A stretch of DNA of 62,787 nucleotides, counting the filler, from Asterionella formosa (Eukaryota): the NCBI GenBank assembly GCA_002256025.1. It is 18 parts of 18 records of this genome, joined end to end, with 100 filler letters (N's around TTAATTAATTAA, not from the genome) between each part and the next. Parts side by side here need not be neighbours in the genome. Positions count along the whole stretch, not along the records: positions 1 to 29,567 come from NKIB01000999.1; 17 more parts are not named here. One strand, 5' to 3'. Each line of letters starts with the position of its first letter. Within the stretch, counting starts at the first letter, position 1. The notes beneath the pieces are model-generated. The model was not told the DNA's origin and made no database searches. It saw only the letters and a program-made list of their open reading frames with translations. Shown here in pieces: positions 1 to 62,787 of this stretch. Made by a program: the position numbers and the translations under genes.

Positions 1-452
1 AATTTGAGTTTTAACACCCTCATCATCATCTTCATCACTGATGATGGTGCTGGGTCCTGGAATGCATGATTGGATGTCACTTCCTTAGTGCTGTTCTTGC
101 TGCAGCAATGGGTTGATTGAAGAAGGAAGGAAATGTCAACATACTGCAGCAATAGCAGTATGGACAAACTTACCATTCCAAGCACTGCAGCACCATCTGT
201 TTTACTCATGCCCAATTATATAGAACTATGATAGGCATGAGTGACCACTCCTATCTACTGTTCCCCCTTCATGGTCCACAATGGAGCACAATGATATCAT
301 CATACGTAGTCCTAATAATATTTTATAACTGCTTTACATAAAGGAGGAGTTCGTCTCCATCATGCATCAATCATTCTGTGTTATGGTCAGTTATGCATTG
401 TACTAGTAATATCATGACCACCACCGTCAGTAGCAGTGGCTTAGTTGTTCCT

Positions 453-800
453 CTAGGGCCCATTTCTGCTCAAGGGTCCAGACGTAGGAACAGTCAGATC
501 TCCAGGCATGGGGGTGCTCGTTCTCGCAAGTGGACGTAATGTTGGTGCAGTTGACGTTGCTGGTACTACGACTGGAAGCGGCGAAGCAGCATCATCAAAA
601 TCGTCCTCGACGTTCTCGTTGACTAGCGTGACGTTGTTGTGCGTATTCGTAGTACTGGTAGTCGACTTAGTCGTCGTCGCGTGGTTCATCAATGGTGGCG
701 TCAAGTCCTTTGGCATGGGAGTTCCTTTTCGCACCAATAGCCCTTGGACTGGTCGGGGTGCTGGCGCTTTCTTCGTAGATATGGATGGTTCGTTCAGCAT
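453..800 (-). CDS. Small low-complexity Thr/Pro-rich hypothetical protein with two TPMPxDLT motifs
   Basis: ORF 453..824 with first ATG at 800. It contains GTPMPKDLTPP and STPMPGDLTVP and has composition like neighbouring genes. No family recognised. Confidence 0.35.
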   Translation of the reverse strand: MLNEPSISTKKAPAPRPVQGLLVRKGTPMPKDLTPPLMNHATTTKSTTSTTNTHNNVTLVNENVEDDFDDAASPLPVVVPATSTAPTLRPLARTSTPMPGDLTVPTSGPLSRNGP

Positions 801-1865
801 GGCGTATTGTGAGCGAATGAGCAATAACGCAATTGGATGTATATAACAATGGAATGATTATGATCACAATAAATTATAATATTGTTTGATATATTCAAAC
901 CAAGAGAAATGAATCAATACCGGCCGGTACATACATACTGGACATTTGGAAAACAATGGAACAGCGCGCTGTTCCTTCCTCATCATCATGCAGTACCAAG
1001 GCGGATGGTGAGTGTGGGAAAGGAGAAAGTCGTACCGGCCAGTGCAACGTGCTTATGGCTGTACATTTTGCATATACTGGTAAATATGTTTATTATCATG
1101 TATATCGGACATTACAATCTGTGCTCGCCGGTTACGCAGTGCAGCATGCTTCCCAAATTTTATGATTTTGCTTCCCTGTACCTGATGCATGGTACCATAG
1201 TACCCTGGTACTGGTACCAGGTACCGTACCAGCAGTACGACTCATATTTACTCTTCTGTCCCATCACCACCATCACAAGGAATACGACCGGCATGCTACA
1301 TATGCCCATGGACTCTACTTGGTTGGTCCATACCTACTCCCTCGTCCAGTACTGGTAGTACCTGGGGGTAGTCTACCTAGAAAAATTCTCCCACTTCTTA
1401 GTATTTTGTCGTAATTTGCTTGACAGAATCCTCGACGTAGTATGACCGACCAGGTCGTACCAGGGGGTGTACAAATAACAATCGTTGTTCGCGCCGTGGT
1501 CGCTCTTCAAAGCAACACTCCAAGAACAAGGACATCACGAACACGCATGAAATGTCGTGTCGAAAAAAATGTGGACGGGTGCGCTGCGTAATAAAAAAAA
1601 CTACCTATGTAATATACCCGTAACGGTACTTCATCAAACACGGTTGTTCTATTTGTATTTGATGATGATTCGATATGCCAGGCACATCAAATAATCTAGG
1701 TACCAGTATCATGCATGATAGGAATTGATGACATTGATGAATGATTTGTTTCACGCTTTCTTTAATCTCCTCACACTCACATAAATTTGTTGTTGACAAA
1801 CAAAGCAATTCTACAATTATACTCGTCTCTATCTATACTTTTATTATTTCAACTAGTCTTGCATA

Positions 1866-2399
1866 ATGATGAGTGCTCTATCGTCCACTGCTACTACTGC
1901 TGCTACGAGCATGAACAACAGTACTAATAATAGTACTACCATGAAGTACAGTATCCAGAGCAAGACCCACTATGCTATTCACCAGGACGATGACAAGAAC
2001 AAACAAAATTATGATAATGGCTTGGTAGTTGTCATTGTAGTTGGAAGAACATGTAACAAGGCGTATGAAATTCCATTTTCCTTGTGGGAACATTTGCAAG
2101 TTTATGCATCCAGAGTGGACGAGGAGAAGGAGGAAGTGGGCTACAATGTTATTCTTCATACAGAACCATACTACTTTAATTGGTTGATTCATTATTCAAT
2201 CCATTCTTCCTTACCATCAGTATTGTTGGAAGATACCATGGAAGCGTATGAAGTTTTGTCAATGGCAGTGGAGTTTGGTTTGGATGATTTGATGCAATAC
2301 TTGGATGAAGAATTGACCCATGTGCATCAAGGCAGGGGTGGTAGAAGCACTGCCATTGATACTGATATCATAATGTCGGATCAACAAGAAAATGAATAA
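1866..2399 (+). CDS. BTB/POZ-like domain protein
   Basis: 177-aa ORF with the pattern VVIVVG...YEIP...L...EPYYFNWLIHY...LP...VLSMAVEFGLDDLMQYL, resembling the BTB fold and its C-terminal 'A..F.L..L' helix. Confidence 0.5.
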   Translation: MMSALSSTATTAATSMNNSTNNSTTMKYSIQSKTHYAIHQDDDKNKQNYDNGLVVVIVVGRTCNKAYEIPFSLWEHLQVYASRVDEEKEEVGYNVILHTEPYYFNWLIHYSIHSSLPSVLLEDTMEAYEVLSMAVEFGLDDLMQYLDEELTHVHQGRGGRSTAIDTDIIMSDQQENE

Positions 2400-2470
2400 A
2401 CTCTCCGCTCGTGAAGAGTATAATGATTGCGCTTTGCAATATGTGGACTATAGTAAAGTGAAACTGCTTG

Positions 2471-3781
2471 TTAAAAAATAGTAATCATGACAAATGCCGA
2501 ATATAGTAATGCAATGGGATAGGCAATCAAGTATCGTTGATCTCTCATGCCACATCCTTGCTCCAACAATCTAGTCGCTGCCACGGTGGACCACACGACT
2601 GTAATGACTCCCAACACTCGTCCAGTCCTTTGGAGGGATGCCACATGGATTAATACAATCAATTTGATGGCTGCCAATAAATTGACCGGGAGGAGAGCGT
2701 ATCCCAAAATACTCGTAACAGTCCACATGGAAATGGCCTCCTCTCTAGGAGTCATGAGATTCAACACAACAGTCATGCTACAGCATCCAAATAGACCGAA
2801 TCCATAAATGTACCCAAATTGAATCTTCCCAGCAAGGAGTAGTTCACCTCCCAACAACAATCCCAGTACCAACGGTCCGTACAAATCTGCATCTTGGATG
2901 ACAGCGGCATCCATGTCTCCACCAAAGCGTTGAAATGGAAGTACTACAGCCCTAGTTTTCGCAACAATGTGATCCATGTGAATGCCAAGTTCTTCAAGGA
3001 GGGGGGGTTCATCGCTCCAATCTGTCATGTTGTTACCATCCATCATCATGGTGTTTGTTGAGGATGATGATGATGTAATAATGTTGGCTGCGGATTGGTC
3101 CATTGTGTATGGTGCGGGTGCTCCATAGGAGTAGTATTGCATGGATGGTGCTGAGTTGTCCATGGGACCAGTCATGACGGGGTTAAATATTTTCGTGGTT
3201 GCAGTTCCATCCATGACACCTTCCAATCCTCCCGAGGAAGGCGGCTGTGATGGGCGGGTTGTTGCTGTTTTTGTGGGACGATTCGATGTGGCAGCAGTAT
3301 TAGAGCTATTGGTGATTGTGTTGGGAGTGGATAGGAGGTATGGATTCATGACGGCAGGCGCTGTTGTTGTTGTTGTTGGCTTGTAAAACTGAGTTGGCTG
3401 AGTTGCCATTATAGAAGAATACGGAGGTGCTGCAGTAACATTGGCATTCGAAATAGTTGTAGTAGTATTGTAATGTGAGTAGCGTTGTGGAACTCCTACA
3501 GCAGCAGTAGCCGTAGCAGGAACAGGAGCAGCAGCAGTGGGCAACGAGGACGAGGACCTGGGTTGACCGTTCGCTGTTGAATTAATATTTCGAACCAGTG
3601 AAACTCGATGAGGCTTCTTGACAGCAGCGGCTGTCGTTTCTATGGCAGCAGCATCAGCAGCAGTAGTAACAGCAGGAGGAGGCGGCGGTGGAGGTGGCCT
3701 CGACGCATTGGTTCTCGACCGCAGCGATTGTGGCGGGGCTTCCGCGACAAAGCTCTTGAAGAAGTCATCGGATGTTGCCAT
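2471..3781 (-). CDS. YIP1: Yip1-domain protein (YIPF5/7, Yip1p-like; ER-Golgi Rab-interacting membrane protein)
   Basis: Signature DEPPLLEELGI, DLYGPL, FGYIYG, SILGYALLP and QRYLIAYPIALLY, with multiple TM helices after a long low-complexity N-terminus. Confidence 0.92.
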   Translation of the reverse strand: MATSDDFFKSFVAEAPPQSLRSRTNASRPPPPPPPPAVTTAADAAAIETTAAAVKKPHRVSLVRNINSTANGQPRSSSSLPTAAAPVPATATAAVGVPQRYSHYNTTTTISNANVTAAPPYSSIMATQPTQFYKPTTTTTAPAVMNPYLLSTPNTITNSSNTAATSNRPTKTATTRPSQPPSSGGLEGVMDGTATTKIFNPVMTGPMDNSAPSMQYYSYGAPAPYTMDQSAANIITSSSSSTNTMMMDGNNMTDWSDEPPLLEELGIHMDHIVAKTRAVVLPFQRFGGDMDAAVIQDADLYGPLVLGLLLGGELLLAGKIQFGYIYGFGLFGCCSMTVVLNLMTPREEAISMWTVTSILGYALLPVNLLAAIKLIVLIHVASLQRTGRVLGVITVVWSTVAATRLLEQGCGMRDQRYLIAYPIALLYSAFVMITIF

Positions 3782-4482
3782 GATTGAATGTGTGATTTCT
3801 TTTTTACTTGGCTAGCTAGTTATACTGTCAGTTGTAATGAATGTAGTAGTCTAGTTGGAAGAAATGGCTGGACAGTGAGCGACCACCAGCTAAAGCAGTG
3901 ACAAGGGGGAGTGGTTTTTACAGTGAAATACTCAAGGCCACAAACAAGAAGAAATTCAGCAGCAGGCTCCTTGGAAAATTTATAATTTTTAGTATCAACA
4001 GTCTACCGGTGTGGTACCCCAAGTACAATATGAAAAATTAGTACCTGGCGGCTGGCGGTATCGGGTAGACTACCGGTATGTTTGGCTGCAACCACGTATA
4101 TTCCTGTGGTATCATACATATGTTGCTACCGGTACGTCTGTTTTGATGGGGTTGCTTACCTGTACCTGTAACTATTGTACCTGGGACCTGGTACCAGGTA
4201 CCAGGTACCAGTAATTGCATTCTAAAATATATCCCGGATAATAACAGAAGAGTCTGAGCAACCCGGAGAATTGGGACTGAGATTTGACAGTGAAGTTCGT
4301 GACTGCTTGAAAAAGAGCGCGTCATCAAAGAGATTTACCGGAACCCCCCCCCCAACTGATGATACCGACAAACAAATATATACCGGTAAAATAATATTAT
4401 ATTTTATATATGTACCGGTATATATTGATATGAAAGAAGCAAAAGGAGAAGACACTCAAATCAACACATAAAACGAAATAAA

Positions 4483-6582
4483 ATGGAAAGAATCATTTCA
4501 CCATTCATCATGATGGAGGAATCGATTAGTTACATTCCACTCAACGACGACGGTGACGAACATGTTGCAAAGGATGCCAACATCAGTCCCAGCAGTAACA
4601 GTACTGTTGTGAGCAATTGCAGCGCAACAGTTCAGCAACATCCACAAGACGATACCGGTCATGAATCGAAAGGAAAGCAGATACTAGATTGCTTACATGG
4701 CAACAATTATGTCAATGTATGGCAATTGCGAACCTTGGCATTACAACATGGTGGACTATTGTCAATACAATATAGGAAGCAAGCATGGCCTAAACTCCTG
4801 GCTGCTCATGTTGCACTCCTATCGTCCGATTCTGTTTCTACTTCTACGGAGAATGGCAGCCGGCATACTACCAATTACGAGAAACATCAACCCATTTCCA
4901 AGCAGGACTTGATTCGCTTGCAAGAAAATGCCAGTCAATACTCATCACTAAGGATGAATACCTTCAATCACAACAATGACGAACAACAACTACGGCAACA
5001 AGACCTTTGGATACAAATGATCTTGACCATTTTGCAACAAACACCAGAGACTGAAAACCCATATGTCACCGACGATCGATATCGATATTATGATGGATTG
5101 TTAGATATCACTATATTGCTTTGGAGAAATTTGGAATCACCATCATTGACTGTACTACTTTTGAAAAAATTGGCAATGTGTCATTTGAGAGATTTCATGA
5201 GACCAGCATCTTCATCATTATTGTTGGAAGAAACCATACGATGCACCATCCTCCCGTTGTTGCAGCAGGTCGATCCCAAACTATTAATTTTGGAACATTC
5301 GCTCTTAGTAACGAATGCTATTCCATGGGTGCAATCTTGGGGTTGTTGTTGCCATCCCTCTTTTGAAGTTGCATCAAGACTTGCTGATGTCATTCTGGCA
5401 AGTCATCCCGTTATGCCAATGTAAGTTCTTATTGGAGTAGTCCCAGTGATAATATGAGTACCATGGCCAATTCTGTTGATATGCTTTTGAGACAAAAATT
5501 ACAAAACTAACCACATGTATATTTTGTTTCACAGGTACTTGTATGTTGCATTCCTTCACCAACATGCTTCCACAATTTTGGAATCACCAACTACCATGAT
5601 TTCTAATCTTGACATTTACAATGTGGAAGAAATCATTGCTTTGGCATTGGACTATATTCGTCTTGTTCCTCCACCTCCTCCACCTTCTGGTTGCCATTTA
5701 ACCATGTTGCAACCATATCGGGTCGACTATTGGGCACCTTCAGATTTGACATTGTTACAACAATTGCAATTGCATTCTAATACTATACCATTGTCACCAA
5801 CGCCATCATCATTTCAAGATCCCAGTACTTGGCCCTTGGCCGTGGTGGCAGTTGGACAATGTGTCATGCTTCCACCAAGAAAACGAAATGTATGGGTATC
5901 ACTAGTTGCAGTTGTTATAGTGCTTTTGGTGCTTTTGGGCAAGGGAATGCCCATGATGAAACTTGGAAATACATCATCGACCAGAAGGACACACAAAAAG
6001 TCAAGGGTTGTCAATTTAACAGCCATGGAACATGATCGAGTCGACAAATTGTTTCAGCAGCGTGTCAAGAAATTACAACAACAAATGGTAACAACCAAGA
6101 ATGAAACAATTGTGACGAAAGGAATAAAGAAGATATCCCCCAAGAGAGTCATTACCAAACTACTATCTTTGTTTCCAACAAAGAAGGAAAGTGGCAGTAC
6201 AATACGGCCGAAAGTGCTCACAAAGCAGAATCATGGGCTTTTGTTCAAAGTCAAATGGATGCTGCAAAAGCAGAAAGAAGCGCCCATTCAACAGCAACAA
6301 GCAATCAAGAAGGAGAACCATGGGTTGTTGTTCAAACTCAAATGGATGCTGCAAAAGCAGAGAGAAGCAACCATTCAACAGGAACAAGTGTTCAAGAAGG
6401 AGAACCATGGGTTGTTGTTCAAACTCATGCAAATGTTGCAAAAGAAAGAAACACCCGTTCAAGGGCAGCAAGAAGTCAACAAGGCGAACCATGGGTTATT
6501 TTTCAAACTCAAACTGATTTTGCAAAAGAAGATGCAGCAAGGATTAAGCAAAGCTAGGAATCAGAGCTATTCAAGCCAATGA
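4483..6582 (+). CDS. TBC1D20/Gyp8-like Rab-GAP (TBC) domain protein with a TM helix and a C-terminal repeat tail; 2 exons (4483-5420, 5535-6582)
   Basis: LRTLALQHGGLL..RKQAWPKLL, YRYYDG, HLRDFM, AIPWVQSW and SRLADVILASHP. The GTAAGT..CACAG intron 5421-5534 restores HPVMPMYLYVA (TBC1D20 has HPLMPIY). TM segment VWVSLVAVVIVLLVLLG. Confidence 0.75.
6223..6531 (+). repeat. Coding tandem repeat, about 87 bp / 28-29 aa x 3.5 (KxNHGLLFKLKWMLQKQ..)
   Basis: Four occurrences of AAYCATGGGYTNTTNTTCAAA spaced 84-87 bp apart. Confidence 0.9.
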
Positions 6583-7657
6583 AGATGAGAGATATTCCTG
6601 TAAAGATTGAATTTGATGTGGGGTGTGCCAGAAAAAGTGCCCATCCAGAACCACAAGTGGTTGTATATGATATGTTAACTAATATGATGCATATAATATG
6701 TTGTTAACCCATTTGTAGTATCCATAGGTCAGTAGAATTTACATTGGTATAGTCAATGAAGGGAAGGAATAAAAGAAATGAAGAACCTTAAATAATATTT
6801 TCATCAAAGTATATTTTTTTACTTCACACTTCAAGTGGTGGGTGACATATTTGAGCGATGTTTGAGTTTGCACAAGTGAAGTATACCATGTGATGCTGCA
6901 GCTAAGGCAAAATTTTGTAAAAGGTGGTTGGAGACTCATCTAATCTAAATGAAATTGGGGAAGCTCAGGAGGACTTGTCAACAGGTAGCACAGTAAGCAC
7001 AATTGAATACTTAGACATGATAGGGCGGGAAGTAATACTAGTAGTTAGTTCCATTGTAGAAAGTTTGCCACTTCATGGATTGAACCACCCAGGGTTCATC
7101 ACCATTTGCCAGCATTACATATTGTCAAAAATTGCGCGTGTGACAATGAAGGAAAAACAGTTATCCAAGAATTTCTAGTTTCATTATTACAAAGAACCTA
7201 TAGGCATCAATTGAGGAAACATTATTAATTGACAGGAATGTCAATTAGATTATCTAGCACCAGGAAGGCTAGAAGCAGAGCATAGAGAATGTCACTTCGG
7301 GATTTTGGCAGGAATATTGTTCAAAATTGATCGAATTCGACTGAACTGGTACCTGGTACCATGGTACCGGTAATAACAAGAAGCATACCGGTACTAGCAA
7401 GGCATACCGCATAAATCTTGACACACTAATTAATTTACCGTTTTATTATAATATATATATATAGTTACCGGTACTATTATTTTACCACCTGGGATGGTGT
7501 CCTCAATTTTTTTGTGTTGCTCATGTACGTATGTAATGGAGACATTGATTGGTATGGTACCTGTGGCTGGTAGTCTGTATTTTCTGACAATGGCGGACGG
7601 ATGTCTCTCTCTCTCTCATGACACTGTACCCAAAACAGATATAGACGAATAGATAGA

Positions 7658-9013
7658 ATGAGTTACACGAACAACAGCAACAGCAAGAACGATGATGATG
7701 AACCACGATTGGGTCTTGGCTACAGCAACAATAACAGCAATAACAGCAACAATGGAGCACAATCAAATGTCGATGCCTTGATGAAACAATATCTTCAACA
7801 ATGCCTGGAGTATCACAATGAACAACTACAGCAAAAACAACAACAACAACAACAAGACAGCCCTGAGTTCCTACCAGCATCCAACAACGAGACAGAACCA
7901 ATCATTGAGGAACATTCCAGTACCACCAATGACAGTAGTAACAAACCAGAAATGTTAGTCATTGTTCCAAAAGACAGTTTGGCCAAAGCTCGAGCTGTGG
8001 CACAATCATTTTACTCCTATGCGACAGTGCCACAAGAACCATTAGCAGCACCAATACTCCCAGTATCAGATTACAAACAGCAACGAATTCAACATTTTGA
8101 ACAAGAACAAGTCAAGTTCCAACAAGCATGGATCAAGAATTTAAATTACATTACCAAGCGACAAGAACAGAGGATAAAACATCAACAAGAACAAATTGAA
8201 CATGTCAAACGACAAGAACAGCGACTTGATCAACAGCACAGAGAACATTACAACAATCGTACATCGTCATTTACTAGTACAATGCCAAAACAAACCATGG
8301 TACAACGGAATTTTTCCATTGCACCATTCAACAAACATTATCGCAATAATGATACTGCGTCTGCTGCTGCACTCTATATATCAGGTCTACCACCCGCGAC
8401 AATCTCAGAAAGTCTTATACGTGAACTGTTTGAGAGTTATGGGAGTATTCAAAAGGTACATTTGTATAGACACAAAAGCACTGGGACATTCAAAGGGGAT
8501 GGCTTATTAGTGTTTCGTGTTCTGGAATCTACTACAAAAGAGGAATTGGTGCATCTGGTATGTTCCCAGGTAAGTACGCATGCTACATGGAGTGTAAACG
8601 TACTATCATATTGTGAATGAGCACCATTATCCCTGCTGTGGAATGAAACCAAAGAGGGAACAAACCATTTCTGAGATTTCGATTTATTCTTCCTTGTATA
8701 TATATACATTTATTTGTTGTTTTTCTGGCTGTGTCCCCATCTCACAATATCAGAATTGTGTGTAATATGTATTTATGTAAATACTATTATTGTTCAGATG
8801 AATGGATGTCAATTGGCTTGTGGAAGTATTATTCAGGTCCAACCAGCTGATTCAACCTATGACAAAAATATTACATCTGCCACTTCTCCTACCCACAAAA
8901 AGCAAAAAGAGACAGCGGTGGTGGATGAAATCAATCCTCTTCCAGCACCGAATGATGATCAGAATGAAGAGTCAGTGGAAGATTTGGATGACTTTTTTGC
9001 TTCCCTTGCCTAA
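7658..9013 (+). CDS. RRM RNA-binding protein (Tat-SF1/Cus2-like RRM); 2 exons (7658-8569, 8798-9013)
   Basis: RNP2 LYISGLP and RNP1-like KGDGLLVF. The GTAAGT..TTCAG intron 8570-8797 gives CSQ|MNGCQLACGSIIQVQPA, completing the RRM. Gln-rich N-terminus. Confidence 0.8.
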
Positions 9014-9248
9014 TAATAGAGAATCCACCATTATATGTTATTTTTGAAACTACGTTTGTATTTATTACTATACAGGCAGCGCACTATCACCGCCATATGA
9101 TGCTGAAACACCCTTTCTATATTAAATTATAGTATGATTGACCTTTGTTTGAATACTTCGAAAAATGATTTGATGTAATACATGACAATTAAAAAAAATA
9201 TTTAAATTGCAAAAACTTGTACGAGAATGAGGAATGTACTCTACCCCA

Positions 9249-11118
9249 TTACAACCACGCCCGTTGCCATTCTCGTTCATACACATACACACCACGAACC
9301 TTCCAGTATGCTTCCATGAGTTCTTCTGGTTCTGCTCCGACCCAATCATTGCATGTTTTGTACTTTTTCGCTTGTATTGGGCAATCTAACTGATATCGGT
9401 TCCCGGCAACGGATCCACAAAATGCCAAATTAAACACCAACCTCATATTCTTGAAATGTTTGGCCTGACAACTAGTTTCATCACCTGTTTATAGGACAAT
9501 GATAATTGTGATACAAGAAGATGTAATAGATTGTTTGAGTTGATGAGTGACAATCCAATGAAAGCAAACACCATGGTATAGTCCGGTGTAGTGTGCCGAT
9601 AGTCAAGCCTAGTTGTACGTACCAATTGCAAAGTACCCATACGGAAGGGGCCACAAATCGGGGTCTGGCGAGACACGATCTTCTTCATTCGGTTGACTGG
9701 CAGTCGCAATAGCTTGCATCAAATTTTTCGGAACCTTGCCATGAGGAGTAAATACCCATGAACGCATATGGCGGTTGATCGGGTCCCATTCCAGCACATA
9801 AACTCCACCTCCCTTTTTATTGAGAGGAACGCCGAGTGTCCCCACACCATTGTCCACTGCCACGCATCCTTGATTCAACCATTGCTTTGGATTGTATACA
9901 AAGCAGTCGGTCGCATGTCGGATGGTCATATCTGGAATGCCAGTTTTTCTATCCGGTATTCCAATTGCCGTGTCCCACTTGCCAGTCATGACCCCGACTG
10001 GTACATCGTCCATGGTGCATCCATTCGTCGAATGCAGTGCCGTTTTGGCCACACTTTGGAAATTGACTCCTTCGACAATATCAATTTCTCCATTGACAGG
10101 CCAATTGGCTTCGTCTGTTAACCAAAAGGCTGGCCACACACCACATCCGGCTGGCATGTGTCGCAGGTCAATAACAAACAATCCTCTATTGAAACGTCGT
10201 TTGCCTTCCAATCGTATGGATTCTCTTGGATTATCTTTGGATGATGATGCAGAGGACATGTACACGAATGGTTTCATTGGAGTGATGGTTTGATTTTCTT
10301 GAACAAAGTCGTCGTCGTCGTCGTGGTTGGTAGTAGAAGTGTTTGTTCGATGTCGTGATTCCGTGATATTGGCAATCATGGCATCAAGAATGTCCTCTTC
10401 CATGGTAACATTAACAATCTCCAACTCCAAAGCTCGTTCTTCGGATACATATGTGTTGAAGCCATTGGATCCGACTGAATCTCTACCTTCATAAAAATTG
10501 TAAAAGTCAAAAAACTCGTCTCCTTCCTGATGATGATGATATGGTGGTGTGAGAGATAGAGTGATGTACTATTATGATGTAAAGTACTATAGGCGCACAA
10601 TCAGAATAGCAATACTAAAAGAATCATCCCTCGTACCTGTCGCTCCAACAACCGGTAGGGCCCAACTGGCTGATTGGGAGGCCCGACAAACTGAATTCCC
10701 AGTAGCAACAAGGCTGTCACTAGTATGAACGCCACAAAGGCAATGGCCAATAAAGCAAAAAAGGACGTTTGAGCCTTTGTTTCGAACTCTTTCTTCTCCT
10801 TGATACTTGTTGTGATGCTATTGGGAGTACCATCACTTGCAGTACTCGTCCGTGATAGGTTCAGGGACTCTCTCAAAATCTCCTCCTCTTCTTCTTCTGT
10901 GTCAACCTGTAAAAGTCGCATGGACAAATGATCCGCTGCCATGGCTTGTTGACGAAAGAAGCGAGACCGAATGTCTGGCAGCAAGTCCTCGTCGTAGTCG
11001 TCGTCATCATCATTGTCGGACAATGACAATGACTTGCTCTTGTTCTTGTTGGCCTGAAAAAATCTATTCTCGCCGAAGCTCATTCTGGGATGAACACTCG
11101 TTTGATGCACTTTGTTGG
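9249..11118 (-). CDS. GH16 endo-beta-1,3(4)-glucanase/laminarinase-like, type II membrane protein; exons (gap)-10637, 10526-9623, 9484-9249; 5' end lost in gap
   Basis: GCGVWPAFW, catalytic GEIDIVEG and HFKNMRLVFNLAFCG. Canonical GT-AG introns join RLLERQ|EGDEFFDFY and FAIG|DETSCQAKHF. TM helix FFALLAIAFVAFILVTALLLLGI precedes the catalytic domain. Confidence 0.88.
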
Positions 11119-11591
11119 NNNNNNNNNNNNNNNNNNNNNNNNNNNNNNNNNNNNNNNNNNNNNNNNNNNNNNNNNNNNNNNNNNNNNNNNNNNNNNNNNN
11201 NNNNNNNNNNNNNNNNNNNNNNNNNNNNNNNNNNNNNNNNNNNNNNNNNNNNNNNNNNNNNNNNNNNNNNNNNNNNNNNNNNNNNNNNNNNNNNNNNNNN
11301 NNNNNNNNNNNNNNNNNNNNNNNNNNNNNNNNNNNNNNNNNNNNNNNNNNNNNNNNNNNNNNNNNNNNNNNNNNNNNNNNNNNNNNNNNNNNNNNNNNNN
11401 NNNNNNNNNNNNNNNNNNNNNNNNNNNNNNNNNNNNNNNNNNNNNNNNNNNNNNNNNNNNNNNNNNNNNNNNNNNNNNNNNNNNNNNNNNNNNNNNNNNN
11501 NNNNNNNNNNNNNNNNNNNNNNNNNNNNNNNNNNNNNNNNNNNNNNNNNNNNNNNNNNNNNNNNNNNNNNNNNNNNNNNNNNNNNNNNNNN
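11119..11591. other. Assembly gap (473 N)
   Basis: Run of N. Confidence 1.
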
Positions 11592-12619
11592 AACCTATTT
11601 AGACATGTATCCATGAAGATCTGTTGCATCATTCTTTCAGCTGGACTTTTTTCTTCACAACATGAGTTGAAACAATAAATGATGATACATATCATGTGAG
11701 AATAAGTTATTGTGAAATTTAATGGAAAATCTTGTTCTTAAAATTATATTACTGTAATTTTGCTCCTCCATCCAAGCATTGTCCATACATACATTGATAT
11801 AGTACCATGTTGCAAAGTGACCAAAGGTGGAATTGAGCCTTATTCATCTCTGGAACTCATGATATGGAGTGGTGTGATATCATGGAACTTAACTATCATT
11901 CCTTCCACTTACTACTGCTATATGGAGTTGATTAGCTATATTCTTGCATTATTTTTCATCCATAGTAGCTTGAGCCTCCTCAATCTTGTTGTAATGGACC
12001 ATTCCTCCGACACAGACCAAATGTCTTGTCTATTTCACTTAGTAATAGCAAGTTGTTTGCTGGTGTGTGTCACCGCAACTTGGTTAAAATTACCCAAAAA
12101 TAAATGGTAATCAGTGCCCTTCTTGCAGAGGACCATCAACTCATTTTTTAGTCCAAATGTTGACAATAACCGAGCTGGTGGTGGTGGTAGAGCCATGATA
12201 TCACAGCGAAGAAACAAAGAAAAGTGACGATGCATGGGGATGGTCATTGTGATTGCAAAACAAGAAGCATTTTTGTGTGATACAAATCTTTAATAGAAGG
12301 GCTTGGATTATCTTTTGTATTTGGTCTCAACCCGATGATTTATCAAATTTTTCACCTTGTCTTATCATACCAAGATCTTTGGTGGCGTCATGCTATATTT
12401 CGGAAAAGCGAGAAGAACAGTGCGCATTGTCATATTCATATGATAATGCCAACACATCCAATCAATTGAGGCATAGTACAGAGTACCACCTAAACACTGA
12501 GAGTCAATGTTTACTAACCTCTTGTTCCGACTACAATTATCGAAGTTTCTTAAATGATAAAATTCGAACAAATTATGAACTTTATTGTAGACGGCGATAG
12601 TTACTAGGTGATGATAGCT

Positions 12620-14230
12620 ATCACGTACTCAGTTCTGAACTACGACAAAGAGTTACAAATATTTGCGCCATTTAATTTTAACCATTTTGACTAATAACGT
12701 TGACTTTCACTTCATCATATTTTCTAATTTTCACATGAAGATTTTCTCCGTCAAATGGTGGCTTTTTACTCCATTTTTGACTCAATACTTTTCATTACTT
12801 TAGCTATGCCTGGCTTGTGCATATCAGAACACCAGGATATTCTTCTACAAATCCATCGATCACTTCAACTTCGCATCTGCTGTCAGGTTTTCCCTTGCAC
12901 CAACACAATGCTTTCACACAATCAAACACCCGCATCTGGTGATGGTTGCGGAACAGCGATTGTAGCAACAGTAAAAGCAAATAGGCGCATCAAGCAAGAA
13001 TCGTGGATTCTGGTTGCCTCACTGATTGGTTTCAATATATCTGGTAAGTAGCCCTGATATTTTTTTTGGCGATGTTGAGTCTCCTTGGTGCCTATACCAT
13101 CACACCAGCCATCTCAAATCTGTCTTGGACATGTGATCATCTGTTTTGTTTTGTTCCATCAAAGCTAGAACTTTCATTTTAAGGGTAGCAAATACTTTTG
13201 ACTTTTCACTTCTTTCTAATGTATCACATCATCCTGCCCTTTCTTCCATTCCTAAGTGGACAGCCAGCAGAATATTGGGTACAAGTGGAAATTTTTTAGC
13301 TGATGCTAGTAGACCAGCAGTGCTCGTCTTCTTGTCCTCATCAATGTGCGATTCTGTTGCTTCTTTTCAATTTATATCTTGCTCTTCCTGGTAAACTCCA
13401 TCTCTGGTCATCATATGCTATGCTTCTGTTGCTTCTTTCATTGTATCTTGCACCCTGGATTTAGTTTCAACTACCAAAGCAGAAATGATGGCTCCCTTGT
13501 TTGGCTGTCCTCCAAAAGTTGGGCTCAAAGATTTCTCATCAGCATTGTTTGTAATTCTCTCCCCAAACTCTCCACAGGTGAGTAAATCGATTACTTCACC
13601 AGCACCATTGTTTTCAGTCCCCTCCTTCTCTGTTAACTTACTCTCCGCCATCCTCTTCCTGAACTGCAAATAGCCTGTGAATGATTGCATGGATTGTCAT
13701 GGGCAACAATGAGAGTAGAAATTGTGTTCCATATTTACAGTCCTTTGTCGATGTGGTTGAAAGTGTGGTTGTTGTCGATATGGAAGGAGTAGCAGCCGCA
13801 GTAGCTAGCAGGAGCAGGAGCGCCCGCAGTAGGCTTAACTTCTAGCTGTGCCTGTTTCTTTCATTGATTTTTTACTTGATCAATTCTTAACCAAGCAAGT
13901 AAAAATTTCTGTTTAGCAAGGACAACTTCAGAGAGTGTGTCATTAGTCATTCTTCCAACATTGCTAGCTTTCTGACTTCAAGTTCTCTCACTAAGTTGTT
14001 TAGAATGATCTGTATGATTTGCTGTTCTTTGAAAGCTATCGTGCTCTTATTCTTTGCAGTCTGTGAGGCTTTGTTTTCTTAGTAGCTCCCAATTTCATGA
14101 TGAATTTGCGGGTGATTGTGTTGTGTTTCATTATAATATTTCATGTCACTTAGTTAAGGCACTCCAGGAATTTGCAGTTGACATTCTCCATTTTGAATGA
14201 CATTGATTTATTATGCCATGCAGGAGCATG
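12620..14230 (-). mobile_element. Degenerate pogo-like (DDE_1) DNA transposon relic; boundaries approximate
   Basis: The minus strand at 13090-13400 reads ..SHIDEDK.TSTAGLLASAKKFPLVPNILLA..TLKMKVLALMEQNK with stops, homologous to the C-terminus of ORF 57075-58055. 14165-14228 resembles 58822-58884 (CAGGAATT..TTGAC.TT.TCCATT..GAAT..TTTATTATG). Confidence 0.7.
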
Positions 14231-15513
14231 CTGCAACATGATGACATAGTTGCATATTAGTACTATGTACTGACAAACTTTTCTATTTGGACACTAAATT
14301 TATTTTCTAGCCAAAAGATATTACAATACTTGTATATGTATTAAAAAATGATGCCAGCTGAATGGAGTAAAAATAAATTTAGCTCGCTTTCTCATTGATA
14401 GCAACCTTTCTTTGGACTAAATATGGAAGTAACGCATGCTGGCTGATTGACAAGTTCAAAGCACAATCATTATCGGCTAGTAACATTGCTTGAATAATTA
14501 TATTCATATCTTGCATTGTTAGTGGGCGCGCTCTGATAATAAAAATTATTATATCATATGTGTATTATAACACAAATTATTCTGGGGATCTGCTACATAA
14601 TACTGTCCTTGCGCTCTGATAGAGTCTGTTGTTGCTCTTGTTGGTGACGGCGATGTTCAAGCAGCCTTGGAGAGGAAGGGAAGCCCTCCCTGGCTGCTCT
14701 CCTTTGACCAGAAGAAGATGAAGACATGGTCGAAATTTAAAAGCGATGATGATTGATGTATTGAGGAGGTTGATTGATATGTAACGATATGCATATGTAT
14801 ATGCATACCTATTTTGGCAAGAGTAAGCCATTTTGAGTATGAGCAAGCAAGTCTTGAAATATCCCGGGAAATTCTATATAGTCATTCATGACTTCATGAC
14901 TAAACATCTTTTTATATAATGCACTGTTAGTATTTATAACTGTAAAAAATTTGTGTTTTTTGTTGACCAAATTTGGGCAACACAAACACAAATTTTGGGG
15001 TTATGGGTACAACGATTGTGTTATGGTGATACACATCATATAATAATTTTTTATTATCAGAGCGAAACGTGAATTTACTCGATATACCATTGACACTCAG
15101 TTCAAAATCTTCCAAAAGGTGGTACCTGGTACTCCTGGAAGTACCTGGTACCTGCTATCTGGTGGTAGTACTTATCCAAGTCCAGCATTCCAGTTCCAGT
15201 GTTACGATTGGTTGTGATATACTGGTACTGCATATGTGTAGCTATACGTAGTTGTTGGCTGACTTCAGCCAACTTCAAGATTCCCTGCGCGCCGACACGA
15301 GAGAGAACACTCAATCATCAGCATCAGCCAGGGACGCGAGCAACGAGACGAAAAACATAAAATGGTCATCGTTACAAAAAAGTAAACTATCGGCATTCGT
15401 CGGCATCATCGGCATCCCACTATTAATTACCTGGTACAAACGAATATCTTCATGACAGCATAGCAATACCAGGGTACCATCATATTACTTACTAAATAAA
15501 TACAAGATCAATC

Positions 15514-16788
15514 ATGATAGGACGAGTACTCAAAGTAGTTGGTCTTGTCATTTTGGTGACACTGACTGTTGTGGTACAAGACGCAACAGCGTCGTGGGTG
15601 ACAACAGGTAGTACGCTGCCTCATGCGATTGTGACAAAACGAGTCCAGTCTGCTCGTTTTGCAACACAACCACAACCACAAGCAACAACAACCCCAACAA
15701 CTCCAACAACCACCACCACTAGAAGACAATGGGTCAAAGATTCTGCCGCCATCATGACAAGTGCTGCTTGGATTTGTCCCCAACCTGCTGCTGCTGCCAT
15801 GGTAGCGACTACTGCAACAAGAATCACCGAAGCACGAACCAAAACAACTGCGGCCACTTGTGATCCATCCGTATCTGTATGGAAGAATCCAGAAAGTAAA
15901 AGAAAGATATATATACTAGGGACAGCACATATATCAGACTCATCCGCACAATTGGCAGGAACATTGATTGACGATGTTCGACCAGATGCTGTTTTCTTAG
16001 AATTGGATGCCAAACGAGTGAACCGAGTTGCAACGACAACCAGTACTACTACCAAATCACCGTTGCCTACCAGAACAGCTGGTGGCAGAGAAGGAGGATT
16101 CGCCATTTCAGATGGACAATCAACTTCTATTGAAAATGGTCCAACTTCATCAGTAGCAACTGATTCAAAACCCATCACTCCTGCTAAAGGGATAAATCCC
16201 TTTGACTTTAAACAACGTTTCCTTGTGGCAGGGTCAGCCGCTGTTGGGACTGCCATTCAAGGTATGTACAAGAATCTGAACAAGTCGGGCTTTAATGCGG
16301 GGGAGGAATTTATTGTTGCTATTCGACAAGGTCAAAAGGTTGGAGCCACAATTGTTCTGGGTGACCGTGATGTTGAAGTTACACTCCAACGATTGACGCA
16401 AGCTCTGGCGAAAACAAACTTTGCAACCTTACTCCAACCAGACTCGGAACTTGAAAAGACTATGAACACCATCATGCCTTCACAGCCAATCCCAAATTCA
16501 GAAAATGAAAAGTTTAAGGAAGAAATGACTGTCTATGTGGAAACAATGAAGGCAAAGGAAAATGTGAAATTGCTAATGACACAACTTAAGCGAGCAGCAC
16601 CAGAGCTGTATGAAGCCTTGGTTGCTGAGCGCGATGCCTATATGGCCAATGGATTGGACAAGTTAGATGTATTCCCAACGATTGTGGCTGTTATGGGAAT
16701 CGCTCATGTAGATGGGGTAGAGTCAACTTTGAAGAGTCGAGGATGGGTCCCAGTGCCACTTACCTGTCCCAACATGTCACGACGATAG
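15514..16788 (+). CDS. TraB/PrgY/GumN (TIKI-related) family protein, predicted plastid, possibly thylakoid lumen
   Basis: IYILGTAHIS, PDAVFLELD..R, GEEFIVA, IVLGDRDVEVTLQRL, LVAERDAYMA and VAVMGIAHVDGV. N-terminal signal peptide ending ATA-S-W, a Thr-rich transit region, then RRQWV..hydrophobic..PAAAA. Confidence 0.88.
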   Translation: MIGRVLKVVGLVILVTLTVVVQDATASWVTTGSTLPHAIVTKRVQSARFATQPQPQATTTPTTPTTTTTRRQWVKDSAAIMTSAAWICPQPAAAAMVATTATRITEARTKTTAATCDPSVSVWKNPESKRKIYILGTAHISDSSAQLAGTLIDDVRPDAVFLELDAKRVNRVATTTSTTTKSPLPTRTAGGREGGFAISDGQSTSIENGPTSSVATDSKPITPAKGINPFDFKQRFLVAGSAAVGTAIQGMYKNLNKSGFNAGEEFIVAIRQGQKVGATIVLGDRDVEVTLQRLTQALAKTNFATLLQPDSELEKTMNTIMPSQPIPNSENEKFKEEMTVYVETMKAKENVKLLMTQLKRAAPELYEALVAERDAYMANGLDKLDVFPTIVAVMGIAHVDGVESTLKSRGWVPVPLTCPNMSRR

Positions 16789-18094
16789 AATTTGATTCCA
16801 TTCAGCTCAACAATCCCATGGGGCGATCGTGTGAACCAATTTTAAATGCAGTAGAAACATATATTTGCTGTTACTGTAACATGATGGATGGGCACGACAT
16901 TGTTTCTGCTTCTCGTGACTCGGTAGTGATTTAGGTGTCCTGCTAGAACTTTTTCTTCACTGTACATGTACAATAAAATAGTTCCTGCCTTGCAACATGC
17001 GATTGTCTATTCTTGTGATATTTCACCCTTGTATTCTTAAACTATACTTGTGATAGCAAAAATATGAAATAGAATCCATTAACCGTATTAGTCGTTGTCG
17101 ACAGAAACGCCCATGATGGCGGGATAGATAAGTGGTCATAAGTATGTATTGGCTGAGAGACTATAGGTAAATAGAGTTGACTATCGTACATGCAATACCG
17201 TAGAATACCTCACGGTATCATTCCTTCCTTTCTATTTATTATTAGTAGTATAGATAATATCCTTGCAATTACTTTTGCTGATGGAGAGATGTTGTGGGAA
17301 CGAAGCGATGAACTCCCACATTAGCGGACAATAGGCCTCGCTTGCTGGAAACCTTTGCTTGTTGCTCTTTGCTCGTCAAGGGCTCCAGGAATAATTAGAA
17401 AAATAATTTCACATTCCGCCATGAGTCCCGGTACCGGTATCAAATGTGGTCTTAATGGCTTTTATGTGCTGGCAGCCAGCATCGCTCCTGCGCTCGTTTT
17501 CGGGAAGGCAATGCTCCGTAACGTATCAGGACACAAATTCTCTTTGTACGAATCAAAATCCTCCTTGCTATGTACACCACGCTCAACAGTTTGCTATTCT
17601 TTTCTATATGTACTTACAGGTATAACTCGATTGCCTGTACTGCAATTATATACGTTATATTGCAACGGCAGTCTCTGTATGTGCGGAGACATCGTTTGTA
17701 TTTACAGATATATATACATATTCATGAATGAATATCACTACCAAACACTCCGCCAATCACAAGTAAAAATGAGTAACAGGGTACGGTACCATCATCAGCT
17801 GTACTCCCAGGCTGGGAGTGGGAGTCCCAGCTCCAAATAATAAAGCACATCATCATTGCCTATTGATCCCTACATGTTTACACGGCGGTGCCAATCATCG
17901 AGCATAAGAATACCTGTATGTATCCCGGTAACGTTGTAGAGACGACGCAATATTTATCAGACCAATAGTACTCGGCGGTATGTGGCTTATATAAAGTCAG
18001 CAAATCAAATATTATTTATCATTGGAGCTGCAAAAATAACAATAGAAGGGTCCTGATCTGATCTGATCAGAATTTGACCTGCCCTGTCCTGCTC

Positions 18095-21000
18095 ATGGCG
18101 CTATTGTTGGCCCTTGCAGTCTACCGCTACCACCAACAACAACAGCTTGACGCTGACGACAAGGACAGAGACAAGGTCGCCACTGCATTCTCTGGAAGCA
18201 TTCGGCAATCATCAACTGCCACAGATTCTACCGCCACTACTTTGTATTCCACGTATTCCACGGCTGATACGACAGCTACTGACTCGGCTACCATGCATAC
18301 AAAAGAAGCGAATCAAGAGATTCGAGCCGAATGGATCAATGCTGTCTTTGGACCAGACATTCTGCAGAACGGCCAGCCTCCTCCGCGACAGGGGGTTGGA
18401 CTGGCTCAAGTGCCGTGGTACGTTTCCTATCAATGCACCATTCCTCCAGCGCAAGGAGGCGATAAGGTGGGTGTAACTATTGCAAGAATAGCGCTGGGGC
18501 TATACGTCAAGGCAGTGGCCAAGAACTCGGCAGCGGGCTTTGCCGGGGTGCTGCCAGATTCTGTGTTGGTTTCGATCAATGGAATGGGCATGCTGGGAGA
18601 ACCCTTCAAGCAAGGCTGGGAGCGACTGAAACAATATGAAATGGAAGGCACTCCTGTAAAACTTGTTTTTATCAAGAACGGAACACTATACCACGTTTTG
18701 ATTCTCTCCAAACCGCCATTTGGAATTTCATGGGCGTCATGTGGAGATTTTGCCTTGGTGCAACGGTCATATTCCCATGCGGCTCAAGCGGGAGTCCTAC
18801 GAGGCTGCTTGGTCGCTGCGGTCAATGGCAAGTCACTCCGAACAATGGATCACGAAGATGCCGCGGCACGCCTGAGAGAATTGTTTATTGCGAATGAAAC
18901 CATTTCCATTTCGCTAGTTTACACCCCTGCTGCGTCGAGGACTGTTTATTATGACACGATGCACGAGCGAATATCGCCTCTCAAACCAGATGCACGAGCT
19001 CAACTCACTGAGTACAGCATGGCAAAAATGTTTATTTGCGGGTCAACTACTACTGGGAGTGAACCGCCGAGTCAACGACTGGAACGTGGTGGGGCGGCTT
19101 CTAACCTGTTGAACGATGCTTCGAGCTTATCGCCAAGATATAGTCCTTGTCCGGCCTTGGAAGAATGGCTGACTAGTTGGAATCTGATTGAAGCGCTTGT
19201 ATTTCTACTTCAAGCGGCGAAGAGCGGATACGACGAGGACATATTGTCGGATAACATCACCAAGTCAAGGCAATCAACTGCCTTGGCGACGCTTCAAAAC
19301 ATGATGGAGGAGGAAGATGCCTGGAAATTAGCCAACAAATTCTTGTTGCAATGGGTTAGCATCTTGTGCAATTCAGATGAGACCGATGATAAGGAATTAG
19401 CATCTATTCTATTGACACTGTCAAGGAGAGACGAAGCTTTTTGTCAGCGATTATACTTCCTACTACGATCTTACACCGCCACCTTGGAAGGTCACCGGTC
19501 AAAACAAGTTGATAACTCACGCAATTTATTGACTCTCCTTCAAGCTCTGGATAGATTACGATACGCTCAGAAGCAGTTGACGTCACAGCTGACATCTTCA
19601 GTAGTGGAAGTGGCAACTCCAACGAGCGAAGCAGAAAGTGTCTCCGCTACTACATCGACCAGCACAAATCCATCTCCAGAAACAGCACCTCAGCCAAAGA
19701 AATCGAAAAAATTTCGTATGTTTCGAAAAAAGGACAAGATGCGCAAGCAAGACATTTCACTAGCCATGGTACAGGAACCTTCAAAATCAGCGTCGTTGAA
19801 AAAGCTAACTATTGAAATGGAATATATATCTGTGCCCTTTTTGTTGGAAAACATGACGCGCTTCCTGACAGATCTTGATGGAATTTGTGATGACATTGAA
19901 CGTTCATTGCTAAAGTCATTTTCTCAAAAGATTGCTGATTGGGCCCTGCAACCTTGGTCCGCCAGTAAGGGGACAGCCTTGGCAAAAGTAGCGGCAGGTA
20001 TGCGTAGTGGACTGTTACGAGCCACTGACGATGGCTTGCCGCTCGTGAATCCATTGGATGCATCGGAAGTGTTTGTATCGTTAAGGGAGTCCGAGTGCTT
20101 CATCCTTCCCAGTGCACACTTTCCACTGCTTTTGACGTTTGATGTCAAGAATAATGAATCGGCATCGCCGAAAGCGATGAAGGGTGAACAAGTCTACCGG
20201 ACTCGCGTGGAAATCATTGCGTTGAGGGGTGGTCCCTCGTCAATCGCTGGCAATCGGGCCTATACAGTCCAAGCAGCGGTGGGTGGTGTCATAGAAGAAT
20301 CGGGGAAAAGCTCGGGAGTGGAATCCCACGGATGGGATGCTGGGACACTGACGTTTGAAACTCGTTCCTCGTGGGGCGCCCCTAAGACGTTGAGTCTGCG
20401 ATTGTCATCTGTTGAACTCGACCAACAGGGTCAAGAGCAATTGCTTCATACAGATCAAAATGGAAAGTTGTATTACTCAGCAGAGGAGGGATATTGTTGG
20501 GTGGATATGTCGCCTATGTGGAAGGAAGGGAATAGTACGACGGTTAGCTTCAGTTCTCAAATCTGGTCGTTGGAAACCACTGAGGCGTTTGACCAGCACG
20601 GATACCTTATGGAGGGTTTGTCCCTTGTACCCGAAAGATTGGAACTTGATTTGAGAATTACAACGGAGGTGGTCGCGTTTAGCGACTCGTTATGTCGTTC
20701 CAGAACGCTCCTCTACAAACACGACGACGACGTCCGCCAGGAAATGTTTGCCATTCAATTTATTGATACTTGTGATTTACTCCTGAAGGCATCTGGTCTT
20801 GACTTAAAGCTGTTGACTTTCCGGTGTATTGCTGTTGGTGCCAAGCGCGGTTTCATTGAATGGGTTCCAGGCAGCGTGCCTCTCAGCGACATTTGCCAGC
20901 CAGATTCTATCCCTGCAAGACGAGTTATCGACGATGATGGAGCGGACAAGTTGGTCCGCCAAGGGACTATTTCTCAAGTGGCCAAAGCTGGACTGGTGAA

Positions 21001-21640
21001 GTACCAATCTTTATATCAAGCAGAATCGGTCCGAAAAAAGGGACGACACAACTCCCTTGCTAACAATCCGATTCAAGATTTCCTTCGAAGCGTGGCCTAT
21101 AATGAGGACGCGCCTTACCTTATTCGCCGTGAAGTTATGGATACTTACGTAAAGAGTTGCGCCGGATACTGCGTTCTGACATACCTACTTGGAGTTGGTG
21201 ATCGACATCTTGATAATCTCCTCCTTCACCACAGTGGCAACTTCTTTCACTGTGACTACTCTTTTATTCTCGGCAACGACCCTAAGACATACTTGCCTAT
21301 GAGAATCACTGAGGATATGGTGAATGGTATGGGAGGACGTGACAGCGACAATTATGCCAAATTCCTCTCAATGGCTGGGGCATCTTTTGTTACCCTCCGA
21401 CACCATGCGAATGCTCGAGTCATTTTATCCTTAATCCGCTTGATGGTGCCGTCGGCCTTACCGGACGTTTCTGTGAACCAGAATGCAGACCTAGTTGTAT
21501 CTGCCGTGAGAGACCGGCTCCATTTGGATCTCTCTGATGATAAAGCAATTGCTTACATAGAAGGTCTTATTGAAAACAGTATTGCCTCGAAAATGTGGCT
21601 TGCTGTGGATGTCATCCATAGACTGGGAAAACGATTCTAA
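18095..21640 (+). CDS. Phosphatidylinositol 3-/4-kinase family protein (Vps34-like catalytic domain) with two N-terminal PDZ-like domains; true start uncertain
   Basis: YKHDDDVRQE, LKASGLDLKL, GFIEWV, YVKSCAGYCVLTYLLGVGDRHLDNLLL and FFHCDYSFILGNDPK. PDZ-like VGVTIARIALGLYVKAVAKNSAAGFAGV..INGM and PFGISW..AAQAGV..VNGKSLRTMDH. Confidence 0.85.
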   Translation: MALLLALAVYRYHQQQQLDADDKDRDKVATAFSGSIRQSSTATDSTATTLYSTYSTADTTATDSATMHTKEANQEIRAEWINAVFGPDILQNGQPPPRQGVGLAQVPWYVSYQCTIPPAQGGDKVGVTIARIALGLYVKAVAKNSAAGFAGVLPDSVLVSINGMGMLGEPFKQGWERLKQYEMEGTPVKLVFIKNGTLYHVLILSKPPFGISWASCGDFALVQRSYSHAAQAGVLRGCLVAAVNGKSLRTMDHEDAAARLRELFIANETISISLVYTPAASRTVYYDTMHERISPLKPDARAQLTEYSMAKMFICGSTTTGSEPPSQRLERGGAASNLLNDASSLSPRYSPCPALEEWLTSWNLIEALVFLLQAAKSGYDEDILSDNITKSRQSTALATLQNMMEEEDAWKLANKFLLQWVSILCNSDETDDKELASILLTLSRRDEAFCQRLYFLLRSYTATLEGHRSKQVDNSRNLLTLLQALDRLRYAQKQLTSQLTSSVVEVATPTSEAESVSATTSTSTNPSPETAPQPKKSKKFRMFRKKDKMRKQDISLAMVQEPSKSASLKKLTIEMEYISVPFLLENMTRFLTDLDGICDDIERSLLKSFSQKIADWALQPWSASKGTALAKVAAGMRSGLLRATDDGLPLVNPLDASEVFVSLRESECFILPSAHFPLLLTFDVKNNESASPKAMKGEQVYRTRVEIIALRGGPSSIAGNRAYTVQAAVGGVIEESGKSSGVESHGWDAGTLTFETRSSWGAPKTLSLRLSSVELDQQGQEQLLHTDQNGKLYYSAEEGYCWVDMSPMWKEGNSTTVSFSSQIWSLETTEAFDQHGYLMEGLSLVPERLELDLRITTEVVAFSDSLCRSRTLLYKHDDDVRQEMFAIQFIDTCDLLLKASGLDLKLLTFRCIAVGAKRGFIEWVPGSVPLSDICQPDSIPARRVIDDDGADKLVRQGTISQVAKAGLVKYQSLYQAESVRKKGRHNSLANNPIQDFLRSVAYNEDAPYLIRREVMDTYVKSCAGYCVLTYLLGVGDRHLDNLLLHHSGNFFHCDYSFILGNDPKTYLPMRITEDMVNGMGGRDSDNYAKFLSMAGASFVTLRHHANARVILSLIRLMVPSALPDVSVNQNADLVVSAVRDRLHLDLSDDKAIAYIEGLIENSIASKMWLAVDVIHRLGKRF

Positions 21641-22138
21641 GATGATAAATCGCCACGATTTATTCTATAGACATAAAACATAGATGTACTTGCACTCGAC
21701 TTAGAGAGAATTTCTAGAAGCGCATTCTGGGCGGACTTACGATTCCTGATTTCAATTTGCTTGCACCTTGGAGTAAGAGAAATTAGTCACGGAAGCCGAA
21801 GCAAAGGTGAGGTTGTATCGTATAACGCGATTTTCTTTATTCTGTATCTCATTGGCGTCACAACGGACATGAAACAAATGGAATACTGGTAGTGCGTTTT
21901 GGGCCAAAGAGTCGACTCACTAAGAAACGGAATAATACATTTACGTTGATACATGGACCAGCCAAAGGATACAAGAAAATAACACAGCAACATGTAAATG
22001 TCAATAATGCTGATGGCTACGTTTAAAATAAACCAAAACTCGACGTTTCTGCTCTTTCAATGCTCCGCATATAACCAGAGAGCTTCGTCCTTGAAAGCAA
22101 GTACCGCTAAGATTAGAGGTAAACATGCAAAAAAGCCA

Positions 22139-24883
22139 TTATATCTGCACAATTGGAGAGGCCGGATTGCTTTTTCTTGATATGGCAGCAATTGCAGGCT
22201 GAACCTTCTCATGAACGTGGAAACCATTTTCACGACATAATTGCAAGGCTTCCTCAAGCTCCGTCTCATGTTCAGGGGTCAATAGTTTAAAGTAAAATGT
22301 GTAGGTATGAAACGAAGGACGAAATTTCTCTCGGTGGATTCGGCGAAAAACCTTGGTGCCAACTTCGAAGGCTTCGTCGGCCTCTTCAGGTCTTGACTTG
22401 CAACATGTCCAAAGTATGTTATTCATAATAATGATGGATCCATCAATTTTACGGTCATCCATCTCCTTCAACAAATTCCACACTACGAGAGCCTTGCGGG
22501 GGATCTCACTGTTTGATATCAATGAAATGATGGGTAGATATGTAAATGCATTAGGGCTGACACTGTGGTTTCCTGCGGCTTCAAGCTTCTTCATTTCATC
22601 AAGAATTGCATATCCTCTTTCCAATGCGTCATTTTCACGGCTTTTTGACCACGCACTCAGTAATGCCGAGTATGACACAACATTTGGCTTGCACGTATTG
22701 TCTCCTGCTTCATAGCGGCTCTTCATGTCATCCATATAATATTGTGCTCTGAAGGCCGCGTTTAGTTCACGGCTCTTGGCAAATGCTGATATCAAAGACG
22801 AGAACGTCCATGCATCAGGCTTGAAGTGCAACTCGTTGCCATACCCTTCCATTCGTTTAAAACATGCTTCGGCCTTTGTCCCGGCTTGGTGATCCCCGCT
22901 GTTGCTCCATGCCGATATAACTGTATTGATGGAAATATTATCAGGCTTCCAATCTTCTTTTCCATCTCGATACCCAGAAATCATTCGATCTAGCGTTTCT
23001 TGGGCTTTTTGTGCTCGTTTGTTTCTCCCATACACATCCAAAAGTGCGTTAAACGTCTTGACATTGGGCGCTAACTCTGGTTGCCCCAAAATTTCGGATC
23101 TTTCTTTCATCCTTCTGACGAGGGCTTCTGCACGTTCAATTGATTCAGGCTTCCCACTTCGTGCCCAAGCAATAATGGCAGTTGTGTATTGATGAGAAGC
23201 CAGGACGAGTCCACCCTTTTCCATTTCGTCCAAAAGAACTTCCACTCGTTCGGGGGCTTGGGGATTTCCACTTCGTGCCCAGGCATCCAATACACATGTG
23301 TACGTATAATGGTTTGGTTTATATTCCACCTCTCCAGTTTCCGTATACAACGCATTTAGTTCCTTTAACATACTGTCAGCTCGTTCGGCAGCACCCTTGG
23401 CCTTGGACTTTGCCCAACAATTCAAGACAGTAGCGTACGTCGGTGCATTGGGTTTGACATTTGGATTTCCAGCTCGATGTAATTCCTTCATTCGATTCAA
23501 AATAGCTTCAGCACGTGGAGCACCATTTGTGGGATCTCGGCTCCAGGCATTAATGACGCAGGCAAAGCCTATTGTGTCGGGTGCTATTGAACTATTCCCC
23601 GTGGACACGGCCAACCGTTGCATGGTCTCTAACAAAGCTTCTGCTCGTTGTGGTCCATTCCTATCGTTACTTTTGGCCCAAGCATCCAGAAGTGTATTAA
23701 ATACAATGTTGGATGGACACAACCCCGGATCCTGGTTTGTAGCTTCATATCGGTCTAATAAAAGCCGCAAAACTGATTCAGCTTCACGAGCCCTTCCTCT
23801 CCGACCAAAGGCTTGAATGACGCATCCATAAATATATTTATTGGGCTCTGCTGGCAATTGTCCCTGTTTGTGCAATAAATTCATATGTTGAAAAATGGAA
23901 AAACAACGTTCACAAGCATTGGGATCTGAACTCTTAGCCCAGGCATTCATAACAATGGAGAATGCAGTAGCATCTGGATTTACCATAAAATGTCGTAAAT
24001 ATCGTTCCACAATTTCGGGAGCAGTTACTTGTCGGCTATTGGCCCAGACGTTCATGAGACATAAATATGTTTTATCAGTGGGAGCTGTATCCATTCCGTA
24101 CTCACTATTTAAATTCTTCATCAATTCTAGGACCGATTCCGCTCGTTGCGGTCCCTCTGGCTCTCCCACATGCGCCAATATAATGGCATTGAACAACACC
24201 ATATCAGGACGTGCGGACAAATGGTGACTCGTCCACGTCCCGTTTTGGATTCTTTGAAGCATGGTACTTGCCAAGGCTGCCGCGTCGTTTCCCTGTTGAA
24301 TGGCAATATCTAATACCATGGTAAATGTTCTAACATCAATTTCAGCTTGTGGGAACACATCTTGATAGCGAAATAAGGTTTCCATAACAGTCCTCGCTGG
24401 ACGGAATGAGCCCGGTGAGTAATGTTCAACCCACGCCATTATGACAGAGGAAACTTCCATACTACCGGTAGCGGGTTGCTGCAGTTTCGTTTGTTGGTGC
24501 TGTTCCAGTACGAGTCTATCCAAAATCGACCATCGCATGTCGTCGGCTGCAAGACCAGGTTGGTGGATCCAATATCGAAGGGCTTGTACAGCCCCGTTGA
24601 AATCCCCAGTGGTCCATTGTCCGACTGGGACCTCCATAATACGATTTACGGAATGTCGCCATACTTGGTCTTGCTGTTGTCGCTCGGCGGTTCCATTGCT
24701 TGGTTCACTCCCATAAGGCATAATCCCGTTGATGGAGGGTGACGAAGGCGATGATGACGATGACGATAGGTACCGAAAACAAGTGCTTCGTCCCTCGAGC
24801 TGATTAATGATGCTACTTAGGCGGCTCTGAGCTGGAAGACATCGAATGCCAGCGGCCCTGATGGCTCTTGATAACGATATCAT
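22139..24883 (-). CDS. Pentatricopeptide repeat (P-class PPR) protein, likely mitochondrial
   Basis: More than 12 repeats of about 35 aa of type P[DN]xxx[YF]xxxxxAWAKS...AExLLxxM. Arg/Ser-rich N-terminal presequence MISLSRAIRAAGIRCL. Confidence 0.92.
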   Translation of the reverse strand: MISLSRAIRAAGIRCLPAQSRLSSIINQLEGRSTCFRYLSSSSSSPSSPSINGIMPYGSEPSNGTAERQQQDQVWRHSVNRIMEVPVGQWTTGDFNGAVQALRYWIHQPGLAADDMRWSILDRLVLEQHQQTKLQQPATGSMEVSSVIMAWVEHYSPGSFRPARTVMETLFRYQDVFPQAEIDVRTFTMVLDIAIQQGNDAAALASTMLQRIQNGTWTSHHLSARPDMVLFNAIILAHVGEPEGPQRAESVLELMKNLNSEYGMDTAPTDKTYLCLMNVWANSRQVTAPEIVERYLRHFMVNPDATAFSIVMNAWAKSSDPNACERCFSIFQHMNLLHKQGQLPAEPNKYIYGCVIQAFGRRGRAREAESVLRLLLDRYEATNQDPGLCPSNIVFNTLLDAWAKSNDRNGPQRAEALLETMQRLAVSTGNSSIAPDTIGFACVINAWSRDPTNGAPRAEAILNRMKELHRAGNPNVKPNAPTYATVLNCWAKSKAKGAAERADSMLKELNALYTETGEVEYKPNHYTYTCVLDAWARSGNPQAPERVEVLLDEMEKGGLVLASHQYTTAIIAWARSGKPESIERAEALVRRMKERSEILGQPELAPNVKTFNALLDVYGRNKRAQKAQETLDRMISGYRDGKEDWKPDNISINTVISAWSNSGDHQAGTKAEACFKRMEGYGNELHFKPDAWTFSSLISAFAKSRELNAAFRAQYYMDDMKSRYEAGDNTCKPNVVSYSALLSAWSKSRENDALERGYAILDEMKKLEAAGNHSVSPNAFTYLPIISLISNSEIPRKALVVWNLLKEMDDRKIDGSIIIMNNILWTCCKSRPEEADEAFEVGTKVFRRIHREKFRPSFHTYTFYFKLLTPEHETELEEALQLCRENGFHVHEKVQPAIAAISRKSNPASPIVQI

Positions 24884-25497
24884 GTTACTGTCTCGTCAAT
24901 ACAAAGAGGAGAGTCATGCATTTGTGTCAAGGTAGGAGAAGGGCGAATGCTGGAAGAGTGATGGTGGGGTGTGGTTGATGGTTGGCTGCACAGGTCTGAT
25001 TTCCACTCAAGAGACACTGTGAAAGCACATTCGCAGTACCTAGTGATGAGACTCATGATTTATTACCGGTACATACGATTTTGTACTGCTTAAGTAAAAT
25101 TCAAAAATTCGTTGACAAGAAGAAGAATGGCTGTCGTGAGAAGAGATCAGCCAAACTTGATGCCGACAAAGAATTAATAAAGGACCTATAATAGAGTGCT
25201 ATTTGAGCCTATCACCAGATTATATTGTTTTCTCACCCAAAAAAAACCTTCTTCGTAGTTGCACATTCAAAATGAGAAAATAAACTATCGATAAAACGTT
25301 CGAAAGATCATAACCTCGGCAAAATCATGGTTTTGAAATAGAATCATACAATGTGGGAGTTAACTGGTCGGACTCACTATCCCCGGTTTGTTTTCTTGCC
25401 TCGTTCTTAGGTTTCAGAATCAGGGTCAGCTCACAAACTTGGCATTCTATTCAAAAACAAACAATCAAAGTGCATTCAGATCAATACTACAGGTAGT

Positions 25498-27831
25498 ATG
25501 CTTCAACTATTAACTATTGCTTCCCTATTCTACCTATTGACAGTAGCAACTGCCAGTGGGATTCGAGGATTGGAGGAAGTTGATGGCATTTATTGTTGTC
25601 TCCGAGTTACTGAGAGTGTTTATCAGAATACGACAACTGGAATTCTTCGCGGCGAGGAAAGCATTTCGTGCGAAACTGATCCAGCTAGTGACCCTATTGG
25701 TGGTGATCCTGGACAACTGTATAAGATCGATTTGCCTGTTGACTTCTTGGCCCACAACAGGGCCCAACTTGCTCAGGGAAAAATGTGCATCAATGTTCCT
25801 GGAGGCACTGCCATTCAAGATGACTACCTTGGAAATCAAATTCTGATTCCAAAAGGTGCTACACTTTCAATTGTCAACCCCTCTGACTATCACAGGAGTC
25901 GTCGTATGGTTCTCAAGACCACCGGAGTCTCAACGGTATTGGTGTTGCTCATTGACACTCCTTACAACACTCAGCCTTCCGCTGCTTCTAATGTGTCCAA
26001 ATATATTTTTGGGAAGGACTCTCCGACAACTGCAACTGTATTTCGCGATTGTTCGAGGGGAGCAAAGATTATTGTGCCTGCCACTGGACAAGGAATTACA
26101 AATGGAGTAGCAAGGATGACATTTGCTTTCAATTTCGACACCTTCAACCGTGATACATCGCTAGGGAAGATCATCGTCAAAGCAGAAGGTGAGAAATTCT
26201 GTTTGCATATTCCACGAGAAAAAGAGTGTAATGTCCAGCTATCTCACCAACCCTTTTGTCAATAAGCGGTCTATGGTAAATTTGGAACAGGAAGTGCAGG
26301 GACTATTGACAACCTCATAATCTGCTTTCCCAAGGCGACACCCTTCAATAACTTTGTTAGTGCGGCATATGTTGGTGGCGCCATCTCTTGGTACGCAGAA
26401 CAGATTTGTGAGCGAGTCTCTTTGACTGCGCATGAACTTGGACATAACTTCGGGCTCCTTCATAGCAGTATAGGCGATGCAAAATGTAAGTTTCGAAAGA
26501 TATCCTTTGCAAACCTTTAACATGATGGGTGAACAGAAAGTCTCATCACAGTATTCTTCTTCAAACGCACGCGGAATCATCCAGACGGAGATAATTCTGG
26601 ATTCATGGGCGCCGGAACGTTTATCAAACATTTCCCGGCGAAATGCTTTAATGCTGAAAACCGTAAGTACCGGATATAAAATAATGTGAGCAACCTCAAA
26701 CCACTCCAAGTTGACCAAATATGTATGAACCTCTCCACAGATTGGATTCTTGGGTGGTACAAGAACAGGAGAATTGATGTAAACCCCTCGTCGACCGGGG
26801 CTTGGAAAGGTACCATTACTGCATTCACTGACACCGGCGGCAGCTATGTTCTTGTCAAGTTGCACAATCTTTACATGCAGTACAACAAAGCCAAATCATT
26901 CAACTTTCAAACCGAAACGGGTGCTAACAAGCTTGTTATCGTCATGAAACGAGACTCGGGCACATTCCTCCAAGCGGAACTTGATTCGTCTAACCCAAAG
27001 TTCACCTATACATTCAGCGGCAAAACATACGTTATCGAGGTGTGTAAACAATATGTGTCTGGTCTTGTTGACATGATAGACATGAGTATTGTTGATTCTA
27101 CCGCCGGCCAATCAAGAGTCTGTCAAGGTACAATCCCTATTGTAACAGGGGCTTGTTTCTCAGGAAAAAATACGATCCAAGTTAGAGATAAGGGCACCAT
27201 CATGATGCAAGACCTAAAGATCGGCGATGAGATCCTGGTTGCGAAAAATACGTACGACAAAGTCTACAGCTTTGGGCATCGTCACGAATCTACAACCGCT
27301 GAGTTTCTACAGTTCCTTCCATCAGGGCTGGAGATCACTAATGACCACATGGTCGTAATTGAAGGCGGATGCAGAGTTCCAGCGTCGTCGATTCAAGTCG
27401 GGGATCGGCTTCAGCTAGGAACAGGCGAACTTGACACTGTAACACAGATCAATATGGTCAGTCGAAACGGAGTCTATGCACCATTCACGTTCTCCGGAAA
27501 CATTGTCGCGAGTGACGTCATGGCCTCAAATTATATCGCCTTCCAAGATTCAGATCGTCTCATTGTCGGAAACTGGAAGACGCCGATGACGTTTCAATGG
27601 CTTGCACATTTATCCCAATCACCTCACCGAATATTCACTCGTCTATTCTCAGCAACGATTGATGAAACATACACAGCCGAAGGGATATCGACATGGATTG
27701 AAATTCCACAAAAGATGGGCAAATGGTGGCTGAGCCAAAATAACTTCGTCATGATGTTGCTGTTGATTCCTGTGCTAGCGCTGTTCCTCATATTTTCCAT
27801 GGTAGAAATGCTCCTCTCACTCTTCACGTAA
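25498..27831 (+). CDS. Secreted M11 (gametolysin-like) zinc metalloprotease fused to a Hedgehog-type Hint/Hog domain and a C-terminal TM; exons 25498-26188, 26267-26485, 26585-26662, 26741-27831
   Basis: Signal peptide and basic RSRR pro-site. Three phase-1 GT-AG introns give HELGHNFGLLH (HExxHxxGxxH), YGDNSGFMG (Met-turn) and CFNAENHWILGWY. Then GA|CFSG (Cys at 27154), LKIGD, ITNDH, GVYAPFTFSGNIVASDVMASNY, AHLSQSPHR and the hydrophobic tail FVMMLLLIPVLALFLIFSMV. Confidence 0.88.
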
Positions 27832-28573
27832 CTCCATTGCACAAAAGACTCTTCCGAGAAATGAATTGGATGTCGAATAGATACAGGTAATGTGTCTGCC
27901 CGTCTGTTTTGTCCACGCTCGTACTAATTTCACAGTGCTTATATAAATATCCCGGTATTCATATTCATTTCACGTAGTCTAGTTTATTACTCTCTTATCT
28001 ACTCTTACATGTTCGGTACCGGTAGATTATTGTCACATCATGACGAAAGCATACCGTATGCTGCCGGACACAGAAGTACAGTTACCAATTGTTCATACTT
28101 CTACTATTATAATGTATGCTCTATAAATTTATTACATTCCCTGTTGGAAATACATACTGCTGGTAGCAGTAGGAAGCTCCCCATTAGATCCATTCACTTC
28201 AAGTAAAGGCACAGACATATGTATATCATCACCATACTAATGTTCCTGTTCACCATTGAATTATGATATGAGAGGCATGCTCCAATATTACTCTGACAGT
28301 CTGATATGTCTGTTACTAGGCTGTCGATGCCTAGTAACTGGACAGTACATATTATACTATGACACTGTATTTTATCAGCATGATGTAGGCTAGTAGTAGA
28401 AAATCATTCAAAACGAAGGGAGGCATGCGAAAGAGCTTGACTGGCCGGGTCATTCCAGGGCAGTGCTGTGTATCATACATATATGATATACCTGATGGGT
28501 GGAGGAAAAAGCCCAACTAATTTTGGTGTTGGGCTAGACTGGTGTTAAATATATTTACTCCTTCCCACATGCA

Positions 28574-28638
28574 GGTATCTCCTTACATAGAAGTTACATG
28601 TTGTAGGTATCTCCTTACATAGAAGTTACATGTTGTAG
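28574..28638. repeat. Short tandem duplication of about 32 bp
   Basis: GGTATCTCCTTACATAGAAGTTACATGTTGTA occurs twice in tandem. Confidence 0.85.
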
Positions 28639-30127
28639 TTCTAGTAGTACTTCTACCTATTGTTGCTAGCCTTCTCGCCACTTTCCCTTTTCTCTGATGC
28701 AAACCTTCTGCTGATTGATCTGCACCACCATCAATCTCATTACTAGTTCTTGAAATTGGAATGCTCCATTTGATTCATCAGACCATAATCGAGTCCACAA
28801 TTCTCGTGACTGATAATAGCCATTGATACTATGTACCAGTATATTCTTGACACCTCGCGTGCTCAAAAGCAAAGAAGGTTGAAAAAAAGACTAAGTAAAT
28901 AGAGGTGGCACAGACGCATCGCACAATGGATGCGGTTGCACCTGGGAGGACTGTCAGTTGGAAGTGCCTGGTGCTAGTACCGCAAATGTATGTGCAGGAA
29001 TTGTGTGGTTGCGCCGTTGTTGTGCAGCACACAGTTCTGCATTTTTGTGACAAGAAGCGGAAGTCTGTCTTGTTTGGTTGATCCTCTTGTGCCCGCAGTT
29101 GCTTCATCAGAGAAGTCATCAGCTTTGGAGCTGCAGCCGCTGCAACGGGCCAGGAGTTGTTTTTGGGTTTCCCACCCCCCACCCTAAATGATACTATATC
29201 AACTACATACCTGAAGATGACAGGTAACTACTACAGAAGAATGGATCTATACAAAGGAAAATCAATGGAAAACTTGGGAAGCTAAAATGGCATCTCAGAG
29301 AGTGGTATGTGTGATAAAGCGGCTCTTGGGATCTTACATCTAAGACGCGAAATACGCCACTTTTCGAAATTTCGTCTACGTATGAGTGTTAATTATGTGG
29401 TACTTCACATGCATTAATGCCACTCTTCACGTAAAAAAGATTACTTTTAACTGTTTTATGTGAAGTTTTAACTGTTTCATGTGAAGTTTTCACAATGAAT
29501 TTTGAACGCGAGACTGAATTAGTTGATGTTTCAAATAATTCATTTGACTTTTCGAAATTTCGTTTACNNNNNNNNNNNNNNNNNNNNNNNNNNNNNNNNN
29601 NNNNNNNNNNNTTAATTAATTAANNNNNNNNNNNNNNNNNNNNNNNNNNNNNNNNNNNNNNNNNNNNAAAGCCAAATCAAGCTGACATCCTCCATGGCCA
29701 GAAGAGATTCCTTGCACGCCAATTTTACAATACCAAGCCAAGAATCGTCCTTATTTCAAAGTGCACGGCTTTGCTACGAAAGTGAGTGATAACAGGCAGC
29801 TATTAGAGTTGGAACGATTAGTAGCAGTAGGATCGGTTGCAGCGGCTACAGCCAAAAAATGTGGTAGTACTCATAGAAGAAGTATAAACGTACGTTCCGC
29901 TTTGGATCAGTTTAATGAGTTTCTTCTGTTGTCACTGTGATACATGCCATTAAGTTTAACTTTTTTTTCTTCAATAGTTGCATCAAAAGTTGATGGTTTG
30001 CCAAAGGTCGAGAGAATTAATCTATGATACTTTTTTCCTTGTCCTGCTAACATAATGAAACTCTGCAGTGTCTGGAAATGCATGAACAATTATTATACAC
30101 TTACTGTTATCTTTGCAACAATGCAAA

Positions 30128-31524
30128 TCAAGAATCAGAACTCTCCTGTAGAGACCGACACCGTGAGGCGCGCTCATCAATCGTCACAACTTTTTGCAGC
30201 TGCTGCTGACTTTCTCGGTTGAGGATGCTGGCGCGAATGGCAGCCACCGACGATCTGGCATGTGAGCCTTCCTGACTATTACGTCTAGATTTATGATTAT
30301 TCCAGTACTGGTTCAATTGGTCTTTGTCGATCCGCGTGGATCTTTTCCAGTATTTTGGGACAAACAGTGGAACCAGCACAGCAAAACAAACGATGGTGAT
30401 GACGACTGAGGTAACCACAAATGATGCAGACGGAGAATCAAGTGTCAAGAAAGTTATGGGAAGCCCCAGCAACATGGCTTCCAATATACTCGCCATTGAC
30501 AAAGCAACGTAAACGCTTTCATTAAAGTCACTCGGCACGTGTCTTGCCAAATAACTTTGATAGTTAGCGAAGATGACCATTAACATGTTGATCAAGAAGA
30601 GAGTTAGCGCGAAGGCAAATTGAGGTGAACTTCCTGTGGCCCAGCAGGTTCCATAGGATTCCACCCTTCGACCGAAAGAGTCGAAGTTGTCAACAAGTAC
30701 TCGAGTCCATTGCAAGGGGGCGACAATGGTCCATGTCAGGAGTACCGCATAGTTGATGAAAAAGGGAAGTCCTACAATCCAGAACACGTCTTTTGCTTTG
30801 ATGTCGGTGCGACGCATTTTACCTGATATTTGAAATATCCTATTGATTCGCCACTGCTTCGCCAAAAGAGAAGAAAATGCAGTTACGAAGCCTGTTGAAA
30901 AAACCCAAGGGATTGCCATGCAGGACGCATCAAGGCCATTTACTGGTTCCTGGAGGCTGAGTGGAATAACTGTGCATGCCATGATGAATGTACCAACACA
31001 GAGCTGACAAAGGAATATGGGTTGAGCCGCACGAATGATGGGATTCTTGCGTTTTTTAATTGTCCAATACATGCACCAAGATGAGAAAAAAATCACTAGC
31101 GCAGCCAATACCCAGCCAAATACTTGAAGGCCTCTGGGAATCAAATTCATATTCATGTTGTATGCTGGTAGTGAAGGGGGAGCAATCAATCCATAGTCAG
31201 CATAGACAAATGGCTCAAGGATGGTTAATTTCCCATTTACCACCTCGATTGCAGGAATCACGTCAAACTCAATTGTTTCAGCGGTCGAGCGCTTCTCATT
31301 CTTGACCAAGTTGTTAACAACATAAATCACGTTTTCTGACCTTCGTGTGCCTGTTTGAGGATCAAAGCTCACAGATCCCGACGCACCCTCAAACGATGTC
31401 TTCTTGACTTGATCATACAGTTCTTGCCCTGTAAAGAATTCATTTTGAGCCTCGCATGCCGCTATACCAAGCGCAATAACAGCATCGTAATTCGTGTGTT
31501 CATAAGGTCCTTTTGTAACTTCTG
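30128..31524 (-). CDS. Class C (GABA-B-like) G-protein-coupled receptor, 5'-partial
   Basis: The ORF runs from the contig edge. Venus-flytrap C-terminal motifs YDAVIAL and FEGASGSVSFD, then 7 TM helices with IIRAAQPIFL, C.AIPW...GF...FSSLLAKQWRINRIF and ARHVPSDFNES. Confidence 0.85.
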
Positions 31525-32223
31525 NNNNNNNNNNNNNNNNNNNNNNNNNNNNNNNNNNNNNNNNNNNNTTAATTAATTAANNNNNNNNNNNNNNNNNNNN
31601 NNNNNNNNNNNNNNNNNNNNNNNNAGTCAACGAGTTGCTTATTGTCATCTGGAAAAAGGAATCGTCTGCGAAATCGGAGTTTGCATCTAACATGCTGAGA
31701 AGACCTTTGTCCCTGGTCTTTTGATATCAAGTGTCCTATTTGTTCAGACAAGTCAATCCAAAATTGATGTCAGGGACTAATGGATGATGAGGATTTAGCT
31801 TGCAAGACCCGCCATTGTTGCATGTATATAGAAAAAAGACGCGAACACTCGAAATCCCAATCTGGAATCCAAACTGGGTACTTTTCGGCTTCTGTGAATC
31901 CGGTCGGTCGGGTTGGTTTATTAAACGGAAATCAGGGCCCTTCTCATCATTTTTTTCGAGTATCACGGAATTTTTGTGAAAATGTATCAGCAACGGTAAC
32001 TCGATTTGAACTGAATTTCATTTATTCCAAAAGTTTCACTGTATCACTAATTTGTGATCACATTGTATCATAGAGTAACATTGGTCTTCAACGGCAACTG
32101 GCTGGCGACGATCATGTGTATACCCCTCCAGAATATAATGATGGTCTTGATATCAAGCAGCAACATAAAATATAATTACCGGGAAACTATATATTGTATT
32201 AGTAACACACCATTGCATGAATC

Positions 32224-33480
32224 ATGCCGTTGCCATTTGATTTACTTGATGATAATGATGATGACAGTAGTAATCTTGATTTCTTCTTCCTCTGTCATTT
32301 ATCTAAGGAAGCAGAGGAAAAAGAACACTCATCCAAACGACACAGGCGACGCTGTAAACGGCAGCTTCAGTCATCCGAACGACGACGACAACGAAGGCAC
32401 AAGTGGCACCACGAAAGAATCTCCTGGCAATAACATGTCAAGAAACTCAATCACGAGATTGCTTTCGAGAAGACATACAGAATGTCACACAGAGCATTCA
32501 AAAAATCACCTCCATGCTGGAAATTCAGATTGCAGGGAATTATTTCAAATGTGGCACTTCTGAGCCCATAATTCCCGAAATTGTGGTAGCCATTGGTTTG
32601 CGATGGCTGGCTGGTGGCAGCTATATCGACATTCGTCATGCCTACGGTTTTAGCATTGCTTCACTTTATCGATGTCGTGATTTATTCATTGATGCTGTAC
32701 TAAACTGTGAAGAACTCGAAATTATTTTTCCAAAAGAAAAAGAAGAATTTATCAAATTGGCTTCCAGCTTTGAATGCAAAAGCTCAGAGGGCATGATGAG
32801 AGGATGTGTTGGTGCTATTGACGGCTTCCTAGCCACCATCAACCGCCCGACTATAGTTGAAAGTGGCAACAACCCTGGTTCATTTTTTTCGGTCACTACA
32901 TGACTTATGGAATCAATGTCCAGACTGTTTGTGATGCTGACTCAAGATTTATTTATTTTGGTGTGATTGCACCGGGAAAATGCAGTGACCAAGTAGCTTT
33001 TGAACGAAGTTCCATTTTCGATCCAGTTGCAGCATTCAACACAGGTTTTTATCTGGTCGGCGATGCAGCTTACACATTGTCTGATATAATGCTTGTTCCC
33101 TTTGTTGTCTCACAACGTGATGATCCAACACAGGATACATTTAACTTGTCCCTTTAACAGCTGAGGATAAGAATAGAAATGGCATTTGGTCTTCTTCAGA
33201 CAAAATGGTGTGTTCTGAAAAAAAACCTATCGACAAGCTTGGAAACATCTGCACGCATTCTTGATTCATGTGCTCGACTTCATAACTATGTGATTAATGA
33301 GAAGATAATTGATAACGAGATTATGGATGATAATCGAATACTTACAGAGATAGTTCCAGTCAGTTTGTCACCCCTTGGTTGGGGCTACTTGCCAACTGTG
33401 GAACCATTGTGTATATTGCCTGGAAGCTCTGTGATGCGAGATGTGATTCTTACCAGATTGCAAACCTTGGGCTTGCAACA
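32224..33480 (+). mobile_element. PIF/Harbinger DDE_Tnp_4 (HARBI1-like) transposase, frameshifted with internal stops
   Basis: LRWLAGGSYIDI, GCVGAIDG, YGINVQTVCDADSRF, PGKCSD, YLVGDAAY, FNLSL*QLRIRIEMAFGLLQTKW and CARLHNYVI, split over several frames. Confidence 0.9.
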
Positions 33481-33608
33481 NNNNNNNNNNNNNNNNNNNN
33501 NNNNNNNNNNNNNNNNNNNNNNNNTTAATTAATTAANNNNNNNNNNNNNNNNNNNNNNNNNNNNNNNNNNNNNNNNNNNNGGTGCATTTGTTGTTGATTG
33601 TTGCATAA

Positions 33609-35008
33609 TTGTGCTTCCATTGTGATTCATCTATCATTGATGATGCGATCACTCACAGTCGCATTGTTCCCTTTCCGGTCATTGTCAGCTTTAAAGAACC
33701 TTCTAAAAGCAATGTTTCTACAGTTGTGAACTCATCCAATGTTGTAGAAACACCCCATCCTGACATTGATAGACCCAGCTCTGTTGATTGTCGTAAATCT
33801 GATGATTGCAACAGTACTACTAGCACATATGATTCCGATTCAAGGTACTTGTTACCTGCTTCCATCATTGCTCCTCATGCTGATTCCCGGATTCCAATGT
33901 CTCACTCAACTGCCGAAGACTATGCCAATGCAATTCGATCCAGCAGTAATGTTTTCGGATCAACAAAACAAACAAATTTACAATCAAATACACCAAATCA
34001 CTTACCATCATTGAATCAAGGTTTTTTGAATCCCTTGTCGAGAATGAAACCTTGAGCTTGCTTGCTTCTTTCGACAATGATCCTGTCAATGGCAACCAAC
34101 CAATCCGTCGATTCTATCTAATCTGTCATGGGCAAAGACGCAACGCCACCAAAGACATCATCAACACTGCTGTACTTTGGTTTGCAACAAAATTCAACAA
34201 GAACAAATCGCCCCTCATTCTCAAAAGTGCTTCTGACGAAGCCATTGCAATGGCAATGTACCAACCAAACACCGCCCAAACCAAGCTGAAAGACCTCTTC
34301 CGATGCTTCTCCCGCCAAGGCATACCATACTCCCAATCAAAGGATTTCAATGGTGAGGGAACACATCACTACCGGGGGATGACCTCTGTTCGCCCGAGAT
34401 GGAAGCTGGCAACCAACCCTTCTTTCGGCAATGCACTCCTGAGAAGGAACTCAAGGTATGTTATCCCCTGTATGTACACACCTGTGATTCATTATACCTG
34501 GTACCTAATTTGTACTGGTGATTTGTTGTGCATACTATGGACTCACTCATGTGCGTCTTTTTCTACATGGCTCCTCGTATATCTATCACTAAGAACCGAC
34601 GCAAGCTAGGGCTAACATACAAGGTAGCTAGGACACAAGAAGGGAGACTGTTTTGGTAAAGGCCATGCTACAAGACTATTTGAAAACATAGCAACAGCTG
34701 CAGGCATGGATAATGCTGCTCGTTGCACTGCCCATGGGAGGAGGAAGAGTATGATCTCTTCCCTTGTCAACTCTAGTGTTTCCTTACCTACAAAAATAAT
34801 TCTTGTTGACCAATACAGGCATGGATCAGCTGAAATCAATGCCAGATACCAGCTGCCATCAAAGGAAATGCAGCATCAAGCAAGGCTAGCAGTTTTTGAA
34901 AAATTTGAAGACAATGAGGACCAGCATAAAATTCCCAAGAAATATTCTTCCAACCTTACAGTTGTTCCTCCTGATGTCAAGAAATCGGCTGCAATCCATT
35001 CCCTTTGA
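33609..35008 (+). mobile_element. Degenerate tyrosine-recombinase (Crypton-like) element fragment
   Basis: C-terminal YR motifs RLFENIATAAGMDNAARCTAHGRRK (H-x-x-R) and YRHGSAEINARYQ (H...Y nucleophile). Upstream YQPNTAQTKLKDLFR resembles the YR core-binding helix. Broken by stops and frameshifts. Confidence 0.6.
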
Positions 35009-35536
35009 CGATCCTATTGTTGATTGTAAAGTTGTTTTGCTGCCCTCTACCAACCCAACTCCTCATGCTCATCCTCCAGGAGCTCCCATCCACTACTACT
35101 CCCACCATCTGCTTCAAACTCCTCAAGACATATACAGTTCTGGTCCGCCGCCTCCAGTACAACATGAAATCTACCATCCCGCCTGATGACATGACGGAAA
35201 AACAGAGTGTAAGTTTTTTGTGACATTGAAATTAAACCTTTTTTTGTTGGACGATCTTCTCACCCAATCTATATTCCTTTCCTTCTCTCTTTTTTGCTCT
35301 CTCCCTATTTGAATAGTCATCTCGTTGCTTACCTTTGTTGTTGATGAATCATACTTTGGTTGTAAAAAACATGATGCGCAATTTTTGACATCCGCATGTT
35401 ACAATCATTTTTATGTGAATTTTTCGATGGCCCGAANNNNNNNNNNNNNNNNNNNNNNNNNNNNNNNNNNNNNNNNNNNNTTAATTAATTAANNNNNNNN
35501 NNNNNNNNNNNNNNNNNNNNNNNNNNNNNNNNNNNN

Positions 35537-37392
35537 CCTCTGCTGACTCTTCAGACAACATGTCAAAAACCCATGTTGAGCCTCCCAAACCACCACCTCC
35601 TGCTCCACCATCAGGAGCCTTTCACTCCATCTGGCTCTTCTTCCGACTCCCACTATCCCACATTACTCTTCCTTTGAGATAGTGGACACAGTCTGATCTC
35701 TCTTCACAGCGCTATTTTTTCATGACCATTATGCCACTCTCTACTCCATCTTGGGTAAACCCAACAAAGTTCTTGCCTCTGATTCTTCATTCCCCACCTC
35801 TGTCACTTCATCCCTACAACATTTCAAATGGCTCAGCAATTTTACCTCTCTTCTCTGTGGTGGATAACTCTTGATGAACGATCTGTCAAAGGAAGAATCC
35901 ATCTCAACACATGCCAACCCATTCTAGTAACTCTAATTCCTTCCCTTTCATTGGCGCACCCTCAATTGCTCATAAGGATTGATCAATTCCATGGTGACCT
36001 TCCGGTTGAGTGTGGTTGGCTCTTACTTTCTTCTCGTAAAATGAACTGCATCTCCCTCCAGAGACAACTTTCTACCCTTGCCCCACCACTCACAATTAAG
36101 TATTCTTATCCCCTTTCTCTGTCTGTGGCGCCAAGTAGACGGCCCCAGCAGCTACCCCACCGAAAAACCCATGCGACTGTTATCTGCACATCTCCTCCCT
36201 ACCAATCTTGTGCCCACCGCATGCTTCAAGACATTCTCTCCCCAGAGGAGCAAACTAAACTCCCCTCTCGGTATCCCTTCCAACATACCATGATCTTTCT
36301 TTCTCCAAATATTTTGGGACTCTCTGACCAAACCTACTACGCCTCCAACAAGCTTCAAGAACAACACATCTTTCAAAACAATGAAGAGGTAATTAAAGTC
36401 ACCGGTCTAATGCCACTTACCCATCTTTTTCCCAACTCCCACGAAACTCTTGGAAGCGCTGCCCTACTCAGTTTTTCAGAACCATCTCCAGGGACACAAT
36501 ATTTGATTTGCAGCATTGAAACTGATGCCTCTGATCCCTCAGCTCTTTACTTCTGCACTCATTTTGCCAATGTGAATTACCTTGATTCCTTCATCGAAAC
36601 TCTGTACCCCACCTTAAAGACATGATTCCCTACGATTTCATCAGATGATGTCTGGCATGCCCCAGATCATCATCAATCACGTAAACTCTAGATGATCTTC
36701 TCTTCCACTCCACAACTACTCTTTCCACTCTGCTACAGTACACCCCATATGGAGACTCCGACTCTCCAGCACTCCCTCCCCCCACCATTCCCTCCCGCAC
36801 CCACTCCAAGTCCAATCGCAACTCTGGTGCCTGCCGCAGCAACCAACGCACCCTCCCTGAACCCAAACGCCGCAATGTCTCCTCCACTCCTCTTCGTTGC
36901 TCCGATTCCACTACCACCACTACCTCCTGGCAATCCAGTTACCCTTCACTATCGAAAACTACTCTCTCAACCACCCCCACTGACTCCTCACTCCAACCCC
37001 ACATCACAACGCTCACCTCCAATATTTCCATCCTTCAGGCCCAGGTTGACCAACTCTCATTGCGGCTTGACACTCAAATTTCCATTCATTTCCCATCCAC
37101 CACAACCATCATGGATGCCTCATCGATCATTGAACTAATTGACTTCAGATTCAATCACTTTACCTCTACCCTTTCTCTTCCATCCAAACGTGAGGCAGTC
37201 TCTCTTTCCATCACCCAATCCATTCAAACGGAAGTGCTTCCACACCTTCAAAACATTATCGCAAGCCAAGCTGCTGCTACCATATCATCCAGTGAGTTTG
37301 GATTGGCGATTTCCACCAATATAAGAGATCAACTATCTCTCTGCATCGATTTTATTTTTGGAACTACACTCTTTCTATCCGCAGTTTGCAAA
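35537..37392 (+). mobile_element. Possible non-LTR retrotransposon ORF1-like relic
   Basis: Strongly C/T-skewed strand with interrupted ORFs (ECGWLLLSS, QHIFQ..IKVTGL, LICSIE) and a Pro-rich tail. The resemblance is recalled only; no RT is visible. Confidence 0.3.
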
Positions 37393-37492
37393 NNNNNNNN
37401 NNNNNNNNNNNNNNNNNNNNNNNNNNNNNNNNNNNNTTAATTAATTAANNNNNNNNNNNNNNNNNNNNNNNNNNNNNNNNNNNNNNNNNNNN

Positions 37493-39347
37493 AAATTGGT
37501 AACCGTATCAATACAAGTTAGAGCACGAAATTCAATTAATTGATTTGCCACTGTTATCTTCCATGGACCAATAAAATCGACTGCAACTTCTGACCATGGC
37601 AATAATAATGCATTCCTGGGTGGAAGTTCACCTAAGCCACATTGACATGCTTCACATACTCTTACAATATGTTCCACTCTTGCTTTTAATGTAGGGTGAT
37701 AAAAATGTGTAGCAATTGTAGCATTTAATCTTGTCATACCCACATGAGCTAGCATCTGATGATACCAATTAATAATAGGATCCAATAATGATGTAGGAAT
37801 AGCAATACGCCAAGTATCTCCTGGATTCTTCACAAAACATATTAAAAATATGTCATGAAAATTGATAGAAGGAAATTTTAAAGGATGTGTTTGTTGATTG
37901 AGAATCAATTGTATATCCAGCAATTGTCTATCATGTATTAAATTATAGTCCAGAGGAAATTGAATATTGTCTGTCAAGATTGGATGATTAAGGAAACTGG
38001 CAGGTAGGCAAAAGTTCATCATCTAATTCAATTGAAAAGGTAGAAATGGATGTTGATGCTGGAGATTTCGGTCCAATATCATCCCCCACCAAAGACTCAA
38101 GCCTCGGGAGGCGAGAGATGGAATCTGCAATAGCATTGTCAGTCCCTTTCACATGATGAAAAGTAGGATGATATTCTTCAATATAAAGTCTCCATCTTAG
38201 AACACGTTGAGTATGTAAAGTATTGTAAATAAGATTTCGATGATCAATATGAACATGTAGAACTGCACCCAATAACATAGAGCGAAATTCTTTGAAAGTT
38301 TCTACCACAGAAAGTAATTCTTTCTCAATAGTAGTATAATTCTTTTGAGCAGCAGATAATTTGCGAGAATAATAAGCAACTGGTAGATCATTTTGCATAA
38401 TGACCGATCCTAATTGATAATCAGAGGCATCAGTAACTATATTAAAAGGAAGATTATGATCAGGATAACGCATGAGTGTATCTGCAATCAACAATGCTTT
38501 CATTTCTTCAAAAGCTTGTTCATGTATAGGCAACCAGACAAATGGACTAGTTCCGATTAAATCTGTAAGCGGTCCAAGCCCATGAGATTGTCTAGGAAAC
38601 ATGTCTCGATAGTACGTAACAGCACCAAGAAATGATCTGACTTGTTTAAGATTGGTAGGTGAAGACATATTAATCAATGCTTGGACCTTTTTAGACCAAG
38701 GTTTCAGTCCATTAGGAGTTAACCAATAGCCTAACCAATCTTTCTCTTGGACTGCCCATTCACACTTAGATGGATTAATTGTAAGACCATTTGCCTGTAA
38801 ACGATGTAAAATAGTATCCAATAAATGAATGTGATCCGAAAAATTCATTGAAAAACAACCCACATCATCAATATAAATTTCCACATCATCTAAATCACTA
38901 AGGATCTTTTCCATAGTTTCTTGTGCTATATCAGATGATTGTTTCACCCCCATGGGAGACGTAAATATTTATATAAACCAAATGGAGTTGAAATAACACA
39001 CAAGTTTTGACTCTCCACCTCCAATGCAAAAGTATAGTATTGCATGGTAACATCCAATTTGGTGAAAAATACATATCCAGCACGTTTAGTGAGAATAGTT
39101 TGTATTCGAGGCAAAGGATATATATTGCGATTGATGACTTTATTAAGTTCACGAAAATCTGATACCCATCGGACACTTCCATCCTTTTTTGGAATAATAA
39201 AAGTGGGAGATGCCCATTTAAAAGCACCACATTTTTGTAGGACTCCAATATCACACAACCGTTGTTATTCGGTTTTGAAAACTTCTAAATTAATATGAGC
39301 GACAGGATATGCTCGTTGATGACAAGGGATAGCATTTGATAATAATT
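37493..39347 (-). mobile_element. Ty3/Gypsy LTR retrotransposon pol fragment (RT-RNaseH-integrase), frameshifted
   Basis: WASPTFIIPKKDGSVRWVSDFRELN, YLRLP, YIDD, RNase H TDASDYQLG..YYSRKL..EKELLS, integrase Zn finger YHQMLAHVG..CEACQ and VAVDFIGP, in RT-RH-INT order. Confidence 0.95.
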
Positions 39348-39447
39348 NNNNNNNNNNNNNNNNNNNNNNNNNNNNNNNNNNNNNNNNNNNNTTAATTAAT
39401 TAANNNNNNNNNNNNNNNNNNNNNNNNNNNNNNNNNNNNNNNNNNNN

Positions 39448-40330
39448 CATACAATGTCTTGACACATCCACTGAGTTTTCGATGGCCATGGGGTACATTA
39501 ACAATCATAATCAAGTGGCTTTTAGAAACAACAAGAAATCATGACGATTTTGTTAACCTTGTTGGGTCGTGTTGAATCTTAACAATTTTTTCCAAACAAC
39601 AAATGGAACTGACATGAGCAGCATCAGCATCAAGATATTATCTGTATCAAATGATACATTTCCTTTGCGGTTGGTGAAGTTCTCTCAAATGCAAATTGAT
39701 TGCTGCATCTTTCAGGAGCAATAAAATAAATATGCTCTCTTCAGAACAGACTGCCTGATGGCCTGAACAATAAGCTCCTGCATTGATTTCACATCCAATC
39801 ACCTAGCATTGGGGGACTTGTTATTGTGGCAAGACAACCATGATCAATGGTACCGACACACCCTCTGATCAAGCTTTCAGTACTCTTGTCTTGAAAGGCT
39901 GTTGCCGATTTTATCAAATTATCTGGTGGTTTTTCTGGTAAAACAATATGTTAAGATCAGTTAACTACAGGAAGCTTCAACAAATAAATCTCAAAATCTA
40001 TGTATTTAGGCAATGCTGCAACCATAGTAGGCATGTCAAATGTTGATGTAGCTGCAACCAACTTACTATTTCTAGATAAATTGCCTCGTCTGATGAAGAA
40101 CCACATTTGGAATAATTCCCTGTGACCTTGTTATATAACACGGAAACCAAATTGTTGAAAGCTCAAAAGAGAATCATATATCATGCCTTCTTGACTTCAT
40201 TTTCATGTTTGAGCTTTTTGATATTAGAGTGCCATCAGATTAATTTCTGTTACCATTAGGCCTTCCATTTTATCATGACTGCTTTTCTGTTTGTCATCAT
40301 CATTGATATTTGCATCCTCATCTTCACATG
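39448..40330 (-). mobile_element. Second, highly decayed Harbinger transposase relic
   Basis: The minus strand reads GNYSKCG.., LIKSATAFQDKSTESLIRGCVGTID and IAPERCSNQFAFERTS, collinear with the 32224-33480 copy (GNYFKCG, FECKSSEGMMRGCVGAIDG, IAPGKCSDQVAFERSS). Confidence 0.75.
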
Positions 40331-40567
40331 GATATTGATGCTCCTCTTTATTGTTGAGCAGCAACCTTATGTTTGGTTGATGTATAATATATATGTGTAC
40401 TTTATGGTCCAGACCAAACTATCAACATATACTATAGATTCTATCAAGTACATACATATGTGTAGATTTATATTTTATAGCTTCGAATCAATGATTCCTG
40501 TTTCGGTAGTTTATGACAAGATCCTTCATGGATTCCAGAGATATTTGGGACATTACACATTTTATTA

Positions 40568-41239
40568 TTAATACGAAAACCCTCTAGTATCATCATGGTG
40601 ACTATCCTTCATTGTGACTTTGAGATAATCTCCAATACAAGTATGAATCTTGTGAAAATTCGCCAACACCACCTGTCTCAACAACCCAGCATTGCGACAA
40701 AGGATATCATCACACAACTTTACATATGCTGGGTCCACTGTTTTTTGTGTAAAATAATTTTGTTTCACTTCTTCATTGCCTTCCTTCGTAACAACGACCT
40801 TGTCAATAACAAGATCCACCACTGGTGCTAGTACATTACTCAATCTCGGTGAGACAGCAGCATTGATCTGATCTTGTGCATTTCCCAGTTCGGCACTCAG
40901 TACATTCAGGTTCTGATCGGCAGCTCCTGATCGGTCGGAACCCCACTTGTAGGTTGCGGCCGAAATGCAAGACAGCAGCAAGTTGAATTCAATAATCACA
41001 GCTTGCATTGCAAATGCCCATGCAACAATGGCATCATGGTCTTGAGGGTCGAGGGGTGGAACAGTCGTGGGGAGGGCATGGCATAGTTGATGAATGCGGC
41101 CTTGCATGTCTCTTAGCGAGAGAGGTGAATAATCAGCAACGTCTGAGAAAATGTCAATGTCGCCGTCGGAATTTGTGGATGAGCCAATGGCGTTTCCGTT
41201 TTCGCCCTTTCGTTTCTTTTTGTTTGGCAGTAACGACAT
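40568..41239 (-). CDS. Hypothetical protein (223 aa) with an N-terminal NLS-like KKKRK
   Basis: Intact ATG-to-stop ORF with globular composition (ATYKWGSDRSGAADQNL). Family not recognised. Confidence 0.7.
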   Translation of the reverse strand: MSLLPNKKKRKGENGNAIGSSTNSDGDIDIFSDVADYSPLSLRDMQGRIHQLCHALPTTVPPLDPQDHDAIVAWAFAMQAVIIEFNLLLSCISAATYKWGSDRSGAADQNLNVLSAELGNAQDQINAAVSPRLSNVLAPVVDLVIDKVVVTKEGNEEVKQNYFTQKTVDPAYVKLCDDILCRNAGLLRQVVLANFHKIHTCIGDYLKVTMKDSHHDDTRGFSY

Positions 41240-41451
41240 GATGATTGGCGTGCTGCTTTAAATAAGCATGAAGGATGTAAACAATTGCTGTAGTAGTATG
41301 GTNNNNNNNNNNNNNNNNNNNNNNNNNNNNNNNNNNNNNNNNNNNNTTAATTAATTAANNNNNNNNNNNNNNNNNNNNNNNNNNNNNNNNNNNNNNNNNN
41401 NNTTTACATTATCATATACAAAATCAGAACCGAGTTTGAGTAATAGCATAT

Positions 41452-42540
41452 CTTGTTTTCAATTATACGATTATACAATCCTTAAATTATGATGATTTAC
41501 TGTTCTGCTGCAGTAGCAGCAGTCATGAACATATGGTGTTCTGTTGCTCGCTTACTACTCCGACTACTCTCTTTCAATTTTACGATCGTACAATCCTAAG
41601 ACTATGATGATTTACTGTCCTGCTGTAGTAGCAACAGTCATGAACATATGGTGGTGCTCTGTTGCTCGCTTACTACCTGGTACTCTGAATACCTGGTACC
41701 CCCAGTATATCACTTCCTACTTGCTACTGGTATTCTGTATATATATAATAAAATGTTATTGTGGTATGATGTACCGGTACACATGAAGAACTCCCGCCCA
41801 AAAAAGGGGCTTAAACAATTTGCTACCAAAATCCTCGCGTAAAATAATGATACAAATGGGCTATGACTTAGTACACCAATTGAATGGTCTAAATAATTAG
41901 TTCCAACAGATGTAGAAAATATTGATGCAAACAAATTTCAAAAAAACAGTACCAGTACACGAAGTCGCGGAAAACAATCATGGACATATCGTGCATTGAA
42001 TATTTTCGAATTATCTATATGCGAATATGATCCTCTCAACAATACCAGACGTTCCATATTGAGAGTGCCTTTGATTTTTATAAATGTACGACACTTGATA
42101 TATTTAAATATTTACAAATTTTATAACTATATACATGGCAAATAGATTTGAAATCGTTCTGTCATGTTCACAAACAATGCCTGCTTCATGAAAAGAAACA
42201 CCGTAGTAAAGCACATGACAAGAAAGGAAAGTTTATGCAATACATAACGAGAAACATTGTGGCTTCGACACATTGCGCCTTCGAAGGATGGAGTATGTTT
42301 AAGGTAATGAAGCCATCAATGTGGTACTTGGATGACAATCATTGGGAGGCAGGACAACAACAAATTGTAAACTAAACGCACATTTCCTTTTTTCTCAGTT
42401 GGTTCAACAGCTCGTTTCGCCTGTTGGGGAGCACCAATGTAAAACAAAACAAAATTGGTAAGTGCTATTGTCGTTGAACCTATTCACTTCTGATGGAACA
42501 TAGCTAACTGACAGACACCACGCCACGTTCACCTTCTCTC
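41452..42540 (+). repeat. Dispersed non-coding repeat family, copy A, with internal tandem units
   Basis: Highly similar over about 1 kb to 49875-51075 (for example AAAAAAGGGGCTTAAACAATTTGCTACCAAAA and GTAATGAAGCCATCAATGTGGTACTTGGATGACAATC). Confidence 0.9.
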
Positions 42541-43672
42541 AAAGTTAAGCTAACGAAAATGAATCGGTAAGTTTTATTCGGCAACATTGGAAAGCAACCT
42601 GAAACTTACTTCTTCCAGAATTTATTGACAATTTACTATTACAGACTTATGCATCACTTGCTTTGATTTGGCTGTGCCGGTGCTCAATTTGGGCTTTCAA
42701 CAGGAACTCTCAACTTTCTTATGAGCCCATCATGGGCTCATAAGATTCAGAAAAGAGGAAGAAAAGGGCCAGACAGGAACAATATACATTGAGCCGAGTA
42801 GAGAGAGAAATGTTGGGTTGCTGGCATGTAGAATAATAGATAGCATTGCTAAATTTGATAGTTAAATGGTTGGTATGCACATGTTCAGTAGGACTGGGTA
42901 CTTGCTTGGTTGTTGCTGGGGTGGTGTAGCAGTGGAAGCCTTGGTGATGAAATCTGCTTTTCACCAGTTACTCAAGACTGCAATGCATGCCCAGCCAGCA
43001 AGCAATTGCCCACATGCACAACCATCATTTAAACAAAGTACGTAAATTCAAGTCTATTTTTGTCAAAGTGACTACAGCTCCAGCACTTTACACTAGTATT
43101 AAACCTACCCTTGGTGGTTTTTCAGGTTCGAAATTTCTGAGCTTGCTACACGGTATGTACATGATTGACCGAATGTCCCAAGGTCACACCAAGCTCATTC
43201 AGTCCTTTGCACATATGTGCACTTGCAATGAGCTACGTATGGCTGCAGAATGCCAANNNNNNNNNNNNNNNNNNNNNNNNNNNNNNNNNNNNNNNNNNNN
43301 TTAATTAATTAANNNNNNNNNNNNNNNNNNNNNNNNNNNNNNNNNNNNNNNNNNNNGGTACCGCTATCTTACTGGTGTGAAGGAGCAACAAACAAGTACT
43401 AGGACACGGACTCCAAGCAGAATTTTCGCAACGGTCATCCATGCTATCATTGTCGCAGTCGGCTGTACATACCACATGTGCTGAAGGCAATACACGCCCG
43501 AGGTGGTCTCTTGCCTGCGAGTATACATGTGTTCGAGGCTGGGTGGCGCGAGTAGGTTGACCGGACGAGAGGCGCCCCCGGCGCTGCGAGAAGGTCACCC
43601 TACGAGTGCCATCCCAGTCGAGTACACCTGTATACGAGAAGGCAAGTAGCCACCGAGAAGGGTATTGTTGAG

Positions 43673-45210
43673 GCAATTCCCGCTCTAGCTATCGTCGAGT
43701 CATTCGCTTACCTACTGCCCACAAATTTAGCATAAATGTCAATTTTAGCCTACTATTGCCCATAATATAAAATATATTTCGTTTATTTCCTATCTTCACC
43801 TCGAAAATTGCCAAAGGTCCGATATTGCCCATCATTAAAATATATTTTATATATTTCATATGTTCGCATTTTGGCAAGACAACAGACGCCAATTGCCCCT
43901 CGGTTTTCCAGCCCTGGGATTGCCGAAATCGGCAAGGGGTCTACTTAAGGAAACCATTTTATATACTATTCAGTTTTTAATAATTTATATCTAGAATTCA
44001 CCTCGTTTTTGTTCGTCTCCTGAAAAGTGGACTCCGGCAATTCACCTTTCACCATGCCAATCGTCGTCCATCATGACCGGTTTGAAGCGAAATCAGTTCC
44101 GCGATGACGCCAGTAGCGATTCTTTGCCTAACGGATGCGGTTGATTGTTGGATTACTGGTCTTCTCGAGGCATTCATGTAGTTGCATCGTCCATTTTTCG
44201 TCGGACGAACGATGATATCGATACATCTGATGTTGGTGGCAAGTTTTTGCTCCGGTCATGTAAGTAATTATGCTTAACGGATATTCTGCCGGTTACCGGC
44301 AGTCATCTAGTCTACATACGTACGTGGTACTAAAAACAACCATGCATGGTTTAAGCTGTGCTTTAACGCTTACTTTGAACACGTGATAATATTCTCTCTG
44401 TAGACTCGGTATTATTTTCACGAGACCTGAAATGTTGAATTATATCGTTCACTTATTCATAGATTTTACGTACCGTATGCCCGATTTCGTCCTCACAAAT
44501 ATAGTTCTCACTCTATCTTGCCTGCCTTTGCTCTATTCGGGCTTGCAATAGGCAACGTTCGTCTTTCTTTGATCCCATCGTCTGCTGCTTGTTATGCTAG
44601 TTGAAGCGGATCGGTGAGTACAACAGTGAAATACTGAATGTGGATTGTAGATTGTATTTATCGACTTTCCGATTTGATTGCTTCCGTGGTTTGTTTTGAT
44701 CGCTTCCATCGTTGCTTGTCATTACGCACTGTCGTTTTGTTTCGATTGTACATATCTACATAAGAACCAATGCATTTATCAATGACTACTCATTGAAGAT
44801 GTGGTATTGTGCCGTTGTTGATTTGTATAGTCATTGACAATGATGTCAATATTGCCGCCAAGCAATGCTTTTCTTGTACTAACGCGCTTTGCTACATTTC
44901 TACTGCGAGTTCGTATCAGAAGCTACATGAATACTCAGCTAGAGAGAGTCAATAGTGCTGGAGCAGCGCGGCGATCATGCTTGCTCAGAATGGAATGATC
45001 AGGGTTGCCTGTTTGGTGGGCGGAGAGGAATGACTGTGGCGGAAATACTGCTACTGGATGGTGTCAGGCTACTACAGCGATGCGCATGGTTGCAGCAACC
45101 AGACCATTCAGGTATACATTGGGTTGAGCTCTTTTTCTTCTTCTTTCGGTCTTCGATTGTATGGCGATGGAAAGTCAATGTTGCCTGGTGTGTAAGTACT
45201 ACAATGATTC
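43673..45210 (+). mobile_element. Left part of a non-autonomous TIR DNA transposon (terminus GCAATTCCCGCTCTAGCTATCGTC)
   Basis: 43673-43696 is the reverse complement (1 mismatch) of 53762-53785, and 44945-45210 is collinear with 53129-53418. Confidence 0.65.
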
Positions 45211-45350
45211 NNNNNNNNNNNNNNNNNNNNNNNNNNNNNNNNNNNNNNNNNNNNTTAATTAATTAANNNNNNNNNNNNNNNNNNNNNNNNNNNNNNNNNN
45301 NNNNNNNNNNTTTTATATATTTATGACCATCACTCCAAGCAAAGCAAGCA

Positions 45351-46799
45351 ATGGCAAGTCGACGGAGAAGCCATGCAACGTCTGTGGCCGACGACACTTC
45401 GGCATCCCTTACATGGTCGTCCCGGCCCAGTAGAAAACGTAAATCATTGAATTCGCAGCGCTTTGCCATTGTTGCGTGCTTGGCGCTGGGTTTCCTGGCA
45501 ACACCTCTGGCCCTGCTTCGATACGGGCTTTCCCATCAATCGCACCCAGATACACACCAACATCAACCGGCACCGACGTTGCATGAGAATATAGACAGAA
45601 ACCCTGTGGACGAGACAAAGTACCACGTTGTCTTCTCCACAGATTGCTCTGAATATCACAATTGGCAATCCTACGCCTTTTTCTTTCATGCCGAAAAGGT
45701 GGGGCAGCCGGGGACCATTACTAGGATAGCCTCCGGTTGTTCCGCGAAAGAAGAAAAAGAAATGGAAGACTTTCACTATCATCGCATTGAAAGCATGAGT
45801 GGACGCTTCAAGATTCACTTTACCCCGTCGTATGCAAATGTGGATGGGACTAGTACCTTTCCCTACTTTAATAAACCTTTCGGGCTAAGACATTGGATGG
45901 AGCATGTTCTGGGATTTCCGAAACGGCAAGACGATGATGACGCTATCATCATTTTGCTAGATCCCGACATGATACTGACGAGACCTCTCACTCGAACGTT
46001 CAATCAATCAGACAAGTGGAAGGACCAAAGCATCAAGACTTTTACTGTAGATCACGGCAAGCCTGCTGCACAACTATATCTCCTTGATTCCAAGTGGCTG
46101 ACATGGGACTTGGAAAAGATTGTTGGTCCGAATAGTTCTGCATTGACAGTGAGCAATGACGAAGCCTTGGAATATTACCAAGTTGGCCCGCCATATCTTG
46201 CTACTGCAAAAGATATGTATCAGATTGCCAGGAAGTGGACCGCATTCGCCGTTCCCACTAAACACGTCTTTCCAGACATGCTGGCTGAAATGTTTGCATA
46301 CATTATTGCTACTGCTCACTTGAATTTACCCCACACGTTGTCTCAGTCCTTTATGTTTTCAGATACGAAAATTCAGTATACTGAACCATGGGACTGGATT
46401 GAGAGTGAACCACCAGAACGTCTGTGTACTCGACCCTATGAAGGCAAGCTCCCCAACGTCCTCCATTACTGTCAACCATATGAATTCCAAGGCTTTCAAT
46501 TCTACAAGGCCAAACTCAAGACTAGAATTCATAAATGCTCACATCCCCTATTGGAAGAACCCACAACATCCATTATGGATGGTTTTAACTGGAGTACTCC
46601 TCATGATACCTTGAAATTTCGTCATCCCACAAGGAAAGATGGTTGGGCCATCCGGGTGAATCATCGAGAAGCATTCATGACATGTCAGTTGATCTTCAAA
46701 CTGAATGATGCCATGGAACATTACCGAATGCATGCATGTCGGCATGATGGAAATACATCCAAAACATTTCGCTTGGCAGATGTTGATTTGAACTTTTAG
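45351..46799 (+). CDS. Peptidyl-serine alpha-galactosyltransferase (SGT1/SERGT1, GT96)/HPAT-like glycosyltransferase, type II Golgi membrane protein
   Basis: N-terminal TM, YHVVFSTDCSEYHNWQS, GQPGTITRIASGC, YFNKPFGLRHW, DxD motif LLDPDM, GPPY, LAEMFAY and HYCQ. Confidence 0.8.
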   Translation: MASRRRSHATSVADDTSASLTWSSRPSRKRKSLNSQRFAIVACLALGFLATPLALLRYGLSHQSHPDTHQHQPAPTLHENIDRNPVDETKYHVVFSTDCSEYHNWQSYAFFFHAEKVGQPGTITRIASGCSAKEEKEMEDFHYHRIESMSGRFKIHFTPSYANVDGTSTFPYFNKPFGLRHWMEHVLGFPKRQDDDDAIIILLDPDMILTRPLTRTFNQSDKWKDQSIKTFTVDHGKPAAQLYLLDSKWLTWDLEKIVGPNSSALTVSNDEALEYYQVGPPYLATAKDMYQIARKWTAFAVPTKHVFPDMLAEMFAYIIATAHLNLPHTLSQSFMFSDTKIQYTEPWDWIESEPPERLCTRPYEGKLPNVLHYCQPYEFQGFQFYKAKLKTRIHKCSHPLLEEPTTSIMDGFNWSTPHDTLKFRHPTRKDGWAIRVNHREAFMTCQLIFKLNDAMEHYRMHACRHDGNTSKTFRLADVDLNF

Positions 46800-47264
46800 A
46801 CATTTTGACAGCTGGGAGATTGTGTACAACAAAACACCAAGGAATGTTACATCTCTCTAGAATGAGAAAGAAAAAGCATGGTGTTGTACCATTTTGAATG
46901 GTCCACTGGGACAGCATTCTTTGACAGCTTTTCAACCTGGGTGCTTCAATTGCCACTAGAGTTTTTAACTCCCTATTTGCCATTGTCTTTCAAATGACAT
47001 ATGGTATGAAACAATATTACAACAAGCATACGCTACAATGTTTATATGGTTCCTAGTGAAAATGTTTCTTGCATCCCATCTCAATGCTTCTGGTTCTTGG
47101 GTGGACTGATTTCAATCCAGCAATAATCCATTTTTCCAATATCCAATTACCCAGTAGTTGCATTNNNNNNNNNNNNNNNNNNNNNNNNNNNNNNNNNNNN
47201 NNNNNNNNTTAATTAATTAANNNNNNNNNNNNNNNNNNNNNNNNNNNNNNNNNNNNNNNNNNNN

Positions 47265-48300
47265 ACTCAACTATAATGTTCTCAATCACTCTGAAATCCA
47301 ACTTACAAAGACAACATTGAAAAATGGAACCCAAAACAATAACACTGGAAATGCTACTTCTCCCCAAGAATTAAATCTGTCAGATGGATATGCTGGCACT
47401 CTAGTTGACCGTGTTGTTGAATACAGGAATCGTGAAGATGCTCGAAATGGAATCGACCTTGATGCCCAAGCCCGTCAACGCAAGGAAACTGCCCAAGCCC
47501 ATCTCGACTCCCACAAGAAAAGAATCTCTGCCGGCCTATTGGCATCTGCTGGCATTCATGCTCTTGGACCAAATGCGCTTGCATCTGCACTGGTGAGAAA
47601 GAGAAAGGCAGAGGAACTGGTTACTGAGCGTCAAAACAAAAGGCAGCATGAATTTATGAAGCTAGTACGGAACAAATTTATGGCTCTACGCGCAGCCAAC
47701 AAGCCTGAACATATGCTGTCAGTTCCTGAAATTAAGATCCTTGTGCGATGGTTTCGACGCAACGGAGATTTCCCGGTACCACAAACAAGACAAGCCCTAC
47801 TTACCCGCTTGGGAGAGACCTCACACCGAGGAGACCAGCAGGCGCCAGCAGAAGAGATCAAAACTGCTGTGGTTCTTGCTGCGAGTACCATCCCCCCTAT
47901 TCTCCCCCCTTGGCCTGGAGTTGACAATTGTGCTGGCACATAAGGGGGAAATTGAAATTCCAGTCGCACTGCCTTGCATGCTTCGGGCAAGGAAGAATAT
48001 GAAGGGTGGCTGGCTGAGAGGAGGAATATGAAGGAAGCGACGAAACAAGGAGGCGGAAGCGGAGCAAGGTGGAGAAGCAAACAAGCAATCAAACAAAAAA
48101 TTCTCGCTTGGCTGACATCTGTCATAGTAGTAATACCAAACCAGTAGCCTGATGTAAGCAGAACACTAATTAGTGACAAACGTAAATAATCCCTATATAA
48201 ATCTATATCAAACCATCATCAAAACGAATGAAAGTAAGATTATTGACACAAAAACTGAAATAATATTTGAGTTAAAAGGCAAACGCATTATTATTTAAGG
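47265..48300 (+). mobile_element. pogo-like transposase C-terminal fragment (same family as 57033-58884)
   Basis: PQELNLSDGYAGTLV..REDARNGID..QARQRKETA..SAGLLASAG..LVRWFRRNGDFPVPQTRQALLTR, clearly homologous to ORF 57075-58055. Confidence 0.8.
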
Positions 48301-49221
48301 TTTAAAAAATGAAAACAATTAATAATAAATGGGTAGATGATGCAACGGACAAATAATATTGTGGCAGAAAAAAGCTTTAGAGTGAACAATAGGGTAATCG
48401 AAACCAGAATTTGAATATAAAATTTTCTTCAGGTACGTAGTAAAAAATATGTATTGATAGTCATACAAAACGACCATAATCATCAACTTTAAAAACTTCA
48501 TATCTCTTGAATTATGAAGCTTCATTACTAATTAAACAGACCTATTGAAAGCGGAGAGCCTGTTCTACATGTAGCTACGTCCTTGATTTGTTGTCACCAT
48601 GAAATTTGACTAAAATAGTTTGAGTCGAAACATGGGGTAAACTTTATATGACTCTCAGTTTTTAGGTGGTACTAAGTACCAGGTACCCTCTGCTGGCTTT
48701 ACTCAACAAAGCAAAAAGGAAATAACCGCTAGTACGATACCGGAACAGATATGCCTAATAGGTAGTGTGAAATTAAGCATTTCAGTAATTGCTTGATCAG
48801 AATATTGAGCCATATGATCCCTGCTATAATGGACTAGTTTTTCCACTCTAAAATGGTTGATGTTGATCTCTCTCGTGAACCAGCTTGGCACAGTCAACAA
48901 CTTACAGGCTGACTTCCCTCATGACCCTCCAACCATATTTACAGTGCTTATCTATGTGCTCGTCCTGATGCCTTTCGATTTCCGCGCTTTCTCTCTGGCC
49001 TATCTACGACGGATCGATGAGGAAGATTGAAGCGACTCCTTCCAAGATAAGCCATGGTCTCTGAAACATCCATTGATTCCCTACGTCCTCTTGCACGATG
49101 AATTTCTGGTGGCACAGGATTNNNNNNNNNNNNNNNNNNNNNNNNNNNNNNNNNNNNNNNNNNNNTTAATTAATTAANNNNNNNNNNNNNNNNNNNNNNN
49201 NNNNNNNNNNNNNNNNNNNNN

Positions 49222-49864
49222 CAGTCGACAAGAGTTCGAAACCAATACCAAGCCAAACACTTGTGAGAACAATAATGGCGGGAAGGTAGAGAAGATTTGA
49301 TCTGAATTGGTCTTCTTTCAATGTGACAGTGCAAATTCCAGTGTCGATCTGGCATTTTGGAGATGTTGAGACTGCAAACTTCGATCCAGTTTCCTTGAGC
49401 TCTGTCTTCAATGCGTCAAACTCAGCATCTGGCATCATCGGTTCACCTATCAAGTATGCCTGCATGGCGGCGAGATATGTGGCTTCCTTTCGCTTCATGA
49501 CAACCATGTCAGATCCGTTCCATTGCAAATCTTCCTTCAATAGGTCAAACTCGTCATCCTTGACCATTTGCCTTCCAGTGGCATAGTAGGACTGAAGCGT
49601 GTCCAGAAAGATACGCTCCTTTTCGGCTACTGTGAGACGAATGAGTTCCCCACTTTCCGGATCGACGACACAGTATTCCTCGTCAGGAATGCATTCTTCT
49701 TCCTGCAAGTTAGTCTCAAAAAATCGTCCAGACTTGGCGTCGTAAGCGATTTCTCTCGTTCCGCTTGTAATGGTGATCTTTTCGTCGCTTCCTTCTTCGG
49801 CCATTAAAAGTGGACCAGCAACACGACCAGCTGTTGTCGTTGTCTTCCTTAAAGTTCGATAATC
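49222..49864 (-). CDS. PGRL1: PGR5-like 1 (PGRL1) thylakoid protein, partial (3' end cut by contig edge; signal peptide not visible)
   Basis: CIPDEEYC, LTVAEKERIFLDTLQSYY..DDEFDLLKEDLQWNGS, duplicated YLAAMQAYLIGEPMMPDAEFDALKTELKETGS, PKC, then a TM helix. Confidence 0.85.
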
Positions 49865-49874
49865 TTAAATTCAT

Positions 49875-51075
49875 TTACCGGTACTGTCCCGCTGTAGTAG
49901 CAGCAGTCATAGACATATGGTGTTCTATTTATACAATCCTAAAACTATGATGATTTACTTCCGACTACCGCTTTTCAGTTTCACGATCATACAATCCTAA
50001 AACTAGTATGATGATTTACTGTCCCACTATAATTGCAACAGTCATGAACATATGGTGTTCTATTTGTTTTTAGTTTTACGATCATACGATCCTAAAATTA
50101 TGATGATTTACTGTCCCAATGTAATTGCAACAGTCATGAACATATGGTGTTCTATTGGTTTTTAGTTTTATGATCATACAATCCTAAAACTATGATGATT
50201 TACTGTCCCACTGCAGTAGCAACAGTCCCGAACATATGGTGTTCTGTTGCTAGTTTACTACTCCGACTACCCCCAGTATATCACTTACTACCTGCTACTG
50301 GTACTCTGTATATATATATGATATATTGTTATTGTCATATGATGTACCGGTACACATGAAGAGCTCCCGACCAAAAAAGGGGCTTAAACAATTTGCTACC
50401 AAAAGCATGGCGGCTATTTAACGGTCTAAATAATTAGTTTCAACGGACGTAGAAAATATCGATGCAAACAAATTTCAGAGACAATTCCGGTACACGTAGT
50501 TGTGGAAAACAATGGACATACAGTGCATTGAGTATTTTCGAATTATGTATATGCGAGTATGATCATCCCAACCATATCAGATGTTCCATATCGAGAGCGC
50601 GTTTGAATTTTATAAATGTATAGCACTTAATATATATATATATTTACAAATTTTATTACTATATCCATGGCATATATATTTTTGAAATCCTTCTGTCATG
50701 TTAACAAACAATGCCTGCTGCTTCATGAAAAGAGACGTCGTAGTAAAGCACATTAAAAGAAAAGAAAATTTTCGCAATACATAACGAAAAACATTGTGAC
50801 TTCGACACATTGCGCATTCGAAGGATGGAGAATGTTTAAGGTAATGAAGCCATCAATGTGGTACTTGGATGACAATCGTTGGGAGGCAGGACAACAACAA
50901 ATTGTTAACTAAACGCACATTACCTTTTTTCTCAGTTGATGCTCATTCAACAGCTCGTTTCGCTTGTTGGGGAGCACCAATGTAAAACAAAACCAAATTG
51001 CGTAAGTGCTCTTGTCGCTCGTTGGACCTATTCACTTCTGTTGGAACAAAGCTGACAAAACGTTTACCTTCTCTC
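49875..51075 (+). repeat. Dispersed non-coding repeat family, copy B, starting with a tandem array of about 92-bp units (49880-50250)
   Basis: Unit TACAATCCTAAAACTATGATGATTTACTGTCCCA..GCAACAGTCATGAACATATGGTGTTCT starts at 49990, 50085 and 50177, plus partial units. The remainder matches 41700-42540. Confidence 0.9.
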
Positions 51076-51175
51076 NNNNNNNNNNNNNNNNNNNNNNNNN
51101 NNNNNNNNNNNNNNNNNNNTTAATTAATTAANNNNNNNNNNNNNNNNNNNNNNNNNNNNNNNNNNNNNNNNNNNN

Positions 51176-53028
51176 TTTTCGTCATGGTCAAGGATGGTGC
51201 GACAACATGATGAAGGATTCTCCAGGTGCTCACAGGCACTACCTTTCTTCTCTTGTGTTTTGTATGTACAAAAGAATCGCAAAATCCTAGCTAAATAATT
51301 ATATACTTGCCTACGAGGACAAAAAGAATTATAGCACGTTACTTTGTCTATGACAAGAAAATTATTGGGTGTTTGGTATGTTAATCTCTTCATACATAAA
51401 TATACAGGTATGTTGATCAGACCGGCCGAAATTCTGACGTGGTCACCTCGACAGAATTCTTCTTCCCGATTTTCCTCGGAACTAAATATTGCATGGTTTA
51501 TAACACTTTATAATTTTAGTTTGTGTTTTCTCCTCCTTTGATCGTCGCTTCATACTCTTTGTATTCCTCATGAGCCTCTTCAATCGTTAGTGTGTTTGTT
51601 GGGATCGGAACAGTTTATCAGACCCATCGCACTCGAAAGAGGGAAGAAGAGGTTTGAGAAGAATCGGACGATAGCAACTGCGATTGCACCATTGTGAGCA
51701 ACAAGTGCCGGAAGTTGCGCCGGTGACAAGCACAACAAACAGTCACAGTATCTCACTGTCTAAACAGCAGATCATCCAACTTTGGAGTGACAGGTCAAAG
51801 GGACCGTAAGACACAGGGTGTCATCGTTCACACATTTTGTCATTGTGACATAAAATCCCACCGGAAGAGGGATTGTGTGCTGGTGTTGTTGGATAGATTC
51901 CACTCATCAAAGAACATATATAAAGTCGGCATGGCCGAACAAAACGACGATCGCCCAGGCGAAAGAGAACATTTTAAAAATGCACTGATCCACGTGGTGC
52001 AATTAAATGAAGCACAAGCAGATCGTTTGATCATGCAAGACATTTCAATGTCATCCGAGCTCTCATATGTTGATGACGAGACTCTTATGTTATGTTTCCA
52101 AGCTAATAATCGTCCTACAGCTGGAAAGAAAATGCGACTGATGGCATTTAAGATGTGGATCAGAGAACAACAGGCAAATGAAGGTTTCGGAAATGTTTCT
52201 TCAAACTATTTTACAAATGAAGAACTAACAAAAATGCTTGAACAGGTTGGAAATGGCCAAAAACGCACCATTGACGCATCACAAAGAAACAATGTCCGTG
52301 ATATTAAAGAACCTGAACCATGGCTTGGCAAACCACAAGATTGGCGTAAGCGAAAACGAGAGCTCATTGCTTATATGGCTAAACGCCGCAATTGCAACAA
52401 TGTCCCTTTTCTTTACCTCATAAGAGAAGAACAAGGATATATTGAAACTGATGACAATGACATGAGTGTGATCATCAGGGATACACCACATCACGGAAGT
52501 GTCTATCAAGCAGACAACTATGAATTCTTCCAAGTGTTAATTAGCTGGACAAGTGGTGGCACGATGGAAGCACTTGTTGACCGTTACCGTTCCACCCAGG
52601 ATGGAAGATCAGCATGGCAGATGATTATAACGATGATGGACGGTCAAGATTCACGCAATGCTAGGATTAAGGATGCAGATGCGAGAATTGATAATGCATT
52701 CTACAGAGAAGACAGATCTCAATTCACATTCGAACAATATTGCGCAGTCCATATAACTTCCAACATTGAAATGGAAGAATTAAATGTCCAACGTGATGGT
52801 TTTACACAAGTTCGTAAATTTCTGGATGGTATCAAACACCAGAGCATGCAAGGACTTAAATTCCTAATTATGGACAACGAGAAAACAAAAGCAGACCTCC
52901 AAGCTGCAGTAATCAAAATGAAGGACCTCTGGAACCAGTCAAAGCCTGCTGCTGCCTCATCCTCAAACACACGTAATCGTGACGAACGAAATATAGGCAA
53001 CGCAAACTTCCGCGCATTCAGGGGTGGC
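51176..53028 (+). mobile_element. Ty1/Copia (CoDi-type) LTR retrotransposon 5' part: LTR remnant ending about 51612, putative PBS, gag ORF from 51931
   Basis: Gag motifs RRNCNNVPFLYLIRE, PHHGSVYQADN, QDGRSAWQMI, FTFEQY and QVRKFLDGIK. The ORF is open to the contig edge and preceded by ..GGAACA and a long leader. Confidence 0.75.
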
Positions 53029-53128
53029 NNNNNNNNNNNNNNNNNNNNNNNNNNNNNNNNNNNNNNNNNNNNTTAATTAATTAANNNNNNNNNNNNNNNN
53101 NNNNNNNNNNNNNNNNNNNNNNNNNNNN

Positions 53129-54567
53129 GAGAGTCAATAGTTCTGGAGCAGCGTGGCTATCACGCTTGCTCAGAATGGAATGATCAGGGTTGCTTGTTTG
53201 GTGGGCAGCGGAGAGGAATGACTGTGGCGGAAATACTGCTACTGGTGTCAGGCTAGCTACTACAGCGATGCGCATGGTTGCAGAAACCAGACCATTTACG
53301 CTACATAACGATGTAGGTCAAGATTGGGTTCAGCTTTTCCCTTCTTATTTTGCTTGGTCTTCGATTGTGTGGTGATGGAAAGTCAATGTTGCCTGGTGTG
53401 TAAGTACTACAATGATTCACAATGCATACGTCTCCATTGGAACTCTTATTTTTTATTTCATTTCTAACCCAAAACAATTTTTTCTATTTCTCATTTGATG
53501 CTACTTATTACATCGCATTTCATACTTTGGTTGCTCCAAACATCATGTTCAATTTTCATTGATGTTGCATGTTACAATCATTCTCGTGTGTTTTACGCTT
53601 GTTGTACCATCTCTATGCATATTACCGATATTCTGGTTGTCATGCTAAAATCGGCAATTTTATTGCCGAAAAATTCGATGTGCCCCATATTGCCCTTAAA
53701 TAAAAATTACTTAAGAAATTACTTAGAGCCTAAAAATTACTTAGAAGTACCCGAATGGCAAGACGATAGCTGGAGCGGGAATTGCTGATTGATTTGTGTA
53801 TACTAACAGTGTGGCCAGTGCAGAGTTACATGTGAATTCCAATTGCTGGTACCACAACACATTTATATAGTGATCAATAATATATATGCTTGGAATACAT
53901 ACCACTGGGTACTGGGTATGTACTACCAGTACTTGCATGTGTGTTTGAACAGCTGCCTGTGGTATGGGGTCGATGAGACAGCAATTCCCGCTCCAGCTAT
54001 CAAATCGTCTTGCCATTTGGGTACTTCTAAGTAATTTTTAGTCTCTAAGTAATTTTTTAAGTAATTTTTATTTAAGGGCAATATGGGGCACATCGAATTT
54101 TTCGGCAATAAAAATGCCGATTTTAGCATGACAACCAAAATAACGGTAATATGCATGGAGATGGTACAACAGGCGTAAAACACACGAGAATGATTGTAAC
54201 ATGCGCAACATCAACGAAAATTGAACATGATGTTTGGAGCAACCAAAGTATGAAATGCGATGTAATAAGTAGCATCAAATGAGAAATAGAAAAAATTGTT
54301 TTGAGTTAGAAATGAAATAAAAAATAAGAGCTCCAATGGAGACGTATGCATTGTGAATCATTGTAGTACTTACACAGGAGGCAACATTGACTTTCCATCA
54401 CCACACAATCGAAGACCAAAATAAGAAGGGAAAAGCTGAGCCCAATCTTGACCTACATCGTTATGTAGCGTAAATGGTCTGGTTTCTGCAACCATGCGCA
54501 TCGCTGTAGTAGCCTGACACCAGTAGCAGTATTTCCGCCACAGTCATTCCTCTCCGCTGCCCACCAA
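53129..54567. repeat. Long inverted repeat: arms about 53198-53787 and 53979-54567, spacer about 190 bp; two right ends of the TIR element tail-to-tail
   Basis: The arms are near-perfect reverse complements over about 590 bp (for example TTGGTGGGCAGCGGAGAGGAATGACTG / CAGTCATTCCTCTCCGCTGCCCACCAA). Confidence 0.92.
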
Positions 54568-55082
54568 GCGGTTCCATCGATGCATACATCACCAAAGTCT
54601 GATACGTAATAATAAATAAAGTAAATCACATAGCTATGATACATTGATCATAAAATTATGATGATTTTATGAAATGTTTATGATATAATTTTGATCAAAA
54701 TATGATCATGTTAAATAATACAATGATAATAAAATACGATAAAATATGTACGCAAGTGTTACCAAGACATAATAGAAAATAAATCAAGCAATCATAAAGT
54801 ATGTTAATTAATATATATGTTTGTCGTTTAATGTATACACTTAAAAACAACACTTAATATGATAGTATTATACAGTGGATAGGATCTAAGTATACGGATG
54901 CGTTGATATGTACATCACTATAATATGATTTGTGACATGATGGATTGATGCATATCACATACCGGTATCCTCAACAACTANNNNNNNNNNNNNNNNNNNN
55001 NNNNNNNNNNNNNNNNNNNNNNNNTTAATTAATTAANNNNNNNNNNNNNNNNNNNNNNNNNNNNNNNNNNNNNNNNNNNNAA

Positions 55083-56228
55083 AGGTGGGTTGATACCCAT
55101 ATTCAAACGTGGGCCAACATTGCTGGACCACTTCTTGGAGTACCCAAAGCAGTGCCATCTATTCTCTCAGGCGAAATGAAAGACACCAATATTGTGCATG
55201 GGATGTTCGGGCCAACCGTGATCGAGCAATTCTTTGGAAGAAAACTTCGTCAAGAACTTTGGAGCACGTGGGGCTCGCTATGGTCCATGCTACCAAAGGG
55301 CGGCGATGCTATATGGGGTCCCGGAGCAGACATGTGCAATGAAACCTCAGTGGTTGATGGAGTAGAATGCAAAGCAAGAACTGATGACGCCACAGAGAAT
55401 AATTTTGCATTGTTGCTGCAATTCACAGATCATGGCTCCAAGAGGAAAGAATGTTCAAAATTGTCAGACAATGTCGTCGAGAAATTTGGCCGTGAGCAAC
55501 GACATGGCGTTGATGAAACGATTCACCTCCTTACTGAGTGGGGTGCAGGTTATGGAAAATCCTTGGCCAACACTAGGTTTGTTTCTTACAACACACAGGA
55601 ACGTTCATCCCCTAAAACGTGGCATGACTCTTCCAGAACTCCACTTCCAAATGCTCCGAATTTAAAGATATACTGCATGTATGGAACTGGTCTTGATACA
55701 GAAAGAGCCTTCTTTTACCAACACAATGACAATCTGAGCAGCAACGAGGAGAATAGTCAGTGTCCAGCATCGCCCTCAGATCTTCCATTCATCATGGATT
55801 ACTCTGTTGAAAAGAATGAAGGTCAAGGCATTAAATACGGAGTCAAAATGGTAGATGGGGATGCTTCTGTCCCGTTGATCTCACTTGGGTACATGTGTGT
55901 CAATGGTTGGAAGCAGCGATACCTGAACCCATCTGGAACAAAAGTGATCACTAGGGAGTATCGTAACCAGCAGGCTTTTTCCATGGGCGATCCGATCCGT
56001 GGGGGATCCAGAAGTGGAGAACATGTGGATATCCTGGGAAACCTTGACATGACGGAGGACTTTATTCGTATCGTTACCGATCATGATTCGGGCAGTGTTC
56101 AAAACCAAATCAACAGTGATATTGCAGCCATCTCGAAGCGTATTGATGCACACCCACTTGGTGGTCTCAACAAGAGGCGGAAGCGATTAAATCCTCTTCA
56201 TCGCTTCCTTCCAAAGAGAACACGATGA
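55083..56228 (+). CDS. PDAT: Phospholipid:diacylglycerol acyltransferase (PDAT, LCAT family), 5'-partial
   Basis: WVDTHIQTWANIAGPLLGVPKAV..LSGEMKDT, SMLPKGGDAIWG, LPNAPNLKIYCMYG..TERAFFY, DGDASVPLISLGYMC and SGEHVDILGN. Confidence 0.88.
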   Translation, partial: RWVDTHIQTWANIAGPLLGVPKAVPSILSGEMKDTNIVHGMFGPTVIEQFFGRKLRQELWSTWGSLWSMLPKGGDAIWGPGADMCNETSVVDGVECKARTDDATENNFALLLQFTDHGSKRKECSKLSDNVVEKFGREQRHGVDETIHLLTEWGAGYGKSLANTRFVSYNTQERSSPKTWHDSSRTPLPNAPNLKIYCMYGTGLDTERAFFYQHNDNLSSNEENSQCPASPSDLPFIMDYSVEKNEGQGIKYGVKMVDGDASVPLISLGYMCVNGWKQRYLNPSGTKVITREYRNQQAFSMGDPIRGGSRSGEHVDILGNLDMTEDFIRIVTDHDSGSVQNQINSDIAAISKRIDAHPLGGLNKRRKRLNPLHRFLPKRTR

Positions 56229-56299
56229 AAGCTTTTCTCTCATAACTAAATATAGAACCGTAGAGCTGTATAATAAATAAATAACCGTTGTATTTAATA

Positions 56300-56932
56300 T
56301 CATCGTCGCCTTTCTCCTCGACCTTTGCCATGGATCTTGCGCCGGCTGCTTGCTTCTTCCTTTGGATCTACAACTAGATATTCGTCCATATTTCGTCCAT
56401 CTCCACCCAAACCTTCCTTGGATTCATGATCGACATGACGCTTACACGTAAATGTGGATCCCAACCAATTCTCTAGATCATTTTCCGTCTCTAGAACTTG
56501 ACCATGATAGGACTCGTGTGTTTCATCTATTTTGGGAGCGTGTTGCTGACGAGCCATCATCATCCGAGTGGCAAGTCCATCGTCATCGTCATGACGATGT
56601 ACTTTTTTAACATCTGACACGGTTTGTCGTACCTTACTTTGAAAGGACATTAATTTGGCCATGGTGTCGTCTTCTCTATGTTGTTTCGTGCCGGCTGAAC
56701 CACGTTTGTATTTAGCAAGGCGTGCTTCGACAATACTGGAAGAAACTTTTTTTGGTGGTGGTGGTGGTGGCGGTGATGGTTTTTCCATTGGTCTTGTTTC
56801 TACTACAATTGTTGGAGGCTTGGAGGTTGGTTCATATCGAATCGTTGCAACTGTTGATTCCATTTGTTCATTGATCGCATTATTATAATCCATGTCTTGT
56901 GTAGATTTTTCGATTTGTTTTTCGGTCATTGT
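56300..56932 (-). CDS. C-terminal part of a probable CWC27-like spliceosomal cyclophilin
   Basis: KYKR..REDDTMAKLMSFQSKV, NWLGSTF and DEYLVVDP recall the CWC27/CYP57 C-terminus. The cyclophilin domain is not in this contig. Confidence 0.55.
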   Translation of the reverse strand, partial: TMTEKQIEKSTQDMDYNNAINEQMESTVATIRYEPTSKPPTIVVETRPMEKPSPPPPPPPKKVSSSIVEARLAKYKRGSAGTKQHREDDTMAKLMSFQSKVRQTVSDVKKVHRHDDDDGLATRMMMARQQHAPKIDETHESYHGQVLETENDLENWLGSTFTCKRHVDHESKEGLGGDGRNMDEYLVVDPKEEASSRRKIHGKGRGERRR

Positions 56933-57032
56933 NNNNNNNNNNNNNNNNNNNNNNNNNNNNNNNNNNNNNNNNNNNNTTAATTAATTAANNNNNNNNNNNN
57001 NNNNNNNNNNNNNNNNNNNNNNNNNNNNNNNN

Positions 57033-58884
57033 AATCTCGAGCTTCTTTGCATCCAATTACTTGCTTGCGGAGTCTCAAACTTCATCACGGAATGGTGGAT
57101 CGGCAGTAGCAGTTGTAGAAGGAGAGGGAATAGCAACAGGAGGAGGTGCAGTAACAACAACCACGGCAATAGGAGGTGCATGGAGAGGGAATGGCGGCTG
57201 CTGGTCACCACGAAGATTGGTGTTGTCGAATCGTGTAATCAGAGCTTGCCTTGTTTGTGGAACCGGCAAATCCCCTGATCGTTTGTACCAACGCACCATT
57301 AATTTCAATTCTGGCACAGACATCTGTTCTTTTGTTTTGTTCTGTTCCTTCAATGTAAGTACTTTTCCGCGAAGTGTATTGAATTCTTGTTGCCTTTTTG
57401 TTTCTTTTGTACTAATGACAATGTCTGAAATTCGCTTCCGTTCCAGTGTAGCAGCAAGAATATTTGGCCCAAGAGCAAAGGTTTGTGCAGAGGCCAGTAG
57501 TCCTGCTGTTTTCCTCTTCTTGTGTCCCTCAATGTGTGAATCCGCTGTCTCCTGTCTCTTTCTAGCTTGGGCCTCCTGGTCGATTCCATTTTGCACATCC
57601 TCGCGTTTGCAAAACTCGTTAATTCTTCCAACAATTGTTCCAGCAAAGCCAGTTTGGAGGTTTAACTCATCTGGAGGGAGAGTGGCAGTCTCTGTGGGCG
57701 CATTGATGTTCTGTTGTGGTTGGGTTACTAGTTGAATCTTAGGGTGAAGCAAGACATTATAGTTCAGGGGATACCATCCTCGTTCATAAATTGCTTTCTT
57801 GTTTGTGGCAATATTTGCGAAGGAATTGTCCCATGCCGTATTCACCAGTCCAACAATGTCGACCTTGTTAATTGTAAGCTCTTGCTTGTGATCTGCTTTT
57901 AAGGTGAGCAATTTGCGTTTTGCTTTTGTGATGTTCATTTTGAAACAACCGTTTTGCTCACTACTGTCTCCAACCTGCCAGTAGCTTGTACCATAAGGAA
58001 CACCAAGACAGACTGTCCAATTGTGTACTGGGTTGTTTATGTATTCAAGGAACAAAATGTCAAATCGAGACCCATGTCCATCGATTTGTTGCTAATGGTG
58101 GCAGCAATGGTGGCACCTTTGGGCTGTCCACCAACAGTTGTATTACTCATGTCCTCCTTGTTTGTTTTCGTTGTGTTTGTATTTGCCTCCAAACTTCCCG
58201 AGGTAAGCACACCATTGTTTCCAGTTTCATATGCCAAAGTGCCCATTGTAAACTGACTATCATAATGCTCACTCACACCTTCATTGTTGTCATCTTCTTC
58301 CTCCTCGACAATTTTATATGAATTATGAATGAGATTGCTGGGAAATAACAAGGCAAAGCTGCCATCAGCATTCAAGAGTTGAGTTTTAGTAGGACCACAA
58401 TGGTCAGGTGTCAATGTAGACACCATGGTTGCAGTTGATGGTTGAAAGAGGGACGAACCAGAAGTAGTATACATACTAGTAGTACTAGACTTAACTTCTA
58501 GTTTAGCACTTTGTTTTAGTTCATTCTTCACTTGGTTAACAGATAGCTATCCAAGGGAAAATGCATTGCTTAGCTGATACTGTCCTAGAAATAGCACCAT
58601 AAGGCATTTTTCCACCATTGTTAGCCTTCTTAGCTTCTAGCTCCCTAATCACATTGTTAAGACAAATCTGAACACTGACCAACTCTTCAGGAGACAATTT
58701 CTTTCGAGGCAAGACATTGCCTTGTCGAGGCGCTTTCGAGGTCATGGTGTTGGTGTTGTGATGGGTGATGGGTGATTGTTGTGTGTTTGCATTTAATTTT
58801 TGTACTCATAATTCGGGCGCACCAGGAATTCCTATTTGACGTTTTCCATTATTGAATCTATCTCTTTATTATGGCGCACGAGCG
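57033..58884 (-). mobile_element. pogo/Fot1-like DDE_1 transposon, internally deleted (non-autonomous)
   Basis: DGHGSRFDILFLEYINNP..VCLGVPYGTSYWQVGDSSEQNGCFK..AWDNSF..RGWYPLN corresponds to the second and third acidic motifs of DDE_1. The N-terminal ORFs (58536-58745, 58037-58531) join these motifs with no HTH or first-Asp region. Confidence 0.8.
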
Positions 58885-58984
58885 NNNNNNNNNNNNNNNN
58901 NNNNNNNNNNNNNNNNNNNNNNNNNNNNTTAATTAATTAANNNNNNNNNNNNNNNNNNNNNNNNNNNNNNNNNNNNNNNNNNNN

Positions 58985-59271
58985 AACGTTTTCGTTTTGG
59001 CTTGGTTTACGAGTCCGAAGGCGATTCCGGTGCAGCTCATGATGAGCAACTGGTACGCCTTGTCGTTGGCCTCGTAGATAGCCCTGACTCCTTTGTCTGT
59101 CTCCAATTCGTACTCTTCGTCAGAACACGGGTTATGGTTCTTGGAGTACATCGTTCGGAATCCTCTTGCCTTCGCCAGAGCGAGCGTTTTAACGCTCCAC
59201 TGGTACCAGTTCGTTTCGTTGCCATCAAACTTGATGAGCCTCATGCTCTCTTCAGACATTTCTGTAGACAT
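58985..59271 (-). mobile_element. Copia-type gag N-terminus (3'-truncated by contig edge)
   Basis: IKFDGNETNWYQWSVKTLALAKARGF..NDKAYQLLIMSC..AFGLV, the typical F.G..[FW]..W gag start. Confidence 0.7.
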
Positions 59272-59846
59272 GTTAAAACACTTAAGTCCGTTTATAAACG
59301 TGTTAAAGTATTACCTTTTGTATAGATCTATATCGTTAGACAAAGAAGACTATAGATAGAGACGTTCGTTTCTCTTTCCGTTTCTATATTCTTATTGTGA
59401 GTTTACTAATCTAGTTTAGGTTGTTCTGTTTGAACAAAACAAACGAACTATTCTCCAAATGCTGTTTGCATTTCTAGGAACATACAATCATAGATAGACC
59501 CATGTCTATCTCACACTTACTGATCATAGGTATTTAACCATGATCATTCATTTCAAACTATCGGTCTTCCGAAATAGCTTATGTTGTCCGGCTCATTATA
59601 GTCGGAGTAGCAAAGTATAATGTGTGGTTGATGAGAGCTTGGTACATCAAAGTTGACTCATTCGAATCGTTTGACTCGTTTGACTCCGAGTCCTAACTAC
59701 GTAGATGAGCTCACTTTAACATATCTCTATGATGTCTGGTTAGGGTACTGTGCTGAGGGCCATACCTGCCGACTTTTATGAATCTGTCCAGGAAATTTTA
59801 GTGGTCATGAACCCTCCTGTTGGTCAGTTAGTGGCCGATGTACCTA

Positions 59847-60022
59847 ATAAAATCCAGTAGAATGCTGAGCAGATCTCCTTAACAAAAGTATGTGCGACTT
59901 TAGCAACAATGCTATGATTTTAATAGTATACATAATAAAAACCAGCAGAATGCTGAACAGATCGCCTTAACAGAAGTATGTGCGACAATAGCAACAATGC
60001 TATGATTTTAATAATATACATT
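59847..60022. repeat. Tandem duplication of about 88 bp
   Basis: ATAAAA.CCAG.AGAATGCTGA.CAGATC.CCTTAACA.AAGTATGTGCGAC..TAGCAACAATGCTATGATTTTAATA occurs twice. Confidence 0.85.
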
Positions 60023-62787
60023 TATATATATATGTGTGTTTATGAGCGACAGCACATTGAATATGTCTTACGTCAATCATTACTTGGATAACATTTGTTA
60101 TTTACAGGATAATTACAGGTTGGATATCACCGCTTTTGTAACGCGGGATATTTTAAAATTTCGAAGGTAGATTCAATATATCATTCCATATGCACATCTC
60201 ATGGCCTGATTCCGGTCTCATTCTTTCTTTGCCTAAGAATGCATAAGCTTAATTGCATTTCATTCCCATGTCATAAGCAACCCACGGATTGGTGGCTGCG
60301 TTGTATATACATGACATAAGATGAATTTTATTTGATTGCGGTGGGTTCTGATCTTTAACTTATGAATGGATTGTACTTCAGGAAATTTCGTTGTAAATCG
60401 AACATTTATAATTAATATATACCATGCATAGCAGGTATGATCCCATCTTTTCTTCCTTTGCCAGTACTCTTTCATAAAACATGCATGATTCTCCCAAAAT
60501 TTAATCTGTCAGCTTGCATCCTGCGACAGAAGTACCTGGTTTTAGTAAATTCTGCGAGTTTGCTCATTTTGACCAGCTGGTTACGTCCTGTGTGGTGGAT
60601 ATATCAGTGTTTTCTGCATGCCATTGATTCCTATAATGATACATCTAAGCCGCGTATTACGTGAAGTGACCATCACATAAATAAGCCTAGTTGATTTTGA
60701 ATGCATCACATGAATTAGTTGAATACATCAAAATACGTAGTTGAATATATCTATATATTATCTGAATACATCACGTTAAATATTTGATCAAAGTATCATG
60801 CATGCATTCCTGATCATCACTATATTATGTGATCACNNNNNNNNNNNNNNNNNNNNNNNNNNNNNNNNNNNNNNNNNNNNTTAATTAATTAANNNNNNNN
60901 NNNNNNNNNNNNNNNNNNNNNNNNNNNNNNNNNNNNAAAATATTTTGGCAAAACTCAAATGGTGTAATCTGTGATCAACATGGTATAAAAAATTATATAC
61001 AACTATATATAAAAAAGTAAGTTCTGCTCTGACCCATTACCGGCAAATTATACCCACCAAAAATGTTCATATCTCAAGATGTCGACCTTCAATGAGAATA
61101 TCGACGCAATCACAACCTGCTGACGCCTTCAGTTGAAAAGACCTGGAATTGCGTTTCTCATGAAGCATTTGAATAAGTTTAGTCGAACTAGTCAAACGAA
61201 TAGGAGAACTCAGTGGGTCGAGGGATTGGGTTTGGCCGTGGTAGATGACTTTTTGAATAGCTGTGCGAACCATGAATTGACCAGGAGATAGGAGAGGCAG
61301 GGGTCAGTTGAGGGGAAGGAGAAGTGGGAGTGGTGGCAGAGGCAGGGATTGGAGAGTGGCGATTGAAATTCGCGCCAACCAATGGTTCTGCGGGTTTGCG
61401 TTTCTTTTGCTGCTGTGTTTTGCTGCTGTGTGGAGAGAGGGTTTTGGATGATTTATTATTCTTTGAATTCTTAAGGGCAGCCTTGTGATGAGAAGTTGGT
61501 GGTGTTGGGAAATGAAGCGGAAGAGCGGCAGCAACGGAGCCCGAAACAGGCATGGCGGACAGCAAGAGGATCAGGAGCACCAGCGTGTAGGTTAGTCCAT
61601 AGACTTGGTACTATGAGGAAATGTAATGTCGATGTATAGAACCCTGAGGCTAGTTTGCTGCATTTCTGAAACTATACAGGGATGTAGACAGAGGTCAAAG
61701 TTTTAAAATTAACATGTCGGCATTTGGTGGGGTCAAACCGTGTTTTTCTCCTGTTCAGTGGATCACAGCAGTTACAAATTGTTTTTGTGGGTCACAGCAG
61801 TTTTATACTGCTACTAGTAGTATGAAATGAATATAAAATAGGAGATTTATGGAATAAGGAATCTTGACACTCAGGATTGTGATTGGGAAAAAAAACCCAA
61901 TCAAAAAAGCCTAATTGAGTTTGTAAACCTATGTGCGTTGCACTCTGTAAAATGTATTTTTGCAGCAGTTCACCAACAAGAACAGGGCTATTGAAATCGG
62001 TTAAAAATCACCAAATGCAGCTTGCTGGATCCTGCTAGCCACTCGGCCTGCAAGTCACCTATACTATAAATTTCAGGAAGCACACCTCAGATGCCAACTT
62101 GACCAGCGACTTTCTCACACAGTTCCGACTTTCATACATGCAAGCGCCGTGGTCAGCCAAAAGGAAATCAATCTATCCAAATTCAACACTTGGCTTTGAT
62201 GGAGTATTTCAGCAACGTTGGAAACATGTACTGGGCCAGTGCAAACATTACAAGAGGAAGCCTCATGATGACAACGCCATGTGAAATCATGGTCCTATGC
62301 TGTTTTCTCGTTTTTGCCACTGGAAGAATCAAGCTCCTATTTATCTTGAATCGTGCTATGAATTAAAGATGCTCTCTACACATGATTATATAAGCACCTA
62401 TCCGGCGCTATGTTGTTTGTTTCAGGAAAATGACCGCAACGCACTGAAACAGACAGCGGTTACACCAGGACAGGCGTTTAATTTCATCATATATTTGTTT
62501 TTAAGAGAACATGATCAATTTACTCTTCAACAAAAACGATAATCTCTATGATAAATAAAAACGCTTCACTCTTTCTTGGTAAAGCATCTATTAAGCATGA
62601 TGTAGACAATCCAATCATAAAATTTTTTAATAACACTTATATTGACAATGCAATTTGAAGTTACCGATGGCAATTTTTTTGTGAAATTTATAGATTCACA
62701 GTTCAAAGCAACGTTGTTACGAACAATGTTTACACTTTCATAGTAGATTCACAGCTAAGACAATTTTTTTCTTTGTGATGATGATAT

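What the first reader, a model, noticed from the sequence alone, without database searches (positions are those of the whole stretch)
25498..27831. Metalloprotease-Hedgehog-Hint fusion: a candidate self-cleaving, possibly lipid-tagged cell-surface protease
Seen: the ORF track splits this locus. Splicing three canonical phase-1 introns gives one protein: signal peptide, prodomain (RSRR), M11-like metzincin (HELGHNFGLLH, Met-turn, CFNAENHWILGWY), beta-rich domain, GA|CFS Hint domain (TxxH = TNDH; GVYAPFT..ASNY), an SRR-like segment (WLAHLSQSPHR) and a TM. Known: Hedgehog Hog domains autocleave before the Cys and transfer cholesterol to the N-terminal fragment. Hog domains with non-Hedge N-termini occur in protists but are mostly uncharacterised. 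Chlamydomonas gametolysin (M11) digests the wall during mating. Inference: the protease is made tethered in the secretory pathway and is released or re-anchored through a small-molecule adduct by Hint autoprocessing. This would be a Hedgehog-like mechanism for deploying a wall/matrix-remodelling protease in a diatom, for example in sexual reproduction or adhesion.
Basis: partly seen in the sequence, partly recalled or inferred. Interest (0 to 1): 0.85.

Follow-up and report, generated by a model that had tools for sequence, protein, structure and literature searches.

The report
Diatom metalloprotease with Hedgehog-type self-cleaving anchor
This is a real diatom gene for a secreted zinc protease fused to a Hedgehog-like self-cleaving domain and a membrane anchor; it is one member of a very large, barely studied diatom family that attaches the same module to many different secreted enzymes.

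Summary
The sequence observation holds. Exons 25498-26188, 26267-26485, 26585-26662 and 26741-27831 join through three GT..AG phase-1 introns into one 692-aa frame. A 75%-identical relative (P0225) is gapless across junctions 2 and 3. Homology of three exon-1 relatives stops at junction 1.

The C-terminal part is a Hedgehog-type Hint/Hog domain. Pfam PF01079 scores 79.5 bits and the best fold match is Drosophila Hh-C. Gametolysin (M11) membership rests on relatives; the window's own protein could only be tested in pieces and gave no M11 hit.

The gene is not a one-off. The same Hog plus C-terminal transmembrane module is fused to trypsins, subtilases, M43/M14/M11 peptidases, sulfatases, oxidases, LRRs and others. 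In 209 family sequences Cys1, His72 and a His at the animal Asp46 position are conserved, and the animal-essential Cys143 is absent.

RNA contigs from four studies cover the locus as one unit but keep all three introns. The only splice seen is a canonical antisense intron.

Self-cleaving release from a membrane tether is likely. A lipid adduct and a mating role are untested.

The parts
25498..26188 (+). Exon 1: signal peptide (aa 1-20, 25498-25557), lineage-restricted pro-region, basic RSRR site (25894-25905) and the first half of the protease domain.
   Evidence: ORF and junction. KD hydropathy of the N-terminus is 2.08. Only 3 relatives of this part were found, and all end homology at junction 1. 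No Pfam hit on its own.
26189..26266 (+). Intron 1: 78 nt, GTGAGA..AG, phase 1, in-frame TAA at 26263.
   Evidence: A 1-nt insertion polymorphism after 26218 and a SNP at 26235 occur in other strains. The intron is retained in the RNA contigs.
26267..26485 (+). Exon 2: zinc-binding helix HELGHNFGLLH (26431-26463).
   Evidence: Sub-threshold hits to several metzincin Pfam models centred on the motif. 74-84% identical to P0225 and P0224.
26486..26584 (+). Intron 2: 99 nt, GTAAGT..AG, phase 1, two in-frame stops.
   Evidence: Absent from P0225 with a gapless alignment. Present in frame in P0224.
26585..26662 (+). Exon 3: Met-turn region (Met311 at 26605-26607).
   Evidence: The xMG motif is conserved in P0001, P0049, P0077, P0182 and P0225, read by eye.
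26663..26740 (+). Intron 3: 78 nt, GTAAGT..CAG, phase 1, in-frame TAA at 26677.
   Evidence: Absent from P0225 and P0001 with gapless alignments. Database ORFs P0063, P0201 and P0202 start inside it, so they represent the unspliced form.
26741..27132 (+). Exon 4, first part: beta-sandwich domain following the catalytic domain (aa 330-460).
   Evidence: The AF2 model has eight strands at exon-4 residues 21-119, with block pLDDT mostly 70-95. The same region exists in the M11-Hog relatives P0001, P0075, P0077, P0133 and P0182. The Pfam M11 profile reaches into it in P0001.
27151..27591 (+). Hint core. Predicted scissile bond Ala467|Cys468 (27151-27156), His509 (27277-27279), TNDH (27337-27348), Asn593 (27529-27531).
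   Evidence: PF01079 E = 3.4e-22. Foldseek best hits are 6TYY and 1AT0, TM 0.78-0.79. Residue mapping to Drosophila Hh-C. Family conservation.
27592..27729 (+). ARR/SRR-like helical segment: the W..H...PHR helix pair, then a YT..G.S.W motif and an amphipathic helix.
   Evidence: AF2 helices at exon-4 residues 285-292, 294-303 and 318-331. The Pfam Hint profile is matched to position 210 of 213. W, H and PHR are conserved in 181-206 of 209 sequences.
27739..27825 (+). C-terminal transmembrane helix with almost no cytosolic tail.
   Evidence: KD19 = 2.9. AF2 helix at exon-4 residues 335-362. A TM-like segment is present in 206 of 207 family members.
26161..26247 (-). Antisense intron: 87 nt, TTG|GTGAGAT...TCTTCCCTAG|CG on the minus strand.
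   Evidence: Joint 26160->26248 in run X4, depth 2.7 against 6.1 for the unspliced path. Splice sites read.

Best explanation
The locus is one nuclear gene of a freshwater diatom. It encodes a 692-aa type I membrane precursor.

Domain order:
- signal peptide
- pro-region ending at a basic site
- gametolysin-type (M11-like) zinc metalloprotease with intact HExxHxxGxxH and Met-turn
- beta-sandwich domain
- Hedgehog-type Hog domain (Hint core plus helical adduct-recognition-like region)
- C-terminal membrane helix

The Hog+TM cassette is a generic diatom module carried by many secreted enzymes.

Proposed mechanism (inferred, not shown):
1. In the secretory pathway Cys468 attacks the Ala467 carbonyl in an N-to-S acyl shift, helped by Thr529 and His532.
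2. The thioester is then resolved by a nucleophile activated by the family-invariant His509.
3. This frees the protease from the membrane-bound Hog stub.

Whether the nucleophile is water (plain release) or a membrane lipid or sterol (lipidated protease) is open.
For: Gene model:
- Open 692-codon frame after removal of three GT..AG phase-1 introns.
- P0225 is 75% identical and gapless at junctions 2 and 3.
- P0001 is colinear at 39% identity, E = 3e-143.
- Exon-1 relatives stop at junction 1.
- 11 of 15 exonic strain differences are synonymous.
- RNA contigs span 25494-27901 and bridge the protease/Hint border in 4 of 4 runs laid.

Hog domain:
- PF01079 scores 79.5 bits against a cut-off of 29.7, covering profile positions 10-210 of 213.
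- AF2 model has pLDDT 90.9.
- Foldseek rank 1 is 6TYY and rank 2 is 1AT0, TM 0.78-0.79.
- Among 209 family sequences: Cys1 in 208, His at the Asp46 position in 209, Ser/Thr at Thr69 in 209, His72 in 209.
- The Asp46-to-His Drosophila mutant is active (passages of PMC9163320; PMC12054796).

Membrane tether: a TM-like segment about 39 residues after the PHR motif in 206 of 207 sequences.

Protease:
- The zinc motif is intact.
- Six relatives with the same architecture pass Pfam M11: P0001 48.9 bits and P0049 58.9; P0077 42.3, P0182 43.8 and P0197 53.8; P0225 34.2.

Generic cassette:
- 32 of 62 long hits carry another Pfam cargo family.
- 26 of 57 further representatives do so.
Against: - No spliced RNA or protein record of this species was found. 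All RNA contigs keep the three introns. None of the 5 database records of this species (P0063, P0201, P0202, P0217, P0220) is spliced.
- An unspliced sense RNA would stop after 256 aa, before the zinc site.
- The window's own protein gives no Pfam M11 hit, either as exon pieces or read through with X at the stops.
- Cys143 is Asn here and is Cys in only 5 of 209 family sequences. In Sonic Hh its Ala and Asp mutants give no processing (PMC12054796 passages).
- Residue -1 is Ala, not the Gly of Hh, and is variable in the family.
- There is no biochemical evidence for any diatom Hog protein in the literature searched.
Confidence: 0.7

Rival explanations
1. Hedgehog-like lipid transfer. The thioester is attacked by a sterol or other membrane alcohol held by the ARR-like helices next to the membrane anchor, so the mature protease leaves with a C-terminal lipid on Ala467 and stays on the cell surface.
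For: - A general-base-type His is invariant at the Asp46 position, 209 of 209. In Hh this residue serves sterol activation, and the D-to-His swap keeps sterylation and widens sterol tolerance (PMC9163320 passages).
- The conserved helical region after the Hint core is matched by the SRR-containing end of the Pfam profile.
- The transmembrane helix places the active site at the membrane.
Against: - No sequence-level match to a solved Hh SRR; the phmmer alignments stop within the Hint core.
- Cys143 is absent.
- Residue -1 is variable and often bulky: F 56, I 37, L 25 of 207.
- His could equally activate water.
- No adduct is known for any non-animal Hog. PMC2362128 leaves the adduct open.
Confidence: 0.3
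2. The gene is silenced or gated at the RNA level. In the sampled conditions the locus yields mainly intron-retaining sense RNA (a truncated 256-aa product or decay) and/or an antisense RNA. The protease-Hog protein is made only after regulated splicing, or not at all.
For: - All three introns are retained in the dominant contigs of 4 of 4 RNA runs from 4 studies, one of them poly(A)-selected at depth 60.8.
- The only joint seen is a canonical minus-strand intron.
- Close relatives are also recorded unspliced: P0222 on a 2471-nt contig and P0224.
- Intron retention is prominent in a model diatom (PMC5859163 passages).
Against: - Contigs drop minority isoforms and carry no strand, so spliced sense mRNA may exist unseen (tool note).
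- Purifying selection acts on the spliced frame, 11 synonymous to 4 non-synonymous.
- In the P0001 lineage fully spliced 711-aa forms sit on contigs of about 2.5 kb, beside single-intron-retaining forms.
Confidence: 0.35
3. The Hog domain is catalytically dead here and serves only as a stalk between protease and membrane anchor. The protease acts as a permanently membrane-bound ectoenzyme.
For: Cys143 is lacking, Gly-1 is replaced by Ala, and the ARR diverges from animal SRRs.
Against: Cys1, His at position 46, Ser/Thr69 and His72 are invariant or nearly so across 209 sequences at about 40% pairwise identity. This is not expected for a mere spacer. Protist Hogs in general lack the motif-J Cys (PMC2362128 passage).
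Confidence: 0.12
4. These are two separate genes (a protease fragment and a Hint protein), or a decayed pseudogene.
For: Gene callers split the locus into pieces of 244 and 368-381 aa in public records. Four in-frame stops interrupt the frame.
Against: - The stops all lie inside GT..AG segments that are absent from relatives.
- Contigs bridge the pieces.
- The pieces alone lack a zinc site (5' piece) or a signal peptide (3' piece).
- Synonymous differences are in excess.
Confidence: 0.03

Closest known systems
Animal Hedgehog C-terminal autoprocessing domain (HhC: Hint + SRR; PDB 1AT0, 6TYY)
   Same: It is the best Pfam family (PF01079) and the best structural match. Cys1 sits at the domain start, the TxxH motif is present, and a helical region follows the Hint core. 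The domain lies C-terminal to a secreted cargo behind a signal peptide.
   Different: The cargo is an M11-like protease, not the Hedge domain. His replaces the Asp46 general base; this is the natural counterpart of the engineered D46H mutant, which is the top structural hit. Asn replaces Cys143, and Ala replaces Gly-1. A transmembrane helix follows the ARR, which to my recollection animal Hh lacks. Sterol transfer has not been shown.
Non-Hedge Hog proteins: nematode warthog/groundhog/quahog, choanoflagellate Hoglet and the protist Hog proteins of Burglin 2008 (PMC2362128)
   Same: A secreted N-terminus is followed by a Hog domain. The motif-J Cys is lost, as in the red-algal and moss Hogs. The adduct is unknown.
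   Different: That survey has no occurrence of 'diatom' or 'stramenopile'. It states that only GmGIN1 and Hoglet had other recognisable N-terminal domains. Here the cargoes are recognisable enzymes and the cassette ends in a membrane helix.
Gametolysin / VMP peptidases, MEROPS M11 (Pfam PF05548)
   Same: HExxHxxGxxH plus Met-turn, a secreted pro-enzyme layout, and a beta-rich part after the catalytic domain. Relatives at 29-75% identity pass the Pfam cut-off.
   Different: The window's own sequence, tested in pieces, does not reach the model. To my recollection the green-algal enzymes have no Hint domain or membrane anchor. A wall-lysis role is not shown.
Inteins and bacterial or ciliate BIL domains
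   Same: The same Hint fold (Foldseek ranks 3-50) and the same first step, an N-S acyl shift at Cys1.
   Different: There is no C-extein to ligate. The position of the C-terminal catalytic Asn or Cys is variable in the family: S 91, N 72, T 37, C 5, A 4. Pfam scores for Hint_2, Vint and PT-HINT are below their cut-offs.

Membership tests
Hedgehog-type Hog/Hint domain (Pfam PF01079) | Profile HMM score above the curated cut-off | tested here: met
   79.5 bits against 29.7, E = 3.4e-22, profile positions 10-210 of 213. 76.7 bits in the read-through translation.
Hedgehog-type Hog/Hint domain (Pfam PF01079) | Hint fold closest to Hh-C | tested here: met
   AF2 pLDDT 90.9. Foldseek: 6TYY E = 1.2e-9 and 1AT0 E = 6.2e-8, TM-target 0.78-0.79, ahead of all inteins.
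Hedgehog-type Hog/Hint domain (Pfam PF01079) | Nucleophilic Cys1 and TxxH motif (Thr69, His72) | tested here: met
   Cys468 and TNDH at 529-532 align to Drosophila Cys1 and TPAH. In the family: Cys 208 of 209, Ser/Thr 209 of 209, His 209 of 209.
Hedgehog-type Hog/Hint domain (Pfam PF01079) | Asp46 general base | tested here: not met
   His509 aligns to the mutated His of 6TYY. His occurs in 209 of 209 family sequences. His is functionally competent in the engineered Drosophila and Sonic Hh mutants.
Hedgehog-type Hog/Hint domain (Pfam PF01079) | Cys143, the branched-intermediate residue of animal Hh | tested here: not met
   Asn593 aligns to it. Family counts: S 91, N 72, T 37, C 5, A 4. Non-animal Hogs also lack it (PMC2362128 passage).
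Hedgehog-type Hog/Hint domain (Pfam PF01079) | Sterol/adduct-recognition region after the Hint core | tested here: inconclusive
   The profile match runs to position 210 of 213, and three helices are predicted. There is no pairwise match to a solved Hh SRR.
Hedgehog-type Hog/Hint domain (Pfam PF01079) | Autocleavage with transfer of an adduct | not testable with these tools
   Needs biochemistry.
Hedgehog protein proper | N-terminal Hedge signalling domain | tested here: not met
   No Hedge (HH_signal) family appears among the Pfam hits. The N-terminal part is a metzincin.
Peptidase M11 (gametolysin; Pfam PF05548) | Profile HMM score above the curated cut-off | tested here: inconclusive
   No hit for exon pieces or for the read-through translation of the window. 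The joined protein could not be submitted to Pfam. Relatives pass: P0225 (75% identical) 34.2 bits over the stretch that spans exons 2-4; P0001 48.9; P0049 58.9; P0077 42.3; P0182 43.8; P0197 53.8. The cut-off is 21.
Peptidase M11 (gametolysin; Pfam PF05548) | Metzincin zinc site HExxHxxGxxH and Met-turn | tested here: met
   HELGHNFGLLH at aa 286-296 and Met311, both conserved in relatives.
Intein / BIL | Conserved C-terminal Asn (or equivalent) plus a downstream nucleophile for splicing or C-cleavage | tested here: not met
   The equivalent column is variable. Hint_2, Vint and PT-HINT are below their cut-offs.

The most novel reading that the evidence does not exclude
Diatoms run a Hedgehog-style protein-lipidation system of their own. 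A His-based, Cys143-independent, membrane-anchored Hog cassette would esterify a membrane sterol or other lipid onto the C-terminus of dozens to hundreds of exoenzymes, this M11 protease among them, to pin them to the cell surface. That would be protein sterylation outside animals. At this locus, production would in addition be gated by detained introns and/or an antisense RNA.
Probability: 0.2. Interest if true: 0.85.

Novelty: new variant of a known kind. Interest (0 to 1): 0.6.

Why it matters
Covalent sterol modification by a Hog domain is known only for animal Hedgehog. What the much older non-animal Hog domains do is an open question, which Burglin 2008 raises (PMC2362128).

This locus and its family offer a directly testable case:
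- The cargo is an enzyme whose release or membrane retention can be assayed.
- The active site carries nature's own version of the D46H 'general base swap'.
- It works, if it works, without the Cys143 that animal Hh needs.

Ecologically, a cassette that tethers and then frees or lipid-anchors proteases, sulfatases, oxidases and adhesion domains would bear on how diatoms remodel their organic casing, mucilage and surroundings. Some diatom genomes carry over a hundred such genes: 112 in Seminavis robusta and more than 290 in Pleurosigma pacificum (PMC12803021).

Tried and rejected
1. Confirming the splice junctions with RNA. The look-up of sequencing runs and read laying (both caps now used) returned only assembled contigs, all colinear with the genome. 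No raw reads were available, so the share of spliced RNA and the strand could not be measured.

2. Fetching DNA of relatives. Two scans of metagenome contigs, one with the exon-4 protein and one with P0001, found nothing. Intron positions in relatives were instead inferred from protein records.

3. The whole genome. None is held for this window.

4. Earlier findings of this scan. None.

5. A direct Pfam M11 test of the window protein. Only exon pieces and an X-at-stop read-through could be submitted, and neither gave an M11 hit.

6. A second Hint copy or tandem family in the window. tblastn found only this gene.

7. Fold of the protease part. The full-length model of the relative P0001 has only moderate confidence: pLDDT 72.8, with the pro-region and the Met-turn loop below 50. 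Its only non-Hint matches are weak: an M6 immune inhibitor A2 zymogen with TM 0.21-0.24 and rmsd 18, and a glycopeptidase. I draw no family conclusion from them.

8. The JACS 2019 D46H paper is not held. What I say about it comes from passages of a review and of a later paper.

9. Supplements of the diatom genome and transcriptome papers were not opened. They may list Hint-domain genes or their expression.
Full report
OBSERVATION

The region was read and its frames listed. An ATG at 25498 opens a frame that the ORF track breaks into 25411-26265, 26266-26520, 26533-26679 and 26680-27831.

Removing 26189-26266, 26486-26584 and 26663-26740 gives one open frame of 692 codons ending at TAA 27829-27831. 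My first attempt was off by one base at intron 1. The three removed segments begin with GTGAGA, GTAAGT and GTAAGT, end in AG, and are all phase 1. They are slightly less G+C-rich than the exons, 0.38-0.40 against 0.45.

Their lengths are 78, 99 and 78 nt, all multiples of three. The whole gene therefore lies in a single frame interrupted by four in-frame stops.

IS THE EXON MODEL RIGHT?

Related sequences support it strongly.
- P0225 is a 486-aa record from a close relative. It is 75% identical to aa 230-691 of the joined protein and has no gap at junction 2 (aa 303/304) or junction 3 (aa 329/330).
- P0001 (711 aa) is colinear over 656 aligned columns at 39% identity, E = 3e-143.
- For junction 1, the three relatives of the exon-1 part (P0217 at 100%, P0218 at 63%, P0219 at 68% identity) all lose similarity exactly after the residues that end exon 1, then run into a stop.
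- Differences between the window and the RNA contigs of other strains fall as 15 in exons (11 synonymous, 4 non-synonymous in the joined frame), 3 in introns plus a 1-nt insertion in intron 1, and 1 upstream. That pattern is purifying selection on this frame, not a decaying pseudogene.

WHAT THE RNA DATA SHOW AND DO NOT SHOW

Twelve public runs hold the stretch or a part of it, eleven of them recorded as RNA, from nine studies. I laid four runs from four studies. All are available only as assembled contigs.

In X1, X2 and X4 the contigs together span roughly 25494/25600 to 27878/27953. In X1, a poly(A) library, they stop at 25494 and 27901, as a transcript would. In X7 they run from before 25300 only to 26935, with a gap at about 26348-26555.

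But every contig is colinear with the genome. All three introns are retained, and no spliced junction was reported.

The public protein collection tells the same story. The five records of this species are all read from unspliced DNA or RNA:
- P0063, P0201 and P0202 start inside intron 3.
- P0217 and P0220 run into intron 1.

No record of 637 aa or more from this species exists there. The best long hit is P0001 at 45% identity.

The only joint in the RNA contigs is in run X4, from 26160 to 26248, at depth 2.7 against 6.1 for the unspliced path. On the minus strand this is a textbook intron: TTG|GTGAGAT ... TCTTCCCTAG|CG. So at least some RNA over the locus is antisense. Contigs have no strand and drop minority forms. 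I therefore cannot tell whether the 'retained introns' are unspliced sense pre-mRNA or antisense RNA, and spliced sense mRNA may exist unseen.

In the more distant P0001 lineage the record is clearer.
- 711-aa forms sit on contigs of 2506-2532 nt.
- 456-aa and 373-aa forms, each reading into one retained intron, sit on contigs of 2585-2587 nt.
- 270-aa and 365-aa pieces sit on contigs of 14-21 kb.

That gene is thus spliced to a full fusion, with frequent intron retention. Its two introns lie elsewhere than ours. Intron retention is prominent in a model diatom (PMC5859163, passages).

WHAT THE PROTEIN IS

The exon-4 translation hits Pfam Hint (PF01079) at E = 3.4e-22, 79.5 bits against a cut-off of 29.7, over profile positions 10-210 of 213. 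Hint_2 and Vint fall below their cut-offs.

An AlphaFold2 model of this part, built on 77 aligned sequences, has mean pLDDT 90.9. It shows a beta-sandwich (residues 21-119), a Hint core (139-284), three helices (285-292, 294-303, 318-331) and a long terminal helix (335-362). Its best matches in the PDB are the Drosophila Hedgehog autoprocessing domain: 6TYY at E = 1.2e-9 and 1AT0 at E = 6.2e-8, TM-target 0.78-0.79, 28-29% identity. Inteins, BIL and Vint domains follow.

The protease part has the metzincin zinc site and a conserved Met. On its own, exon 2 gives only sub-threshold hits to several metzincin families. The read-through translation with X at the stops gives no Peptidase_M11 hit. The joined protein could not be submitted to Pfam.

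Membership in M11 therefore rests on relatives with the same architecture that pass the cut-off of 21 bits:
- P0225, 34.2 bits, over the very stretch that spans exons 2-4
- P0001, 48.9
- P0049, 58.9
- P0077, 42.3
- P0182, 43.8
- P0197, 53.8

A full-length model of P0001 is only moderately confident at pLDDT 72.8. Apart from Hint folds, it gives only weak matches to multi-domain zinc peptidases.

A basic cluster (RSRR here) precedes the first strand of the catalytic domain. It recurs in P0218, P0219, P0049, P0077 and P0182 but not in P0001 (read by eye). This fits a pro-peptide cleavage site but is unproven.

THE FAMILY

The Hog part has 4584 relatives at E <= 1e-3 among representatives of 50%-identity clusters, and 506 at E <= 1e-30.

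- Among 62 hits of 637 aa or more, all carry PF01079 and 32 carry a further cargo family. The cargoes are M11, M43 and M14 peptidases, trypsin, subtilase, sulfatase, multicopper oxidase, beta-lactamase-like, TrAA12-like, VWA, LRR, Kazal, a beta-helix and others.
- I scanned 57 of the 150 listed representatives, chosen mostly for length. Of these, 26 carry a cargo family, adding GH19 chitinase, fasciclin, glucose/sorbosone dehydrogenase and aspartyl protease.
- Two source names point to the diatoms Synedra and Thalassiosira.

I aligned 208 family members that cover the domain, plus the window sequence. The 208 came from 216 stored proteins: 210 matched, and 2 were dropped for incomplete coverage.
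- Cys1 is present in 208 of 209.
- The position of Asp46 is His in 209 of 209.
- Thr69 is Ser or Thr in 209 of 209.
- His72 is His in 209 of 209.
- The position of Cys143 is S 91, N 72, T 37, C 5, A 4.
- The residue before Cys1 is variable: F 56, I 37, L 25, A 17, G 14 and others, of 207.
- 206 of 207 sequences have a TM-like hydrophobic segment a median of 39 residues after a conserved PHR motif.

So the unit is Hog + conserved helices + membrane helix, used as a generic C-terminal cassette.

MECHANISM

For animal Hedgehog the active site is C1, D46, T69, H72 and C143.
- C1 forms the thioester with the help of TxxH.
- D46 activates the sterol hydroxyl.
- C143 forms a branched intermediate, and its Ala and Asp mutants do not process.
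- D46H still processes (PMC12054796, passages).
- The Drosophila D303H protein keeps structure and activity and accepts more sterols (PMC9163320, passages).

The window protein aligns residue for residue to that D46H mutant at the His.

Shown here: the residues for step 1 are present and conserved, a base-type His is invariant, and the domain is predicted to sit on the membrane.

Inferred: Cys468 attacks Ala467, and the thioester is resolved with the help of His509. The protease, which lies on the lumenal or extracellular side, is thereby cut loose from the Hog-TM stub.

Open: whether water or a lipid is the nucleophile. The lack of Cys143 means the route cannot be identical to the animal one. 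Burglin already noted that red-algal and moss Hog domains have Ser, Thr or Asp there (PMC2362128, passage).

I put self-cleavage at about 0.7 and a lipid adduct at about 0.3. I found no evidence for or against a role in mating. The only hints in print are these:
- A gametolysin-like 'autolysin' is induced one hour after mating in Pseudo-nitzschia (PMC8769554, passage).
- Hint-domain genes are expressed in sexual Seminavis (PMC3879662, passage).
- 'Hedgehog'-annotated transcripts go down during Chaetoceros spore formation (PMC9999646, passage).

COMPARISON WITH WHAT IS KNOWN, AND NOVELTY

Hog domains with non-Hedge N-termini are known from nematodes, a choanoflagellate and many protists. The survey that established this has no occurrence of 'diatom' or 'stramenopile'. 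It states that only two proteins had other recognisable N-terminal domains (PMC2362128).

Six full-text searches turned up the following on diatoms:
- Domain counts for diatom Hint genes: IPR001767 in more than 290 genes of Pleurosigma pacificum and 112 of Seminavis robusta (PMC12803021, passage).
- The expression mentions listed above.
- No description of protease-Hog fusions, of the His base, of the terminal membrane helix, or of any biochemistry.

The architecture itself is visible in public databases with precomputed Pfam labels. This gene is therefore a member of an existing but uncharacterised family. As a kind, I rate it a new variant of the known Hog proteins.

CONTEXT

The window otherwise holds ordinary nuclear genes:
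- Yip1
- RabGAP-TBC
- RRM
- TraB-like
- PI3/4-kinase
- a 918-aa PPR protein just upstream on the minus strand
- a class-C GPCR downstream
- a reverse-transcriptase fragment
- HPAT
- an LCAT-like acyltransferase

There is no second Hint gene in the window.

VERDICT

Interest is 0.6.

Noticed in passing
window 26161-26247, minus strand: A canonical 87-nt antisense intron (GTGAGA donor, pyrimidine-rich tract plus AG) is spliced out in a minor contig of run X4. An antisense RNA therefore overlaps exon 1 and intron 1 of the gene.
   Followed up: partly
window 26189-26266, 26486-26584, 26663-26740: All three introns are multiples of three (78, 99, 78 nt), so the gene sits in one frame with four in-frame stops. 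In the relative P0224, intron 2 is read through in frame without a stop.
   Followed up: partly
window 26906-26939: In runs X1, X2 and X4 the contigs break at the same 34-nt node, which has a different depth from its neighbours. This could be a repeated word or a branching variant inside the beta-sandwich coding part.
   Followed up: no
proteins P0205, P0210, P0213 (relatives of P0001); P0225: Intron positions differ between lineages of this gene. The P0001 lineage has two introns at other sites; one lies six codons upstream of our intron 3. The P0225 record lacks introns 2 and 3 but appears to keep intron 1. This points to intron gain, loss or sliding within one gene family.
   Followed up: partly
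window 55029-56228 (+): ORF with a lecithin:cholesterol acyltransferase (LCAT) domain, E = 2.1e-29. This is a sterol/lipid acyltransferase 27 kb from the Hog gene, probably by coincidence.
   Followed up: no
window 30128-31576 (-): ORF with a class-C GPCR seven-transmembrane domain (7tm_3, E = 1.5e-37) and a trace of a ligand-binding ANF domain. It is the next gene downstream.
   Followed up: no
window 37988-38968 (-): Fragment of a retrotransposon polymerase (RVT_1 plus RNase H-like domains).
   Followed up: no
window 22139-24895 (-): An uninterrupted 918-aa pentatricopeptide-repeat protein ORF ends about 600 nt upstream of the Hog gene's start and is divergently oriented.
   Followed up: no
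whole window: The window contains 1969 N and has 40.5% G+C, so it is a scaffolded assembly.
   Followed up: no
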